DNA of 64,000 nt from positions 1-64,000 of IMG/VR virus record IMGVR_UViG_3300044655_001596; one strand, 5' to 3'. The number at the start of each line of letters is the position of its first letter. Position 1 is the stretch's first letter. The notes under the pieces were generated by a model that saw only the letters and a list, made by a program, of their open reading frames with translations, was not told the DNA's origin and made no database searches. Of this stretch, positions 1 through 64,000 are shown one piece after another. The stretch is from a virus. Made by a program: the position numbers and the translations under genes.

Positions 1-202
1 ACCCAGAATGGCGGCGTGTATCTCTATTATTCGCCCGGGCAAGGCACACTTACAAACACGACTCTGGCCAGAAGTATTTGCTAGTGTATGGGACGGAGAC
101 GAATCAAAGGGCTACACATTTAAGAAAAGCCACGCAGTTTCCTACGCGGCCCTGGTAGCACTACACATGAACTTGCTTAATCAATCCGACGCACCAGCGT
201 AA
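1..202 (+). CDS. C-terminal part of a short DnaE (DNA Pol III alpha)-like protein, 5' truncated by the window
   Basis: IIRPGK and GYTFKKSHAVSYA resemble the DnaE motifs (L/I)xRPG and GYGFNKSHAxxY. Confidence 0.7.
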   Translation, partial: PRMAACISIIRPGKAHLQTRLWPEVFASVWDGDESKGYTFKKSHAVSYAALVALHMNLLNQSDAPA

Positions 203-554
203 TTGACTTTCTCTTGCCTTTTCTGCGCACTATGTCCAGCAAACTGCAAGTAGGCCCGTGCAAGATTTCTAAGTCTTTGTTGACAAAAGTACGAAGAGTA
301 GGACGGAATTGTTCCCAATCTCTGCGTAGAAATATGTTTATAGGTATGCTACGATTGCTTTCCCACCACCAGGTGCTGGCAAGTTCTAAGAACAGCACCT
401 TATCTTCCTGTGTTTGTACAGCACCAAAGTCGTAGATAGTGGTGACAACGTCGTCTCTGTTTTGTACCACACCTACATATTCCACATTTGCGTACAAGCA
501 CAATGTGATAAAGGGATACTTCTCCGTTAGCTTTTCAAAAATATTATTACCCAT
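177..554 (-). CDS. hypothetical phage protein
   Basis: 125 aa ORF, divergent from the structural gene at 576. Confidence 0.7.
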   Translation of the reverse strand: MGNNIFEKLTEKYPFITLCLYANVEYVGVVQNRDDVVTTIYDFGAVQTQEDKVLFLELASTWWWESNRSIPINIFLRRDWEQFRPTLRTFVNKDLEILHGPTCSLLDIVRRKGKRKSITLVRRID

Positions 555-575
555 AAATACTGTTTCGAGGATCCT

Positions 576-1646
576 ATGTATTCAACCACCGTTTACTTAT
601 ACCAACAAATCGTCCGGGTACTTTTGATAGACACCAGTGGCGGATACTTTACAGCGAGGTACGACCCAGTGTATGCAAAACAACTAACAATCAACAAGGG
701 AGTAGACAATGTTTTACTCTTTGAATTTATCAATCAAGATGAGAAACCCGTAAACATTGCAGGCAGCACATTTGTGTTCCGTGTGGTGAATCAGGCAGGC
801 GACGAACTGTTGATTACCAAGGACATGGAAATCTTGAGCTCTGCTCTGGGCCGTGTCAAGGTAGTTCTCAACACAGAAGATACTATCAATATCATGGCAC
901 AACCGGCCAGTTACAGCATACAACGCTCAGCAGGAAACTATGTACAAGCCGCTTATGTAGATGCCAACTCACAGGCCCGAGCAGATTGCAACATTGTTGA
1001 CTCAATCCTGCCACAGTTTGTACCCAGCGCAGAATGCACAGTTCCGGACATGTATGGTAAAAATAACTTTGTGGGCACCGCTCCTACACAATTTCCTGAC
1101 TGGGCACTTACACCACAACCGCAAAATTCAATTCAAATGACTGAATTTTATTCTAGCTTCATACCAACCAATGGGTCTAGTTTTACCACAGTCAAGTTTG
1201 ATCTTGTGGGCTACACAGGCACAGTCAAAATACAAGCTGCACAAAATTATGAATCCGTTTGGTACAATGTAAGTGAAACTCGTGAGTATTCTGGTGCAAC
1301 AGTAAGTGACTATTTTAACATTGTCGGGTTCCATCCCTTGTTACGTTTGGCTCTAAACAACTCAGTGGGCTATGGTGCCAGCGGTAATGTCCAAGTAACT
1401 GACGGTGTGGTCACAGGAATCAGTATCACCAACGCCGGATACAACTATGTTGGACCACCGTACATTCAAATTTTGGGCAACGGCTCGGGCGCCGAAGCAG
1501 TTTGTACTATCAGTGATGCAGGAGTAATTGCCGGAGTGACCATCCTTAACGGTGGTTCTGGGTACGTGCCACTACAATTCCAAGGTTCGATTGCCGCAAC
1601 TGCAATATTCACAAACGGCAAGATTGAAAACGTTCAATATCGTTGA
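576..1646 (+). CDS. putative virion structural protein (baseplate/tail)
   Basis: 356 aa, beta-rich, IxNxGxGY-type repeats, TAAATA late-type promoter upstream. Confidence 0.6.
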   Translation: MYSTTVYLYQQIVRVLLIDTSGGYFTARYDPVYAKQLTINKGVDNVLLFEFINQDEKPVNIAGSTFVFRVVNQAGDELLITKDMEILSSALGRVKVVLNTEDTINIMAQPASYSIQRSAGNYVQAAYVDANSQARADCNIVDSILPQFVPSAECTVPDMYGKNNFVGTAPTQFPDWALTPQPQNSIQMTEFYSSFIPTNGSSFTTVKFDLVGYTGTVKIQAAQNYESVWYNVSETREYSGATVSDYFNIVGFHPLLRLALNNSVGYGASGNVQVTDGVVTGISITNAGYNYVGPPYIQILGNGSGAEAVCTISDAGVIAGVTILNGGSGYVPLQFQGSIAATAIFTNGKIENVQYR

Positions 1647-1671
1647 TCTAGTGCGATAAATCTGTTATAAT
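1643..1671 (+). promoter_or_regulatory. sigma70-type promoter for primase (probably leaderless)
   Basis: TTGATC-N17-TATAAT, ATG 6 nt downstream. Confidence 0.6.
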
Positions 1672-1677
1672 CAACAG

Positions 1678-2664
1678 ATGCTAGACATCCTTGCTTACCT
1701 ACCTGCAAAAAGAAAACCCAGTCCACAGGGCTGGCTGAGTTTCAATGCAGTATGTTGCACTCATAATGGTAACAGCGCAGACAAGCGTGGGCGTGGCGGT
1801 ATCAAAGCAACCGAATCGGGTTGGAGTTATCATTGCTTCAATTGCTCGTATACAGCCAGTTTTATTCTGGGACGCACAGTTAGTTTCAAAGCCCGAAGAT
1901 TACTAGGGTGGATGGGTGTGCCGGAAAATGAGATTGAAATGCTCAATCTTGAAAGTCTGCGGCATCGTAGCATACACGGTATATTAGAAGATCGACAACG
2001 AGTATTCAATGCGTTGAGTACTATTGAATTTGAAGATTCAGACGACTTTCCTCCGTTTTGCGAAGTGGTCACACCTGAGTTTCCTGCATACTGGGATTAC
2101 ATACGCCGACGCAGGGTGCCAGAAGACTTTCCCATAATGACATCTATCAAGACTGATGGCGTTCATTGGGTTAGGCCGTTTGTGTTGGTTCCATTCACAT
2201 ACGACAACCAGGTAGTAGGCTGGTGTGCTAGATTCTTGGATGACAAACAGCCCCGGTACATCAATCACTCACAACCGGGCTATGTGTTTGGAACAGACTT
2301 GCAACATGCCAATTGGCAACATGTGCTGGTAATGGAAGGCATATTTGATGCACTGTCAATCGGCGGGCTTGCACTAATGCACAATACTGTCAGCGATGCC
2401 CAAGCAAGATTGATTCGCAGTCTCGGACGTGAAGTAACTGTGGTACCAGATCAAGACACTGCAGGTGTGGAACTGATTGACCGTGCTTTGGAACTGGGAT
2501 GGGCAGTGAGCATACCTGAATGGCCTGCGGGTTGCAAAGATGTCAACGACGCCGTGATAAAACTAGGCCGACTAGGGGCCTTGCTAACTATTATGGCCGC
2601 AAGAGAAACCAGTCGAATCAAAATAGAGATAAGGAAACGACAACTTGTCAAAAGAATACAATAG
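1678..2664 (+). CDS. DNA primase (T4 gp61-like)
   Basis: N-terminal Zn finger (CC..H..CFNC), TOPRIM motifs EGIFD, PDQD, KDVND. Confidence 0.9.
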   Translation: MLDILAYLPAKRKPSPQGWLSFNAVCCTHNGNSADKRGRGGIKATESGWSYHCFNCSYTASFILGRTVSFKARRLLGWMGVPENEIEMLNLESLRHRSIHGILEDRQRVFNALSTIEFEDSDDFPPFCEVVTPEFPAYWDYIRRRRVPEDFPIMTSIKTDGVHWVRPFVLVPFTYDNQVVGWCARFLDDKQPRYINHSQPGYVFGTDLQHANWQHVLVMEGIFDALSIGGLALMHNTVSDAQARLIRSLGREVTVVPDQDTAGVELIDRALELGWAVSIPEWPAGCKDVNDAVIKLGRLGALLTIMAARETSRIKIEIRKRQLVKRIQ

Positions 2665-3358
2665 GCTTTGGGTGTTTGGCGACAGTTACAGTACACCAGA
2701 TGTTTGCGTTTCTCCACAAGAAAGTTTTTGGGGGTTAACTGCTTCTGCATTGGGAGTTGACACGGTGATTAACTGCAGCAGATCTAAGATAAGTTTTGAC
2801 AGTGTGTGTCAAATGCTAATAGGTGAACAGCAAAGATACAACTTTGATCAAGACTTTTTTGTCATTGGTCTGCCGCCTTTGGAAAGGATCACTGTATTTG
2901 ACGATTACAAAGACACCGCACTGGTAAGTTCTGTATTTGATACAAAAACGTGGCGAGCACAACCCAGTAATGTCGCAAGCCATCATGGATTGGTAAATTT
3001 ACAGTACAAGGAACTTGATCGATTGTCAGTGTTGATCAGTGATCGTAGTTGGATTGAAACCCAAGTTTTGCGACAGATATTTTTAATAACCAAGTGGTTG
3101 GATTCCTGCAACGCTAACTACATTGTTGTAAATCTCAGTAAAAATTTAGATCCAAACAATCACTGGGGACCAAGTCAATACATACTAGATTATTGTGTAG
3201 CTCACAACAGATGTAAAATATTTGATGGCTCCATGTATGATGTTAACTTGAACATCAACCGGCCAGCAGATTATGACAATTTTGGATGGCACGGGCATCA
3301 CGGACCTGCCGGCAACCGACATTTTTTTGAAACAAGCATAAAGGACAAACTTTGTTAA
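2645..3358 (+). CDS. SGNH/GDSL hydrolase-like protein
   Basis: N-terminal VFGDSY, C-terminal GHHGPAGN; AT-rich, sits between primase and helicase. Confidence 0.55.
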   Translation: MSKEYNRLWVFGDSYSTPDVCVSPQESFWGLTASALGVDTVINCSRSKISFDSVCQMLIGEQQRYNFDQDFFVIGLPPLERITVFDDYKDTALVSSVFDTKTWRAQPSNVASHHGLVNLQYKELDRLSVLISDRSWIETQVLRQIFLITKWLDSCNANYIVVNLSKNLDPNNHWGPSQYILDYCVAHNRCKIFDGSMYDVNLNINRPADYDNFGWHGHHGPAGNRHFFETSIKDKLC

Positions 3359-4809
3359 AAGAATACGGACTTGATGTCCAAAGACTATTTCTAGAGATGA
3401 TGTTGGAAGACGCAACAAGTTATGTGCGTGTTCAAAACATCTACAACCCACAAAACTTTGACAAGAGTTTGAGATCAGCGGCTGAGTTTATCAAAGAACA
3501 TTCAGACAAACACAAGACCATGCCTGACAGGCAACAGATTTCAGCAACCACTGGGGTTAAACTTGCACCAGTGCCGGACTTGAACGAAGGTCACTTTGAC
3601 TGGTTCATGGGCGAGTTTGAAGCATTTACCCGACGTCAAGAACTTGAACGTGCTATTTTGAAGTCAGCAGACTTGCTGGAGAAAGGCGAATTTGAACCCG
3701 TTGAAAAACTCATCAAAGATGCAGTACAGATATCACTCACTAAAGACATGGGCACGGATTACTTTGCTGATCCTAAAGCTCGCATTGAGAAATACTTTAA
3801 CTCGGGCGGGCAAGTAAGCACAGGATGGCCACAACTGGATAGATTGTTGTATGGTGGATTCAGTCGTGGTGAACTCAACATCTTTGCAGGTGGCTCTGGT
3901 TCGGGTAAGTCACTTGTGATGATGAACATTGCGCTAAACTGGCTACAACAAGGATTATCAGGTGTGTACATTACACTTGAACTATCAGAAGAACTCACAA
4001 GTTTGCGAACAGATGCCATGTTAACCAACATGAGCACCAAAGACATCCGCCGTGACATGGACACAACTGAACTCAAGGTCAAACTGGTGGCCAAGAAGTC
4101 TGGCAACTATCAAGTGAAAGGTTTGCCAGCACAGAGCAACATCAATGACATTCGTGCTTACTTGAAAGAGTATCAAATTCAAACAGGCAAGAAAGTGGAC
4201 TTTGTGATGATTGACTACTTGGACTTGCTGATGCCTGTTAGTGCCAAGGTGTCACCCAATGACTTGTTTGTGAAAGACAAGTATGTGAGTGAAGAACTAC
4301 GCAACTTGGCCAAAGAACTGGCAGTGCTAATGGTCACTGCAAGCCAGTTGAATCGTAGTGCGGTTGAAGAAATTGAATTTGACCACTCGCATATTTCGGG
4401 TGGTATTTCAAAGATCAACACAGCTGACAATGTGTTTGGTATCTTTACTTCACGTGCTATGAAAGAGCGTGGCAAGTATCAAATTCAATGTATGAAGAGT
4501 CGTAGTTCGACAGGGGTTGGGCAAAAGATTGATCTGGAATACAACATTGAAACCATGCGAATTACTGACGAAGGTGGGGATGAAGGAACTGGATACAATA
4601 GACCCCAAAGCAGTATCATGGACTCAATCAAAGCTCGAAGTCAAGTCAAGGCTGCTGATACCGGAGAGTCAAGTGACTCATCTCCACCATGGGAACGAGC
4701 TACAGGAACTCCTGCCTGGGAAAAACCACCACAAGAAACAGGCAAAGTCACAGCAGATGTTCAAAGTGCAAAACTAAAACAACTGCTGGGGCAGATTAAA
4801 TCTAATTAA
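3352..4809 (+). CDS. replicative DnaB-like helicase (T4 gp41-like)
   Basis: Walker A GGSGSGKS, IDYLDL, TASQLNR. Confidence 0.92.
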   Translation: MLKEYGLDVQRLFLEMMLEDATSYVRVQNIYNPQNFDKSLRSAAEFIKEHSDKHKTMPDRQQISATTGVKLAPVPDLNEGHFDWFMGEFEAFTRRQELERAILKSADLLEKGEFEPVEKLIKDAVQISLTKDMGTDYFADPKARIEKYFNSGGQVSTGWPQLDRLLYGGFSRGELNIFAGGSGSGKSLVMMNIALNWLQQGLSGVYITLELSEELTSLRTDAMLTNMSTKDIRRDMDTTELKVKLVAKKSGNYQVKGLPAQSNINDIRAYLKEYQIQTGKKVDFVMIDYLDLLMPVSAKVSPNDLFVKDKYVSEELRNLAKELAVLMVTASQLNRSAVEEIEFDHSHISGGISKINTADNVFGIFTSRAMKERGKYQIQCMKSRSSTGVGQKIDLEYNIETMRITDEGGDEGTGYNRPQSSIMDSIKARSQVKAADTGESSDSSPPWERATGTPAWEKPPQETGKVTADVQSAKLKQLLGQIKSN

Positions 4810-5729
4810 GAAATAGCACCCTTAATCACAGCATAACGCAACACAATGGCTTCACCAAGCGAACCACTGGTTGCATTGCGAACATAAACTGTAGCCGAGC
4901 CTGAACCACAAGCGGCAGTAAAGGTATAAGAACCAATAGTGCCGCCGCTCACATGATTGATTACCAACAGATCAGTCGATGAGATTGTGCTGTTTGTAAA
5001 AGTAAAACTCACAATGGTGGCGGCTGCCAAGGACGCATTGTTCATGGTAATTTGCCCACTGGGTTTGTTTAATGTAACACCTGTGGCTTTGTTAGTGTCC
5101 TGTGTCACAGTACCACCACCTCCTGCAATATATCCGAATGGGTTGGTGTAAGCTGTAAGTGGTCTATTTAAATCGTAAATGGTAATAGTGGTACCATAAT
5201 TTACAGAGCTGAATGAGAACTGATATGTACCAGTTGCGGCAAATGTAATAACACCTGCAGAGTATCCTTGGATACCTGTAGTACCTAGTGTTACTGCGGC
5301 AGGCAAGGTCAAGGTATGTGCTGTGCTGGTTACGTTTACAGCAATTTGAATAACTCCAGCAGTACCACTCACTGGCCAGTTTTCAAAATTTAAACTGATA
5401 GACCCTGTGGTTGAAATGTATTGATATGGACCAGCACTATAGTCAATATTGATAGAACCAGCACTTGCTGTGTTTTGCACATAGGTATAACTGACGTCTT
5501 GTAATTTAACGGCGTATATTAAGTTATCCGCCATGTTGTTGTCTAACGTGGTGCCACTCAATGCGGCTTTGAAAATACCGTTGTTTTGCAAGTCTGTGAT
5601 TTCAGTGCCAGCATAACTAAAATTGGTTTTGATGTTGGTAAAGTTGTCCCGGAACCCCTGTGTGTTGTTGGGTTGTCCGGCAACTGGGTATGTACCATCT
5701 ACGTTGTTTGGGTTAATTTGACTTGTCAT
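4806..5729 (-). CDS. putative virion structural / tail fibre-associated protein
   Basis: 307 aa, Thr/Gly/Ser rich, N-terminal NNTQGFRDNF, late-type TAAATA upstream on - strand. Confidence 0.6.
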   Translation of the reverse strand: MTSQINPNNVDGTYPVAGQPNNTQGFRDNFTNIKTNFSYAGTEITDLQNNGIFKAALSGTTLDNNMADNLIYAVKLQDVSYTYVQNTASAGSINIDYSAGPYQYISTTGSISLNFENWPVSGTAGVIQIAVNVTSTAHTLTLPAAVTLGTTGIQGYSAGVITFAATGTYQFSFSSVNYGTTITIYDLNRPLTAYTNPFGYIAGGGGTVTQDTNKATGVTLNKPSGQITMNNASLAAATIVSFTFTNSTISSTDLLVINHVSGGTIGSYTFTAACGSGSATVYVRNATSGSLGEAIVLRYAVIKGAIS

Positions 5730-5798
5730 GGAGATTCCTGTATAATAGATATTTATTAGAATCTAAAAAGCACTAAATAATCCAAAGGCCTAGATCGA

Positions 5799-6047
5799 AT
5801 GCAGAAAAAGACCCGAAGTTTACTAGAAGAACTAGACTCGTTGTATGTAGAGCGTGATCGTCGCTTGATAATTGAAACTCGGGCTGACAGTATTATATCT
5901 AGTGCCATACGACTGATAGAACAGATCGAAGCAGAGTTTGGCGCAGAACAAGCTGACAATCTCACACGTAAATTGCTCAATGCAATACGTACCAAAGATG
6001 CTGGCAAGTTCTCGCGTTCAGTTAGGAGAACAAATGCAGATTCATGA
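5799..6047 (+). CDS. hypothetical protein (late)
   Basis: 82 aa, TAAATA at ~5774. Confidence 0.7.
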   Translation: MQKKTRSLLEELDSLYVERDRRLIIETRADSIISSAIRLIEQIEAEFGAEQADNLTRKLLNAIRTKDAGKFSRSVRRTNADS

Positions 6048-6933
6048 ATTAACACGACCACGCAAAATCAACGAAGCCAGTGTGGCTGGTGCCGTAGGAG
6101 GCGCAGGGGCCGTAGCCGGCGGTATAGCATCCGCCCTGGGCAAAAATTTAATGACTCAGGCGTTTGGCCAAGATGTAACACCGCAATACGGAGATACTCA
6201 AGATCGAGAGCAAGGCTTTAAAAGCATGGTCAACAGTTCAGCGGCCAAAACGCTGGCCACTACCATGCAGACTGCTTGGGCACAAACTGTGCAAAACTTC
6301 CTGGCCAATAGTAAAGATTCTATGGGCAACCCTCCCACCAGTGTTAAAGCAGTTACTTCACCCAGCATTGATGCGTTGAAAAATCAACTACGAGCATTGG
6401 TTAATAAAATGATTGATGGCCGAACCTCAAGTTTTGATTATAGTAATATGGCCAACAACATTGGTGACCCTGTTGCTAAGGCTGGAAGTCAAGAAATCAT
6501 TAGTAGAATCAATGAATATATAGAGTCTATTTTTGACGCCACAGTGCAGGGTGTTGATCCTAAAACAATGTCTAATAGTTGGCTCAAACTAGTAGGCGAC
6601 GGTATCTTGCCGGCGCAGAACGCAAGAGCCTATGATAGCAAATCTGGTAGTGTAATAACAATGTCCCCAGGCGCTACGAAATTGGCCGATTTGTTAAGGT
6701 TAGACGACGGGGATATAGTGAAGATTAGACAAACCATTAAAATCCCTGGCGGCGAGCAATATGCAAGAACAATTCTTGACAAGAGAACACCTGCAACAAT
6801 AGCTTCTCCCTTGATTAAACAATTTGGACAACAAACAAAATTAACTGATGCAGAGCTCACGTCAATGTTAGCTTTGGCACAAGATGCCGCAAATGATGCG
6901 TCTTTTAAAGAAATATTTGGATTACGAGCATAA
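6034..6933 (+). CDS. putative internal head protein
   Basis: Start reassigned to ATG 6034 (AGGAG upstream); MQIHEL..KINEA resembles I/L-x-E prohead protease sites. Confidence 0.55.
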   Translation: MQIHELTRPRKINEASVAGAVGGAGAVAGGIASALGKNLMTQAFGQDVTPQYGDTQDREQGFKSMVNSSAAKTLATTMQTAWAQTVQNFLANSKDSMGNPPTSVKAVTSPSIDALKNQLRALVNKMIDGRTSSFDYSNMANNIGDPVAKAGSQEIISRINEYIESIFDATVQGVDPKTMSNSWLKLVGDGILPAQNARAYDSKSGSVITMSPGATKLADLLRLDDGDIVKIRQTIKIPGGEQYARTILDKRTPATIASPLIKQFGQQTKLTDAELTSMLALAQDAANDASFKEIFGLRA

Positions 6934-8834
6934 TGTATCTCAACGAAGGTGGCAATGTTTTTAAAGATGCACAAGGCCAGCCACTAACACAACGCATCAA
7001 ACAAGCAGACATACCCAGCACAGTGGCTTGGTTAGAAGCAGTCACAGGCCTTGATTTATCACATGATAAAGATGAAAACGGTATCCCCGTCAAGTGGCTG
7101 GGGTCAACAGGCAAGAAGCCTGATTCGGGTGATCTAGACCTTGCTGTGGATGCCAACGAAATAACCAAGGCTGAACTCAAGGGCATACTGGATGCCTGGG
7201 CCATAAAAAACAAACAAGATCCCAAGGAATGGTGCAGACTGTCAGGCGAAGCAGTGCATTTTAAAACACCCATACAAGGCGACCCCAAGCGTGGTTATGT
7301 GCAAACAGACTTCATGTTCATGCCCAATTTAGAATGGGGCACATTCTGGCTAGGCGGTGGTGCAGGATCAGCCTACAAAGGTGTGTTTCGCAACGTCTTG
7401 ATGTCAAGCATTGCCAAAGCACTGGGACTCAAAGCCTCGGCCAAGGGTATCATCAGTCGTCAGACTGAAAAAGTAATCACAATGGATCCAGATCAAGCCG
7501 CTGGCATATTGCTGGCGCCACAGTACAAACGTAGTCAGCTAATGACCGTGGAAAACATTTACAAAGCCTTGGCCATGGACCCTGATCGTGATGCCAAACT
7601 AGCAGACTTCCGTGAATATCTCTCACGTGAAGGTGTAAAGGAACCTGAAACAGGCATGGCAGAAAGTGACGTTAACTTCCTGGCACGTCTACGTGATAGA
7701 ATTGTAAATCGTGGTTATGTTGCTCTTGTGGAAGCTGAACAGGCCGGTGTGGGCGGCCGAGCCAAGGGTATTGAACACCTGGAAGATCTTGTGTTCCGTC
7801 GTGGCACACAAGGTATCCGAGACGCACTAGAAATTGTCAGTCATGCTACTCAGCAACCTCGAACAGTCACAGCCAAGTGGGACGGCAAACCTGCTGTGAT
7901 ATTTGGACGCAAGCCTGCCACAGGCGAGTTTGTGTTGACTGATGGATCGGGATTTGAAGCCAAAGGCTACGACGGCCTTGCTACCAGTCCCCAAATGATG
8001 GCTGACATACAGAGCAAAAGATCCGGGGACAGAACTGAATTGATTCAATTGTATGCCACATTGTTTCCTGTATTAGAAGCCGCATTGCCCCCAAACTTCC
8101 GTGGCTATGTCAAAGGCGATTTGTTGTACATGTCAACCCCGCCTGTTGAAGCAGGCAACTATGTGTTCCGTCCCAACACCGTGGAATACCGAATCCCAGT
8201 CAAGAGCACACTGGGACAACGCATTGGCAACAGCAACATTGGCATTGCCATACACTCGATGTATGCGGATGTGGGTGAGCCACGTCAGCCCTTGAGTGGT
8301 GTGGCCTTTAATCCAGTCCCTGGACTAATGTTGGAAAAGCCAGCTAGCCCTCGTCAACTTGAAACTGAAACCAACGCTGAAAAACAACTCAAACAGTTGA
8401 TCAAGTCTCAGGGCCAGGCAATTGACACCTTGTTCAACCCCACAGAATTGCGGGCACACAAGATCACAGACCTGGCAAAACTGTGCGTGGACTTTATCAA
8501 CACCAAAGTGGGCGCACCACTCAACGGTGCTACACTACTGCCTGAGTTTGGCAAGTGGTTGGAAACAAAAGTCACTCCGCAAAAGTTCCGCAACATTGTG
8601 GAATACTTGAACAGCCCCACGTCAAATACTCCTGCACTTGCCGCAGCATTCAACGCATTTAACTTGTTGCATGATGTCAAAATGCACCTGCTACGCCAAG
8701 CAGACACAGAGCATCCTGGGCAAGAAGGCTGGGTTATGGCTACCCCTGTGGGATATGCAAAAGCGGTAAATAGATTTGATCCCAATGCATTTGCGGCTCA
8801 AAATAGACAGAGAAACAATCCGCAACAGGCGTGA
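6933..8834 (+). CDS. fusion of Pol-beta-family nucleotidyltransferase and ATP-dependent ligase-like (DUF6267-like) domain, probably head-packaged
   Basis: LGSTG..DSGDLDL and VQTDF; HLEDL, TAKWDG (KxDG), GDLLY, QEGWV, KAVNR; N-terminal LNE. Confidence 0.65.
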   Translation: MYLNEGGNVFKDAQGQPLTQRIKQADIPSTVAWLEAVTGLDLSHDKDENGIPVKWLGSTGKKPDSGDLDLAVDANEITKAELKGILDAWAIKNKQDPKEWCRLSGEAVHFKTPIQGDPKRGYVQTDFMFMPNLEWGTFWLGGGAGSAYKGVFRNVLMSSIAKALGLKASAKGIISRQTEKVITMDPDQAAGILLAPQYKRSQLMTVENIYKALAMDPDRDAKLADFREYLSREGVKEPETGMAESDVNFLARLRDRIVNRGYVALVEAEQAGVGGRAKGIEHLEDLVFRRGTQGIRDALEIVSHATQQPRTVTAKWDGKPAVIFGRKPATGEFVLTDGSGFEAKGYDGLATSPQMMADIQSKRSGDRTELIQLYATLFPVLEAALPPNFRGYVKGDLLYMSTPPVEAGNYVFRPNTVEYRIPVKSTLGQRIGNSNIGIAIHSMYADVGEPRQPLSGVAFNPVPGLMLEKPASPRQLETETNAEKQLKQLIKSQGQAIDTLFNPTELRAHKITDLAKLCVDFINTKVGAPLNGATLLPEFGKWLETKVTPQKFRNIVEYLNSPTSNTPALAAAFNAFNLLHDVKMHLLRQADTEHPGQEGWVMATPVGYAKAVNRFDPNAFAAQNRQRNNPQQA

Positions 8835-8898
8835 TTTTTCCAAACTGGCTAAATAAAAGCAGGGACTAAATGTCTCACTAACTTAAAGGAAATTTATC

Positions 8899-9306
8899 AT
8901 GGCAGTATTTACAAAAGTAAACGGAACTACACAACCAGTATTTGCACTGGACGTGGCAAACGGTTCCATCGCAGGAACAGCTAACGTAGCAGCTCAAGGT
9001 CCAGTTCAGATCCAAGGTCCAAAACTTGACTTCTTCACTTTGACAGCTAACGCCGCGTTGACAAACGCTGGTAACGTTAACGGTTACTTGAACAACGTTT
9101 TGACAGCAGTTCAACAACTTGGTACAATCGCAATTTACCAAGCTGGTGCCGCAGCTGGCACAATCAACTTGGCTATCTATCCAAGTGGTGCTTACACTAC
9201 AACAACATTGGTTGCGGCCGCTCAAACAGCCAACGCCACTGGCGGCTTGAACATTGGTATCCCAACTGCCAACGTTGCTGCATCAGCTACATTCACTAAC
9301 CTGTAA
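8899..9306 (+). CDS. abundant small virion protein (decoration-like)
   Basis: Late promoter, AAGGA RBS, highly biased codons, Ala/Thr/Gly rich, own terminator. Confidence 0.55.
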   Translation: MAVFTKVNGTTQPVFALDVANGSIAGTANVAAQGPVQIQGPKLDFFTLTANAALTNAGNVNGYLNNVLTAVQQLGTIAIYQAGAAAGTINLAIYPSGAYTTTTLVAAAQTANATGGLNIGIPTANVAASATFTNL

Positions 9307-9327
9307 TCAGTTTAGTTGACCACGCTG

Positions 9328-9360
9328 ACCCTGGGATTAAAAACTCCAGGGTTTCTTTTT
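9328..9360 (+). terminator. Rho-independent terminator
   Basis: ACCCTGG..CCAGGGT stem followed by T-rich tail. Confidence 0.75.
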
Positions 9361-9379
9361 GGCATTAAATACTCACAGA

Positions 9380-9811
9380 ATGAAGATCACATGCCGTACC
9401 CTTTTTGATTGCAGTCTTACCGGTGTAACCGGACACTACAGATCAAGCGAGATTCCTTTTGTGGACCGTGCCGGGCAGACTGTACACAATCAACATGACT
9501 GGAACCATTCGCGCAATCAGCAACGCAATTGGGAAACCTTGTTACAGATCATAAGTCTTAGAACCCAGCCCATTGACCTCACTGTGCCCGAGAAAAAAGA
9601 CACAGCATGGGAGTTTGAGTTTAGATCTGAATCAGAAGGTGTGTTTGAAATGCACGACAACCCAGACCCATTAGCTGGACTCAAACAAGATTGTGAAGGA
9701 GTTCCAATGATGTTGAATTTAACCGAAAAACCCCGCCTGGCGCCCACGATCAGCACGTCGGGCGACAATCAAAATATTTGGTTCTCTACGGTAAATAATG
9801 CATTGGAATAA
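9380..9811 (+). CDS. hypothetical protein
   Basis: ATG 9380 just after TAAATA 9366. Confidence 0.7.
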   Translation: MKITCRTLFDCSLTGVTGHYRSSEIPFVDRAGQTVHNQHDWNHSRNQQRNWETLLQIISLRTQPIDLTVPEKKDTAWEFEFRSESEGVFEMHDNPDPLAGLKQDCEGVPMMLNLTEKPRLAPTISTSGDNQNIWFSTVNNALE

Positions 9812-9815
9812 CAAA

Positions 9816-10079
9816 ATGGCTGACACCACTGACATTGAAAAGAAGAGTCTTGAAGCACACGTTGAGTTATGCGCTCAGCGGTACACAGCTTTAGAACAAC
9901 GCATTGACGATGTCAAAGCAGACACCGCAGAATTAAAAACCACCATCCAGGCTGTTCATGCCATGGTGCATAAAATGAGTGACAATCGTAACACACAGTT
10001 GATTGGATGGGGAGTGGGAATCATTGGATTCTTGACAGCCGTCATAGGATACTTGGTTACTCACTACGTATTAAAATGA
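9816..10079 (+). CDS. coiled-coil protein with C-terminal TM helix (holin/XhlA-like possible)
   Basis: Heptad region followed by hydrophobic IGWGVGIIGFLTAVIGYLV. Confidence 0.5.
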   Translation: MADTTDIEKKSLEAHVELCAQRYTALEQRIDDVKADTAELKTTIQAVHAMVHKMSDNRNTQLIGWGVGIIGFLTAVIGYLVTHYVLK

Positions 10080-10561
10080 CCCGAGACCAGAAACTAGAAC
10101 AATGGGCCGAACGTGAGCTCAAACGCAATATCGATTCTATCATCCTGGATGATGGTACTGGTTCTCTTGTGGTTTTTGGCAAGTATTGTATACAGCCGCA
10201 GGGCACTAGATATCAAGTGAGTACTTGGGACAAAACTATTCATTCATTCAGCACAAAAAAAACAGCTATGAGTTGGTGTACAACAGACCATCAACGCAAT
10301 TACAATCTATCCAATCAGATTCTGGTGTTGGATCGTAAAAAACAAGTATTAGCGGCAGATATATACTGCCGACAAGTCATTGGCGAGCGTGGGCGAACAG
10401 AATCATTTTATGAAATCATAAACATGAAACTGCAACCCAAAATAGACCAGTACAACTCAGTTACAGCCGAACTAGAGAAATGTGTAAATCAGGCTAAATA
10501 TATGCAAATTAAGGGATTCAATAATGAAACTGCAAGAACTATCGGCTCCAACGCCAAGTAA
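10076..10561 (+). CDS. hypothetical protein
   Basis: ATGA overlap with upstream ORF. Confidence 0.7.
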   Translation: MTRDQKLEQWAERELKRNIDSIILDDGTGSLVVFGKYCIQPQGTRYQVSTWDKTIHSFSTKKTAMSWCTTDHQRNYNLSNQILVLDRKKQVLAADIYCRQVIGERGRTESFYEIINMKLQPKIDQYNSVTAELEKCVNQAKYMQIKGFNNETARTIGSNAK

Positions 10562-11471
10562 GCAAATAGCCAAAGTATTCGAAAGTTACTTTGGTAACCG
10601 CATTAGTTTTGACCAATTAACACGTGGTCAAACTCGAGCAATGTTGGGCAAAGTGCGTGGCATCCTAGGCGAGCATCGCAAGACTTCTGCACGTCACAGT
10701 AGTGAGCAAGATCCACGTTATCTGCAATTGGTAATGATGGAGCAGGCATTGAGCACACGTTTGAAAGAAAACGTCATGCCTCCTACACCAGGTTCTACAC
10801 CTGCTCCAGGTTCTACACCTGCTCCTGGCGCAGCTCCTGCCCCCACAGCCGGCGCCGCCCCTAAAGATCCTAAACTAGCTGCCGCACTCAAGAAGTCTGC
10901 CGCTGGTCAGTCATTGAATCCTGAAGAACAAAAGCTAGTGGCTGGCGCCGCAATGATGCAAGCCGAAAGCCGCTTCCGTAGAATGGCACGCCGACTGAAC
11001 GAAAGCGAAATTCAACAAGCTCAAGTTGTGTTGGCCGCTCAAGACATGGTTGACAAAATGCAAGCCATGTTGGAAGATGTGAGTGAACTGCAATTCAAAG
11101 AACTTCCAGCTCTAGTTGATTCAATCAAGAATCAAGTTGGTGTTGACCAAGCCGCACAATTCAATGCAGACGCCACAGCCGCACTAACAGGCCTGTTACA
11201 AAATATTCAAGGTGCCAAGCAACAACTTGACGCCGCATTGAATGTGGTAACTGGTGCTGCTCCTGCTGGTGCCGCAGCCGCTGGCGCTATGGGCGCTGAC
11301 ATCGCCGCAGGCGCAGGTGATATGGCCGCCGCAGGTGCTGACATGGCCGCCGCAGGTGCTATGGGTGCCGAAGCTGGTGCTGACATGGGTGCAGATGCTG
11401 CATTGGATGCCGCAGCCGCTGATGCTGGTGCTGAACCTCCTGCCGCCGCGCTGGGTCGCGCCAAAAGATAA
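10524..11471 (+). CDS. prohead core/scaffold-like protein
   Basis: Several L-x-E sites (LQE, LKE, LNE), Ala/Pro-rich linkers, helical. Confidence 0.55.
   Translation: MKLQELSAPTPSKQIAKVFESYFGNRISFDQLTRGQTRAMLGKVRGILGEHRKTSARHSSEQDPRYLQLVMMEQALSTRLKENVMPPTPGSTPAPGSTPAPGAAPAPTAGAAPKDPKLAAALKKSAAGQSLNPEEQKLVAGAAMMQAESRFRRMARRLNESEIQQAQVVLAAQDMVDKMQAMLEDVSELQFKELPALVDSIKNQVGVDQAAQFNADATAALTGLLQNIQGAKQQLDAALNVVTGAAPAGAAAAGAMGADIAAGAGDMAAAGADMAAAGAMGAEAGADMGADAALDAAAADAGAEPPAAALGRAKR
10788..10823 (+). repeat. 18-bp tandem repeat x2 (PGSTPA)
   Basis: CCAGGTTCTACACCTGCT repeated exactly. Confidence 0.85.
11298..11360 (+). repeat. 21-bp tandem repeat x3 (DMAAAGA)
   Basis: GA(C/T)ATGGCCGCCGCAGGTGCT-like units. 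Confidence 0.8.
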
Positions 11472-11833
11472 TGAAAATATTTGAAGTTGACAGTAGCATG
11501 GGAATGGCGGCTCCGCCTAACCCAGCGCAACTGTCGGGCTTGGTGCAGTTTCTGGATGGTCGTGCCAAAGACACCAATGCCAAAAAAGAAATCAGCCAGG
11601 ATGCATTCATCAAACTGGCAAATGATTTGGATATCAACATCACCGCCCAAAATCTAGCCGATGTTGTGAGTCAAGAGCCACTCAGTAACCTTTTGGAACC
11701 TATGGATCCAAACACAGGCGTGTTAGTGTTCAAAGGTGCAGGCGAACCAAATGTTGCTATGCCAGTGAACAAAGCACAGGACATTGTGGCCAGTGCTGCC
11801 AAATCGGCAATGAACAAAGACCGCGGTGTTTAA
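11471..11833 (+). CDS. hypothetical protein (possible head protein)
   Basis: TAATG coupling; MKIFEV N-terminus. Confidence 0.65.
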   Translation: MKIFEVDSSMGMAAPPNPAQLSGLVQFLDGRAKDTNAKKEISQDAFIKLANDLDINITAQNLADVVSQEPLSNLLEPMDPNTGVLVFKGAGEPNVAMPVNKAQDIVASAAKSAMNKDRGV

Positions 11834-11901
11834 CCAATCCTGTCAACCAAAGGTTGACACAAAACGTTAAATATAGTATACTTCACTATAGGAGGCGTAT
11901 T

Positions 11902-12201
11902 ATGAAAAAAGCTGTAATTTTTGTTTTGATGAGTGCGTTGGCCAGTACCAATGCATTGGCCTGGGGCGACCGTGAACAAGGCGCACTAGCAGGCATGGCC
12001 GCATTATGGGCTTTCCAAAGACTCAACCAGGTTGATGCTCCTCCTCGAGTGGTTTACACACAGCCACAAACAGTGTATGTTGAACGCCCTGTGGTTGTAC
12101 ACCCTCAAGTGGTTGAATATCAACGCCAACAATGTGGCCCTTGGGTTGAAACCCGAAACTGGGACGGCACTGTGACTAGATCTAGAACCTGTACACAATA
12201 A
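11902..12201 (+). CDS. secreted/membrane protein (signal peptide, Pro/Val-rich linker)
   Basis: TTGACA..TAGTAT promoter, AGGAGG RBS, MKK + hydrophobic + ALA signal. Confidence 0.65.
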   Translation: MKKAVIFVLMSALASTNALAWGDREQGALAGMAALWAFQRLNQVDAPPRVVYTQPQTVYVERPVVVHPQVVEYQRQQCGPWVETRNWDGTVTRSRTCTQ

Positions 12202-12202
12202 T

Positions 12203-12586
12203 ATGGCCTACTCAGACAAAGTAATTGATCACTATGAAAATCCACGCAACGTGGGTAAATTTGAAATTGACGATTCAATCGGTACAGGCATGGTAGGAGC
12301 ACCTGCTTGCGGTGACGTGATGAAACTTCAGATCAAGGTCAAAGACGGCATTATCACAGATGCAAGATTTAAGACTTACGGATGTGGCTCAGCAATTGCT
12401 TCAAGCTCGCTGATTACTGAAATGGTCAAAGGAATGTCGCTTGACGCCGCAGGGGCGATCAAGAATTCAGAGATTGCTGAAGAGCTGGCCCTCCCGCCGG
12501 TCAAGATACATTGTTCCATACTTGCTGAAGACGCGATTAAAGCCGCGGTAGAAGACTATCGCAAAAAGCATGATCTCGTTCACTGA
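12203..12586 (+). CDS. iscU: Fe-S cluster scaffold IscU
   Basis: MAYSDKVIDHYENPRNVG, APACGD, GCGSAIASSS, LPPVKIHCS. Confidence 0.97.
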   Translation: MAYSDKVIDHYENPRNVGKFEIDDSIGTGMVGAPACGDVMKLQIKVKDGIITDARFKTYGCGSAIASSSLITEMVKGMSLDAAGAIKNSEIAEELALPPVKIHCSILAEDAIKAAVEDYRKKHDLVH

Positions 12587-12893
12587 CACAGCACGAAACA
12601 AAATCCAAAAACTAGTCACAGCCAAGGGCTATGCTGGCATTCGGCTTGGAGTTAAAACTACAGGTTGCTCAGGTCTTGCTTATGTGCTGGAATACGTTCG
12701 AGAATACACACCTGAACAGTATGTTATCAATTATGCACAACCTGATTTTGTAGTTCTAGTAACTCAAAAAGATGATGTGTATCTACACAACATGACTGTA
12801 GATTATGTGCGCCAAGGCCTCAACGAAGGCTTTGAATTCTCAAATCCCAACGAACGTGATCGTTGCGGCTGCGGAGAAAGTTTTCGAATATAG
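12570..12893 (+). CDS. iscA: Fe-S cluster assembly A-type carrier IscA
   Basis: GCSGLAY and CGCGESF. Confidence 0.93.
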   Translation: MISFTDTARNKIQKLVTAKGYAGIRLGVKTTGCSGLAYVLEYVREYTPEQYVINYAQPDFVVLVTQKDDVYLHNMTVDYVRQGLNEGFEFSNPNERDRCGCGESFRI

Positions 12894-12942
12894 TTGACAA
12901 CTGGACTATAATTGTCTATAATTGACTATAATTATGTATAAT
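12894..12942 (+). promoter_or_regulatory. sigma70 promoter with four TATAAT boxes at 10-bp spacing
   Basis: TTGACA 12894; TATAAT at 12907, 12917, 12927, 12937. Confidence 0.65.
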
Positions 12943-13650
12943 CCAAAATTTGATTACCAGCCCATTCCCCGAGTCACAATAGAGGGCAAGCGTTACTATG
13001 CCACACCCGATGGCAAAAACTTACCGTCAGTGACCACAATCCTAGACAAAACAAAACCGCCAGAAAAAGTTGAAGCCTTGAATCAATGGCGACGGCGTGT
13101 GGGTGCAGAAAAAGCACAGCAAATCACCACTGAAGCGGCCAACCGTGGCACCCGCATGCACACCTATCTTGAGCACTATGTCAAAACAGGTGAGCGAAAA
13201 GAACGTGGGTCCAATCCCTTCTCTTGGCCCAGCCATTCAATGGCAGATGTGGTAATTGATCAAGGACTCAAGAACGTCACGGAGTTTTGGGGCATTGAAG
13301 TTCCCTTATACTTTCCCAGCGTGTACGCAGGTACCACAGACGGTGCGGGCATGCACTTGAACGAAGAAGCCATACTAGACTACAAACAAACCAACCGGCC
13401 CAAAAAGCGCGAGTGGATCGACGACTACTTTGTACAACTGTGTGCCTATGCAGAAGCGCACAACGAACTACACGGCACACGCATACGCAAAGGCGTGATT
13501 TTGATGTGCGTCAAACCTGATCTAGACGAGCAACACAATATTGTTGGCCGGCCGCAGTACCAGGAATTTGTGCTGGAAGGCGCAGAATTTGAAAAATATC
13601 GTAACTTGTGGTGGAAAAAGGTTGAACAGTACTACATGCTAAATATGTGA
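12934..13650 (+). CDS. PD-(D/E)XK exonuclease (T4-like phage type)
   Basis: LPSVTTIL, RGTRMH, AGTTD, ILDYKQ, QLCAYA. Confidence 0.85.
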   Translation: MYNPKFDYQPIPRVTIEGKRYYATPDGKNLPSVTTILDKTKPPEKVEALNQWRRRVGAEKAQQITTEAANRGTRMHTYLEHYVKTGERKERGSNPFSWPSHSMADVVIDQGLKNVTEFWGIEVPLYFPSVYAGTTDGAGMHLNEEAILDYKQTNRPKKREWIDDYFVQLCAYAEAHNELHGTRIRKGVILMCVKPDLDEQHNIVGRPQYQEFVLEGAEFEKYRNLWWKKVEQYYMLNM

Positions 13651-13669
13651 TATCCAAAGGACAATCACT

Positions 13670-15457
13670 GTGGCAATTGTACAAATATCACGAATCACAC
13701 AACGCAAGGGTTTATTTAACGATCTACCCGAACCATTAGCCGGCGCAGAACTGGGCTGGGCAACTGACACACGTCAACTTTTTATCGGTAATGGTACCCT
13801 GGCAGATGGCGCTCCTATTATTGGTAACACAGAAGTTCTTACTGAATTTTCTGACATCTTGAACTATGCCACTGAGTATACCTATAAAGGTGAAGCGGCC
13901 GGTTACACAGTCCAAACTGGTGCCACAGCAGGTACACCAGTCAGTCAAAGTCTACAAAGCAGACTGGACAGTTATGCTGTGATTACAGACTTCGGTGCCA
14001 CTGGAGATGGCATCACAGATGTCACGGCTGACATCAATCGTGCATTGGATCAGATTTTTTGTCAAGACATCAATCCCAGTATCCGCCGCAGTATTTTCTT
14101 TCCTGCCGGCACATACATTATCACAGACACACTGCTGATTCCACCTTACTGTAAACTCTACGGCGAAGGATCTGACAGCACAATCATCAGTTTCAATGTT
14201 CAACCCTGGACTTCTACAATCGCCTATGCTTCGGGTGTGCTGGTAGAAAACAGCGGTCTATACTATAGAAGCATTGCCGCGGTGCCAATTGGCATAGCTA
14301 TTGGTAATACCACTTATTGGGGTGTTGAAACACTGCCCGATTATATGTTTAGAACCACAGATAGTCTTCAACAGACCGGTGCAAACATTGGTACCGGTGG
14401 TGCATTGCCGCCAGGTCATGTAGAAATGTCCAGCATCAAGTTTAAGACCAATGTGCCCACTAGCGGTGCGCTGGTACAGGGTGCAGTGGATTGTGTGTTT
14501 GACTGTGTGGCGTTTGAAGGCAATGGAACTGCGGCCACACTTACCACCGCCACTCTTGCCACAGCTGGTGTGAGTTTTGCTAACCAAGGCAGTTATGTTT
14601 GTACCAATATTGTTTGGAACAATTGTATTTTTACCAAGATGGCATGGGGAGTTAACACAGACGAAGCAGTGGAAGGCGTAACTGTCAGCAACTGTAGATT
14701 TGATACCTTGTTCCAAGGTGTATATCTTGGAACCATCTCTCCGGGTGTGGGCTATGTTGGACCAACTGGTGTGCGCATAGTACAAAACACATTTGATAAT
14801 ATCTATGCTGAAGGTATCATCATTGTGAATTGCAGTCTCAATGCCACTGCCTACAACACGTTCTATGAAGTTGGAAACAGTTTCAATGGTCAGACCAATC
14901 CAGTGACTGCCATAATTGACCTAGACGCAACCAACAATGTCAGTGTTGGGGATATGTTTGAACGCACAACTCAATACAGCACAGCCTTGCATCCTCGCAT
15001 AGCACTAAACGACAAAAACAATATCGCCCAGGGCATGAATGTCAACAACATCACACTATATCAAGATAATGTAGTAGATCTAACCTTGGCCAATCAGTTG
15101 AGTGTGGGCACCTACACTCGTGTTGCTGGTATCAACGACATTATTAATGACAATGCCGGAGCCAATTTGGTATACGTAGCAGGAACATACTACAGTGGTT
15201 TTAAGATGGATTACACAATCAATCGAAGCGACTTTCGTAGAACAGGCACATTGACCGCAGTCAAAGGTCAGAGTACAACAGGCACAGGCTTTGTGTACAC
15301 AGATGACTACTATGAAAATGGTGTAACTGGCGTGACACTAACTGCCGCAGCCGATGGCGCTAATGTACTGGTAAGTTATACCGCAACCAGCACCGGGTCA
15401 GATGGTGCAATTAATTATTCTATCACTAGTCTCGGTTCTCCTACTATTCCTAGTTAA
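13670..15457 (+). CDS. tail fibre/tailspike with beta-helix (pectate lyase superfamily)
   Basis: GTG start; ELGWATDTRQLFIGNG (Mtd-N-like), DFGATGDG..D, FFPAGTY. Confidence 0.75.
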   Translation: MAIVQISRITQRKGLFNDLPEPLAGAELGWATDTRQLFIGNGTLADGAPIIGNTEVLTEFSDILNYATEYTYKGEAAGYTVQTGATAGTPVSQSLQSRLDSYAVITDFGATGDGITDVTADINRALDQIFCQDINPSIRRSIFFPAGTYIITDTLLIPPYCKLYGEGSDSTIISFNVQPWTSTIAYASGVLVENSGLYYRSIAAVPIGIAIGNTTYWGVETLPDYMFRTTDSLQQTGANIGTGGALPPGHVEMSSIKFKTNVPTSGALVQGAVDCVFDCVAFEGNGTAATLTTATLATAGVSFANQGSYVCTNIVWNNCIFTKMAWGVNTDEAVEGVTVSNCRFDTLFQGVYLGTISPGVGYVGPTGVRIVQNTFDNIYAEGIIIVNCSLNATAYNTFYEVGNSFNGQTNPVTAIIDLDATNNVSVGDMFERTTQYSTALHPRIALNDKNNIAQGMNVNNITLYQDNVVDLTLANQLSVGTYTRVAGINDIINDNAGANLVYVAGTYYSGFKMDYTINRSDFRRTGTLTAVKGQSTTGTGFVYTDDYYENGVTGVTLTAAADGANVLVSYTATSTGSDGAINYSITSLGSPTIPS

Positions 15458-15882
15458 TGTGGCCTAAAACCTTTGCCGAAAGGCTTGAGAGTTGGACACA
15501 ACTCCGTCGACAAGCCTCCACCGCTGATGCGGAAACAGCACTCAACGCCATCAACTCATGGTGGTTTCAAACTCCCTGGCGAGCATATCATTTGCACTGG
15601 GACGATCGAGCCGTTTGGCCTGATCCCTGGCAATTATTGAGCGACGATCTCTATTGTCCTCTTGCTCGCGGCCTGGGAATACTGTATACTATAACTATGC
15701 TGGATCGGCCAGATCTGCAGGATGCCGTTTTGGTAGAGGTAGATAGCGACAATTTAGTCCTGGTGCATGAAAAGAAATATATACTGAATTGGGACTCGGA
15801 GCAGATGTTAAATATCACTCTAGGACGTTTCAACTCCCGACACAGCATTACGCAAGAGCAATTAAAACAACAAATTAGGTAA
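15457..15882 (+). CDS. hypothetical protein (possible transglutaminase-like fold)
   Basis: WPDPWQL..YC motif, translational coupling. Confidence 0.6.
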   Translation: MWPKTFAERLESWTQLRRQASTADAETALNAINSWWFQTPWRAYHLHWDDRAVWPDPWQLLSDDLYCPLARGLGILYTITMLDRPDLQDAVLVEVDSDNLVLVHEKKYILNWDSEQMLNITLGRFNSRHSITQEQLKQQIR

Positions 15883-15884
15883 CA

Positions 15885-18203
15885 ATGAAGCAAATAACAG
15901 TACAAAAACGTGACGGAACTCGCGAGCCGTTGGCGTTGGAAAAATGGCAAGCGCAAATAGCCAAGGTTTGTGCAGGCATCGCAGATGTGAGCCAATCAAT
16001 GATTGAGATCAAAGCCCAGTTGCATTTCTATGATGGCATCACAACCAAAGAAATTGACGGTATCACACTGAGAGCCATAGTGGACCTGATTGACGTAGAA
16101 TCAAATCCTGACGTTGGGCATACCAACTATCAGTATGTGGCAGGTAAGCAACGACTATCAATGTTGCGTAAAGATGTATACGGTTCATACGATCCTCCAC
16201 ACCTGTATGAAATTGTCAAGCGCAACGTGGCTACTGGTCTCTACACTCCTGAACTCTTGGAATGGTATTCAGAAGAAGACTGGAATCGCATGGAAGACAT
16301 GATCGACCATGTGAAAGACGAGCAGTATTCATATGCGGCTGTGGAACAACTGATTGAAAAATATCTTGTGCGTAATCGCTCAACAAAAGAAATTTATGAA
16401 ACACCACAGGTTCGTTACATGATTGCGGCTGCCACGGTGTTTCACCGAGAAGAACCCAACACAGCTCGTATGCGTTATATCAAGGAGTACTACAATGCAG
16501 CTTCTGACGGTCTATTTACTCTCGCAACTCCTGTTCTTGCTGGGCTTGGCACTCCCACTAAGCAGTTCAGTAGTTGTGTACTCATTCGCAGTGATGATGA
16601 TCTTGACTCCATTTTTGCTAGTGGCGAAATGATGGCCAAGTATGCCAGCAAACGTGCTGGCATTGGTTTGGAGATTGGTCGCTTGCGCCCCTTAGGCTCA
16701 CCCATACGTGGTGGCGAAATCATGCACACCGGTATGATACCATTTTTAAAGAAGTGGTTTGGAGATTTACGCTCATGCTCACAAGGAGGTATCCGCAATG
16801 CAAGTGCTACTGTATTCTATCCTATTTGGCATCTTCAGTTTGATGATCTTATTGTTCTTAAGAACAACCAAGGAACCGAAGAAACCCGAGTCCGTCATAT
16901 GGATTATGGGGTTGTGCTTAGTGCTTTCTTCTGGAGACGATTTAAAAACAAAGAACAAATAACATTCTTTGATCCCAACGAAGTACCTGAACTGTACGAA
17001 GCATTCTATGCCAACACCGAACGCTTTGAAAAACTGTATGTGGAATATGAAAAGCGCCGAGACCTACGTACCAAGGTCATGAGTGCAGAAGAAGTGTTCA
17101 AGTCAGGCATACTCAAAGAGCGCACTGACACTGGCCGCATCTATCTAGTGTTCATTGACAACGTTCAGAATCAAGGTCCGTTTGATACTGAATACCATAC
17201 CATTTACCAGAGTAACCTTTGCTGTGAAATTCTCCTACCTACTCGACCATTTAAAAGATTGGATGACGCTGATGGGCGAATCGCCCTCTGTACGCTGGGA
17301 AGTATTAACTGGGGTGCATTCCGGAATCCTGAAGACATGCGTCGTGCTTGTAGAATTCTGCAGAGATCCTTGTGTAATATTCTTGACTACCAAGACTTCC
17401 TGTCAATCCAATCGCAGTTATCAAATGACGAAATCCAGCCGCTTGGTATCGGTATTACTAACTTGGCTTACTGGCATGCCAAGCGCGGACTCCAATATGG
17501 TAACAAGGACTCTTTGGCCGAAGTCAAGTCGTGGATGGAACATCAGGCTTTCTACCTTACCGAAGCAACAGTTGAACTTGCTAAGGAAAGAGGCCGTTGC
17601 AAAGATTCTGACCGCACCTGGTACGGTAAAGGTATCTTTCCTTGGGAGAGACGTAGCGCCGGGGTAAATGAACTCGCGGACTTTACGCCTGAACTGAACT
17701 GGGAAGGCCTACGTGCTGAAATGCGTAGTTACGGAGTACGCAATGCCACACTGATGGCCATTGCTCCTGTGGAGTCCAGTAGTGTTGTTATCAACTCAAC
17801 CAACGGCATTGAAATGCCCATGAGCTTGATTTCAGTTAAAGAATCTAAAGCAGGAAGCCTTACACAGGTTGTGCCCGAGTACCACAAATTGAAAAACAAG
17901 TATCAACAGATGTGGGCACAAAAAGACTGTGATGGTTATTTGAAAACAGCGGCGGTGTTGGCGGCCTATGTGGATCAGTCAATCTCAACAAATACGTTCT
18001 ACAATCCAGCACATTTCCCAGATCGCAAAGTCCCTACAACATTGATTGCCAAGAACTTGATGCAGGCACACTACTGGGGCCTGAAAACATTCTACTACAG
18101 CCTGATCAACAAAGCCGGATCAAAACAAACTGCCGAAGCGGCCCCTCTTGAAATCATCGACTTTGATCTCGAGGGCGAAGACTGCGAAGCCTGCAAGTTA
18201 TGA
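15885..18203 (+). CDS. nrdA: class Ia ribonucleotide reductase alpha subunit
   Basis: ATP cone, QFSSC, SNLCCEI, C-terminal CEACKL. Confidence 0.97.
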   Translation: MKQITVQKRDGTREPLALEKWQAQIAKVCAGIADVSQSMIEIKAQLHFYDGITTKEIDGITLRAIVDLIDVESNPDVGHTNYQYVAGKQRLSMLRKDVYGSYDPPHLYEIVKRNVATGLYTPELLEWYSEEDWNRMEDMIDHVKDEQYSYAAVEQLIEKYLVRNRSTKEIYETPQVRYMIAAATVFHREEPNTARMRYIKEYYNAASDGLFTLATPVLAGLGTPTKQFSSCVLIRSDDDLDSIFASGEMMAKYASKRAGIGLEIGRLRPLGSPIRGGEIMHTGMIPFLKKWFGDLRSCSQGGIRNASATVFYPIWHLQFDDLIVLKNNQGTEETRVRHMDYGVVLSAFFWRRFKNKEQITFFDPNEVPELYEAFYANTERFEKLYVEYEKRRDLRTKVMSAEEVFKSGILKERTDTGRIYLVFIDNVQNQGPFDTEYHTIYQSNLCCEILLPTRPFKRLDDADGRIALCTLGSINWGAFRNPEDMRRACRILQRSLCNILDYQDFLSIQSQLSNDEIQPLGIGITNLAYWHAKRGLQYGNKDSLAEVKSWMEHQAFYLTEATVELAKERGRCKDSDRTWYGKGIFPWERRSAGVNELADFTPELNWEGLRAEMRSYGVRNATLMAIAPVESSSVVINSTNGIEMPMSLISVKESKAGSLTQVVPEYHKLKNKYQQMWAQKDCDGYLKTAAVLAAYVDQSISTNTFYNPAHFPDRKVPTTLIAKNLMQAHYWGLKTFYYSLINKAGSKQTAEAAPLEIIDFDLEGEDCEACKL

Positions 18204-18391
18204 ACAGCATAGAAAAGATCTGGGCCCGGGCCACTGGGCATGTAATGGGCGAGAGTGATCATGACCGCCCGGATGTGCCTATACTGACACTACGAGAAGC
18301 CCGAATGGCCTTGTTTTTCAAAACGTTTTGGGTTATAATACATGTTGTAACCTGTGGTTTTATTATAGCCAACACAATTAGACACTGGTAA
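18200..18391 (+). CDS. small membrane protein
   Basis: 63 aa with C-terminal TM; ATGA overlap. Confidence 0.65.
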   Translation: MNSIEKIWARATGHVMGESDHDRPDVPILTLREARMALFFKTFWVIIHVVTCGFIIANTIRHW

Positions 18392-18398
18392 TTACACA

Positions 18399-19499
18399 AT
18401 GAGTAGAGCACAATACAATTTAAAAACAAAAACAGACTATCTTAGTCGCAAGATGTTCCTAGATCCAGCAGGTCCTGTAACAGTACAACGATTTGAAGAA
18501 GTCAAGTACAACAAACTGGTCAAGTACGAGCAAGAAGCACGTGGCTTCTTTTGGGTTCCAGAAGAAATCTCTTTGACCAAAGACGCACAAGACTTCAAAG
18601 ATGCGTCAGACACAGTCAAGCATATCTTTACATCAAACTTGTTACGCCAAACAGCACTAGACAGTTTGCAAGGACGTGGTCCCAGTCAAATCTTTACACC
18701 TGTTGTGAGTATTCCCGAACTGGAAGCCTTGGTCTACAACTGGACATTCTTTGAAACCAACATTCATTCACGTAGCTACAGTCACATCATTCGCAACATT
18801 TACAATGTGCCCAAGGATGTGTTCAACACTATTCATGACACACAAGAGATTGTGGACATGGCGTCTAGTGTTGGCAACTACTATGACAAGCTACATTTGA
18901 TTAATTGTGTTGTAGAAACCGGCGAAAAGATTGACGAAGAAAAACATATCAAAGCAATTTGGATGGCACTGAACGCAAGTTATGCCCTGGAAGCATTCCG
19001 ATTCATGGTATCATTTGCTACCAGCTTGGCCATGGTAGAGAATCGTATCTTCATTGGCAATGGCAACATTATTCAGTTGATCTTGCAAGACGAAATGCTA
19101 CACAAAGAGTGGACAGGTTGGTTGATCAATCAGGTGGTCAAAGAAGACCCACGCTTTGCTGCTGTCAAGGCCGAGTGCGAAGGCGAAGTATACCAAATGT
19201 ACCTGGATGTGATCCGTGAAGAAAAAGCCTGGGCTGATTACTTGTTTAACAAAGGACCAGTGATTGGTCTTAATGCAAACATTCTCAAGGACTTTGTGGA
19301 TTTTACAGCCGCAGCAGCTCTCAAAGAAATTGGAGTCAAGTACACCGAGCCGGCACCACGTAGTACACCTATTCCTTGGTTTACCAAGCACGTGGACACC
19401 AGCAAGAAACAAACTGCTCTCCAGGAAAACGAATCGACTAACTATGTGATTGGAGTCATGAGTGATTCGATTGATTACGAGGAGTTACCGGATCTATGA
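18399..19499 (+). CDS. nrdB: ribonucleotide reductase beta subunit
   Basis: FFWVPEE, ETNIHSRSY, EAFRF, DEMLH, QENE..Y. Confidence 0.96.
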   Translation: MSRAQYNLKTKTDYLSRKMFLDPAGPVTVQRFEEVKYNKLVKYEQEARGFFWVPEEISLTKDAQDFKDASDTVKHIFTSNLLRQTALDSLQGRGPSQIFTPVVSIPELEALVYNWTFFETNIHSRSYSHIIRNIYNVPKDVFNTIHDTQEIVDMASSVGNYYDKLHLINCVVETGEKIDEEKHIKAIWMALNASYALEAFRFMVSFATSLAMVENRIFIGNGNIIQLILQDEMLHKEWTGWLINQVVKEDPRFAAVKAECEGEVYQMYLDVIREEKAWADYLFNKGPVIGLNANILKDFVDFTAAAALKEIGVKYTEPAPRSTPIPWFTKHVDTSKKQTALQENESTNYVIGVMSDSIDYEELPDL

Positions 19500-19960
19500 G
19501 AAATTTTATCAACATAATAGAAAATGCACAGGGCATCACCGACGCTTGGTTCGCTGATGGGTTCGCCACTTTTAAAAATCCAGATAAAATTGAAAAATAT
19601 GAGATTGCACAAAAACCTGGAGAGCTGACTCATCTTGAAAATCCAGACCCTGTGCCCTACCAACCTGGTGATTACATTATGACAGGTCCCAACGACGAAC
19701 AGTATGTGCTGAGTCCCGCCAAATTCAACAGCCTCAAAGACGATCTAGGTGATGGTCGTTGCCAACCAAAGAAAATTCCAAAGGTTGCAAAACTAGCCGA
19801 TCATGATGGCTTTGTCACTGTGGATTGGGGTAGTGGTCCGCAAAAATTATTTTACACTGCTGGCAATGACTATATTGTCAAGCACGGCCCTAGCGACTAT
19901 GGTGTTGTTAAGACAGATATCTTTGCCAAGACCTACGATAAATCACAAGAAGGAAAATAA
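19496..19960 (+). CDS. PGDYG-like protein, possibly head-packaged
   Basis: Duplicated PGDYI/GNDYI..GP.D..FAKTY motifs; MRNFINIIENA leader. Confidence 0.55.
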   Translation: MRNFINIIENAQGITDAWFADGFATFKNPDKIEKYEIAQKPGELTHLENPDPVPYQPGDYIMTGPNDEQYVLSPAKFNSLKDDLGDGRCQPKKIPKVAKLADHDGFVTVDWGSGPQKLFYTAGNDYIVKHGPSDYGVVKTDIFAKTYDKSQEGK

Positions 19961-19961
19961 A

Positions 19962-20183
19962 ATGAAAGCAATTGTATGGAGCAAATACCACTGCCCTTAC
20001 TGTGACCAAGCCAAGGCCTTGCTCACACAGAAGGGTATAGAATTTGAAGAAAAGAAAATTGGTGACGGATACACCAAAGAAGATCTATTAGAAGCAGTTC
20101 CAAATGCTCGCACCGTGCCACAGATATTTCTTGGCGAAGAGCTAGTGGGAGGCTTCAATGAGCTCAAACAAAAACTTGCCTGA
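19962..20183 (+). CDS. glutaredoxin
   Basis: CPYC, TVPQIF, GGF; start reassigned after AAGGA RBS. Confidence 0.93.
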   Translation: MKAIVWSKYHCPYCDQAKALLTQKGIEFEEKKIGDGYTKEDLLEAVPNARTVPQIFLGEELVGGFNELKQKLA

Positions 20184-20829
20184 CCTAGACAACATCACAA
20201 TAGACTGGTTCAAGGAAAATATCCCAGACTTTGAAACCAAACATTTTTTCACAGCCGACTGGTTTTCAAACGCTGTTGTAAATTTTGAGTTTGTTAAGGC
20301 GCATGCAGATCAAAAGCTATCGGCAATACTAGAAATTGGTTCACATGAAGGTCGCAGTGCCTGTTGGATGCTGGAAAACTTGCTGGCAGAAGACGGCACA
20401 ATTACTTGTATAGATCCTTTTGGTAACCTACCATTGAATGCCTATACCAATGATGATTTGCCCGAGCACCTGATCATTCGAGACATACACAAACACAATA
20501 CAGATTTAGCAAAGTTGCCCACACAGTCAGTTGAGGTCATGCCTGTCATGAGTTATCATGGTCTAGCACAATTGATTGTGGACCGTCGCGAGTTTGACCT
20601 TATATATGTAGATGGCAGTCATTGTTCAGATGCTGTGTTGGCAGATGCCACTATGGCGTTTGGCTTGCTCAAGACCGGCGGGTTCATGATCTTTGATGAC
20701 TACTTGTGGAACGAATCCCCGGATGTGTTGGACCATCCTAAAATGTCCATTGATGCTTTTGTTAATATGTTTAGAAAGCATATTGCCATTGGCATGATCA
20801 ATTATCAATACGTTATACAGAAAGTTTAA
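20158..20829 (+). CDS. class I SAM-dependent methyltransferase (Methyltransf_24-like)
   Basis: LEIGSHEGRS, FDLIYVDGSH, GGFMIFDDY. Confidence 0.85.
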   Translation: MSSNKNLPDLDNITIDWFKENIPDFETKHFFTADWFSNAVVNFEFVKAHADQKLSAILEIGSHEGRSACWMLENLLAEDGTITCIDPFGNLPLNAYTNDDLPEHLIIRDIHKHNTDLAKLPTQSVEVMPVMSYHGLAQLIVDRREFDLIYVDGSHCSDAVLADATMAFGLLKTGGFMIFDDYLWNESPDVLDHPKMSIDAFVNMFRKHIAIGMINYQYVIQKV

Positions 20830-20830
20830 A

Positions 20831-21136
20831 ATGCAACTAATCGCAACCCCAGGTCAAGTTTACACCTTTAAGTTAAACTCAGGAGAAGAACTCATTGCCA
20901 AAGTCAAACAGGCCGGTGGGGACTGGATTGAAATTACTGATCCAGTTAGTGTGGCTCCGGGTCCACAGGGCATGGGCTTGGTACCCTCAATGTTTACCGC
21001 TGATCCTGGCGCAGAAATCAAGCTAAATACTGCCAGCGTAGCAATTTACGCATTGACAGATGACCCTGTCAAGATGAAATATATTGAAGCCACAACTGGC
21101 ATCAAAGTGCCAGAGAAAAAACTAATACTAGGATAA
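20831..21136 (+). CDS. small Sm-like fold phage protein
   Basis: FKLNSGEELIAKV, Y..ATTGI..P pattern. Confidence 0.6.
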   Translation: MQLIATPGQVYTFKLNSGEELIAKVKQAGGDWIEITDPVSVAPGPQGMGLVPSMFTADPGAEIKLNTASVAIYALTDDPVKMKYIEATTGIKVPEKKLILG

Positions 21137-21137
21137 T

Positions 21138-21419
21138 ATGCCAGCAGTACAGAGAGTAGGTGATGCAAACGGAGCCGGTGGGGTAGCCCAGGGCGGTGTT
21201 GCCTCTGTGCGTGTGAACGGACAACCTATCATTGTGAATGGTAACTCAGTAACTGCTCATGCACCCTGGGGCCGACCACACCCGCCCCATTCAGCAGCAA
21301 CTACCACAGGTGGCAACGGCACAGTCAGAGCTGGCGGCGTACCTGTGGTCACAACTGGATGTGCTGACACCTGCGGACATGCTCGTGCTGGCGGTTCCGG
21401 TGATGTAAGGGCAGGATAA
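21138..21419 (+). CDS. PAAR-repeat spike-tip protein
   Basis: PAVQRVGD, VRVNG.P, H..H, DTCGH. Confidence 0.85.
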   Translation: MPAVQRVGDANGAGGVAQGGVASVRVNGQPIIVNGNSVTAHAPWGRPHPPHSAATTTGGNGTVRAGGVPVVTTGCADTCGHARAGGSGDVRAG

Positions 21420-23485
21420 TGCCTAGCGTACTAACACCACTGCAATTGACCGTTGCGGCATCCATGTTGAACAACACTGGATTAAAAGGATTTCCGTCGG
21501 CATTGCAAACTGCCATTGCCGCATTCAATGCCACCACAGTGATTGGCAATTTTATTGCCGCAGTTAATTTTTATAAATCTCAGTCATTTGCCACCGAATC
21601 AACCTTGACCAGTTTGTTGAGCATTGGCAGTACTGTGTGTCCAGCCTTGGGCAACAGCATACCTGCCAGTCCAGTGGGTACCTACACTTATCTCAACAGA
21701 GAATACTTGATCAATTATCTTGGTGCCGTGGACGGCTCAACCATTGATCCATCGGGATTTTCCAACTTGATTGAGCAAACCTGTGCGGCTTATCTGGGCA
21801 ACGGGGACTATGGCCGATTCAGCCAAGGATTTGTGGCTGTGCAAGGATACATTGCCAGCACCAATGAATACATCAATTCAGCAGTGAATGCCAATCAATT
21901 TCTTGGACCAACCTTTACCAACATGGATTCCTTGACCACTGCAGGAATCAGTGGTGCAAACAGCGACCTTGAAAAATTTGGTGTGGACTTGGCCAAGCAA
22001 GGTAATCTTGTGAATCTTCAAAACCTTGATCTTTACGGCACTCCTGCTGGACTTGTACAACAGATATCTCGCCTGGCTGGAGTCAACAGACAAGCTGTGC
22101 CTGCTGTTCAGTTGGCCATGAATGCGGTGGGACTCACAGACAGCGACATTGAAAACATTGTGACTGACAATCGTGTGGGAATCAATCGACCCAATGGACT
22201 GAGTCAAAACGAATTTGACCGCATACAAAAACTTGCCTACACAGCATTGTCATCAGTATCGGGCGACGACCTAGATCAAATTTTGTCAATCTTGGACGTG
22301 ACCACTCCCAATATAACCAGCCTGGATCAATTGTTGGATCCTACCAAGGTGTTTCCGTTGAGTTATCCCACCATGCTGACTCCCACACCTGCGGGCGCGG
22401 TGCCTATATTTGGCAACGACGGTAGTGTGAATTCCAGTGTCACACCCATTGTCAACTCATATCTACCCACAGCATCGGGTTGTGACGAACTGGGCAAAAT
22501 TATTCCACCTGCTGATGCAGTGGCCAACAAGGCCATTGAAGTGGCCTTGAAACAAATCAACAACATTGGCACAACTACACTGCCCGAATTGGCCAACACA
22601 ATACTTGGCTCTGTTGACCAAGAGTGGGATCCAACGCAAGAATATCTAGCCAATGATGTGGTCAGCGTGGGTTCGCCTGTGCCCACATTTTATCGAGCCA
22701 AATCACCAGGCTGTACTCCGGGCAATTTTGTAGTTCCGCCAGGAGTGGACATTACAAACAGCAACTACTGGTCAGAAACCTCACTGGGCGGTCTCAGTAC
22801 CATGGCTGATCTGCCGCTGATTCAACAACAGACCACACCAGTACCGGCCAGCGTGGCTGCATTTTTTGCAACCGAAGTGGCCACAGGCACAGGGCCATGC
22901 GGAGTACTCACCACCTATGATGTGCTGGGCTTGGCACTAGACAGCAATGACTTTGCCGCACGGCTTACTGACGTCGCTGATATTATTGACGGGCTTGGTA
23001 CTGGCCTAGATGATTTATCTCAAATCTACATTGACATGTTGAGTTCGGCAAATGATGCCGCTATGATAACACTCATTGCTAATGCCAATGCAGAAATAGC
23101 AAGTATTAATTCGGTGCATCCGCCTCAAGTGGCGACAATGAACACAGCCTGGACCTACATGGCCAACTTGATGAATTTAAGCGCCAAGTATACCAGCCAA
23201 GCCGGAGTTGATTATTTCTTGTTGCAAGCAGGCGATGCAAACAGCACCAAGAGTTTTGTGCAAAATTTGGCCTACTATGGTCGTCTCACTGCCCAAGGTG
23301 ATGCTGCTGAGTTTTTGGAAAACCTAGCAGACACCACAACACTAGGCGGCCAGGCCATCATTGGTGCCATGAGAGAAGGCCGCAATCAGGAACGGTTGAA
23401 TGCCAGAGGCTTGTACAATAACACTCAGGTACCTAGTGATGCAGTGGTGGCACCAATTCCGGTAATACTCCCAGTTAACACATAA
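21419..23485 (+). CDS. large virion structural protein (baseplate hub/tail-associated)
   Basis: 688 aa coupled to PAAR gene; AMREGRN near C-terminus. Confidence 0.55.
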   Translation: MPSVLTPLQLTVAASMLNNTGLKGFPSALQTAIAAFNATTVIGNFIAAVNFYKSQSFATESTLTSLLSIGSTVCPALGNSIPASPVGTYTYLNREYLINYLGAVDGSTIDPSGFSNLIEQTCAAYLGNGDYGRFSQGFVAVQGYIASTNEYINSAVNANQFLGPTFTNMDSLTTAGISGANSDLEKFGVDLAKQGNLVNLQNLDLYGTPAGLVQQISRLAGVNRQAVPAVQLAMNAVGLTDSDIENIVTDNRVGINRPNGLSQNEFDRIQKLAYTALSSVSGDDLDQILSILDVTTPNITSLDQLLDPTKVFPLSYPTMLTPTPAGAVPIFGNDGSVNSSVTPIVNSYLPTASGCDELGKIIPPADAVANKAIEVALKQINNIGTTTLPELANTILGSVDQEWDPTQEYLANDVVSVGSPVPTFYRAKSPGCTPGNFVVPPGVDITNSNYWSETSLGGLSTMADLPLIQQQTTPVPASVAAFFATEVATGTGPCGVLTTYDVLGLALDSNDFAARLTDVADIIDGLGTGLDDLSQIYIDMLSSANDAAMITLIANANAEIASINSVHPPQVATMNTAWTYMANLMNLSAKYTSQAGVDYFLLQAGDANSTKSFVQNLAYYGRLTAQGDAAEFLENLADTTTLGGQAIIGAMREGRNQERLNARGLYNNTQVPSDAVVAPIPVILPVNT

Positions 23486-23512
23486 AACGGCTACTTTGAG
23501 GTTGATTTTGTG

Positions 23513-23541
23513 TTGACTTAGTACAAACACTGCTATATAAT
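23513..23541 (+). promoter_or_regulatory. sigma70 promoter of porin gene
   Basis: TTGACT-N17-TATAAT. Confidence 0.7.
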
Positions 23542-23583
23542 ACAGATTGACTTATGTCATTCTACTTTTAAAAGGAAAAACTA

Positions 23584-24681
23584 ATGAAGAAAATCTTCGC
23601 AATCATGATTGCACTTGCGGCTACCTCTGTGTTTGCTCAAAGTGCTGTCAACATCACTGGCTTGGTTGACACCGGCCTGTTGTTCACCAATGCAGCCACT
23701 GGTGTCAATACCAAAGGCCTTGCGGCCAACAATTCATCTACCACAGTGCTTACTATCGGAGGCACTGAGGATTTGGGCAGCGGCCTACGTGCCAATTTCA
23801 AACTGCAACTCACACCTGATTTTATTAATGGTGCTGGTGTTGAAGGCACCTCATACAACTCAACCACAGCAGGCACTGTGGGTGTTGGTCAAGAAGCCTT
23901 TATCGGTACAGAAGCCAATTGGGGCACTGTGAAACTTGGTCGTGTGAACTCAAACATCTTGGAAACATGGCTCAACGGCTCAGCACTCGGGACTGCTATT
24001 GGTTCAGGTTATGGATCAAACGGTAACATCTTTACTCGTTACAGTGCCACAGCAACTCACACAGCACAATCTGCACCCACACGTTTCAATGGAGCCATTC
24101 GTTATGAATCTCCTGCAGTAGCAGGTTTTAGTGGTTCTTATTTGTATGTGCCACCCAGTGCCAGCGTCAATGCTCAGAGTGTGGTTGACTATGGTGTAAA
24201 ATATGCCAATGGTCCTTTGAGTGTGCAGTATGCCTCTCAACGTATTGAACAATCAGGCACTTTGGCCACCACCACAGCATCATTTATTACCCCTGGTTCA
24301 CAGGCCTTAGAAGCCGGTACCAACAACACTCTTAGCCTGTTGTCGGCCAACTACCAGATTGGTGCCGCAACTGTGTATGGTGCTCGTTGGACAGAAAAAC
24401 AAAACACTGCCACCGCCATTGACCAGGTTGGACAGATGTTTGGTGCCAAGTACACCGTCGGTGCTACCAGCTTCATGATTTCAACTGGTTCCAGCAACGA
24501 AAAGAGCACAGCCAATGTAGACAAGAAAATTCTTGGGTACGGTGTGAATCATGACCTAAGCAAAAGAACCACCTTGTATGCACGTCTTGATACTCGTGAT
24601 GCTGACACTAACACAGCAGGTGCCACAGCCGCTGCTGGTGTAACAAAGCGCACCGCAGTTGGTATACGCCACACGTTCTAA
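23584..24681 (+). CDS. Gram-negative trimeric porin (Burkholderiales/Neisseria type)
   Basis: Signal peptide, GTEDLGSGL.A.F.L, LSKRTTLYA, C-terminal VGIRHTF. Confidence 0.9.
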   Translation: MKKIFAIMIALAATSVFAQSAVNITGLVDTGLLFTNAATGVNTKGLAANNSSTTVLTIGGTEDLGSGLRANFKLQLTPDFINGAGVEGTSYNSTTAGTVGVGQEAFIGTEANWGTVKLGRVNSNILETWLNGSALGTAIGSGYGSNGNIFTRYSATATHTAQSAPTRFNGAIRYESPAVAGFSGSYLYVPPSASVNAQSVVDYGVKYANGPLSVQYASQRIEQSGTLATTTASFITPGSQALEAGTNNTLSLLSANYQIGAATVYGARWTEKQNTATAIDQVGQMFGAKYTVGATSFMISTGSSNEKSTANVDKKILGYGVNHDLSKRTTLYARLDTRDADTNTAGATAAAGVTKRTAVGIRHTF

Positions 24682-24723
24682 TACCAAAGTACTACTGATC
24701 AAAAAGTAATACTCAAGTACTAC
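24679..24723. promoter_or_regulatory. tandem TAATACnnAAGTACTAC putative operator
   Basis: Two copies; AAGTACTAC motif recurs near 44885, 52235, 52588 and 61112 (reverse). Confidence 0.6.
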
Positions 24724-24753
24724 AAAAGCCCTTCTGCGTGTAGGGCTTTTTTT
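24724..24753 (+). terminator. Rho-independent terminator / stem-loop of promoter cassette
   Basis: AAAAGCCCT..AGGGCTTTTTTT. Confidence 0.8.
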
Positions 24754-24757
24754 ATGG

Positions 24758-24786
24758 TTGACCGATAATTGCTCTTTTGCTATAAT
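24758..24786 (+). promoter_or_regulatory. phage early promoter
   Basis: GGTTGACC-N17-TATAAT family. Confidence 0.8.
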
Positions 24787-24792
24787 TAGAAC

Positions 24793-24918
24793 ATGAAAAC
24801 AAAAAAGGAAAAGAAGATGACAAAAAACAAAAAGCCAACCCTGGGAGAACTGTTCCGCAAACGACTGGGACTCAAGCCAACTCTAAATCAGTTGTTGGTC
24901 AAGCGGTTGCGTGGTTGA
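24793..24918 (+). CDS. basic micro-protein (41 aa; alternative start 24817)
   Basis: MKTKKEKKMTKNKKPTLGELFRKRLGLKPTLNQLLVKRLRG; lies between two early promoters; absent from ORF track. Confidence 0.5.
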   Translation: MKTKKEKKMTKNKKPTLGELFRKRLGLKPTLNQLLVKRLRG

Positions 24919-24943
24919 CCGAATATTCCCAATTTGTTATAAT
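24915..24943 (+). promoter_or_regulatory. phage early promoter
   Basis: GGTTGACC-N17-TATAAT. Confidence 0.8.
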
Positions 24944-24973
24944 ACTTGTACAGAAACTTAACAGGAGACCAAG

Positions 24974-25258
24974 ATGGAAAAACTCAGCACTATTCAGCAA
25001 ATCAATTCTGCTATCATGTTTGGTAATCTTTCTAATGTAGAACTGGAATCTGTAATTTCGGCAGTGAAGTTTGCACGGGCCAGCCTGGCCAAGCAAAACA
25101 AACGAGCATTCCAGCCAGGCGACTCTGTGAAGTTCACCAGCAATCGCAATGGCCTGACTTATGTTGGCACAGTTAACAAAGTCAAAATCAAATTTATTCT
25201 TGTCAAGACCAATGCAGGCTTGTTCAATGTACCAGCCAACATGCTGGAGGCCGCATGA
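24974..25258 (+). CDS. early hypothetical protein (SH3/KOW-like C-terminus)
   Basis: AGGAG RBS; GDSVKF..G.V.KV. Confidence 0.7.
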   Translation: MEKLSTIQQINSAIMFGNLSNVELESVISAVKFARASLAKQNKRAFQPGDSVKFTSNRNGLTYVGTVNKVKIKFILVKTNAGLFNVPANMLEAA

Positions 25259-25413
25259 CATTCCGTGCATGGTTGCGAGAGATGTGGTATGACCACCTCG
25301 ACGAACTACAATCACTGGGTATGTTGCCACCCAAGTATGAGTTGAAAGAATACTTCAACAAATACAAATATTGGCTCAAGCGTGAATACCGTCATCAACA
25401 AGGAGCAAAATAA
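25255..25413 (+). CDS. small hypothetical protein (52 aa)
   Basis: ATGA/TAATG coupling on both sides; absent from ORF track. Confidence 0.65.
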   Translation: MTFRAWLREMWYDHLDELQSLGMLPPKYELKEYFNKYKYWLKREYRHQQGAK

Positions 25414-25769
25414 TGGGTCTCGACATGTATGCATACACCGCCGCCAAGGCCAATGCAGACTACGAAACTGGTCAACGTGAACTTGCCTACTGGCGTAAAC
25501 ATCCTAACCTACATGGTTGGATGGAACAACTTGCTGAATCTAAAAATGTAGAGTACAGTACATTCAACGGCGTTGAACTAGAACTCACTTGGGAGGATCT
25601 AGACAAACTGGAACATGCAATAACGCACAATCAACTGCCTCCCACACGAGGTTTCTTCTTTGGTGATTTTGCAGACGACTACTACAAAGCACAAGATCTT
25701 GAGTTCATCAAGAAGGCCCGAGCAGAATTGTTCTTGGGTTTAAAAGTGTTTTATAACTCCTCATGGTAA
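25413..25769 (+). CDS. conserved phage hypothetical protein (MGLDMY..YWRKH family)
   Basis: Motif pattern; AGGAG RBS. Confidence 0.75.
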   Translation: MGLDMYAYTAAKANADYETGQRELAYWRKHPNLHGWMEQLAESKNVEYSTFNGVELELTWEDLDKLEHAITHNQLPPTRGFFFGDFADDYYKAQDLEFIKKARAELFLGLKVFYNSSW

Positions 25770-25780
25770 GGCTGTAAATA

Positions 25781-27154
25781 ATGAATGAAACTGACTTCTC
25801 AAACGAAAGGTTTGACAGCATAGTGGCGGCAGGTTGGATCCGTGATCTAGAAAGTTCGGACAGTCGCATACACAAAGAAAAAACAATTGAAAAAGCATTG
25901 ATGGCCGCCAAACTGGGCAGTGCCGATGCACAATGTTTCCTCTTTAATTGCTACCAGGCTTACAATCCTTTCTACACATTTAACATCCGTCAGGTGCCTG
26001 AGACTGAGGGCCTGACTGGTAGGCCTAACCCTTGGACAAAATTTTGGGCCTTGTTGGAAGCCCTGCGCACACGATACATCACAGGCAATCGTGCCCGTGA
26101 CAGTGTTGAATCTCTTAGCCAAGAGTTTGACTCAGATGAGTGGAACAACTTGGCTCGGCGTGTGATGATTAAAGATCTACGATGCGGAATCTCAGAAAAG
26201 ACCTTGAACAAAGTGCTGGGCAAGACCGAATACAAGATTCCTGTGTTTACTTGCCAGCTGGCACAAGACTCCACAGACCAACCCAAGAAACTAAAAGGCA
26301 TCAAACGTCTGGAAGTCAAGCTGGATGGTGTGCGTGTGTTGGCAGTGGTTGATGGCAGTAATGTTACCTTGTTCAGCCGTAATGGCAAAGAGTTTGAAAA
26401 CTTTCCGCAGATTGCAGATGCTGTAGAAGATGCTCGCAAACACTTCCAATATGGTCGTGGTACCGGTGGGCGTTTTGTACTAGATGGCGAGATTGTGGGC
26501 GAGAGCTTCCAGAAGCTGATGAAACAAGCACACCGCAAAAGTGATGCCCGAACTGATGGTATGGTTTATCACATTTTTGATATCATTCCGTTGGATAGTT
26601 TCCAAGAAGGGCATTGTAACATACAACAGTACAAACGCATTGAATGGATTGATAGTGCCAAGGAGCGTCTGCTTGAAACACCCTGCCTGCGTATTATGAA
26701 TGGGCTAGAAGTGAACTTGGACACAGCCGAAGGTCATGATATCATGCAACGGTTCGCTGAAGCATCAGTGGCAGAAGGTTTCGAAGGCATTATGATCAAG
26801 AGCATGGATGCACCTTATGAGTGCAAACGTTCAGACTTTTGGATGAAATGGAAGCCTACAATTAGTGTTGATCTCAATATTGTGGGTTTTGAGCAAGGAA
26901 CAGGTCGCAATGAAAATCGACTTGGTGCTATAATTTGTGAAGGAGAAGACAATGACCGTAGAATTCGCGTTAATGTTGGTAGCGGCTTTAGTGATGCTCT
27001 TCGTGATGAGTATTGGGCCGCAAGGGATAACTTGCTTGGTCACTTGGTTGAAGTCCAAGCGGACGCAGTCACACAAAACCAAGACGGAACATACTCCCTG
27101 AGATTTCCGCGCTTTTTGCGCTTCCGTGATTTTGATGCAGGAAATAAATTATGA
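25781..27154 (+). CDS. ATP-dependent DNA ligase
   Basis: EVKLDGVR, LDGEI, EGIMIK, WMKWK, SLRFPRF. Confidence 0.95.
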   Translation: MNETDFSNERFDSIVAAGWIRDLESSDSRIHKEKTIEKALMAAKLGSADAQCFLFNCYQAYNPFYTFNIRQVPETEGLTGRPNPWTKFWALLEALRTRYITGNRARDSVESLSQEFDSDEWNNLARRVMIKDLRCGISEKTLNKVLGKTEYKIPVFTCQLAQDSTDQPKKLKGIKRLEVKLDGVRVLAVVDGSNVTLFSRNGKEFENFPQIADAVEDARKHFQYGRGTGGRFVLDGEIVGESFQKLMKQAHRKSDARTDGMVYHIFDIIPLDSFQEGHCNIQQYKRIEWIDSAKERLLETPCLRIMNGLEVNLDTAEGHDIMQRFAEASVAEGFEGIMIKSMDAPYECKRSDFWMKWKPTISVDLNIVGFEQGTGRNENRLGAIICEGEDNDRRIRVNVGSGFSDALRDEYWAARDNLLGHLVEVQADAVTQNQDGTYSLRFPRFLRFRDFDAGNKL

Positions 27155-27570
27155 AAATTGGACTCAGTTACAGCCGTTGTGTTCGTGACATTGTTGACGG
27201 CAAGGTAGACATCAATGATGTTCTGGTCATTGTTGCTCGCACAGACTTTGATCCACGTGATGATGCACAATGGTCGGGTATCTGGGCAGGCTATAGTGGC
27301 GGCTCATTTCTAAACACAAATATGGAATGGGGCGATACTGATTACACGGAACAAGATTTCCGTGATGTCAGTATTGAATTATGGAATCAAGGCAAGTTCC
27401 ACCAGCCCCGCAAGTTCGGTGCTCACCCCCGACGCCTGCCGTACTACTGGTTAGAAACTGTGGTATCAGACAGCGACCTAGAAAACTCGCCCACTGTAAA
27501 AGACGCTTGGAACAAATTCCAACTGGTATCTGGCCTTCGAGGCACCCCACTGAAAGCACACAATGAGTAA
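27151..27570 (+). CDS. hypothetical protein
   Basis: ATGA overlap. Confidence 0.7.
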   Translation: MKIGLSYSRCVRDIVDGKVDINDVLVIVARTDFDPRDDAQWSGIWAGYSGGSFLNTNMEWGDTDYTEQDFRDVSIELWNQGKFHQPRKFGAHPRRLPYYWLETVVSDSDLENSPTVKDAWNKFQLVSGLRGTPLKAHNE

Positions 27571-27790
27571 ACGAGTTGGACCCATCACCCTGGACGGCGA
27601 CGCCGCTGATCGCATTACTTTGCTTAACTTGAAAGAGTTCCGTGGCTATCTCAAGAAAGAGCTCAGTGACTGGAAAAAGAATCCCAAAACTGAAGACAAT
27701 CCCAACGGCTATTGGTTGCATCCTGAAGACGTTGGCAACAACATCCGCATAATCGAAGCATTGAACCTAGTGATCAAACAATACGAATGA
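27563..27790 (+). CDS. hypothetical protein
   Basis: Part of tightly packed operon. Confidence 0.65.
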   Translation: MSKRVGPITLDGDAADRITLLNLKEFRGYLKKELSDWKKNPKTEDNPNGYWLHPEDVGNNIRIIEALNLVIKQYE

Positions 27791-28017
27791 CAACAAAATC
27801 AGCAAAAGGCCTGCGTGGTCACATTATCGACAGCCTTGACGGCACCTATTATTTTCGGGTGTATGATGCTGATCACAACTTTACAGATTACCTGTTGCGT
27901 CATTGCGATTTGACTGTGGTAATTGATGATGAAGATGCATACTTGTATGAAGACGAATTTAGTGCAACACTAGATCACAGTCCAGGAACATTAGGAATAA
28001 AAGACGATGGTACTTGA
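27787..28017 (+). CDS. hypothetical protein
   Basis: ATGA overlap. Confidence 0.65.
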   Translation: MTTKSAKGLRGHIIDSLDGTYYFRVYDADHNFTDYLLRHCDLTVVIDDEDAYLYEDEFSATLDHSPGTLGIKDDGT

Positions 28018-28126
28018 GATATTTTTGTACGGTTTTATCTCAGCATTTGGTTGGTGGAGTGCCACACACTATGTGATTGAGCCGCACTTTCCACCACCCA
28101 TTGAAAAGAAAGTGGAACAAAAGTGA
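28007..28126 (+). CDS. small membrane protein (39 aa)
   Basis: MVLEIFLYGFISAFGWWSATHYVIEP..; fills gap, GTGA overlap downstream. Confidence 0.55.
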   Translation: MVLEIFLYGFISAFGWWSATHYVIEPHFPPPIEKKVEQK

Positions 28127-28581
28127 AAAAAATCTACTACGAAAAACGTGGTCGCAGGTACGTGCCTGTCGCTGAAAATGACTATGACATGTTTGATGCC
28201 ATGCCAAAAGGCGCACATCTTGTGATGTGCTATCCTGGTGGACAAAGCAAACGCTACAACATCAACCCTAACTATGCGGCCTTGATTGCCGCTGGGCGTG
28301 TTGCTGAGGATGCAATGAGCGAAGCCATTCGCAAGGCCAGCGAACTGCGACCACAAAAAACCACTATTACCCCAGGACAAAAGCAAGCCTGGGAAAAGTT
28401 GGCCAAAGAGTTTGGTAGTGAATTAGCCACATTGCAAATCAGTAGTGCCAGAGATATTGCCGAAGCAGGATTGAAAGCATTGCAAGCAGAAGCAGATAAA
28501 TTAATGCAACACGAAAGTGTAAAAAGTGCATACGAACAATTCCTGTTGGTATGCGAATTAACCAAGAAGGAGAATGCATAA
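28123..28581 (+). CDS. hypothetical protein
   Basis: 152 aa, GTG start. Confidence 0.7.
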   Translation: MKKIYYEKRGRRYVPVAENDYDMFDAMPKGAHLVMCYPGGQSKRYNINPNYAALIAAGRVAEDAMSEAIRKASELRPQKTTITPGQKQAWEKLAKEFGSELATLQISSARDIAEAGLKALQAEADKLMQHESVKSAYEQFLLVCELTKKENA

Positions 28582-29276
28582 TGTATGCAACAACAGTTGA
28601 CAGTTATCGAGACGCCGCAGGCGTAAACCAGGCCATGGGCCGAGTATATGGCCATATGGCGCTGGCTGTGCTAACCAGCATGCTTGTGAGCATGTTTGTG
28701 GGCATGAACCCAGAACTGGTTGAGTTTTTCTTTACCGGCATCATGAAGTGGGTAGTGATCTTTGCACCACTTGCGGCAGTGTTTGTGGTTGCACCTGTAC
28801 TGGCCAGTAACCCAACACCTCCGGTGGCCATGGCGGCTCTACACGGCTTTGCGGCCTTGATGGGTCTGAGCTTTGCAATGATCTTTGTGATCTACACCAT
28901 GGGATCGATCTTTACTGCCTTCATGGGTGCGGCTGTGCTTTTTGGCACCATGAGTGGGTATGGTTATTTTACCAAACAAAGTCTTGATTCAGTAGGCAAG
29001 TATGCCTTTGTCGCTTTGATCGCCATCTGCATTGCCAGTATAGTTAATATCTTTATTGGCAGCACCGTGATGCAGATGGTGATCTCCGCAATTGCAATCT
29101 TGGTGTTTTTGGCACTCACGGCCTACGACACTCAAACCATTCGTGAAAGAGTATCACGTGAAGATAGCACCTATGGTGATGAAGTGTCTGGAGCACTGAG
29201 TTTGTACCTGGACTTTATCAATATCTTTATTCACTTGCTCCAGTTGTTTGGAATTATGAACAACAAAGACGACTAA
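28581..29276 (+). CDS. Bax inhibitor-1/YccA family membrane protein
   Basis: Seven hydrophobic segments, AYDTQ, GALSLYLDFINIF; AGGAG RBS. Confidence 0.9.
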   Translation: MYATTVDSYRDAAGVNQAMGRVYGHMALAVLTSMLVSMFVGMNPELVEFFFTGIMKWVVIFAPLAAVFVVAPVLASNPTPPVAMAALHGFAALMGLSFAMIFVIYTMGSIFTAFMGAAVLFGTMSGYGYFTKQSLDSVGKYAFVALIAICIASIVNIFIGSTVMQMVISAIAILVFLALTAYDTQTIRERVSREDSTYGDEVSGALSLYLDFINIFIHLLQLFGIMNNKDD

Positions 29277-29386
29277 TGTACATCTCATCCAGGAATCTTG
29301 AAATACAATTGCCCTGGGAGCCAGGCCTGTTGGAATGGTTGCAAGAACACTACCCAGTTTCGGGTTATTTTTTAGTAGAGGACTAG
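29276..29386 (+). CDS. small hypothetical protein (36 aa)
   Basis: TAATG coupling, fills gap. Confidence 0.5.
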   Translation: MYISSRNLEIQLPWEPGLLEWLQEHYPVSGYFLVED

Positions 29387-29387
29387 C

Positions 29388-30356
29388 ATGGCCACAATTG
29401 ACGAACAAAACAAATTGATTGAAGTACTCAAGTTTACACCACGCACCTACAAGATTCAATTGTGGGGCTATGGTGGTGAGTACATCATGGGCACAGTGGA
29501 TCGCAAGATCTATGATTACTTTCGCTATCGTAGACTGAGCCTAAGTGACTTTGCTTGGGACTCGGACTATGCAGAGGAAAACAACATTCCCGAAGAAATG
29601 TGGCCGTTCTCACCAGGCAGTTACTATGACTGTGATGACATTTGCCATGAACACGGGGTTGACCGCAATGCTGGCACAATTCAAATCATGGACGAACAAG
29701 ATCAAATTGTTTACGAAAAGAGACTGGAAGACATCTCAGGCATGGGTGCAGATGGTGATCCACCTGAACCCGAATGGGGCGGTGGCGAGGAATACTGGAT
29801 TGGTATGAAGCCGGTGGGCACAGTAGTGTTCTTTGGCATCAGCAACGAGAAGGGCACTTTCTTTGAAGGTGAACTTCCACTAACCCAACCATTTGACGTT
29901 GCCAAACTTGAAATGGGCTATGACGAGATTGACGGCAACGACATTATCACCAACGTCAAATATGATGGCGAACAGATCGACAACTGGGGAGGTGACACCA
30001 ACGGCAAAAGTAGTGATTTTGGTTTCTACCTGGTTAAGGATTCCAACACCTGGCAAAAATATTGCACCATGGATGATATTGAATATCCAATGACTGAATG
30101 GTTTCCCAAGAAGATCAAGCCTGTGCGTGAAGGCGTGTACATGATCAGAGTACCAGGCAAAAGTGGTTATACACATCATGCCAAGTGGACCGGTACACGT
30201 TGGATTAGTTCCTGGCAAGAGGACGTTAGCGACACTGAAGAACTCAAAATCAAAGAATGGCAAGGCATCTCTTTTGATCCTGAAGAACTAGAAATTCGAG
30301 AAGACTTTGATAAACTTGTTGTAGAATTTGACGAACTGTCGAAAGAGGAGAACTAA
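29388..30356 (+). CDS. acidic hypothetical protein
   Basis: 322 aa; W..PVREGVY C-terminal module. Confidence 0.7.
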   Translation: MATIDEQNKLIEVLKFTPRTYKIQLWGYGGEYIMGTVDRKIYDYFRYRRLSLSDFAWDSDYAEENNIPEEMWPFSPGSYYDCDDICHEHGVDRNAGTIQIMDEQDQIVYEKRLEDISGMGADGDPPEPEWGGGEEYWIGMKPVGTVVFFGISNEKGTFFEGELPLTQPFDVAKLEMGYDEIDGNDIITNVKYDGEQIDNWGGDTNGKSSDFGFYLVKDSNTWQKYCTMDDIEYPMTEWFPKKIKPVREGVYMIRVPGKSGYTHHAKWTGTRWISSWQEDVSDTEELKIKEWQGISFDPEELEIREDFDKLVVEFDELSKEEN

Positions 30357-30357
30357 T

Positions 30358-30741
30358 ATGGCAACATGGGTATTAACAACTGCTGAAAAGAAAAACGTTG
30401 AAGAAATTGAATTTTGGTACAAAGACGGAAAAATAATCAAACGCACTACTGGTTTTCGTTGGGGCACAGTCTATTGCGAAAGTGATGAACGGCCTGATAT
30501 TGATTTAGAGAATCCGGATGGCCTTGAAGTATTTGCTACTGATTATGACTTCGAACTTGACAACTTGGATGATGGACATTACTGTGATGTTGAATATCCG
30601 GACGACATGAGCGAAGAAGAACAAGAGCGTATGGACGAACTCTGGGATGAAGATTCTTATAGTGCCTGGGAAGAAGAAGGTTGGTCAAACGACGACACAG
30701 AAACTTGGTTCCATGGTCCACTAGATTTAGAACAACAATAA
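30358..30741 (+). CDS. very acidic hypothetical protein
   Basis: GAGGAG RBS; D/E/W rich. Confidence 0.7.
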   Translation: MATWVLTTAEKKNVEEIEFWYKDGKIIKRTTGFRWGTVYCESDERPDIDLENPDGLEVFATDYDFELDNLDDGHYCDVEYPDDMSEEEQERMDELWDEDSYSAWEEEGWSNDDTETWFHGPLDLEQQ

Positions 30742-30742
30742 G

Positions 30743-30772
30743 TTGACATCGCCACCACTCCTTGTGTATAAT
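30743..30772 (+). promoter_or_regulatory. sigma70 promoter
   Basis: TTGACA-N18-TATAAT. Confidence 0.65.
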
Positions 30773-30773
30773 G

Positions 30774-30960
30774 CAAGTGTGCATGGGCAAGGAGATAGGT
30801 GGCGATCTAATGGCATGAGCGGGGTGATTGAACGCCCGGGCCCGACATAGCCGTGGCAGGTAGATGTAATGCCCACGAGGTTGAGACACTGTCCAAGACC
30901 CGGCAACGGGTCAAAACCGGCTGGTACCCGGTGTATGCTTCAGTTGGAATTCACAGTGAA
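30774..30960 (+). ncRNA. candidate structured ncRNA or long 5' leader
   Basis: GC-rich, no convincing ORF, multiple nested stems including GACCCG-GCAA-CGGGTC. Confidence 0.5.
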
Positions 30961-30971
30961 AGGAACGTTAA

Positions 30972-31289
30972 ATGTCTGTTAAAATAGAAGCCTCTGATTC
31001 CATGCTTCCATCCCTTGACTCTCTTAAAACAACGGCTTTGCCCATGCACAAATTATATTTCGAACTGAGTGATATTGACACATGGTATGCCATCATGCGT
31101 GAAGCACGAGCACAGTTCGGCAAAAACTGGCGTAGTCAGGCACATGTCAAACGACGACTAGAACACGCCAGTCTCTGGCGAGTGGATGGTCACGCAGAAC
31201 GTGTGTGGTTTGAAGTGCCAGATCCCAAGTTCGGTACCTGGATAGCCATTAAACATGCTGTTAGACAGGTGCAACCACCCGGTAAATAA
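30972..31289 (+). CDS. hypothetical protein
   Basis: AAGGA RBS. Confidence 0.7.
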   Translation: MSVKIEASDSMLPSLDSLKTTALPMHKLYFELSDIDTWYAIMREARAQFGKNWRSQAHVKRRLEHASLWRVDGHAERVWFEVPDPKFGTWIAIKHAVRQVQPPGK

Positions 31290-31295
31290 TACTCT

Positions 31296-32798
31296 ATGAT
31301 ATTTGGATTTGCTATTCTCGCCACCGCATTGTTGTTAAGCATGGTGGCTGCTTATTACTCAGTAGCCGGATTGGTGGCCATATTTTCTGCGGCGACCATT
31401 CCGGTTATCATCATGGGTGGCAGCCTGGAACTGGGCAAGATTGCAGCCACAGTGTGGTTGCACAACAATTGGCGACGTGCTGGTTGGGCATTCAAGTTTT
31501 ATCTTGTGCCTGCTGTGGCGTTTCTCATGATCTTGACTAGTATGGGTATTTTTGGATATCTATCAAAAGCACACAGTGATCAAAGTTTAGTGTCGGGCGA
31601 TGTACAAAGTAAAATTGCCATCTATGACGAAAAGATCAAGACAGCAAAGGACAATATAGATGCGAACCGGAAGGCGCTTAGACAGATGGATGAAGCTGTG
31701 GACCAAGTTATGGGTCGAAGCAGTGATGAAAAAGGTGCCGACAAAGCTGTTGCAATCCGACGAGCACAGCAAAAAGAACGTGCAAGACTTCAATCCGAGA
31801 TCGCGGCCGAACAGAAAACAATTGCCGCCGTTAGCGAAGAACGTGCGCCAATCGCTGCCGAGGTTCGTAAGGTTGAAGCAGAAGTTGGACCGATAAAATA
31901 CATTGCGGCCTTGCTGTACGGAGACAACCCTGACAACAATCTGCTAGAACGTGCGGTGCGTTGGATGATCATAATGATTGTGCTGGTGTTTGATCCACTA
32001 GCACTAACCTTAATTCTAGCCGCCAACAAACAGTTTGAATGGGCACGACAAGGCACCGGAGGTTTTGTACACGACGAGCCCAAGTACGAGGCCGACGATG
32101 GTCCTTTAACTGACCAACAAGTTGATCAACTCAACAAATCTGTTGAAGTGCTTAAAACAGACCCGCACCCACCAGGCTGGATGTTTGACAAGTTTCCTTA
32201 TCTACAGGCTGGCGCGGCCATGTTCTTCAAAGACGTCAAACCCATGCCGGCTCAGTCTGACAATGACCAAGCGGCCATGAACATTGTTGCAGAACCTCCT
32301 GGTATAGAAACACGCCCATTTACTCCTGACGAAATAGCGGCGCTGGAGGCGGCGGATCACGAAGATGAAGAGGATGATGCACTCAAAGCTGCCATTAGAC
32401 AATGGAAAGCTGCCAACCCCGACGATACCTTGAAGAACCAACGTTTCAAATTGATGCGGGGAGAAATTGCTGAATTACCTTGGATGGGCTTGTTGGCTGA
32501 CAATGAATCAAGAAAAGAAATAAACAGTGGGTTTGGCACACAGTTTCCACCACATGCCGAACGTGGCGATACCTTTGTAAGAGTTGACCGCCTGCCCACA
32601 GTGGTCTATAAGTACAATGGTAAAGACTGGATAGAAGTTGACAAAAATCTAACAGACAGTTATACTTACGATATTGCTTATATTGATCACTTGATAGAGC
32701 GCATTGCATCTGGCGAATATGATGCTGAACTATTGAGTGAAATCGAGCGTGAGCAAGTGTCCCAACGTTTACAATCAAATACAAATACAAACACATGA
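31296..32798 (+). CDS. multi-pass membrane protein with coiled coil
   Basis: N-terminal TMs, TSMGIFGYLSKAH, EAEVGPIKYIA, VFDPLA. Confidence 0.75.
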   Translation: MIFGFAILATALLLSMVAAYYSVAGLVAIFSAATIPVIIMGGSLELGKIAATVWLHNNWRRAGWAFKFYLVPAVAFLMILTSMGIFGYLSKAHSDQSLVSGDVQSKIAIYDEKIKTAKDNIDANRKALRQMDEAVDQVMGRSSDEKGADKAVAIRRAQQKERARLQSEIAAEQKTIAAVSEERAPIAAEVRKVEAEVGPIKYIAALLYGDNPDNNLLERAVRWMIIMIVLVFDPLALTLILAANKQFEWARQGTGGFVHDEPKYEADDGPLTDQQVDQLNKSVEVLKTDPHPPGWMFDKFPYLQAGAAMFFKDVKPMPAQSDNDQAAMNIVAEPPGIETRPFTPDEIAALEAADHEDEEDDALKAAIRQWKAANPDDTLKNQRFKLMRGEIAELPWMGLLADNESRKEINSGFGTQFPPHAERGDTFVRVDRLPTVVYKYNGKDWIEVDKNLTDSYTYDIAYIDHLIERIASGEYDAELLSEIEREQVSQRLQSNTNTNT

Positions 32799-34012
32799 AA
32801 TCAAATGATCAAATCACATCCTGCAGTTTTTGTGGAAAACACAAAGATGCAGTGGCTAAACTTATTGTAGGTGAAGGTGTTGCCATATGCAATGAGTGTG
32901 TGGAACTATGTGAAACTTTGCTGAAAGATGAAAATTTTGCCGGCACAGTCAGCCCTCCTGTTGTGATGGACCCTGAACACATAAAAAATCATCTAGATCA
33001 GTATGTGATTGGCCAGGATCGTGCCAAACAGGTACTGAGCGTGGCAGTGGTAAATCATTACAAACGCATTAGTAATCCGGGAACTGATACTGAGATTGAA
33101 AAGTGTAACATTCTCATGCTTGGCCCAACGGGGTCGGGCAAAACATTGTTGGCACGTAGTGTAGCACGTTACTTGGATGTACCGTTCGTGATTGCCGATG
33201 CCACAAGTCTTACTGAAGCAGGTTATGTAGGCGACGACGTTGAGAGCTTGATCTCTAGATTGTTTGCCGCATCGGGCGGTGACATCGCCAAAACACAGCG
33301 CGGCATTGTGTTCATTGACGAAATTGACAAAATCAGTCGCCGCAGTGAAAGTGCTTCAATCACACGAGATGTGTCAGGAGAAGGTGTACAACAGGCCTTG
33401 CTTAAACTGGTAGAAGGCACCAAGTGCAGAGTCACTCCCACAGGAAATCGCAAGCATCCTTCAGGTGACATGATTGAGATTGATACCACTAACATCTTGT
33501 TTATTGCTGGTGGTGCGTTCGTGGGTCTTGATGCAGTGGTAAAAAATCGTGTGCGTGGAACTTCGATTGGTTTCAGTGCAAAAGTAAAAGACGACACAGA
33601 AACACACCTAGACCAAGTCACACCAGAAGACTTGATCAAGTTTGGTATGATTCCAGAGTTTGTGGGTCGTTTCCCTAGCTGGGTAGCACTCAACGAACTC
33701 AACAAAGAAGATTTGATCCGTATCTTGCTGGATGTCAAACACAGTTACATTGCACAATACTCTTGGTTGTTTGAACAAGACAAAGTAGAACTAGAATTCA
33801 GTGCAGAAGCCTTGGAAATGATTGCAGATCGCACTATTCTAAACAAAACTGGTGCTAGGGGTTTGCACTCAGAGCTAGAACGTGTGTTACTCCCCCATAT
33901 GTTTTATTTGGCCCGTTATCGTAGGGAAGGAGTAAACCGCGTGTTTATTGATGCAGATCAGGTAAATACCCCTACAGAACTAAAGGAAGCAAATGGAAAA
34001 GCTAAGGGGTAG
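32795..34012 (+). CDS. clpX: ATP-dependent Clp protease ATP-binding subunit ClpX
   Basis: CSFC..CNEC Zn finger, [29 protein letters not shown] loop, TGARGL. Confidence 0.96.
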
Positions 34013-34217
34013 ATCAGTACTGGTCACAGATGGTAACGTAGACAAAGCTCTACGTAAATTCAAAAAGAAAATTCAAACATCGGGCATCTTAGATGATGTT
34101 CGAGCCAAAGAGTTTTACGAAAAACCCACTACAGAACGCAAACGCAAAAAGTCAGCGGCGCAAAATCGTTGGCGCAAAAAACTAGCCGAACAGGCTTTGC
34201 CCAAAAAACTTTATTGA
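33993..34217 (+). CDS. rpsU: 30S ribosomal protein bS21
   Basis: [25 protein letters not shown]. Confidence 0.9.
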
Positions 34218-34248
34218 TAATGGGTTTTCGTGTATAATAAATAACTGT

Positions 34249-34300
34249 GTAGTGCCCATAGTGGGGCTACATCTAAGTCATCTTGCTTATAAAGGAGAAA
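34249..34300 (+). promoter_or_regulatory. structured hsp20 leader with ROSE-like thermometer hairpin
   Basis: 5' hairpin, then TCTTGCT (34281) pairing with AGGAGA (34293). Confidence 0.5.
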
Positions 34301-34304
34301 ACAA

Positions 34305-34763
34305 ATGACAAAAACTCTCACCCTTCGTAGTTTCGACATTCCCGCACTCACCAAATTTGGTATCGGTTTCGATAACATGTTTGATGAACTCATGCGTGTG
34401 AGTACTCAACAATCCTCAACCAACTACCCGCCCTACGATATTGTACAAATCAATGACGACGAGTACATGATCAGTGTGGCTGTGGCCGGTTTTGGGCATG
34501 ACAACCTTACTGTGACCAAGGACAAAAACTTCTTGATTATTGAAGGCAAGCACAGTCGTGAAACTGTGGAGAATGACGATGCCACTGCAAAATATTTGCA
34601 CAAAGGTATTAGTGAAAGAAGTTTCCGCAGAGAATTCCAACTTGCGGATCATGTGGAAATTAGTAATGCTCACCTTGAACTAGGTATTCTCAGCGTTCAC
34701 TTGCGACGTGAAGTGCCCGAAGAAGCCAAGCCAAAGACTATTGCTATCACATACACTTCCTAA
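34305..34763 (+). CDS. small heat shock protein Hsp20/IbpA
   Basis: GFD..F, NYPPYDI, AVAGF, YLHKGIS.RSF.R.F.L. Confidence 0.95.
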   Translation: MTKTLTLRSFDIPALTKFGIGFDNMFDELMRVSTQQSSTNYPPYDIVQINDDEYMISVAVAGFGHDNLTVTKDKNFLIIEGKHSRETVENDDATAKYLHKGISERSFRREFQLADHVEISNAHLELGILSVHLRREVPEEAKPKTIAITYTS

Positions 34764-34820
34764 TATAATAGTGTAAATACAGTAGGGACGCGGTGTCCCT
34801 ACTGCTAACAAGGAAACAAA

Positions 34821-35132
34821 ATGGCACAAAGCGAAACTAAAACTAGAATCAAACCCTTAGAATCTGTGCAAGAGCCGCCCTTGTACCGTGTGGTCTATCT
34901 CAATGACAATCAAACCACGTATGAATTTGTGGTAGAGACTTTGATTGAATACTTTGACTACACCGCAGAAACCGCAGAACAAATCACAATAGACATCCAT
35001 GATGCGGGATCAGCTGTGGTAGCAGTGCTGCCATACGAGATTGCTGAACAAAAAGGTGTGGAAGTGACCATGCTGGCACGAGCACAAAGTTATCCACTGC
35101 AAATCAAACTAGAACCAGAACCTGTTGGTTAA
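34821..35132 (+). CDS. clpS: N-end rule adaptor ClpS
   Basis: PPLYRVVYLNDNQT, IH..GSA, YEIAEQK, YPL. Confidence 0.93.
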   Translation: MAQSETKTRIKPLESVQEPPLYRVVYLNDNQTTYEFVVETLIEYFDYTAETAEQITIDIHDAGSAVVAVLPYEIAEQKGVEVTMLARAQSYPLQIKLEPEPVG

Positions 35133-35917
35133 AAATCAATCACAATGCGTTGTGGATAGTACACATGCCGTGAATATTTGGTATGTTGTCGTCCACGACA
35201 GTTGTTGACAAATCGAATACCCGACCGTGTTTGGTCTACTGATCCATGGTAGTGTCCAAAACACCAAGTATGAATCTTGTTTTCGGTGTCGGCTGCCATG
35301 GCCTGCATCATGAGTCTGTTGCCCATGGTATTGAATTTCATGCTACCGTCTAGATCGATGTCATGAGCAATCAGGGCTGGATCGGGCACAGTATGAGTGA
35401 CCATCACAATCTTTCGAACATCTGCATGCCGTTGCAGTTTTTGCACACTGTTAATCATGTAACTAGCATCGTTGTTACTGAGTCTTGCTATGTTTTTGGT
35501 GGCTGCGGCGCTCATGTTGTATTTTTCTTGCACCCATTGATCCACTTGATCAGGATCAATTCCTAGATCAAAATCAAATCCAAACCAGCCATTGGTACCT
35601 AGAATAGCAACTCCATCAACAATTACCACGTTGTCTTGTAAGTACACTATATTGGGTATGCGTTTGATACGCCGCACAAGATCGCTGTAACTGGAACCAA
35701 GATCTTCAAGATAATTATAATGCTCGTCATTCCCGTCAATGTAAAACACAGCCTGATAGCATCGTCCAAGATGTCTAAGGGTACGTGTGACAGTGTCGCG
35801 ATCCCGGGCAATATCCCCAGCAACTACGCACACTGGGCTGGTGGCCTGATGATGCCAATCCAGTTGATCCCAGGTTTCTACGTGTAGGTCTGAAATTAAA
35901 TCAAATGCAAAACTCAT
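35129..35917 (-). CDS. calcineurin-like metallophosphoesterase
   Basis: SDLH, AGD, GNDEH, THTVP, GHYH. Confidence 0.85.
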   Translation of the reverse strand: MSFAFDLISDLHVETWDQLDWHHQATSPVCVVAGDIARDRDTVTRTLRHLGRCYQAVFYIDGNDEHYNYLEDLGSSYSDLVRRIKRIPNIVYLQDNVVIVDGVAILGTNGWFGFDFDLGIDPDQVDQWVQEKYNMSAAATKNIARLSNNDASYMINSVQKLQRHADVRKIVMVTHTVPDPALIAHDIDLDGSMKFNTMGNRLMMQAMAADTENKIHTWCFGHYHGSVDQTRSGIRFVNNCRGRQHTKYSRHVYYPQRIVIDF

Positions 35918-35941
35918 GATACATATTTAAAAGGAAATAAC

Positions 35942-36298
35942 ATGAACATAATATTTGGCGACGCCATCAAAGAGATTCCGGACAGTTTTACAATATTAGA
36001 ACTAGACACATTTCGCACACCCAAGGACGAGTTACGAACAGCATATTGTGTGGTAGAAACCATACCCCTGTCAGAATTTGCCACGCTGGAAGACTATAAA
36101 AAAATACATGCTGATCTTGTAAAGTTCTATCGAGAACGGCAATGGAACTATTGCGAACATGCAATAGAAGGACTCATGGGACGTTGGAATGGTGAGCTTG
36201 ACACATTCTACACCAATCTATTGAGTCGTGTGATGCACTTGAAAGAAAATCCGCCGTCAGACGACTGGGATGGATTCACTGTTAGGCAAAGTAAGTAA
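35942..36298 (+). CDS. stand-alone domain resembling the C-terminal tail of CHASE2/adenylate cyclases
   Basis: YR.RQW..C....L..R...L...PP.DDWDG. Confidence 0.5.
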   Translation: MNIIFGDAIKEIPDSFTILELDTFRTPKDELRTAYCVVETIPLSEFATLEDYKKIHADLVKFYRERQWNYCEHAIEGLMGRWNGELDTFYTNLLSRVMHLKENPPSDDWDGFTVRQSK

Positions 36299-37510
36299 AC
36301 TTTGCATACGTTTGTTGCGAGCGTCTATAGCACCATCAAAATTCTGTTTAAATTCATTGATCAACTGATTGTGCCATTCCGTTGAAAAAAATCTCTGTTG
36401 GTTATAGTTAGCAATCAATCTCAATGAATCATAAACTTGTTGTTTAGCATCATGTGGTAATGTTGCAATACGCTTCATCTCTGACAGAATAGCCTGCAAT
36501 CTTTCCAATGGGTCAGCAATGGTGTCATACGTTTCGTCGATTATGTTATGAAAAGTTTTGAACCCATAACCGCGAAGATATTCCAGACTACCTTGCGTGG
36601 CCACCAAAATAAACGGATGCCCGCAAGCAATTGGTCTAAGTGTTTTTTCTGTAAGATGTAATCTATCATCATCAAACAAAGTTTCTAGTACAACTTCTAG
36701 ATTGGTAGTTTGATAGTCGTGTGTAAAGTAATCAGCACTAGATAGACTGTCACTAGTGTTGTGGAAAAAATATTGCTCAAGGTCTTGACGTTGGATTTGA
36801 AATTTTTTATTTTGAAATTGATGTTGACGATAATCAGTTGAATCTTGACTGTTAAATCCCATCTTGCAATGCGAATACAGGTCATGTTCGACCACAAGTT
36901 CGGCAAATTTTAATCTATATTCTCTAGTACCTGACCAAGCACGATTGTATATCAAAAAGTCTTTTTGTGGCGTTCGTTTTGATAGCAATACATCATGTTG
37001 TGCATATCTAAACCAATCTCTAGCAATCACACCGTGACACCACCAGTATACTCCTATAAAATCTATATCTTGATATTTTTGTAAATTAGATGATCGTTGT
37101 TCAGAATGTATTAACAAAACTGGAATCTGATACAGTAAAAACCCAAAGATAATTTTGAAATTGAGATGATGTATTATTTTTCCCACTAGTGATTTGACCA
37201 TGCCAGTAATAAATTCATCTTGGTCTTGAATGATCTGAAAATTAGGATGCACTGATTCAAACACATCAGGTGACGAATAAAGATCAAAATTCAACGGTTC
37301 TTGATCATGCATAAACAAGATATTTTGACGGGCATATTGATATCTTGTTTCCCATGACTGGTCCGAACCATCAATAAGACCATTGGTTAAAAACACCGTA
37401 AGGTCGGTTATTTTTCTTGAGCCATGTGGGAAAAAGCGATAAATTATTAGATCGCGATGGTTGCAAACATCGTGCAAAAAGTTGTATAATCTATCTAAAG
37501 GAACACTCAT
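36257..37510 (-). CDS. putative glycosyltransferase (GT10/GT-B-like phage family)
   Basis: VLET..HLTEKTLRPI..HPF...L.YL..YGFKTF; start reassigned to MSVPLDRLY; AT-rich. Confidence 0.55.
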   Translation of the reverse strand: MSVPLDRLYNFLHDVCNHRDLIIYRFFPHGSRKITDLTVFLTNGLIDGSDQSWETRYQYARQNILFMHDQEPLNFDLYSSPDVFESVHPNFQIIQDQDEFITGMVKSLVGKIIHHLNFKIIFGFLLYQIPVLLIHSEQRSSNLQKYQDIDFIGVYWWCHGVIARDWFRYAQHDVLLSKRTPQKDFLIYNRAWSGTREYRLKFAELVVEHDLYSHCKMGFNSQDSTDYRQHQFQNKKFQIQRQDLEQYFFHNTSDSLSSADYFTHDYQTTNLEVVLETLFDDDRLHLTEKTLRPIACGHPFILVATQGSLEYLRGYGFKTFHNIIDETYDTIADPLERLQAILSEMKRIATLPHDAKQQVYDSLRLIANYNQQRFFSTEWHNQLINEFKQNFDGAIDARNKRMQSLLTLPNSESIPVV

Positions 37511-38749
37511 ATGAAGAAAATTGGATTTATTGGTATCGGCAAACTGGGACTCGACTGCGCGGAAGTTATGGCAGAGAAGCACGAAGTCAGAGGTTACGAT
37601 ATTTACCCGCGTACCAGCGACTCGGTAAAAGTTTGCGATATTGATGAATTGGTCAATGAAAGCGAATGGATTTTTATTGCAGTACCCACTCCACATGCTG
37701 AAGGCTACGATGGCTCGGTGCCCAGCTCACACATGGAACCACGTGACTTTGGACATGACGCTGTGATCAGTGCAATCAACAATGTCAACAAGTACGCAAA
37801 GTCACCCAAGAAAGTTGTGTTGATCTCCACAGTATTACCCGGCACCACACGCCGCAAGTTTTATCCACTGCTAGACAAGAGTCATCAGTTCTTGTACAAC
37901 CCTTATCTAATTGCCATGGGCAGTGTGAAGTGGGACATGGTCAACCCTGAGATGGTCATGATTGGTACAGAGGATGGCAACCCCAATGCACTAGCAGGCG
38001 AGTTGATCGATTTGTACAAGACCATGATGGTAAACGATCCTCGCTATGAGATTGGCACCTGGGACGAATGTGAAGCAATGAAGATTTTCTACAACACATT
38101 CATTAGCGCAAAAGTTGGTCTTGTGAACATGATTCAAGACTTTGCACTGCGCATTGGCAACATCAATGTTGACGTGGTTACAGATGCCTTGGCACGCTCG
38201 ACCATGCGTATCATGGGCCCCAAGTACATGACCGCAGGTATGGGCGATGCAGGCGCTTGCCATCCACGTGACAACATTGCCTTGCGTTGGTTGGCCAAAG
38301 AATATGACATTGGCTACGACTTGTTTGACACAGTGATGCATGCTCGAGAAATTCAAGCCAAGAACCTTGCCATGTTTCTAGTTGAACAGGCTAAACAACA
38401 TGGCATGAGCATTGTGATTCATGGCAAAGCCTACAAGCCCGATGTTGAATATTGTATTGGATCATACTCTACTCTAGTAGGACACTATGTTAAACAAGCA
38501 GGCTTTGGCGTAAGATACCTTGATCCCCTGGCAGATGATCCTGCAGAAGTTATTACAGAACTGGCAGGTCCTGCGGTGATATTGTGGGCACACAATCGCA
38601 AGATCACTTATGAGTACACCGGTGATCAACCTGACACGTTGCCGTATTGCCCAATCCCACATGGTAGTGTAGTGGTTGATCCATGGCGTAAACTTCCACA
38701 GATTGAGAATTTGACTGTGGTACATTATGGCAACACACGAAATTCTTAA
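37511..38749 (+). CDS. UDP-glucose/GDP-mannose dehydrogenase family protein
   Basis: GIGKLG, IAVPTP, STVLPGT, KIFYN, GDAGACHPRD, AYKPD. Confidence 0.88.
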   Translation: MKKIGFIGIGKLGLDCAEVMAEKHEVRGYDIYPRTSDSVKVCDIDELVNESEWIFIAVPTPHAEGYDGSVPSSHMEPRDFGHDAVISAINNVNKYAKSPKKVVLISTVLPGTTRRKFYPLLDKSHQFLYNPYLIAMGSVKWDMVNPEMVMIGTEDGNPNALAGELIDLYKTMMVNDPRYEIGTWDECEAMKIFYNTFISAKVGLVNMIQDFALRIGNINVDVVTDALARSTMRIMGPKYMTAGMGDAGACHPRDNIALRWLAKEYDIGYDLFDTVMHAREIQAKNLAMFLVEQAKQHGMSIVIHGKAYKPDVEYCIGSYSTLVGHYVKQAGFGVRYLDPLADDPAEVITELAGPAVILWAHNRKITYEYTGDQPDTLPYCPIPHGSVVVDPWRKLPQIENLTVVHYGNTRNS

Positions 38750-39245
38750 ATATCATATTCCCAAGTTTTGGGATGACGAGTTTAAGCAACTCAACTACGT
38801 CAACGAAGAATTCAATGACGCGGAAAGCCTGGAGCGTTGGACAGCTCAGGGTTATGCCAACCGATTCACCGGGGACATGTGCGACATGCGCAGTCCACAA
38901 CCAAGTTGGAATCAGCAGTTTGTCAATATCTATAGTGAACTGGGTTGGAAAGACATTGGTACCAGTTACTATAGAATGGGCACAGGTACTATTCTTCCAA
39001 CTCACGGTGACTTGTATCTTCGCTATGTTGACCTGTTCAATCTCCGGGGGCAAGAACAACGCATACGCAGAGCCATTGTGTTCCTAGAAGACTGGAAACC
39101 CGGACACTATTTTGAAGGCAACAACGATGCCAAGGTCAATTGGCGAGCAGGAGATGTAGTTGAGTGGCAGTACGATGCGCCACACTTGGCTGCCAATCTT
39201 GGGCTAGAACCAAGGTACACATTACAAATCACAGGATGGGTATGA
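38727..39245 (+). CDS. 2OG-Fe(II) oxygenase / Asp-hydroxylase-like cupin
   Basis: PTHGD (HxD), distal H in PHLAAN, R in PRYTLQITG. Confidence 0.7.
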   Translation: MATHEILKYHIPKFWDDEFKQLNYVNEEFNDAESLERWTAQGYANRFTGDMCDMRSPQPSWNQQFVNIYSELGWKDIGTSYYRMGTGTILPTHGDLYLRYVDLFNLRGQEQRIRRAIVFLEDWKPGHYFEGNNDAKVNWRAGDVVEWQYDAPHLAANLGLEPRYTLQITGWV

Positions 39246-40153
39246 TCAACAGTCGCGACGAGTGGAGTCCACTAAAACGCATAGTAGTAGGAGATGCTAC
39301 TCATGCCAACTGGCCTGTACTGGATCCTGTATTCTCCAAAGAGAGTGAAAAGACCACCTGGAAAGAAACACCTGTTCCTCGCGGGCCTGTTCCACAACGA
39401 ATCATAGATGAAGCAAACGAAGACTTGGATGGTCTGGCAACGACTCTGATGAGCCTGGGCGTAGAAGTGTTACGTCCGGATCCACTCAACTTCCAAGTCC
39501 ACGATGGCATGTACAACTACTGCCCGCGTGATCGTTTGTTGGTGTACGGCAACAGCATTGTGAACCCTGCCATGATGTATCCTTGTAGAGATATGGAACT
39601 GCAATGCTATCATGACATTGTGGACGAAGCAGAACACTACCACTTCATGCCCAGACATGAAGGATTTGTATTGGATGCAGCCAACGTATGCAGACTGGGC
39701 GATCAGATGTTGTTTTTAGAATCCGCATCAGGTAACCGCAAAGCCTACAATTGGTTGTGTGATGTGTTCCCAGATGTCAAAATTGAATTGTGCAATTTTT
39801 ATGCAGGGGTACATATTGATTCTACCATTGTGCCCTTGCGTGAAGGCCTGGTGTTACTCAACAGTTCGCGTGTGAACTTTGATACGGTACCACAAGTGTT
39901 TGATGGTTGGCACAAGGTTTGGGTAAACGAAGTGGTGGCACAAGGTTTTCACGAGTACCCATATGCATCAAAATGGATAGCAATGAACATGTTGGTAGTT
40001 GATCCACACACGGTCATCTGCGACAAGAATCAAACTGAATTAATTCGAACACTCCGAAGTTACCAATTTGAAGTGATACCTTTGGAATTACGCCATTCAC
40101 GCACTTTGGGCGGTGGTTTCCATTGTGTTACACTAGACCTAGAACGCGGTTGA
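39242..40153 (+). CDS. amidinotransferase (glycine/inosamine-phosphate type)
   Basis: EWSPL, CPRD, DAAN, HIDST, GGGFHCVTLD; ATGA overlap. Confidence 0.88.
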   Translation: MINSRDEWSPLKRIVVGDATHANWPVLDPVFSKESEKTTWKETPVPRGPVPQRIIDEANEDLDGLATTLMSLGVEVLRPDPLNFQVHDGMYNYCPRDRLLVYGNSIVNPAMMYPCRDMELQCYHDIVDEAEHYHFMPRHEGFVLDAANVCRLGDQMLFLESASGNRKAYNWLCDVFPDVKIELCNFYAGVHIDSTIVPLREGLVLLNSSRVNFDTVPQVFDGWHKVWVNEVVAQGFHEYPYASKWIAMNMLVVDPHTVICDKNQTELIRTLRSYQFEVIPLELRHSRTLGGGFHCVTLDLERG

Positions 40154-40184
40154 CTAATATTCAAAAATGCTGTATAATTACAGC

Positions 40185-41225
40185 ATGACTACACCTATTA
40201 CTCCTCGTATCGGCTTTTGTTGCAAATGGCTCAATGATCCCACGGAATGTGGTGGTATGAAAGTCAATGCCAAAGACCGTGATCTAAACGGGCGTTCCAC
40301 TACCATGCGCTGGCTTCGTGAGCACAAGGACGAAGCTGAACAGCGTCAGTGGGACATTATGAATCACAATGCGTCAGCGGCTGTGAAGATGATTGAGCGT
40401 GTGGGCACATTGCCTCCTGAACGGCGCATGGTGCGTCTAGGCAGTGAGATGCTACAAGGCTACACTGAGAAAGATTGGATTGACTGGTGGCAACGACGTG
40501 AAATTCAAGATCACTGCGAACAAATTTTTAAACCGGTGGGCGATACTGCTCGGAGGCTTGGCGTTCGGCTTTCCTTCCATCCAGGGCAATTTTGTGTACT
40601 AGCAAGTGAGAGTGATGAGATTGTGGAACGATCCATCCTCGAGTTTGAATACCATGCTGATATGGCACGGTGGATGGGCTACGGCGAGACCTGGCATGAT
40701 CATGGATTCAAGATCAACGTACACTTGTCAGGCAAAGGCGGCCCTGCTAAGTTTTTGCAAACACTCAAGCGATTGAGTCCCGAGGCTCGCAACCTCATAA
40801 CTATCGAAAATGATGAGATGACAAATGGATTGGACACTACTTTGGCTGTGGCTCAGCATGTGGCTCTTGTGTTGGACGTACACCACCACTGGATCAACAC
40901 CGGCGAATACATCGAACCGCAGGACGTTCGTACAAGTCGGGTTATTGACAGCTGGCGCGGTGTTCGTCCTGCAATGCATTTTAGTACTAGTCGCGAGGAC
41001 ATTTTGGTCGACCATGTTCGAACAGTTCGACCAGACCTTGCTGAACTTCTTGCTAGAGGTTTTAAAAAGCAGAAGCTCCGAGCACACAGTGACTTCTGTT
41101 GGAACTCAGCTGTAAACGACTGGGTCTTGGGCTTTAGTGACCAGTTCGATATACAAGTAGAAGCCAAGGGCAAGAACTTGGCAAGTGAACAACTTTATGA
41201 ACAATATACTTCTCAACATCTTTGA
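40185..41225 (+). CDS. uvsE: UV damage endonuclease UvsE
   Basis: RIGFCC, RLSFHPGQF, INVH, IENDE, LDVHHH, AHSD, EAKGK; TTGACT-N17-TATAAT 6 nt upstream. Confidence 0.9.
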   Translation: MTTPITPRIGFCCKWLNDPTECGGMKVNAKDRDLNGRSTTMRWLREHKDEAEQRQWDIMNHNASAAVKMIERVGTLPPERRMVRLGSEMLQGYTEKDWIDWWQRREIQDHCEQIFKPVGDTARRLGVRLSFHPGQFCVLASESDEIVERSILEFEYHADMARWMGYGETWHDHGFKINVHLSGKGGPAKFLQTLKRLSPEARNLITIENDEMTNGLDTTLAVAQHVALVLDVHHHWINTGEYIEPQDVRTSRVIDSWRGVRPAMHFSTSREDILVDHVRTVRPDLAELLARGFKKQKLRAHSDFCWNSAVNDWVLGFSDQFDIQVEAKGKNLASEQLYEQYTSQHL

Positions 41226-41484
41226 TTGGATACGCAGTGACTACAGAACTAACCCGTTTAGGTTCGTCGTGGAAGTACTGGCTTGGGCTGTGTCTATTGG
41301 GTGCAGTATTACGATGGCTGCCACTGTACCTAATCCCCCTCTCGTTGTACTTTACCCTATTTGGATTGCTGGTTGTGCTATGTACGCTTGGGCTGCTTGG
41401 ACTCGTAAATCGTTTGGTATGTTGGCCAACTACATTCTTTTAGTCAGCATCGATACTGTGGGTTTGCTACGCATGATTTTGTAA
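41197..41484 (+). CDS. small membrane protein
   Basis: Three hydrophobic segments. Confidence 0.7.
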   Translation: MNNILLNIFDWIRSDYRTNPFRFVVEVLAWAVSIGCSITMAATVPNPPLVVLYPIWIAGCAMYAWAAWTRKSFGMLANYILLVSIDTVGLLRMIL

Positions 41485-41500
41485 CAAAATTGTAACATGA
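41479..41500 (+). promoter_or_regulatory. Pho box (PhoB-type site)
   Basis: TTGTAAC direct repeat with 11-bp period directly upstream of pstS. Confidence 0.7.
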
Positions 41501-41537
41501 TTTGGCCTAAATACTTGTGAACTACAAAGGAGAAATC

Positions 41538-42539
41538 ATGTTCAAACACTTACTGACATTACTGGCCGCTTTCACAGTGGTTACAGCACAAGCACAGTCG
41601 ACCATCAACGGTGGTGGAGCAACATTCCCAGCTCCTCTCTATTCAAAGTGGGCAGAAGCCTATCACAAAGCCACTGGCATTCGTATCAACTATCAGAGTG
41701 TGGGTTCGGGCGCCGGTATTAGAATGACTGAAGCACGAACAGTGACATTTGGTGCTAGTGATATGCCGCTTACAGATGACCGATTGGCCGCCCTGGGTGT
41801 GTTTCAATTCCCCACATGTATTGGCGGTGTGGTGCCTGTTATCAACATAAAAGGTATTGAGCCTGGTTCCATGCGTTTGACTGGCCCGGTGATAGCCGAT
41901 ATCTTCTTGGGCAAAATTAAAAAGTGGAACGATCCTGCAATCACAGCATTAAATCCCACGCTCAAACTGCCAGATCAAGAAATTACAGTAGTTCGCAGAG
42001 CCGACGGGTCAGGCACCACATTTATTTGGACCAACTATCTCAGCAAGGTCAGCCCAGAGTTCAAAGCCACCATAGGCGAAGGCACAGCAGTTAACTGGAA
42101 GGTGGGCGCCGGCGGTAAAGGCAACGAAGGTGTTGCCGCCATGGTTCGACAACTGCCAGGATCCCTGGGTTATGTTGAATATGCATACGTTACACAAACC
42201 AAAATGAACTGGGTCAGCGTACAAAACTCAGCTGGTACTTGGGTAGCACCTACTGAAGATGCTTTTAAGGCAGCCGCCGCTAATGCTGATTGGAATCGCA
42301 CCTACTTTCAAATCTTAACAGATCAAAAGGGTCGCGATGCTTGGCCCATTAGTGGTGCTACATTTGTTCTGGTACATCTCAAGCCAGAAAAACCTGAAGA
42401 TCTCAAAGCAGCGTTGACATTTTTTGATTGGGCATTTACCAACGGTGACAAAATGGCTGATGACCTAGATTATGTTACATTGCCGGCGGCAGTCAAAACC
42501 AAGATTCGTTCAGACTGGAAACGTCTAGGATTGAATTAA
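41538..42539 (+). CDS. pstS: phosphate ABC transporter substrate-binding protein PstS
   Basis: GATFPAPLY, YQSVGSGAG, FGASD, RADGSGTT, GKGNEGV, WPISGAT. Confidence 0.97.
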   Translation: MFKHLLTLLAAFTVVTAQAQSTINGGGATFPAPLYSKWAEAYHKATGIRINYQSVGSGAGIRMTEARTVTFGASDMPLTDDRLAALGVFQFPTCIGGVVPVINIKGIEPGSMRLTGPVIADIFLGKIKKWNDPAITALNPTLKLPDQEITVVRRADGSGTTFIWTNYLSKVSPEFKATIGEGTAVNWKVGAGGKGNEGVAAMVRQLPGSLGYVEYAYVTQTKMNWVSVQNSAGTWVAPTEDAFKAAAANADWNRTYFQILTDQKGRDAWPISGATFVLVHLKPEKPEDLKAALTFFDWAFTNGDKMADDLDYVTLPAAVKTKIRSDWKRLGLN

Positions 42540-42543
42540 ATCG

Positions 42544-42581
42544 ACCACAACGATAGAGTGGCGCTGGAACTCGTAACCAGC
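42544..42581 (+). ncRNA. two-hairpin element with possible loop-loop pairing
   Basis: CCAC/GTGG and GCTGG/CCAGC stems; loops contain ACGA and TCGT. Confidence 0.35.
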
Positions 42582-42584
42582 AGG

Positions 42585-42612
42585 TACCCCAAAATTTTTG
42601 GGGTATTTTTTT
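42585..42612 (+). terminator. Rho-independent terminator
   Basis: TACCCCAAA/TTTGGGGTA plus T run. Confidence 0.8.
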
Positions 42613-42652
42613 GTCTGTGTTTAATGATTTGCGCACAGGCTTAAATATCTAT

Positions 42653-42817
42653 ATGAGTTGGTTCAAACGAATTCCACACCGTTATCCCCCAGCCCCGCCT
42701 GCCTCTGCTCCGCATAGAACTAGTCCTGCTACTGATCGGGCACTAGAAGAGTCCAAGTCGCTGGGTCCAAAAACCCGTAAGAAAACTGTCAAAAAGCCCC
42801 CACTAAATAAGGCATGA
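42653..42817 (+). CDS. small basic Pro-rich protein
   Basis: ATG 5 nt after TAAATA. Confidence 0.5.
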   Translation: MSWFKRIPHRYPPAPPASAPHRTSPATDRALEESKSLGPKTRKKTVKKPPLNKA

Positions 42818-43488
42818 AACCCACCATAGCCCTATTCCTGCACGACCCCAAGTGTAGTGTACAAAGCGGTAATGGGCTCATGCGAGCCCTGGGCGATCAC
42901 TACAAGTTCAAAATATTCGGGCGCAATCAGCTGGAAGACACATTTTTTGAAGATGTAGACATGGTTGCTGTGCCCGGCGGTATTGGTGACGCAGACACCT
43001 TTGACGGGCTGTTCAAACACAGTGCCGAACGTGTGAGGCAATTTGTTGACGGTGGTGGCCGGTATCTAGGAATCTGCATGGGCGCATACTGGGCAGGAAG
43101 CGCATATCTTGACATCTTGGATGGGGTAGATGCAGTACAATATATCCGCCGCCCGGGAACAGACACACGCAGACCACATGCCAAAAACTTGCCTGTGTTA
43201 TGGCAAGATCGTTATGGAAGTGTTGAGCCTTGGAAGATGTTTTTTTATGATGGGTGTGCGCTGGTGGGAGACCGTACCAAGTTCAAGACTCTGGCCACGT
43301 ACATGAATGGCGACGCCATGGCAATTATACAAAACAACATTGGCCTAATAGGATGTCATCCTGAAAGTGAACAATTCTGGTACGACAGTTACTCATGGAT
43401 GCGTGGTCGATATCACAGAGGACAACACCATACCCTGTTGTTGGACTTTGTAGATCAGTTAATGCACACGAAGCCGAGCAAGCCTTAA
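42814..43488 (+). CDS. BPL_N / class I glutamine amidotransferase-like protein
   Basis: VPGG, GGRYLGICMGAY, GCHPE. Confidence 0.8.
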   Translation: MKPTIALFLHDPKCSVQSGNGLMRALGDHYKFKIFGRNQLEDTFFEDVDMVAVPGGIGDADTFDGLFKHSAERVRQFVDGGGRYLGICMGAYWAGSAYLDILDGVDAVQYIRRPGTDTRRPHAKNLPVLWQDRYGSVEPWKMFFYDGCALVGDRTKFKTLATYMNGDAMAIIQNNIGLIGCHPESEQFWYDSYSWMRGRYHRGQHHTLLLDFVDQLMHTKPSKP

Positions 43489-44166
43489 CAGTCTAAACAG
43501 GCTGAGCCACATCCAGCCTATGTCAAACTCCCACCACTTTTTAGAGAGGCGGGCACTCGCTGGTTCCAGGTGGTGGTTGTTGTGCAACTCTTCGCCACCA
43601 ATAACAATACCCCAAGGGCTAATATTGCGACTATGATCTTTAGTTTTGCCATTACGATATCCTATCCAATGTCCTACACCGTTGATGACTCCAGCTGCCC
43701 AGAAAGGAATCCACAGCATCTGAATGCCCCAAATCAACACTCCCCACCAACCAAATATCAAGACATCTAGCATAAAGAGAATGCCAATGCCAAGTCTAGA
43801 GTGAGGCTGGTATACGTGAAGCTCCATCCAATCAGCAGGAGTACCAACACCATATGTATTAACCATATCCGTATCTTTTGATGCTTCATGATATAACCCT
43901 GCTCCTTTAAAAAACACTCTTTTGATTCCATACACATGTGGTGAGTGTGGATCTCCATCCGCATCGCTAAATCTATGATGTTTGCGATGTATGGCCACCC
44001 ACTGTTTGGTTACCATGCCTGTGGTCAACCATAACCAGGCTCGCATAAAGTGTTCAAGTATGGGATGAAATTCTATGCCTCGATGTGCTTGGCCACGATG
44101 CAAATACAACGTGACACAAACGATAGTAATGTGTGTCATTGCCAGTGTTGCGATTAGTTCTGTCAT
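43459..44166 (-). CDS. membrane fatty acid (delta-9-type) desaturase
   Basis: His boxes HRGQAH, HRKHH, HNNHH; DPHSP; WWEFDIGW. Confidence 0.92.
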   Translation of the reverse strand: MTELIATLAMTHITIVCVTLYLHRGQAHRGIEFHPILEHFMRAWLWLTTGMVTKQWVAIHRKHHRFSDADGDPHSPHVYGIKRVFFKGAGLYHEASKDTDMVNTYGVGTPADWMELHVYQPHSRLGIGILFMLDVLIFGWWGVLIWGIQMLWIPFWAAGVINGVGHWIGYRNGKTKDHSRNISPWGIVIGGEELHNNHHLEPASARLSKKWWEFDIGWMWLSLFRLLRLARLRVH

Positions 44167-44178
44167 AGTTTATTTAAT

Positions 44179-44199
44179 AAAAAAGCCCCTTTCGGGGCT
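44179..44199 (-). terminator. Rho-independent terminator
   Basis: AGCCCC-GAAA-GGGGCT followed by T run on - strand. Confidence 0.8.
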
Positions 44200-44202
44200 G
44201 AT

Positions 44203-44454
44203 TTATTTTGCAGGAGTTTTTCGTGTTCGTGTTGGTCGAGCCGTTGTGGGTTTGGCAGCTGGGGTTGTTTTGGGTTTAGCAGGTGCTCTTGGTTTTTTAA
44301 TAGGCACAGGTGCTACCACTGAAGCTGGTTCCGATGCTGTTTCGATTGGTTTGGGAAACGGCCAATCGGTACCTGGCGTTTCAATTTTGTAAGGTGCCTT
44401 GGTCTCCACTGCTGTTGGTTTGCCAAAAAAGAATTCTTTAATTTTTTGAAACAT
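44203..44454 (-). CDS. small Lys/Pro/Ala-rich histone H1-like protein
   Basis: AGGAG RBS, late TAAATA; C-terminal KKPRAPAKPKTTPAAKP. Confidence 0.65.
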   Translation of the reverse strand: MFQKIKEFFFGKPTAVETKAPYKIETPGTDWPFPKPIETASEPASVVAPVPIKKPRAPAKPKTTPAAKPTTARPTRTRKTPAK

Positions 44455-44516
44455 AATGTTCTCCTATGTTGTATTTAACAATTTAGTGACCATTCACTAG
44501 GAAAAACCACCGTTTT

Positions 44517-44549
44517 ATATTGCATTGCAACAAGATTGTCATATATAAT
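44517..44549 (+). promoter_or_regulatory. phasin promoter overlapped by a PhaR-like box
   Basis: TTGC-ATT-GCAA palindrome over the -35 (TTGCAT), TATAAT at 44544. Confidence 0.5.
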
Positions 44550-44609
44550 AGTACATAGGACGCTGGATAGGCCGGGTCCTATAGTAAACTCGCTTAATAG
44601 GAGAAACAC

Positions 44610-44888
44610 ATGTTTACAGCAGACGCATTCATCGACACCGTTCAAACCGGTAAAAAAACTTGGGTCAACACTTTTGTGACCAATGAGGCCATGAAAGACG
44701 CAATGATCAAATTCGTTGACAACCAAGCCGACTACACCAAAAAAGCCATCAAGGCTACCACAGACGCCGCAACCACTGTTGCCAGCGAAACTGTCAAAGC
44801 TGTGCAAGAAGCTACCAAATTTGACTATGTGAAATTTGGCGAAGGAATCATGAAGGCTTACACCGCCCAGTCATCTAAATCAAAGTAA
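44610..44888 (+). CDS. phasin-like (PHA granule-associated) protein
   Basis: Small amphipathic Ala/Thr/Lys helical protein, FID..Q..KK..V..F pattern; upstream TGC-N3-GCA. Confidence 0.55.
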   Translation: MFTADAFIDTVQTGKKTWVNTFVTNEAMKDAMIKFVDNQADYTKKAIKATTDAATTVASETVKAVQEATKFDYVKFGEGIMKAYTAQSSKSK

Positions 44889-44905
44889 TACTCTAGTACT
44901 ACTTT
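44882..44905. promoter_or_regulatory. 24-bp near-palindrome AAAGTAATACTCTAGTACTACTTT
   Basis: Same motif as 24707-24723. Confidence 0.65.
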
Positions 44906-44910
44906 TTGAC

Positions 44911-44932
44911 AGCCCCAGATTTTGGGGCTTTC
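44911..44932 (+). terminator. stem-loop/terminator preceding early promoter
   Basis: AGCCCCA..TGGGGCTTT. Confidence 0.7.
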
Positions 44933-44934
44933 TC

Positions 44935-44963
44935 TTGACCAATAATTCGTCATCTGCTATAAT
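44935..44963 (+). promoter_or_regulatory. phage early promoter
   Basis: TTGACC-N17-TATAAT. Confidence 0.78.
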
Positions 44964-44972
44964 TACTGCATT

Positions 44973-45125
44973 ATGAAGCCAATCCATTTTGTTTTGCAGG
45001 CTCCCCGAGAGCGTCGACATCGTGCCCTGTTTGATCAGGACTTGCCGTTCCGCGGTCGTGTGGAGCGGCCAAAGACCGAGTATCGGCGCAGACCCAAACA
45101 CAAGAATCGCGAGCAACAAGAATGA
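44973..45125 (+). CDS. ArfA-like basic micro-protein (50 aa)
   Basis: ..ALFDQDLPFRGRVERPKTEYRRRPKHKNR resembles ArfA LFRxRVExxK..Y.RKxKH; absent from ORF track. Confidence 0.55.
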   Translation: MKPIHFVLQAPRERRHRALFDQDLPFRGRVERPKTEYRRRPKHKNREQQE

Positions 45126-45367
45126 AACTTATTGCACCTCTATTGCTGTCGTTGTTGGTGGGTTGCGCTTCGCAATCTTACACACCGCCACCTTCTGTTG
45201 CGGCCATGCCCAATGACTGTGCCAACCGGCAGGCAATCATCAGTTGGTTAGAAACACAAGCCCGAGTTCCTCGTCAAGCATTTGAAAGTGAGAAGCACTA
45301 TGAACAAACACGCTCGCAGATTCGCCACCGTTTGTGGCATGTGCGTTATAACTGTCAGCCTGTTTAG
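45122..45367 (+). CDS. lipoprotein
   Basis: Lipobox LVGC. Confidence 0.7.
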   Translation: MKLIAPLLLSLLVGCASQSYTPPPSVAAMPNDCANRQAIISWLETQARVPRQAFESEKHYEQTRSQIRHRLWHVRYNCQPV

Positions 45368-45623
45368 TGGATGTGCAACTCATCCAGATGTCACACGCAT
45401 ACCCATGGCCACAATAGATCTCAATCACTTTCAAGTTGATTGTAGGATCAAAGATCAACAGGTGGCCATGTTGCAAGCCATGCGCCAAACACCCAACGAA
45501 CAATTTGGCAGTCGCATGCGAGCCATGAATCCTTTTGTTTGGACCAGTGATCATGATGTGGCATTCAACAATCCCAACAAGTACATCAACTACCATCTCA
45601 ACAATTTGAGGTATTGCCCATGA
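45300..45623 (+). CDS. lipoprotein
   Basis: Lipobox-like FSGC. Confidence 0.65.
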   Translation: MNKHARRFATVCGMCVITVSLFSGCATHPDVTRIPMATIDLNHFQVDCRIKDQQVAMLQAMRQTPNEQFGSRMRAMNPFVWTSDHDVAFNNPNKYINYHLNNLRYCP

Positions 45624-46180
45624 AACGACTGCTAATTGCCGCATTGATACCTGCCAGTGTACTGGCGTCCGAGTGTGTGTTGCAGGATCGAACCGTGACT
45701 GCCAGTGCAGTTCGCATTGAAGAACGATCTGGTCTTCGCGAAGATGTTGTTCCTGCACCCGACGGAGGCCGTAGATGCATGGTCAATTTTAAAGCACGAG
45801 TTGGTGCCACTTGGTATTGGGCACAAGGCCATTATGATTGGCCCGGCGATCGCCCACGTGGTGAAGCCTGTGCTGTGGCTGTGTCGCGAGCCGAAGATTC
45901 AGTTCGAACACAAGTGGCGCCCAGTCATGTGCGTAGTGAAAAGGTAATGGTGTGTTCGGACCAACGCGATCTGGAACTGCTTCGCAGTACCAATCCCGGC
46001 AGCGTAGGACGACTGCACCAATTTCGTCCGCATCCAGACTTTCCGCGAGAGTTTTGGCACAATGGTGCTCGCTGTCGCTGGTTTTTGGATAGCACTTTTC
46101 GACATCAAGATGTCTACACCTACCAAGGCGTAATTTGCCAAATCCAAAAGGATCAATGGGTAGTGGTTGACAAGTTTTGA
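45620..46180 (+). CDS. secreted Cys-rich protein
   Basis: Signal peptide MKRLL..VLA, six Cys. Confidence 0.7.
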   Translation: MKRLLIAALIPASVLASECVLQDRTVTASAVRIEERSGLREDVVPAPDGGRRCMVNFKARVGATWYWAQGHYDWPGDRPRGEACAVAVSRAEDSVRTQVAPSHVRSEKVMVCSDQRDLELLRSTNPGSVGRLHQFRPHPDFPREFWHNGARCRWFLDSTFRHQDVYTYQGVICQIQKDQWVVVDKF

Positions 46181-46229
46181 TCATTTGTGTATAATAGAAG
46201 TATCGTGTAACTAACCTGAAAGGTTTTGT

Positions 46230-47048
46230 ATGTTAATCAAACGTTTATCTGTCCTAGCAGTGGCCACAAGCCTTGTGGCATGTGCAAGCACAACGGCACA
46301 AAAAGCCGAAACTGTGGCTCCCGCTCCGGTGACCCGTGTGGTTGAAATAGCACCGCAAGTGGCGCCTGCACCACACCCTTATGCCTTGCCTGAACGGCAA
46401 GTTCGCACAGTGGTACGAGCTCCTGCTTGGTTCGTGAACTTGCCCGAAGATACCGCAGACATGACCTTTGCTGTGGGCACTGCAACATCAACGGATGAGC
46501 AAATGGCCTACGACAAAGCACGTATGGCTGCAGAGCGCAAACTGGTTGAGCAGATGTATGCTAGAATTACCACACAGACCAACAGCTTCAAAGCTGATCG
46601 TGGCAGTGCAACAATTGAAAACTACCAGCAAGTCACACGCAAAAATGCACGTGGTGAGCTGAGTGGTGCTCAACGAGTAGACAGTCAAGTCACACATGAT
46701 GGGCAATACTACAAGGTCTATGTACTATTGCGATTGCCTACAGGCGCCAACAACACAATGCAAACACGTCGTGATCAACAACGTCTGCAACGTGAAGCAG
46801 AAATCCGCGGTCGCGCCGCAGAACGCAACATGGACGCAACCGAAGCTCGTGATGCGCAGATTGAGCAAGAAAATACTCGCTCACTTGAGCGTAGTCTTGA
46901 ACCCCAGAGCAAAGTTACCCCTGTAACTGTACCCACAACGTCTGGAGAACTTAAACTGCTGGATGTTGACAACGCTGAATATCGGCAAAAAAGGGCAGAA
47001 GCACTACAAAAACCTGGTGCTGTAGTAGGACAAACAGTAGTTAGATAA
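46230..47048 (+). CDS. LPP20-like lipoprotein
   Basis: LVAC lipobox, APAWF, AVGTATS.D...A..KA; own TTGACA/TATAAT promoter. Confidence 0.72.
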   Translation: MLIKRLSVLAVATSLVACASTTAQKAETVAPAPVTRVVEIAPQVAPAPHPYALPERQVRTVVRAPAWFVNLPEDTADMTFAVGTATSTDEQMAYDKARMAAERKLVEQMYARITTQTNSFKADRGSATIENYQQVTRKNARGELSGAQRVDSQVTHDGQYYKVYVLLRLPTGANNTMQTRRDQQRLQREAEIRGRAAERNMDATEARDAQIEQENTRSLERSLEPQSKVTPVTVPTTSGELKLLDVDNAEYRQKRAEALQKPGAVVGQTVVR

Positions 47049-47107
47049 GCCCAAAAACGGCGTATAAATAAAAGCGGTGCTAAAAACACCGCTTTCTCCA
47101 CTTTAAA

Positions 47108-47683
47108 ATGACCATTGAAACCACACAAACAATTGAGCAGACTCACACCCAAGCCTTGGCCGACAACGGTATGTATGTTTTCATGGGCGAGGTTGACAAT
47201 GACAACATCAAACCTATAATTGAATGGATCCTGCACGAGAACTTTGTGACCAAGAGAAAACGCAAAGAACTCTTGCTGATGATTTGCTCAGAAGGTGGGG
47301 ACATGAGTTCGGCATTTGCCTTGATTGATGTCATGCGCAGTTCTGTCATTCCAATCAAAGTTGTGGGACTGGGGCAGATTGCCAGTGCTGGATTATTGAT
47401 CTTTTTAGCAGGAACACCGGGTCGTAGAACGCTCACTCCCAATACATCAATCATGAGTCACCAGTATGCCTGGGGCAGTGATGGCAAACATCACGAGCTG
47501 TTGGCCACAATTAAAGAGTTTGAGCTAACACAAACCCGTATGGTACAGCACTACATAGATTGTACAGGGTTAGATGAAGCCCAAATCAAGCAACACCTGT
47601 TGCCACCGCATGATGTTTATTTAGGTGCAGACGATGCCTTGCGTTTGGGCATTTGCGACCATATCAGCCAACTGTCTCGTTAA
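47108..47683 (+). CDS. ClpP-like protease (divergent)
   Basis: ICSEGG, QIASAG, IMSHQ, DVYL.A.DAL.LGICD. Confidence 0.85.
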   Translation: MTIETTQTIEQTHTQALADNGMYVFMGEVDNDNIKPIIEWILHENFVTKRKRKELLLMICSEGGDMSSAFALIDVMRSSVIPIKVVGLGQIASAGLLIFLAGTPGRRTLTPNTSIMSHQYAWGSDGKHHELLATIKEFELTQTRMVQHYIDCTGLDEAQIKQHLLPPHDVYLGADDALRLGICDHISQLSR

Positions 47684-49254
47684 CCTTTTTTCCGACGTCC
47701 CAACGTCTTTTCGTCAAAGTCGGGCTGTGTGGCTTTCCTTGATGCTTTGGCGCCTGGGCCAGTCAATCTAGGCTCCTTGCCCACCTGATTCAAATCATCA
47801 GTATCGAGTTTTGCTGGCTCTGCTTGACCTGCTGGCATGTTGCCGGGCTCGGTGATATCTTCCCCGCCGGGTGAAAACTCCACACTCATTTTACCCTTGA
47901 TTTCACCTGCTGAACCCTTGGTCTTGAGCTTGACCTGACCGCTGATCTTGGCTGGCCAAAATGCTTCGGTTACCAGTCGGTCGCCTTTGACTTTGCTGTA
48001 TAGTTGCACAAAGTTGTAGCCTAAACTTTCAATCAAGGCCGCTCGCAATTCTGGCACAGCACGATCAGTGTTTACAGCTCGCATCACATCGCTAATGGTA
48101 GCATACCATGCTTTGCCGCCATCAGTTGCAGTGCCGTCTTTGACTTTGTCACTGAGTTGCTGGTTGAACTGTCTCATCACACTAGCAGGTAAAGATTGGC
48201 CAGTTTTAAAACTTCTTTCGTATTCGGCGACCGAGTCTGGTGTAAACGGAATCAAAGGATGATAGGCCTTGGGAACCTTGTTGGAATTCAACATGTATAG
48301 ATAGTTCATCATGGCAAATGGCTGAGTAAACTGTCCCAATGTGTCATCTTGTGCAATATCCAAGAATTCGGCAGCATCGGGGTATTTTTCTCTGACTTCG
48401 TTGGGTAACTTCATGCTGCCTAAACTGGGCGGAGCACCTGTTCCCGCGGCCTTACTGGAAATCTTAATCGCATGACCGTTTTCGTCATTAACCACACTAA
48501 AACTGTCGGCCAAGGGATTGTTGCTGGCCTTGGGAAAGTACATGATCAAGTCATCAAAATTAGCGCCCACAAATTCTTCAAACTCTTGCTTACTACCACG
48601 AATAAACGGAACAGTACCGCGAACCAGTCCTAACGCACCAAGATACTCGCTGGCGTACAACTCAATTGCTTTGATTTCATCCTTTGATAGATTGGACGGA
48701 AACATCGGAATCTGTCCGTCATTGACCTGTCGAGCCATGTATATCACAGCATCACCAACCTTGCCTAGCTTTTGTAAATCTGGATTGTTGGCCAAGCGAT
48801 CATACATTTCTGCTGCTGGGAAACCACCAGCCTGTAGCACAGTGTTCATGCTGTTGCCAAAGTCTTGAATTTCAATGTCTGTTGTGTTGAACACCTGACT
48901 GGGTTTGATGCTGATGTTTTCTGCTTCTTTGCTGCCAAACTCCACGGTTTTCAACAGCTCGGTATTTTTGACTGTGCCACCATCCTTGGTGTTCATGGTT
49001 ATGGTTTTTTTTGGGCCAGTTGCAATCCAAGCTGCTACACTATTGACTTCTGAAGGATCCACAATGACTTCGCCGCCACTGACCAAGGTAAATGGTGAAC
49101 CAGTTTGAACCTTGTGCAAAAATAGATCACCTCTAGAAAAAGGCTTCTTTGTAGCAGGATTGATCACTGAACTCATCTTGTTTGGAGGGATTTCACTGGC
49201 AGCCAAGTTGGCTTCAGTCAGTACATTGTCGAGTAAATTGAGTAGGTCACGCAT
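47680..49254 (-). CDS. putative head-packaged protein with restriction endonuclease-like motif
   Basis: [15 protein letters not shown] leader; [16 protein letters not shown] resembles PD-(D/E)XK. Confidence 0.5.
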
Positions 49255-49305
49255 TGCTATTTTCCAAGAATAATGTTATACTTATGCTTTGAACAAGGAG
49301 ACCCC

Positions 49306-49899
49306 ATGCCAAATCTAGTACCAATTGTGCTTGAACAAACCGCCAAAGGCGAACGCAGTTATGATATCTACAGCCGATTGCTCAAAGACCGTGTGATCAT
49401 GCTGGACACAGAAGTATCGGAACACACAGCCAGTTTGCTGGTAGCACAGATGCTGTTTTTGGAGAGTGAAAACCCTGACAAAGATATCTCCCTATATATC
49501 AATTCGCCAGGCGGATCGGTCACAGCAGGCATGGCCATCTATGACACCATGCAGTTTATCAAGTGTGATGTGCAGACCATTGTGATGGGTCAGGCCTGTA
49601 GTATGGGAAGTCTGCTAAGTACAGCAGGAGCCGCAGGCAAGCGCACGATCCTGCCCAATGCCCGACACATGATTCACCAACCATCAGGTGGTGCTCGTGG
49701 GCAAGCTACAGACATCCAAATCCAAGCACGAGAAATCCAAAAGATGAAAGAGTATCTCACCACAATCTATGTCAAGCACAACTCAGCAGGTAAAACCTAT
49801 GATGAATTTGCTCGTGACATGGAACGTGATTTCTTTATGAGTGCTCAAGAAGCCTTGGACTATGGACTAGTAGATAAAATTATCAACAAACGAGAATGA
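49306..49899 (+). CDS. clpP: ATP-dependent Clp protease proteolytic subunit
   Basis: [38 protein letters not shown]. Confidence 0.96.
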
Positions 49900-51170
49900 G
49901 TTTAAAAGAAACGTTTTGTTCCAGCCCCTGGTTCCACATGAGAATCAACAATGCTGGACATTATGAATACTGTCGTTGGGCCACAAAAGATCAACACGAT
50001 CCTGCCAATAACATTTATGATGTAACGCCAGTTGAGTTTTTTCAGCAACACATGATTCCAATCAGGCAACAGTTACTCAACGGAGAGTCTCCGGCAGGGT
50101 GTTTGGAATGCACACACATGGAACAGCATGGCAAGATCAGCGGCCGGCAGAAACAACTACTCAAGACAGGCGTACGACTAGAGCAGTTTGAAAAAACACT
50201 GGCGTCCGGTCCTTGGATGACTGAATTTGCTCAACATGGCACAACGTCTCAAATGCCACAAGATTGGCAAATAGATCTTGGCAACTATTGCAACAGTGCC
50301 TGTATTTTTTGTACCCCGCGCTGGAGTTCTCGGCTTGCTACAGAATTTAAAAAAATAGGCATTGTTGACTCAATGCCTCCGCCAAACTGGACTGACAATC
50401 CTGCTTTGGTGCAAGAATTAATAGATGCACTGATTGCAAGCCCAAACATACAATACCTACATTTCATTGGTGGTGAAACACTGATTACTCCTGCATTCAA
50501 AATCATTCTTGAAGCACTGATCCAAGCCGGGTTGCATCAGAGTGCTACCATTGGCCTAACCACAAATTTGAGTGTGTGGCGAGATGATGTTGTTGAGCTA
50601 CTAAAACAATTTCAAGGAGTAAACCTTGGAATGAGTGTGGAAAGTTTCAAGATCATCAACGACTATGTGAGATATCCTGTGTGTTTGCCAACTGTGTTTG
50701 AAAATTTAGATCGATGGATCAAAATTGGCAAGCAACAAAACTGGTGGTTGCAATTTAGAATCACACCCACTGCACTCACAGTTGGGCACATGTTGGGTGT
50801 TTACCAATATGCCTGGCATCATAACATTGCTGTGGAAAGTTGTGATTTTTTTAATGAACCTAAATTTCTACGTCCGGCAGTGTTGCCCGGGGAATACAGA
50901 CAACGCATCATCGCAGAGCTACAGACCTGGATTGATCATCATCCTGTTGATGACGGTGTTGTGTTGAATATTCGAAACCCCAATGTTGCTCGACAACAGA
51001 TTGTGCAAGATCTGCAGAGTTATGTAAATTACTTGAAATCAGAACCAGACCAAAGTTGGAGATTGCCCGACTTGGTTGAATATTTAAAACGACTAGAATC
51101 AAGTAGAAGCAATAGTGTGCTGACTTACCTACCGGAATATGAAGAACTTTTTAGATCTGCTGGCTACTGA
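49896..51170 (+). CDS. radical SAM protein with N-terminal twitch/SPASM-like domain
   Basis: CNSACIFC; FCSSPW..C; GGET. Confidence 0.85.
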
Positions 51171-51393
51171 GTTACAATTAGAGATTGTCACAGACGGCAA
51201 GATCACTCATGCTGGCCTGCATGACCCGTTGATTTTTAATACAACCAAGTGCAATACTGTTATTGTTGACGGTATTGAAATACTGCCCAAATATCAAGAC
51301 TTGGTCAACAACAAGGTTTTGATAATTCGTGAACCATTTTATCAATGGTATCACCGAGTATCAGGGCAAGGTTGGTTGCTGACCCCGCACTAG
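51139..51393 (+). CDS. hypothetical protein
   Basis: PFYQWYH..SGQGWLL. Confidence 0.6.
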   Translation: MKNFLDLLATELQLEIVTDGKITHAGLHDPLIFNTTKCNTVIVDGIEILPKYQDLVNNKVLIIREPFYQWYHRVSGQGWLLTPH

Positions 51394-51452
51394 GGATGAA
51401 CTTCCCAGCCTTCTCGAGCCCAACGATACAGCATTAATAGGTCTGCAATCAT
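51390..51452 (-). CDS. putative 20-aa micro-peptide
   Basis: ATGA-coupled to upstream micro-ORF: MIADLLMLYRWAREGWEVHP. Confidence 0.3.
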   Translation of the reverse strand: MIADLLMLYRWAREGWEVHP

Positions 51453-51568
51453 TTTAAGTACAAGGCCTTGGCTTCGATTATTCTTCCTTGTCTAGCCAGT
51501 ACTGAGGCTGCACGGGCTTGACCCATGGCTTCAAAAAATTTCCAAAATCCCTGTAGAACTTGTTTCAT
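51449..51568 (-). CDS. 39-aa micro-protein
   Basis: GGAGG RBS, ATGA overlap: MKQVLQGFWKFFEAMGQARAASVLARQGR.. Confidence 0.6.
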   Translation of the reverse strand: MKQVLQGFWKFFEAMGQARAASVLARQGRIIEAKALYLK

Positions 51569-51726
51569 ACGTAACCTCCAGATTGTTTTTGATAATACTG
51601 ACGTTCAAAGTACTCAACGTCGGCTGTGGACTTGGGGTAATGGCTGGAGATGTAACGTTCTAAACGGGATTGGTAATCCTGTCGAGGAAACATCTCGGCC
51701 AATCTTTTTAAGATTTCTGCTAACAT
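51565..51726 (-). CDS. 53-aa protein, DUF3563-like
   Basis: AAGGAG RBS, late TAAATA; LERYI..P.STADVE..ER. Confidence 0.6.
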   Translation of the reverse strand: MLAEILKRLAEMFPRQDYQSRLERYISSHYPKSTADVEYFERQYYQKQSGGYV

Positions 51727-51798
51727 GATATTGTCTCCTTCTCAGTATTTACCACTAGTGGTTTCTACTTATATTATATTATTATCACAATCGCTAGG

Positions 51799-51827
51799 TT
51801 GACCAATAATTTGCCTTTTGCTATAAT
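51799..51827 (+). promoter_or_regulatory. phage early promoter (leaderless)
   Basis: GGTTGACC-N17-TATAAT, ATG 6 nt later. Confidence 0.78.
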
Positions 51828-51833
51828 ACTTAT

Positions 51834-52259
51834 ATGCTTTATTTTGCCTATGGAATGAACACCAACACACAAGGAATGGCCACTCGCTGTCCGGGTGCCG
51901 TGGCGTTTGGCCGTGCTCGTTTGTTGGGACACCGGTTTCGATTTGCAGGACCAGCTGATGTACAAGTTGACCGCAGAGATTTTGTAGACGGTGTGCTGTG
52001 GGATATCACGGAAGATTGCCTAAAATCCCTGGACCTGCTGGAAGGCTATCCCTACTATTACGACCGCAAGTGGGCCACAGTGGAGCATGATCAGGGCGAA
52101 TATCCTGCTCTTGTTTACTACATGCAACCAGGCAATCGCAATCATGCCCCAGGTTCGGGCTATTTTAACATGGTTTTAGAGGGCTACAAGGAGTTTGGAG
52201 TTCCTACTAAGCAACTCTGGGAAAATGTAACCCAAAGTACTACCTTTTTACCCTACTAA
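51834..52259 (+). CDS. gamma-glutamylcyclotransferase (AIG2/GGCT-like)
   Basis: LYFAYGMN, V.GVLW.I, LDLLEGYP..Y. Confidence 0.88.
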   Translation: MLYFAYGMNTNTQGMATRCPGAVAFGRARLLGHRFRFAGPADVQVDRRDFVDGVLWDITEDCLKSLDLLEGYPYYYDRKWATVEHDQGEYPALVYYMQPGNRNHAPGSGYFNMVLEGYKEFGVPTKQLWENVTQSTTFLPY

Positions 52260-52306
52260 ACTGTAGGGTTTTTCTGGTTGACCAGAATTACCCGTTTTGC
52301 TATAAT
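52250..52306 (+). promoter_or_regulatory. stem-loop plus early promoter cassette
   Basis: ACCCTAC..GTAGGGTTTTT, then TTGACC-N17-TATAAT; AAGTACTAC at 52235. Confidence 0.75.
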
Positions 52307-52335
52307 ATACACATAGACAGCAAAAAGGAGCCCAA

Positions 52336-52587
52336 ATGCGACACGTACCAGGTTTTAGTAACAGCACCCGAATTCGCTACATTGTCAACGGTTTTGGCAT
52401 GTACGGCACCATCAACGACATCTACACAAAAACAGCCACAGTCACGCATGGTGCGGCTCTGCGCCTGGCAATCCAAAAATTGGCTTACGATCGCCGTCAC
52501 AGTAGTTTTCGGGGAGAGGGTCGCCCAGTGGGCATCGGTATCACCCACGAAGGAATCCAAGTGCAAATTGACTTGATGGCCAACTAA
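52336..52587 (+). CDS. early hypothetical protein
   Basis: AAGGAG RBS. Confidence 0.7.
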   Translation: MRHVPGFSNSTRIRYIVNGFGMYGTINDIYTKTATVTHGAALRLAIQKLAYDRRHSSFRGEGRPVGIGITHEGIQVQIDLMAN

Positions 52588-52633
52588 AAGTACTACTTTT
52601 TTGGTTGACCAGAATTTCCCAATTTGCTATAAT
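52587..52633 (+). promoter_or_regulatory. AAAAGTACTACTTTT site plus early promoter
   Basis: Motif immediately before GGTTGACC-N17-TATAAT. Confidence 0.75.
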
Positions 52634-52663
52634 ATACGCATACAGACACAAAAGGAGCCCACT

Positions 52664-52939
52664 ATGTTTTACATCGTTGCCAAAGGTACTGGACTTATTG
52701 TTACTGACGGTCCCAATCGTAACCGTGCCTACAAAACTTTTGGTGCCGCACGTGCCACCCGCACCCGTCTTTGCAACAAAGCAGGTTGGAGCGTGGCTGA
52801 CTTGAGCATCATCGATACCAAGTACTACCAAGCCCCTAAGATGATTGTCAAGAATCTCATGTCCGGCAAGGATGTTGAGATTGATGCAGACACTCCTTGG
52901 TGTTGCAACCCTGCGTCTGAAACTTATTGGAGCATGTGA
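52664..52939 (+). CDS. early hypothetical protein
   Basis: AAGGAG RBS; C-terminal NLMSG..TPWCCNPASETYWSM. Confidence 0.75.
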   Translation: MFYIVAKGTGLIVTDGPNRNRAYKTFGAARATRTRLCNKAGWSVADLSIIDTKYYQAPKMIVKNLMSGKDVEIDADTPWCCNPASETYWSM

Positions 52940-53085
52940 TGGGTGACGAAAAACAATATTGGACTGTGAGTTGGACCCAGCCTTATACCAGCTGGCCCCG
53001 GCCCCAACCAGAACCTAAATTGGAACCCGAGGTTGAAGATCTTACTATAGCCCGCGAAGTACTGGCAAGGATCATGTCACTATGA
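52939..53085 (+). CDS. small hypothetical protein (48 aa)
   Basis: TGATG/ATGA coupling on both sides. Confidence 0.55.
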   Translation: MGDEKQYWTVSWTQPYTSWPRPQPEPKLEPEVEDLTIAREVLARIMSL

Positions 53086-53429
53086 AATGGTTTGCTGAAA
53101 CAACTGACTGGAAAGACACTGTGCCCAACGGTATCTACTTGCTGGACGATGGCAAGAGCAAGATGTATGCTTTCCGGCCACAGGGCACAGGTGAGATCAA
53201 AGTATTTCGAAACCCAATCCGCATTGATACTCGTGGGCGTAAGTTTGTTATCAACCCTGTGCAGTTCGAAACAAAACTCAAGGAACCTGAACCCGAAGGC
53301 CGTGTGATTGAGGTCAAGGGTAGCAAGGGTGACATCTACCGAGTAACCGATGTCAACGGCAATCTCTCTTGCACTTGTTCGGGATTTCGATTTCGTGGAG
53401 AATGTAAACACATCAAGGAGCTGGCATGA
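53082..53429 (+). CDS. SWIM zinc-finger protein
   Basis: GSKG..Y.V..CTCSGFRFRGECKH. Confidence 0.8.
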   Translation: MKWFAETTDWKDTVPNGIYLLDDGKSKMYAFRPQGTGEIKVFRNPIRIDTRGRKFVINPVQFETKLKEPEPEGRVIEVKGSKGDIYRVTDVNGNLSCTCSGFRFRGECKHIKELA

Positions 53430-53734
53430 AATATCTCGTAGTTTTATTTTTAGCAGTTACCAATGTCTGGGCACAACCACAAGCCCGGCCTGGCCAACAT
53501 GATCTGGCGTTCACGGCACTACCAGCATATCCAGTCAAACGGGTGCAGTGGATTGTGACTGATCGTGTGGACGAAATGTGCCAAGGCTTTGCACCACTCA
53601 CCCAAGGTCGCAAGTACATTGCCTGCACCAAATTCAATGATAGTGTTTGCATAGTGTACACCAGACCCAATCTAACGCTGTCTGAACTGGGACACGAAAT
53701 GCGTCATTGCTTTGAAGGTCATTGGCACCAATGA
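53426..53734 (+). CDS. secreted protein with HExxH motif
   Basis: Signal peptide; LGHEMRHC. Confidence 0.65.
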   Translation: MKYLVVLFLAVTNVWAQPQARPGQHDLAFTALPAYPVKRVQWIVTDRVDEMCQGFAPLTQGRKYIACTKFNDSVCIVYTRPNLTLSELGHEMRHCFEGHWHQ

Positions 53735-53913
53735 AATACCTTATGATTTTATTTTTGTGTGGTACGTCTGTGGCACAGACTGTAACCACTACTACCCAGA
53801 CCATCCGGGAAGAAACAACAATGGTCACAGTGACTCAAAACGGAAGCATAACCACACAACCCAGCGTTCCAATTGTGTATCGTTGCAACGGGCGAACGTG
53901 CGTTAAGCCCTAG
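53731..53913 (+). CDS. small secreted protein
   Basis: Signal-like N-terminus, ATGA overlap. Confidence 0.55.
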   Translation: MKYLMILFLCGTSVAQTVTTTTQTIREETTMVTVTQNGSITTQPSVPIVYRCNGRTCVKP

Positions 53914-53919
53914 TCACAA

Positions 53920-53941
53920 GAAAGCCCCTTTCGGGGCTTTC
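53920..53941. terminator. bidirectional terminator
   Basis: GAAAGCCCC-TTTC-GGGGCTTTC between convergent genes. Confidence 0.8.
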
Positions 53942-53945
53942 ATTT

Positions 53946-54173
53946 TTACGCCTGATCTACGAACTTTTTGAGTTCTTCGGCCTTGACCACAATTTCTGTG
54001 CTGGACGGAAAGTCAGGCAAAGTTGGGAAGGGTAGCGTACCACGATTGGCATCAGTCAACTTAGAGTGATACTCATCAGTCAATGATTGGCGTTTTTGGA
54101 ATACTGGCGTCACGAGGATATCGTTGGCCATTTTGAGAAGTTCGAGACGGAGCTCGTAAGGTGTTTTGCTCAT
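53946..54173 (-). CDS. conserved T4-like phage hypothetical protein
   Basis: PYELRLELLKMA..P...EI..KA..L..FV; AGGAG RBS. Confidence 0.75.
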   Translation of the reverse strand: MSKTPYELRLELLKMANDILVTPVFQKRQSLTDEYHSKLTDANRGTLPFPTLPDFPSSTEIVVKAEELKKFVDQA

Positions 54174-54244
54174 GTTTTTCTCCTGTGTATGTGTGTGTTA
54201 TCAAGTCCCGCCCTATGCAGGACAAGATTGCTACACGAGCAAGT

Positions 54245-54676
54245 TTACTTATAGATGTAATTGACGGTGTCAGAATTTTCGCGGTAGATGCCGGCGCCGT
54301 TCTTTAAATGGAAACGCTTAGCCATCTCGGTCTTGGGACTGAGGGTAACGTAGGTATCAATGTCCGGAAACTCTTGTTTGATTGATTCTTGTGCTCGAAC
54401 AATCAGTTCGCGCCCGGCCCCTGCGGCGTAACTCCAAATTGTGTAAAATACCGCAGTTTTGGCACTCCCGACCAACTCCACCAAGTCATCCACGGCGGCT
54501 GGAATGTTGTCCAAAAACTTCACGCAAGTGATTGCTCGGGTTTGGTCGCCGTCTTTGAGCATGTATATTCTTGAGTTGGAATTCACCCGTTGGTCGGCAG
54601 GTATCTCAGGGCGCACTGGGTCGTCCTTTAGGAGGTTAACAATTTCGTCAGTTATACTTGTGATGGTGTGTAACAT
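54245..54676 (-). CDS. GNAT-fold protein resembling malonyl-CoA decarboxylase C-terminal domain
   Basis: TAVFYTIWS..G.G..LI..P.I.TYVTLSP. Confidence 0.6.
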   Translation of the reverse strand: MLHTITSITDEIVNLLKDDPVRPEIPADQRVNSNSRIYMLKDGDQTRAITCVKFLDNIPAAVDDLVELVGSAKTAVFYTIWSYAAGAGRELIVRAQESIKQEFPDIDTYVTLSPKTEMAKRFHLKNGAGIYRENSDTVNYIYK

Positions 54677-54743
54677 ATTACGCTCTTTATATGCTGTGTA
54701 AACCTATTTATCAAAGGTACGTAGAAAAAGAAAATAGGGCCGT

Positions 54744-55007
54744 TCAGCCCTGATTTTCTTGATACTTTTTCATAGCCAGTACCCGAGCTATCAGTAACCT
54801 TGTCTTCACGTAGTCCGAAAGTTCTTCGTCGTCATCATCTGGTTCAAACTCTGGAACCCGTGGTCTACGTGCTGAACAGGCACAAAGATCTTCGTCATCC
54901 GGGGCCACATACGGATCGTAGTTGGCCAACCGGATGGCTGTAAATCTATGAGGATTACTTCTTAGTAGTTTCGGCTTTGGCGGGAGCTTTGGCTTCGCTT
55001 TTGGCAT
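54744..55007 (-). CDS. hypothetical protein (start uncertain)
   Basis: LSDYVKTRL.IAR..AM C-terminus; 5' overlaps upstream ORF. Confidence 0.45.
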   Translation of the reverse strand: MPKAKPKLPPKPKLLRSNPHRFTAIRLANYDPYVAPDDEDLCACSARRPRVPEFEPDDDDEELSDYVKTRLLIARVLAMKKYQENQG

Positions 55008-55155
55008 CGGCCTTGGCAGGTGTACTGGCTGCAGGAGCAGGGGCAGTGACAGCAGGCTTGGCTTCTACTTTCTTTTCTTCTTTCTTGGGCGCTGGTGCTT
55101 GTGCAAAAGCGGTAACTGCAAAAGCAGTGGCGATGAGTGCGATCAATTGTTTCAT
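54955..55155 (-). CDS. small secreted Ala/Lys/Pro-rich protein
   Basis: AAGGAG RBS; signal peptide AFA; low complexity. Confidence 0.7.
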   Translation of the reverse strand: MKQLIALIATAFAVTAFAQAPAPKKEEKKVEAKPAVTAPAPAASTPAKADAKSEAKAPAKAETTKK

Positions 55156-55237
55156 AGTAATCTCCTTTGATTTGAAACTAGCAAGAATTTCTCTTGCTGT
55201 ATATACAACGCCATAGCCCGCAAATGAGTTGACTTAA

Positions 55238-55255
55238 TTTGGCAATGTTGCCAAA
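55238..55255. promoter_or_regulatory. perfect inverted repeat, candidate operator
   Basis: TTTGGCAA-TG-TTGCCAAA in divergent intergenic region upstream of HTH gene. Confidence 0.5.
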
Positions 55256-55335
55256 ACATGTTGCGATTGTGTTACAACTGTCTTATAATACTTAAATGCT
55301 GTACGCAACGGCTAAACTTAAGAAAGGTAAAAATT

Positions 55336-55602
55336 ATGCGTTTTAATGAAGACACCAAGACTTACAAAGTCTTTTCCGCACTCCAAGCTGGCGAGACATT
55401 GACTCCTGCCCAGGCACAACACCGTTTTGGTGTTAAGAACCTCAGCGCCGAAGTCAGCCGCGTTCGCCAGGCTGGTTTCTGTGTTTACGCCAACAGCCGT
55501 GTTGCTGGTAACGGCGTCAAGGTCACTGAGTATCAAATTGGCAAACCCAGCCGCAAGTTGATTGCCGCTGGTTACAAGGCCATGGCACTTGGTTTGGCTT
55601 AA
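55336..55602 (+). CDS. winged helix-turn-helix protein
   Basis: L..G..LT..QA..RFGV.NL.A.VS..R..G..VY; biased codons. Confidence 0.75.
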   Translation: MRFNEDTKTYKVFSALQAGETLTPAQAQHRFGVKNLSAEVSRVRQAGFCVYANSRVAGNGVKVTEYQIGKPSRKLIAAGYKAMALGLA

Positions 55603-55619
55603 CTCACTGAGTGACATTT

Positions 55620-55645
55620 AAAAAGGCCGGCAACGGCCTTTTTTT
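55620..55645 (+). terminator. Rho-independent terminator
   Basis: AAAAAGGCCG-GCAA-CGGCCTTTTTTT. Confidence 0.85.
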
Positions 55646-55659
55646 GTTTTAAATAGTTT

Positions 55660-56538
55660 ATGATTATTGAAGGCACTTCGCGATGTACACTGGCATGTCC
55701 TGCATGCCCTAGGACATGGTTCTCAGACAAATTTGGTCGACCATTCCCCAAACACGATCTCGACATTGATGCATTTTCTCGGTTTATGGATTGTGAGTCA
55801 GGACGACAAGTTTGTACTTTTTCTTTAAACGGAAATCATGGCGATGTGATATATTGGCCAGAATTGTTTGATTTTTTAGAAACTTTTAAAAACAAAAAAT
55901 TCATCATAAGCACAAACGGAAGCCACCAACGTCCTGAGTTTTGGAAAAAACTATCAACTCATCTAAAAGTTGGAGATACAGTGTTTTTTAGTATTGATGG
56001 TCTTGAGGACACCAATGGTCTCTATAGACGTAATGCAGATTGGCCCAGCATCATGCAGGCTATTGACATCATGCGACACAGTGATGCAACTTTGGTATGG
56101 AAAAGCCTGGTATTTTCCAGCAACCAACACCAACAACAACAAATGGCAGACCTAGCCAATAGTTTCGGCATGAAATTTGTAAGTGATGTTACCAACAGAT
56201 TTGGTGACGAGTCATTGAGACCTAGTGAAAATCTAGTGCTGACTGATCGTAATCCCGATATAACTGTAACCAAAATAGAACCTCGATGCAGCGATCTGGA
56301 GTATGTGAGTGCAGATGGTTATTATTGGCCTTGTTGTATGATATCATCTATGTTTACCTTGCAGAAAACACCTCTTTGGAAACAGCGTGACCAATGGCTT
56401 ATACATAATCAAACTTTGGACCGGGCCCGAGAAACATTAGAAACTTTTAAAAAACTGATGGTAGCAGATCCTCATGTGGTGTGCCAAATGCATTGCAAAG
56501 AAGGGCAAAAAGATTTCTTGTGGACAAGAATGAATTGA
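55660..56538 (+). CDS. radical SAM/SPASM protein
   Basis: CTLACPAC, STNG, FSIDG, ADGYYWPCC, C..HC. Confidence 0.85.
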   Translation: MIIEGTSRCTLACPACPRTWFSDKFGRPFPKHDLDIDAFSRFMDCESGRQVCTFSLNGNHGDVIYWPELFDFLETFKNKKFIISTNGSHQRPEFWKKLSTHLKVGDTVFFSIDGLEDTNGLYRRNADWPSIMQAIDIMRHSDATLVWKSLVFSSNQHQQQQMADLANSFGMKFVSDVTNRFGDESLRPSENLVLTDRNPDITVTKIEPRCSDLEYVSADGYYWPCCMISSMFTLQKTPLWKQRDQWLIHNQTLDRARETLETFKKLMVADPHVVCQMHCKEGQKDFLWTRMN

Positions 56539-56581
56539 CAACTATTTTATAAACTCGCTGTTCTAATCCCAATGGGCACTT

Positions 56582-56639
56582 GAAAACCCCTGCTTACGGC
56601 AGGGTTTTTCTTGACTGAATATTCTAAATCCTGTATAAT
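56582..56639 (+). promoter_or_regulatory. terminator stem-loop plus sigma70 promoter
   Basis: CCCTGC-TTACG-GCAGGG-TTTTT, then TTGACT-N17-TATAAT. Confidence 0.7.
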
Positions 56640-56645
56640 AGTTAC

Positions 56646-57098
56646 ATGCTTAAAAAACTCTTTCAACGCATGGGACGGTACCGTGTAATTATGGACCGTG
56701 TGGAAAACCAACCCTATCTGGAACGCTACTATGTGTTCCTTCGAGATAGAGATCGATTTCCATTCAACATCTTTGTACACAAGTTTCTCAAGAGTGATCC
56801 GGATGATGTACATGATCATCCTTGGCCGTTCTTTACTCTAATCCTCCGAGGTGGCTACTGGGAGTGGACACCGCAATTTGATGCACAAGGTCGCAAGACA
56901 GCCGAAGTTGCCAAATGGTGCGGCCCTGGAAGTTTCCGTTGGGCCAGAGCCCGTCAGTATCACAGAGTGGAACTGGATCCAGATGTGACTTGTTGGACCC
57001 TGTTTTGTCCCGGACCCAAACAACGTGACTGGGGATTCCTGGTCCGGAACAAGTGGGTACAATGGGAACAATACCTGGCACAACGCCGGACATCATGA
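56646..57098 (+). CDS. cupin-fold protein
   Basis: YLERY, HDHPW, ILRGGYWE, HRVEL, WTLF..G.K.RDWGF. Confidence 0.8.
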   Translation: MLKKLFQRMGRYRVIMDRVENQPYLERYYVFLRDRDRFPFNIFVHKFLKSDPDDVHDHPWPFFTLILRGGYWEWTPQFDAQGRKTAEVAKWCGPGSFRWARARQYHRVELDPDVTCWTLFCPGPKQRDWGFLVRNKWVQWEQYLAQRRTS

Positions 57099-57111
57099 AA
57101 GTAAATATATC

Positions 57112-57465
57112 ATGGAATTACTAAGTTTTATAATTGATCTTGTGCTGGCAGGTATTGTGACATGGTTTGTTTTTACCTGGTTGGTAAGTCGTTATTTGGA
57201 AAACCAAATCAGGACTGTAGTGAGAGACCTCGATCAGGAACAGTTGATTCCACTCACAGTAGAGGTTGACCAAAATCAATACTTCTGCTACAATAGCATT
57301 ACCAAGGCATTTGTGTGCCAGGGACACAGTTTGAAAGAAATCGTAGACAGATTTAAACAACGTTATCCAGAAAAGTCTGCTGCTATCTATGATGGCGACG
57401 AGACTGCGGTGCGTACACTTAAATCACAATTGAAAGACTTAGATGAAAATCGCGGTAGCATCTGA
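57112..57465 (+). CDS. membrane-anchored hypothetical protein
   Basis: N-terminal TM; FVCQG..L.E. Confidence 0.65.
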   Translation: MELLSFIIDLVLAGIVTWFVFTWLVSRYLENQIRTVVRDLDQEQLIPLTVEVDQNQYFCYNSITKAFVCQGHSLKEIVDRFKQRYPEKSAAIYDGDETAVRTLKSQLKDLDENRGSI

Positions 57466-58309
57466 CATCCATCTTGAATTTGGTGACCTTGACATCACCA
57501 ATGACAGTCAGGCTGACGTGTTGATCTTGAGTGGTGATATCTGTGTGGCCGCTGACTTGGACATGCGTGACCGCAGACAAACAGAACTGGGCTTTGCTCG
57601 TTGGCGCTCGGAGATGTTTCATGAATTCTTCGAACGCTGTGCCGCAAATTTTCCACACGTGATCTACATCATGGGCAACCATGAATACTATCACAGTGAC
57701 TTTGCAACTGCTCTGGGTGAGATGCGCAGGAAACTGTCACACTTGCCTAATCTGTACATTCTTGAACGTGAAATCAAAGTAATCGATGACGTTACCTTTA
57801 TTGGCGGCACCCTGTGGACCGACATGAACAATCGAGATGAACTCACATTGTATCACATGCGAACCATGATGAATGACTTCCGTGTGATCCAAAACAGTGC
57901 AGTACCAGTTCACTTTAGAACATCGGAAGGCGAGTTTAAAACTCGCGTGGCCAAGTTCTCACCCGAAGATGCTGTGACAGAACATGTGAAAATGAAAGAA
58001 TACATTCAAGTGGTAACTGACATGCTGGGCAAAAATCCCAACAAGTATGTGGTGGTTGGACATCATGCACCCAGTCGTCAGAGCACACACGAAATGTATG
58101 CACATGACACTATCATGAACGGTGGCTACAGTTCAGACATGGATGAGTTTATTGAGGACCGTCCACAAATCAAATTGTGGACACATGGGCACACTCATCA
58201 TGTGTTTGATTACATGATTGGTGAAACCCGTGTGGTGTGCAACCCACGTGGGTATTATGGACATGAAGCGAGGGCAGACGAATGGAAACTCCTGACCGTG
58301 GATATTTAA
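57443..58309 (+). CDS. calcineurin-like metallophosphoesterase
   Basis: SDIHLE, SGD, GNHEYY, GHHAPS, HGHTH, NPRGY. Confidence 0.9.
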   Translation: MKIAVASDIHLEFGDLDITNDSQADVLILSGDICVAADLDMRDRRQTELGFARWRSEMFHEFFERCAANFPHVIYIMGNHEYYHSDFATALGEMRRKLSHLPNLYILEREIKVIDDVTFIGGTLWTDMNNRDELTLYHMRTMMNDFRVIQNSAVPVHFRTSEGEFKTRVAKFSPEDAVTEHVKMKEYIQVVTDMLGKNPNKYVVVGHHAPSRQSTHEMYAHDTIMNGGYSSDMDEFIEDRPQIKLWTHGHTHHVFDYMIGETRVVCNPRGYYGHEARADEWKLLTVDI

Positions 58310-58488
58310 ACTGGTTTCGATACAGTGGGATCAGTGTTATCGTTACACTGAACCCACTGCATTGGAGATTGACACCACGTGCAAGGCGAGAGCCCAACGA
58401 TGGTTGGCCCAGTCCCAATGAACGCACCTGGTCAGTGAGTTGGTTGTTCTTGACTATACGTGGTTGGGTCGACAACGGAGATTGGTAA
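58282..58488 (+). CDS. hypothetical protein
   Basis: Tightly packed operon. Confidence 0.6.
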   Translation: METPDRGYLNWFRYSGISVIVTLNPLHWRLTPRARREPNDGWPSPNERTWSVSWLFLTIRGWVDNGDW

Positions 58489-58664
58489 TGACTGAACTCG
58501 AACTAGCCTTGAAAAATCATGACTGGAGTCTAGCAGGTTTTGCTAGCCGAGTTCAGGTTGATCAACTCATGAAACAACATCCTGTTGAAGCTGCCGCACT
58601 GTGGGAAAAACACTGCCCTTGGAGCAACAGCAACGGCGGTTATATTAATTGGAGAAAACAATGA
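58488..58664 (+). CDS. hypothetical protein
   Basis: TAATG coupling. Confidence 0.6.
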   Translation: MTELELALKNHDWSLAGFASRVQVDQLMKQHPVEAAALWEKHCPWSNSNGGYINWRKQ

Positions 58665-59374
58665 AAGTTTATATTGGCAAATATCGGGATCACTGGATCT
58701 CACCTTACACCATGTTGGACTATGCATTCTTCTGGACTGACTGGTCAAAGTGCAGTCGTGACCGACGTATTCGCAGTCTTGAAGAAGAAAGCCGATACAT
58801 TGAGCGTCCAGAATGGTGCGAACGCTGGAGTGATTATCTTGCTCCTGTCAGTCGTGCAATTGCCTGGGTACTGGATCGTGTGCATCCGCCCATCAACCTT
58901 GTGAAGATTGACTACTGGGATACCTGGAGCATGGACCATACCTTGAGTCCCATTATCCTGCCCATGCTCAAACAGCTCAAAGAAAAGAAACACGGCGCAC
59001 CTTTTGTGGATGACGAAGATGTGCCCGAGCACCTGCGTAGCACTGCCGCACCAGCCAAAGAAAACGAGTGGGACACTGATGCCAATCACTTTGCTCGTTG
59101 GGATTGGGCCATGGGCGAAATGATCTTTGCATTTGAGTGCAAAGCGGACGACTCATGGGAAGATGCTTTCCGTTCGGGCGAGCATGACATTGTTTGGATT
59201 CCCGTGGACAAGGATGGCAATGAAGTGCCCAAGGGCGAGCACAAGTACTATCAAATGGGGCATGGTCCCAAGGACACTTACAAGTGTGATTACGAAGGTA
59301 TGAAAGAGGTGCAAAAGCGCATTGACAATGGCTTCCGCTTGTTTGGCAAATACTATCAAGCTCTTTGGGATTGA
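58661..59374 (+). CDS. conserved T4-like hypothetical protein
   Basis: DTWSMDHTL, KHGAP..D.EDVP, GFRLFGKYY..LWD. Confidence 0.75.
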   Translation: MKVYIGKYRDHWISPYTMLDYAFFWTDWSKCSRDRRIRSLEEESRYIERPEWCERWSDYLAPVSRAIAWVLDRVHPPINLVKIDYWDTWSMDHTLSPIILPMLKQLKEKKHGAPFVDDEDVPEHLRSTAAPAKENEWDTDANHFARWDWAMGEMIFAFECKADDSWEDAFRSGEHDIVWIPVDKDGNEVPKGEHKYYQMGHGPKDTYKCDYEGMKEVQKRIDNGFRLFGKYYQALWD

Positions 59375-59376
59375 AC

Positions 59377-59634
59377 ATGGGTGAGTCTGCATTTGTTGCC
59401 ATGGCGGCTGAACTTCTTGCTGAGGCCATTGATAACGAGATACTTAAAAATCGCATTAGTCATGATAACTATGAACAGTGGCGGAAACAATATACCTGGG
59501 ACGCATTGACCAACAAGCGATACGGTGAAAGTTTCTGCAACTACTTCAAGATCAAAGACCATCGTATTTTTCATGAGACAAACTGGTTGGTGTGCGATAC
59601 TGTTATAAGGAGAGAATGGCTTGCAACATCCTGA
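59377..59634 (+). CDS. hypothetical protein
   Basis: RYGESFC..F motif. Confidence 0.6.
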   Translation: MGESAFVAMAAELLAEAIDNEILKNRISHDNYEQWRKQYTWDALTNKRYGESFCNYFKIKDHRIFHETNWLVCDTVIRREWLATS

Positions 59635-59863
59635 TTACCCACACGGCGCACAAATAACCTGGGGTCGCCCTTACGACACAATCACTGCCTGGGACGAGAT
59701 TGCCACCTGGGGCATAGAGTTTTTTGGACTACCTGGCGACCGTTATGTTACCGACATAAACATCAATGAAATGGTTTGGTGGTTCCGTGATCCAAGAGAC
59801 CAAACTCTGTTTGTGTTACGCAATGGCTTGGCTCGATGCATAGAGTTAGAATTGAACACATAG
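59621..59863 (+). CDS. small protein of 'F..D...F.L(K/R)W' paralog family
   Basis: TTG start with AAGGAG; FGLPGDRY, WFRDPRD..LF.LR. Confidence 0.65.
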   Translation: MQHPDYPHGAQITWGRPYDTITAWDEIATWGIEFFGLPGDRYVTDININEMVWWFRDPRDQTLFVLRNGLARCIELELNT

Positions 59864-60057
59864 CTCCAATGGCCGCAATTGAACTAAAAGATCAATTGCT
59901 TGCAGACGGATTAGTTATCAACAGAGATTTTGTTTGGGAATATCGCCAGGCAACTTATGACAATGACGGGTTCACTGCTGTTACTCCCAAACAAGCAACC
60001 TTCTCATTCTTCAAACCAGCCATGGCCACATTCTATCAGCTCAAATGGGCAAGATAA
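59836..60057 (+). CDS. small protein of 'F..D...F.L(K/R)W' paralog family
   Basis: FSFFKPAMATFYQLKW. Confidence 0.65.
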   Translation: MHRVRIEHIAPMAAIELKDQLLADGLVINRDFVWEYRQATYDNDGFTAVTPKQATFSFFKPAMATFYQLKWAR

Positions 60058-60066
60058 GTATTTTCG

Positions 60067-60864
60067 ATGATTACAAAGATATTAACCACAATCTTGTTAT
60101 GTGTGACTTTGTCAGCTCATGCCGACAGCGTGTTGTTGTACAACCTCTCACAAGATCGAACAGTAATGAGTCGCGATGCTGACCAGGTGCGTAGCATTGC
60201 CAGCATAACCAAAATCATGACTGCCATGGTTACTCTAGATTATGACATAGACCTTAGCCGTAAACTGATGTTGAGCAAGCGTGTTCACAGTTACCTTCCC
60301 AGGCAAATGTACACTCGAGAACAACTACTCAAGGCCATGTTGATCAAATCAGACAATGCGGCGGCTGAAACTCTAGCAGAAGATTACCCTGGCGGCAGGT
60401 CTGCATTTGTTGCTAGAATGAATCACCAAGCCCGGTTGTGGGACATGAAACGGACCAGCTTTGTTGACCCTTCGGGGCTGGGAGTATTCAACATCAGCAC
60501 AGCCAGAGACGTGGCTGACCTCATGCAAACCGCCATGGGATACTGGTTGATTCGCGAAGTCAGTGGTCAAAAGCAAGTGGCATTTGAAACCAAGTACGCC
60601 AAGAAAATTAGAACAATAAATTTGGAACACACGTCCGGACCATTGCTGTTTACGTTTGACAATGTATTGGTCAGCAAAACAGGATTGACCAATGCCGCGG
60701 GCTGGTGTGTGGGCATGGTAGTGGAGCAAAACAAACAACAATATGTGGTGGTAGTGTTAGGATCAAAAAACAAAAAACAACGCCTGGACACAGTAAAGGA
60801 TATTCGCTACAATCATGTGGTGGACACTTATTTGCGAGAGCTGGAGATTCCCACTACATACTAA
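60067..60864 (+). CDS. D-Ala-D-Ala carboxy/endopeptidase (peptidase S11, PBP7-like)
   Basis: Signal peptide, SITK (SxxK), SDN, KTG. Confidence 0.9.
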   Translation: MITKILTTILLCVTLSAHADSVLLYNLSQDRTVMSRDADQVRSIASITKIMTAMVTLDYDIDLSRKLMLSKRVHSYLPRQMYTREQLLKAMLIKSDNAAAETLAEDYPGGRSAFVARMNHQARLWDMKRTSFVDPSGLGVFNISTARDVADLMQTAMGYWLIREVSGQKQVAFETKYAKKIRTINLEHTSGPLLFTFDNVLVSKTGLTNAAGWCVGMVVEQNKQQYVVVVLGSKNKKQRLDTVKDIRYNHVVDTYLRELEIPTTY

Positions 60865-60866
60865 CA

Positions 60867-61097
60867 ATGAATCTTGGTGCTTATCAAATCCGCGACAAAG
60901 AGAGCTTTGCTTATGCCAAAGAGATCACCAAACCTTTTGGCGGAGTTGACCGGGTGATTGCTTGGTGCAAGACTGAGATGCAAAATGATTGGCGATGGCA
61001 GTTGGTGCAGGCCTCCAGTGACATCGCCCCAGGTCGATACATTTTCTATTTTGACTCAGACCGTGACTGTTGTGCATTCACGCTGAAATGGCTGTAA
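60867..61097 (+). CDS. small protein of 'F..D...F.L(K/R)W' paralog family
   Basis: WCK....WRW..YIFYFDSDRD..AFTLKW. Confidence 0.65.
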   Translation: MNLGAYQIRDKESFAYAKEITKPFGGVDRVIAWCKTEMQNDWRWQLVQASSDIAPGRYIFYFDSDRDCCAFTLKWL

Positions 61098-61100
61098 AAA

Positions 61101-61147
61101 CTAGTACTTTTGTAGTACTTGACAAATAAATCACAAACCTGTATAAT
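61101..61147 (+). promoter_or_regulatory. AGTACT sites overlapping a sigma70 promoter
   Basis: CTAGTACTTTTGTAGTACTTGACA-N17-TATAAT. Confidence 0.7.
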
Positions 61148-61178
61148 TTAGACATAGCAACTTTTAATAGGTGTCACT

Positions 61179-61415
61179 TTGTCTATCCAAATTGAAAATC
61201 TTACCGCCGAGCAGGTGGAAATGTGCGACATCATGTGGAGCTTTGAATCCGCTGAAGAATACATGACCTGGTACGAACTCTTGGATGAAGCTGACCAACA
61301 GCAGGCTGATGTACTGCAACATATTATCATTCAAGAAAGCATGGAAGAGATGCTGAGTGAGATCAGTGGGCAGTATGCGGATATCCGTGACTACTTGAAA
61401 AAATTCATGCTATGA
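61179..61415 (+). CDS. acidic hypothetical protein
   Basis: TTG start, downstream of promoter. Confidence 0.65.
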   Translation: MSIQIENLTAEQVEMCDIMWSFESAEEYMTWYELLDEADQQQADVLQHIIIQESMEEMLSEISGQYADIRDYLKKFML

Positions 61416-61744
61416 ACCATCAGTTTGTTGTGGTGTGGGATAACACCGGGCTGGAGTACATAGGTGACATCACCTTGGATGAACAGCAACGCACCTGGAG
61501 TGCCCTCAAAGGCGAGCCATTGAAATACACCATTCCCAATCTTGGCCATCTCATGCTTCGTGCCCGTTACAACACTCAACGACACTATGAGATCTACATT
61601 GTGACTGCCACAGATGGCATCACAGCCGAAGACATACGAGACATGTTTGAAGCCAACCCACAGGCGTCAGCAGACACTATCCGCAGAATTGGTCAATGCG
61701 TACACAGTGACCGAGCTCAGGAAGATAGTGTGGTAATACGATAA
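61412..61744 (+). CDS. hypothetical protein
   Basis: WD..GLE, LRARYN.QRHYEIY. Confidence 0.7.
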   Translation: MNHQFVVVWDNTGLEYIGDITLDEQQRTWSALKGEPLKYTIPNLGHLMLRARYNTQRHYEIYIVTATDGITAEDIRDMFEANPQASADTIRRIGQCVHSDRAQEDSVVIR

Positions 61745-61852
61745 CAGGTTGACAGCATGGTGTATTTGCTATATAATACACACAAGTCAGCTCAGTATGG
61801 TACTGATCGGCTTACTAATCTGACGTATTGCACGTCACTGAAAGGAAACAGA

Positions 61853-62905
61853 ATGGCACAAAAACGCCTTACCCGCAAACTCACTGACGTTATTGCAGAA
61901 GTTGAAACGCAACTTCGCGCACACTATAACGTAACGCAAAAAGACCTTGATGCATGGCGAGCCCGTGCCCAGGCTCTATCATATCGATTTCCCACCAGTT
62001 CCATGATTGCAATTGAGGACTTGTGGATTGATTATGAAGTCCAACGTGATGTGCTACACAAGCACATTATTAACATCATGAAAAAGTGGGATCCACGCAT
62101 CTGCTCGCCTGGATCAGCTTGCCGCTTTGGCGGAAAGCCCCCGATCTATCTGTATGATGCACAACACCGTACCATTGCGGCTGGCCTACTGGGTTATACA
62201 GAAATTCCCTGTGCTGTAGTAGAAACAGACGAAGTTAATTTTGCCAGTTATGCCTTTGAAATGCTCAACGACACTGGGGTCAAACGACTCACACCCGGAG
62301 ACTTGCATCGCAATGCCTTGGTGCGTTACAAGAATGGTAGCCGTGACAAGAAGGTAGTAGATGCCCGCACCATGCAGGATCAATTTGATACTGCGGGTAT
62401 TGACCTACAGGACAAAGGTTCACGTGCAAGTGACAACCTGCGTGGCGACAATGATTACTTTATGAGTCACTTTAAGTATGCTCAAAAGGGCATTGAGATT
62501 GATGACAGCGGTAAAGTGCTGTTGGAAATTTTGTCCGCAATCAAAGACACATTTCCCCTGCAAGAAGAAATTGATCAGGGTTGTTACATTGGGCTGTATG
62601 AACTGCATCGTATCTCCAGCACCAATGCCAACAGCCGATTACCTGCGGGTTGGATGAAAACAGTACTAGAAGCAATCAAGCCCACGTTCAAGAGTTCTGC
62701 ATTGATTCACGCCAAAGCCAAAGTGCAATGGGAACATGTGAATCCCGGCGCAACTTGGTCAGCTCCCAGTGCCATGGCAAACTTTTTGCGTGAGTTGTAC
62801 CTCCGCAATGGCGGTGGAATCAATCTACCGTATCACGGTGAAGGTGCCAAGATGGGCGTGGAAGAAGGCAATGTTGCTCCAGGCCTGTTTCCTGAAGGAG
62901 TGTAA
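61853..62905 (+). CDS. ParB/Srx-superfamily (DUF262/DndB/DUF6551-like) protein
   Basis: EVQRD, YDAQHR (DGQxR-like), FEMLN.TG...L...D; AAGGA RBS. Confidence 0.7.
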   Translation: MAQKRLTRKLTDVIAEVETQLRAHYNVTQKDLDAWRARAQALSYRFPTSSMIAIEDLWIDYEVQRDVLHKHIINIMKKWDPRICSPGSACRFGGKPPIYLYDAQHRTIAAGLLGYTEIPCAVVETDEVNFASYAFEMLNDTGVKRLTPGDLHRNALVRYKNGSRDKKVVDARTMQDQFDTAGIDLQDKGSRASDNLRGDNDYFMSHFKYAQKGIEIDDSGKVLLEILSAIKDTFPLQEEIDQGCYIGLYELHRISSTNANSRLPAGWMKTVLEAIKPTFKSSALIHAKAKVQWEHVNPGATWSAPSAMANFLRELYLRNGGGINLPYHGEGAKMGVEEGNVAPGLFPEGV

Positions 62906-62906
62906 C

Positions 62907-63362
62907 ATGAGACCTATTTGTGTTAATCACGGATGCGAGGAAGAAGTTACTTACAGCCACAAGGATACACTGGGAAACCCTCGTTGGCGTATACATTGCG
63001 GTCATTGTCAGGCCGCAAGTTGGGGCAAATGGCCGCATCGTTCAGGAGTCACTCCATACAAAACTGGCAAGTGTACCAATGTAGATGGACACCTGGGATT
63101 TGATTGCATGGTCAAATGGACCAAAATACCAGATTGGGCCAAGGGCATGACCGAAGTGGATCACATTGACGGAGATCATACAAATAATCATCCCAGCAAC
63201 CTGGACGAATTGTGCCCGCTTTGCCACAAACTCAAGGGCCAACAGTCGGGCGACTTTAACAAAACAAAACATCACGGAATCAACCTGCCAGTTGGACACA
63301 AGGGTAAAAAGCGTACCAGTGCCCGCAGTCAATTTTCTGCTTTGTTTGAGGTTGGAACATGA
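62907..63362 (+). CDS. HNH endonuclease with Zn-binding Cys pairs
   Basis: EVDHIDGDHTNNHPSNLDELCPLCH. Confidence 0.88.
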   Translation: MRPICVNHGCEEEVTYSHKDTLGNPRWRIHCGHCQAASWGKWPHRSGVTPYKTGKCTNVDGHLGFDCMVKWTKIPDWAKGMTEVDHIDGDHTNNHPSNLDELCPLCHKLKGQQSGDFNKTKHHGINLPVGHKGKKRTSARSQFSALFEVGT

Positions 63363-63922
63363 ACTTGAAAGAATCTCTAGATCAATTCACAGCACCGGTG
63401 TACAGCAAAACTCGTCGTACCCCTGACACCTATCGAACCGTGGCAGACTATTGTAGACGCAACTTGGTTCGCCTGGTTGGTGAGTATCATGCTGTGGAAA
63501 ACGATCAACAACTGCTGAGAGAAATCCGCAACGACATTGACACATATCTACGCAGATATCACGAGTACTGTATTCAACAACGTGACGGTATGAAAGCACA
63601 CTACCACGAAGTTGGTGCAGACGAGGATTGTGACTTTGAGCACTTGATACCGGCCGCACGAATCCGTGACTTGCTATTGGCCAGTGCTATTTCTGTAGAG
63701 CAGGCTCTCAATGCACCAACTGTACGATTGAGTCGAACCAAGCATGCCGCTCTCAAAGAAGCAGGATGGGCAAGTACTACTCCAGACATGTGGTGCCCGT
63801 TCCGGCGTTATACCCAGGTGTTTGACGCCACCTACGAAACTCACGATGGAACAATAATTGACCCTAGCACCTGGACATTAGAACAACATTTTGACTATTT
63901 CAAACATTTGGTAATCAACTAA
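63359..63922 (+). CDS. hypothetical protein with His-Me finger-like EHLIP motif
   Basis: DFEHLIP..RY pattern; ATGA overlap. Confidence 0.55.
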   Translation: MNLKESLDQFTAPVYSKTRRTPDTYRTVADYCRRNLVRLVGEYHAVENDQQLLREIRNDIDTYLRRYHEYCIQQRDGMKAHYHEVGADEDCDFEHLIPAARIRDLLLASAISVEQALNAPTVRLSRTKHAALKEAGWASTTPDMWCPFRRYTQVFDATYETHDGTIIDPSTWTLEQHFDYFKHLVIN

Positions 63923-63931
63923 GGAAATTCC

Positions 63932-64000
63932 ATGAGCATATTGCAATTCAAAAGCCGACCTTGGACTGTGTTTGATGCCGCCAACAAGGAGCACAGACGT
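63932..64000 (+). CDS. hypothetical protein, 3' truncated by window
   Basis: AAGGA RBS; RP..VFD..NKEHR. Confidence 0.6.
   Translation, partial: MSILQFKSRPWTVFDAANKEHRR

Follow-up and report, generated by a model that had tools for sequence, protein, structure and literature searches.

A pseudoknotted RNA element of about 271 nt, filed here as a structured translational leader and uncatalogued in Rfam 15, overlaps the start of a phage gene, termed P105; the RNA closes around the start of this first gene of an operon and most likely controls its translation. The element was located in an IMG/VR record (77 kb in all; CheckV completeness 22%), of which the first 64,000 nucleotides, hereafter the window, were analyzed; the parts of the element and the P105 gene lie on the plus strand. 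A first-pass annotation, made by eye, had placed a structured RNA at 30774-30960. A real structured RNA does lie there, but the element's ends fold differently: its 5' end pairs with codons 22-26 of P105, and the element is therefore taken to span 30779-31049, reaching about 90 nt past the 3' coordinate first given.

The RNA begins in a 230-bp gap (30742-30971) between an ORF at 30328-30741 and the P105 ORF, which encodes 105 amino acids (30972-31289). A sigma70-type promoter opens this gap (30743-30772), and its -35 hexamer TTGACA (30743-48), 18-bp spacer and -10 hexamer TATAAT (30767-72) match the consensus at 12 of 12 positions, in agreement with the earlier proposal that the RNA has its own promoter. 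From the position of this promoter, transcription is predicted to start near G30779. In the homologues inspected, a TTGACA/TATAAT-like pair lies at an equal distance from a conserved GCAUG motif. Complementarity between CGCCACC of the promoter spacer and GGUGGCG was also considered as a possible pairing and rejected, as it occurs in the close clade only and is absent in far clades. The region had been described as GC-rich; it is slightly richer than its flanks, though only mildly so (G+C of 0.51-0.52 vs. 0.38-0.50). No terminator occurs between the RNA and the P105 gene, and none follows the closing helix, P0.

P0 encloses two domains and three further helices, two of which have both strands within the first 50 coding bases, as well as the start codon and the ribosome-binding site. 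Its 5' strand, GUGCAUGGGCAAGG (30779-30792), pairs with CUUUGCCCAUGCAC (31036-31049), i.e., codons 22-26 (Ala-Leu-Pro-Met-His), as supported by covariation and by the minimum-energy fold. The 5' strand overlaps the start of a conserved purine-rich tract (30788-30796) that resembles a Shine-Dalgarno (SD) sequence. Domain I, a long irregular hairpin (30799-30876), and domain II, a three-way junction (30887-30958), are both supported by covariation and are separated by a conserved linker whose GAGA (30883-30886) forms the 5' strand of helix PL. The SD sequence AAAGGA (30959-30964) and the ATG of the 105-aa gene (30972-30974), both assigned from sequence, are unpaired. Within the coding region, covariation supports helix C1 (GUUAA/UUGAC; 30978-82/31015-19), helix C2 (AAGC/GCUU; 30988-91/31004-07) and the 3' strand of PL, UCUC (31020-31023), which spans the Ser17 codon plus the first position of codon 18.

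When folded alone, the stretch 30774-30975 is no more stable than its shuffles (z of -0.37 on the plus strand and 0.05 on the minus strand). Single-sequence folding proves nothing in this instance; therefore, the case rests on homologues. These were sought in IMG/VR with the P105 protein and with two P105 alignments, which returned 181, 207 and 124 encoding stretches, respectively. Some of the P105-encoding contigs are 343-364 kb long, including one with terminal repeats that is rated 100% complete, and the carriers are uncultured jumbo phages of lakes. The GenBank phage collection gave no DNA match and no protein match. A covariance model built from 18 close sequences matched exactly once in each of 58 distinct loci and likewise in 79 loci of a further set of 80; every match ends at the P105 ATG, and the single locus without a match has no upstream DNA. 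Five genome records, including three complete genomes of 343-364 kb, carry one copy each. The RNA was found ahead of P105 only, never ahead of several genes of one pathway.

The order RNA-P105-TM500-clpX and its tight spacing are kept in all of the approximately 140 related loci, whereas the genes upstream (a 152-aa ORF, a Bax-inhibitor-1 homologue, a 322-aa ORF and an acidic 127-aa ORF) are shuffled. Conservation of the leader equals that of the protein-coding sequence, with identities of 0.91 vs. 0.88, respectively, among close relatives and of 0.72 vs. 0.67 among far relatives. In a distant clade, with proteins approximately 40-50% identical, the model score is weak or absent and the same architecture is still visible. 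Farther P105 homologues lack both the RNA and the first ~20 codons, lying directly behind a promoter or another gene. Among 185,579 species genomes, the only matches were two contigs of 39 and 70 kb (L183 and L184) in the MAG Haliscomenobacter sp. EUL_031 (Bacteroidota), and these carry two different versions of the RNA-P105 module within the one MAG. They are probably phage contigs that were binned with it; the TTGACA/TATAAT promoters and the use of SD sequences suit a proteobacterial-type host better than one from the Bacteroidota.

For covariation analysis, 90 distinct sequences from IMG/VR jumbo-phage contigs were aligned by fitting to the covariance model. In this alignment, 93.3% of the cells in the proposed helices are paired; sliding the 3' partners lowers this share to 27-45%. 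Compensatory changes occur at 36 of the 44 pairs. Because this alignment had been fitted to the model, two alignments not so fitted were checked. A MAFFT alignment of the 18 close sequences gave 97% paired vs. 23-40% slid, with 10 compensatory pairs, and MAFFT combined with RNAalifold on 30 diverse sequences recovered the helices Sx, S3 and S4. An all-against-all scan of columns proved too noisy because the sequences are related, and only stacked runs of pairs were used.

Domain I consists of four helices, each with compensatory changes: Sx (GUGGC/GC(C)CAC; 30799-803/30871-876, with C30872 bulged; 99% paired), S3 (AUCUA/UAGAU; 30805-09/30861-65; 94%), S4 (AUGGCAUG/CAUAGCCGU; 30810-17/30846-54; 89-91%) and S5' (CGGG/CCCG; 30820-23/30841-44; 94-98%), the last of which is topped by a short, variable apical hairpin (30824-35). 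Covariation in the 90 homologues bears out two of the stems that had been drawn by eye in this region, ATCTA/TAGAT (30805-09/30861-65) and ATGGCATG/CATAGCCGT (30810-17/30846-54). A third, GGGTG/CGCCC, was partly right, the conserved pairing being instead that of CGGG with CCCG in S5'. The outermost stem, TGGGCA(30784)/TGCCCA(30870), did not survive, as only 61.8% of its cells are paired; its 3' arm pairs instead with GUGGC at 30799-30803 and its 5' arm with 31036-31049. With Sx in its place, far homologues scored higher against the model (e.g., 96.8 instead of 83.6 bits). The alternative closing stem, AAGTGTGCA/TGTATGCTT, was likewise superseded.

Domain II is built from P1 (10 bp; 30887-96/30944-47 + 30953-58; 91-97% paired), P2 with a GCAA loop of the GNRA type (30897-30912; 99.4% paired, with compensatory changes in six of six pairs) and P3 with the seven-base loop CUGGUAC (30916-32; 93-99% paired). 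An AAA junction lies between P2 and P3, and a second junction, J3/1 (30933-43), follows P3. All three helices had been anticipated in the first-pass annotation, as CACTGTCCAA/TTGG..ACAGTG (30887-96/30944-47 + 30953-58), GACCCG-GCAA-CGGGTC (30897-30912) and ACCGG/CCGGT (30916-20/30928-32), and all three covary among the 90 homologues. The domains are joined by a pseudoknot between the invariant GGCA bulge of domain I (30855-58) and UGCU of J3/1 (30936-39). This pairing is complete in 86 of the 90 sequences, with GACA/UGUC, GGCU/AGCC and AGCA/UGCU as compensatory variants, the first two being independent; the pseudoknot is regarded as supported, although less secure than the helices. RNAalifold also predicts that the 5' GCAUG motif pairs with UAUGC of J3/1. 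This candidate was rejected: the partner with which GCAUG covaries is the coding sequence, that of UGCY in J3/1 is the GGCA bulge, and locus L174 breaks the GCAUG/UAUGC pairing and keeps that of GGCA with UGCY.

Several unpaired segments are invariant or nearly so, namely AAUGG, CCGUGGCA, the AGG..UG.GAC linker, CAAAAC and GUAUGC. Domain I further contains an invariant CCCGGGCCCG at 30835-30844, which across clades is self-complementary in the style of CCYRGG or ACCGGU; this site may be a second intermolecular contact or a mere by-product of the CGGG/CCCG helix.

The helices that involve coding sequence were scored separately. For P0, 14 pairs (a 12-bp core and two outer pairs), anchored on the invariant GCAU and AUGC, are 91% paired vs. 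30-43% when slid, and six pairs are compensatory on the alignment made by MAFFT only. Many pair types occur opposite the variable codon 24, which changes in step with the 5' strand. PL is 100% paired in 88 sequences, and its middle pair shifts from A-U (54) to C-G (30) via the synonymous third base of the Ser17 codon. C1 and C2, within the first 36 coding bases, are likewise maintained: C1 is 99.5% paired with three compensatory pairs, and all four inner pairs of C2 are compensatory. Taken together, P0, PL, C1 and C2 are 94% paired vs. 31-42% slid in a MAFFT-only alignment of 88 full-length sequences that was not structure-fitted, and 16 of their 28 pairs are compensatory. The full 275 nt folds with a z of -2.14, and P0 is recovered in both the minimum-energy and the centroid folds. 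The distant clade has Leu (CUG or CUA) in place of Met25 and, in step with this, GCAG or GUAG in place of GCAUG as the 5' motif; the linker and the codons with which it pairs also vary together (GUGG/CCAC, GCGG/CCGC and GAGG/CCUC).

Compensatory changes thus occur in more than 50 pairs overall. These weigh heavily against the notion that the region holds no functional RNA and owes its features to a small ORF, a DNA-level site or chance, a reading that could point to the unremarkable folding of the originally annotated stretch and to the fact that palindromes could in principle be DNA sites. No conserved small ORF was found in the leader, where the longest ORFs run to 9-54 codons and are inconsistent in frame and place even among near-identical relatives. 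As the sequence is, in addition, present in RNA libraries, this explanation is considered extremely improbable.

The earlier description of the RNA as undescribed likewise stands, given the strong covariation and the outcome of a comparison with Rfam 15, whose scope includes tRNA, tmRNA, RNase P, riboswitch classes, self-cleaving ribozymes, OLE, ROOL and GOLLD RNAs and ribosomal-protein leaders. No family matched the 64-kb window at the gathering score; at E ≤ 10, the interval 30600-31100 gave only two chance-level matches (E of 2.5 and 6.9), and for 17 diverse members, the RNA gave no match at E ≤ 5. By-eye likenesses to TPP and T-box motifs received no support from Rfam. ARAGORN found no tRNA or tmRNA, in keeping with the first impression that the RNA resembles neither.

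These results bear on whether the element could be a metabolite- or ion-sensing riboswitch, with domains I and II and the pseudoknot as its aptamer. Several of its features resemble those of large riboswitch aptamers and of the glmS ribozyme: two domains joined by a pseudoknot, a wealth of conserved unpaired nucleotides, a size and complexity within the range of large aptamers, and a position in the 5' UTR immediately ahead of the ribosome-binding site. Conversely, no known class matches, neither an expression platform nor a cleavage site was identified, and the RNA occurs in a single gene context, in which neither the gene nor its neighbours suggest a metabolite. Nor was a conserved alternative pairing found that sequesters the SD sequence, and a riboswitch is therefore rated quite unlikely.

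Relative to the A of the ATG, P1 ends at -14 and C1 starts at +7, with constant spacing in the alignments; the end of P1 falls 1-3 nt ahead of the SD sequence in all clades, and C1, C2, PL and P0 occupy +7 to +78. The fold thus borders on the ribosome-binding site at an unvarying distance and reaches as far as codon 26 of the gene, which supports the earlier suggestion of a leader. About 19 nt containing the SD sequence and the AUG (30959-30977) are unpaired in the consensus fold. The scan of the alignment for stacked runs found no conserved pairing partner for the SD sequence and no other mutually exclusive conserved pairings of the kind expected for a switch; the discarded stem TGGGCA/TGCCCA, which lacks conservation, would be mutually exclusive with P0 and Sx in the clade of the window. 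Given that the SD sequence and AUG are unpaired and that C1 is weak (five pairs, including a G-U), the fold may serve to present the site of initiation instead of blocking it. A separate observation concerns the distant clade (L185-L195, L204, L206, L211 and L246), in which P1 and the start codon are separated by an extra segment of approximately 40 nt. This segment terminates in a self-complementary element of the GGAGAUCUC or AGAGACCUC type that contains the likely SD sequence, and the ribosome-binding site in that clade may thus be paired.

An initiation region held single-stranded between helices would also suit a passive or physical element with no specific effector, either a 5' structure that makes the operon mRNA more stable and keeps the initiation region accessible, or a fold that responds to temperature. 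The latter gains some appeal from the genes that the RNA heads, which include the heat-shock and proteostasis genes clpX, hsp20 and clpS, and from the thermosensor of E. coli rpoH mRNA, which relies on pairing of the initiation region with downstream coding sequence. The element shares with rpoH this type of pairing around the initiation region and the heat-shock or proteostasis character of the mRNA. However, the start region of rpoH is itself paired, and rpoH lacks a long structured leader, whereas the start in the element is unpaired. A paired SD or AUG, normally in a weak helix, is the defining feature of an RNA thermometer, and it is absent at 30959-30977. Moreover, stabilizers and thermometers seldom keep dozens of invariant unpaired nucleotides or a covarying pseudoknot, and here such features are kept across relatives whose proteins are only 50-55% identical; the conserved single-stranded bases argue for specific recognition. 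A purely passive or thermosensitive role is accordingly regarded as distinctly improbable.

Contigs from four metatranscriptome libraries, generated in four studies, cover 30791-31080. As these are short contigs (63-265 nt) and not reads, they demonstrate presence, not ends or level; RNA libraries can, furthermore, contain DNA, and conserved stretches assemble better in mixed populations. Nothing is concluded from the parts that no contig covers (30500-30790 and 31081-31500). A second lead comes from the apical loop of domain I, which contains a perfect palindrome of at least 6 nt in 68 of 90 members, compared with about 16% of shuffles. The palindromes differ by clade (AUCGAU, AGAUCU, GUCGAC, UAGCUA and GAGCUC), which is the pattern expected of a kissing-loop dimer, and they are absent in the window's own RNA and in seven close relatives.

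Such self-complementary loops fit a free, dimerizing RNA at least as well as a leader. According to this alternative, termination or processing immediately downstream of P0 would free the 5' end of the operon transcript as a stable RNA, possibly a kissing-loop homodimer, that would have a function of its own as a scaffold or in trans. The RNA's two ends are joined by P0, as is the case for many stable RNAs, all metatranscriptome contigs are short and fall within the element and its immediate surroundings (30791-31080), and large natural RNAs with conserved intermolecular kissing loops do exist (10.1101/2024.12.08.627333). Against release as a free RNA, the window's RNA and its seven relatives lack the palindrome, no terminator follows P0, the contigs give no ends or levels and could reflect the better assembly of conserved stretches, and coding constraints act on the last third of the element, with the SD sequence and ATG at fixed spacing inside it. 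On balance, a free RNA is judged unlikely.

Among large RNAs, the nearest points of comparison are OLE, ROOL and GOLLD, ornate bacterial and phage RNAs that assemble into homo-oligomers (10.1101/2024.12.08.627333). The element resembles these in its ornate, covariation-supported fold, its occurrence in (lake) phages and its palindromic loops without fixed sequence. It differs in length (~270 nt vs. about 580-800 nt), in having no Rfam match to them, in its overlap with a ribosome-binding site and coding sequence, and in that the window's copy is without a palindrome. An outside prospect is that the element represents a new class of ornate RNA that would begin an mRNA and at the same time assemble with copies of itself into a particle, or that its core is a new aptamer or ribozyme. 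Under the self-associating version, copies would dimerize via their clade-specific palindromic loops, and transcript concentration or another signal would switch translation of the proteostasis operon (clpX, S21, hsp20 and clpS). A survey of structured RNAs in IMG/VR describes candidates of 29-151 nt, including cis-regulatory structures consistently located upstream of genes (PMC10690425); the element is longer than these candidates, and a piece of it may overlap one of them.

The P105 protein itself offers few clues. It has no Pfam or PHROG family and belongs to no known RNA-binding family; it is represented by 131 clusters at 90% identity in a large protein collection, and a profile search of 1.84 billion proteins retrieved just 85 clusters at 50% identity. 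It is a virus-only protein whose Atlas matches are exclusively virus hypothetical clusters. AlphaFold2 models the slightly basic protein as a ferredoxin-like domain with residues 1-20 disordered. A Foldseek search of the PDB with this model gave nothing at E ≤ 0.001, and a wide structural search yielded only generic ferredoxin-like matches (best Z of 6.3). Gene callers start many relatives of P105 at Met25 or at residue 12, and residues 1-24 (30972-31043) seem to exist largely as RNA structure; a D-S/P-L-K/R-x-T motif in the N-terminus is nonetheless kept at the protein level. At the C-terminus (31260-31286), all relatives have a short hydrophobic stretch followed by N/G-K, with an almost invariant last Lys. 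Because clpX lies two genes downstream, this tail might conceivably resemble that of a ClpX adaptor.

P105 heads a co-oriented run (30972-35132) that continues with TM500, a membrane/coiled-coil protein of 500 aa (31296-32798), clpX (32795-34012), rpsU for ribosomal protein S21 (33993-34217, overlapping clpX), hsp20 (34305-34763) and clpS (34821-35132), the last four being assigned by Pfam. A second near-consensus promoter (TTGACA-17-TATACT, matching at 11 of 12 positions; 32638-32666) lies inside the 3' end of the TM500 gene, about 130 bp ahead of clpX; therefore, clpX may also be transcribed independently of the leader. Upstream, a gene for a membrane protein of the Bax-inhibitor-1/YccA family is located at 28551-29276 (Pfam Bax1-I, E of 9e-53), and in some relatives this gene directly precedes the RNA.

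A cis-acting translational operator is tentatively preferred as the explanation for these observations. That the element acts in cis is suggested by its constant abutment to the ribosome-binding site, the inclusion of the first 26 codons in the fold and the lack of a terminator, and further by its occurrence at one gene only and by the joint absence of the RNA and the N-terminal codons from farther homologues. As we envisage it, the element would form the 5' end of a conserved phage operon mRNA transcribed from a consensus host-type promoter, and the 12-14-bp P0 would join the very 5' end to codons 22-26. The folded state, stabilized or remodelled by an effector, would then set how easily the 30S subunit starts on the P105 gene and, via coupling or mRNA stability, would also set the expression of the genes behind it. 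Ranked highest among candidate effectors are a protein, possibly P105 itself acting autogenously, and RNA-RNA dimerization through the apical loop. The main weakness of the operator reading is that the SD sequence and AUG are unpaired and that no conserved alternative conformation was found.

Autogenous operators that embrace an initiation region are well known. For example, the alpha-operon leader of E. coli is bound by S4 (Rfam Alpha_RBS), the rpmI-rplT operator contains a long-range pseudoknot and is bound by L20, and the leader pseudoknot of phage T4 gene 32 serves as an autogenous operator. Like these, the element is a folded leader that contains a pseudoknot and whose long-range pairing takes in the ribosome-binding site and the initial codons, and it is tied to a single gene that is the first of an operon. 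Conversely, it is two to three times larger, has two ornate domains, matches no Rfam model and leaves its SD sequence and AUG unpaired, and P105, with its generic ferredoxin-like fold, is in no RNA-binding family known to date. P105 is a candidate for an RNA-binding autogenous repressor.

New structured RNAs of this size with such covariation support are rare. The element is also widespread, with 90 distinct versions in viral contigs from lake metagenomes and a more diverged form in a further clade, and it is short enough for SHAPE, reporter and cryo-EM work. Coding and non-coding sequences are interleaved in one fold, in which the 5' untranslated end co-evolves with synonymous sites and with one amino-acid position; this makes the element a clean natural example of how RNA structure can constrain a protein's sequence. 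Finally, since the element heads genes for a protease, a chaperone and ribosomal protein S21, it is a plausible control point at which giant phages may retune the proteostasis and translation of their hosts.
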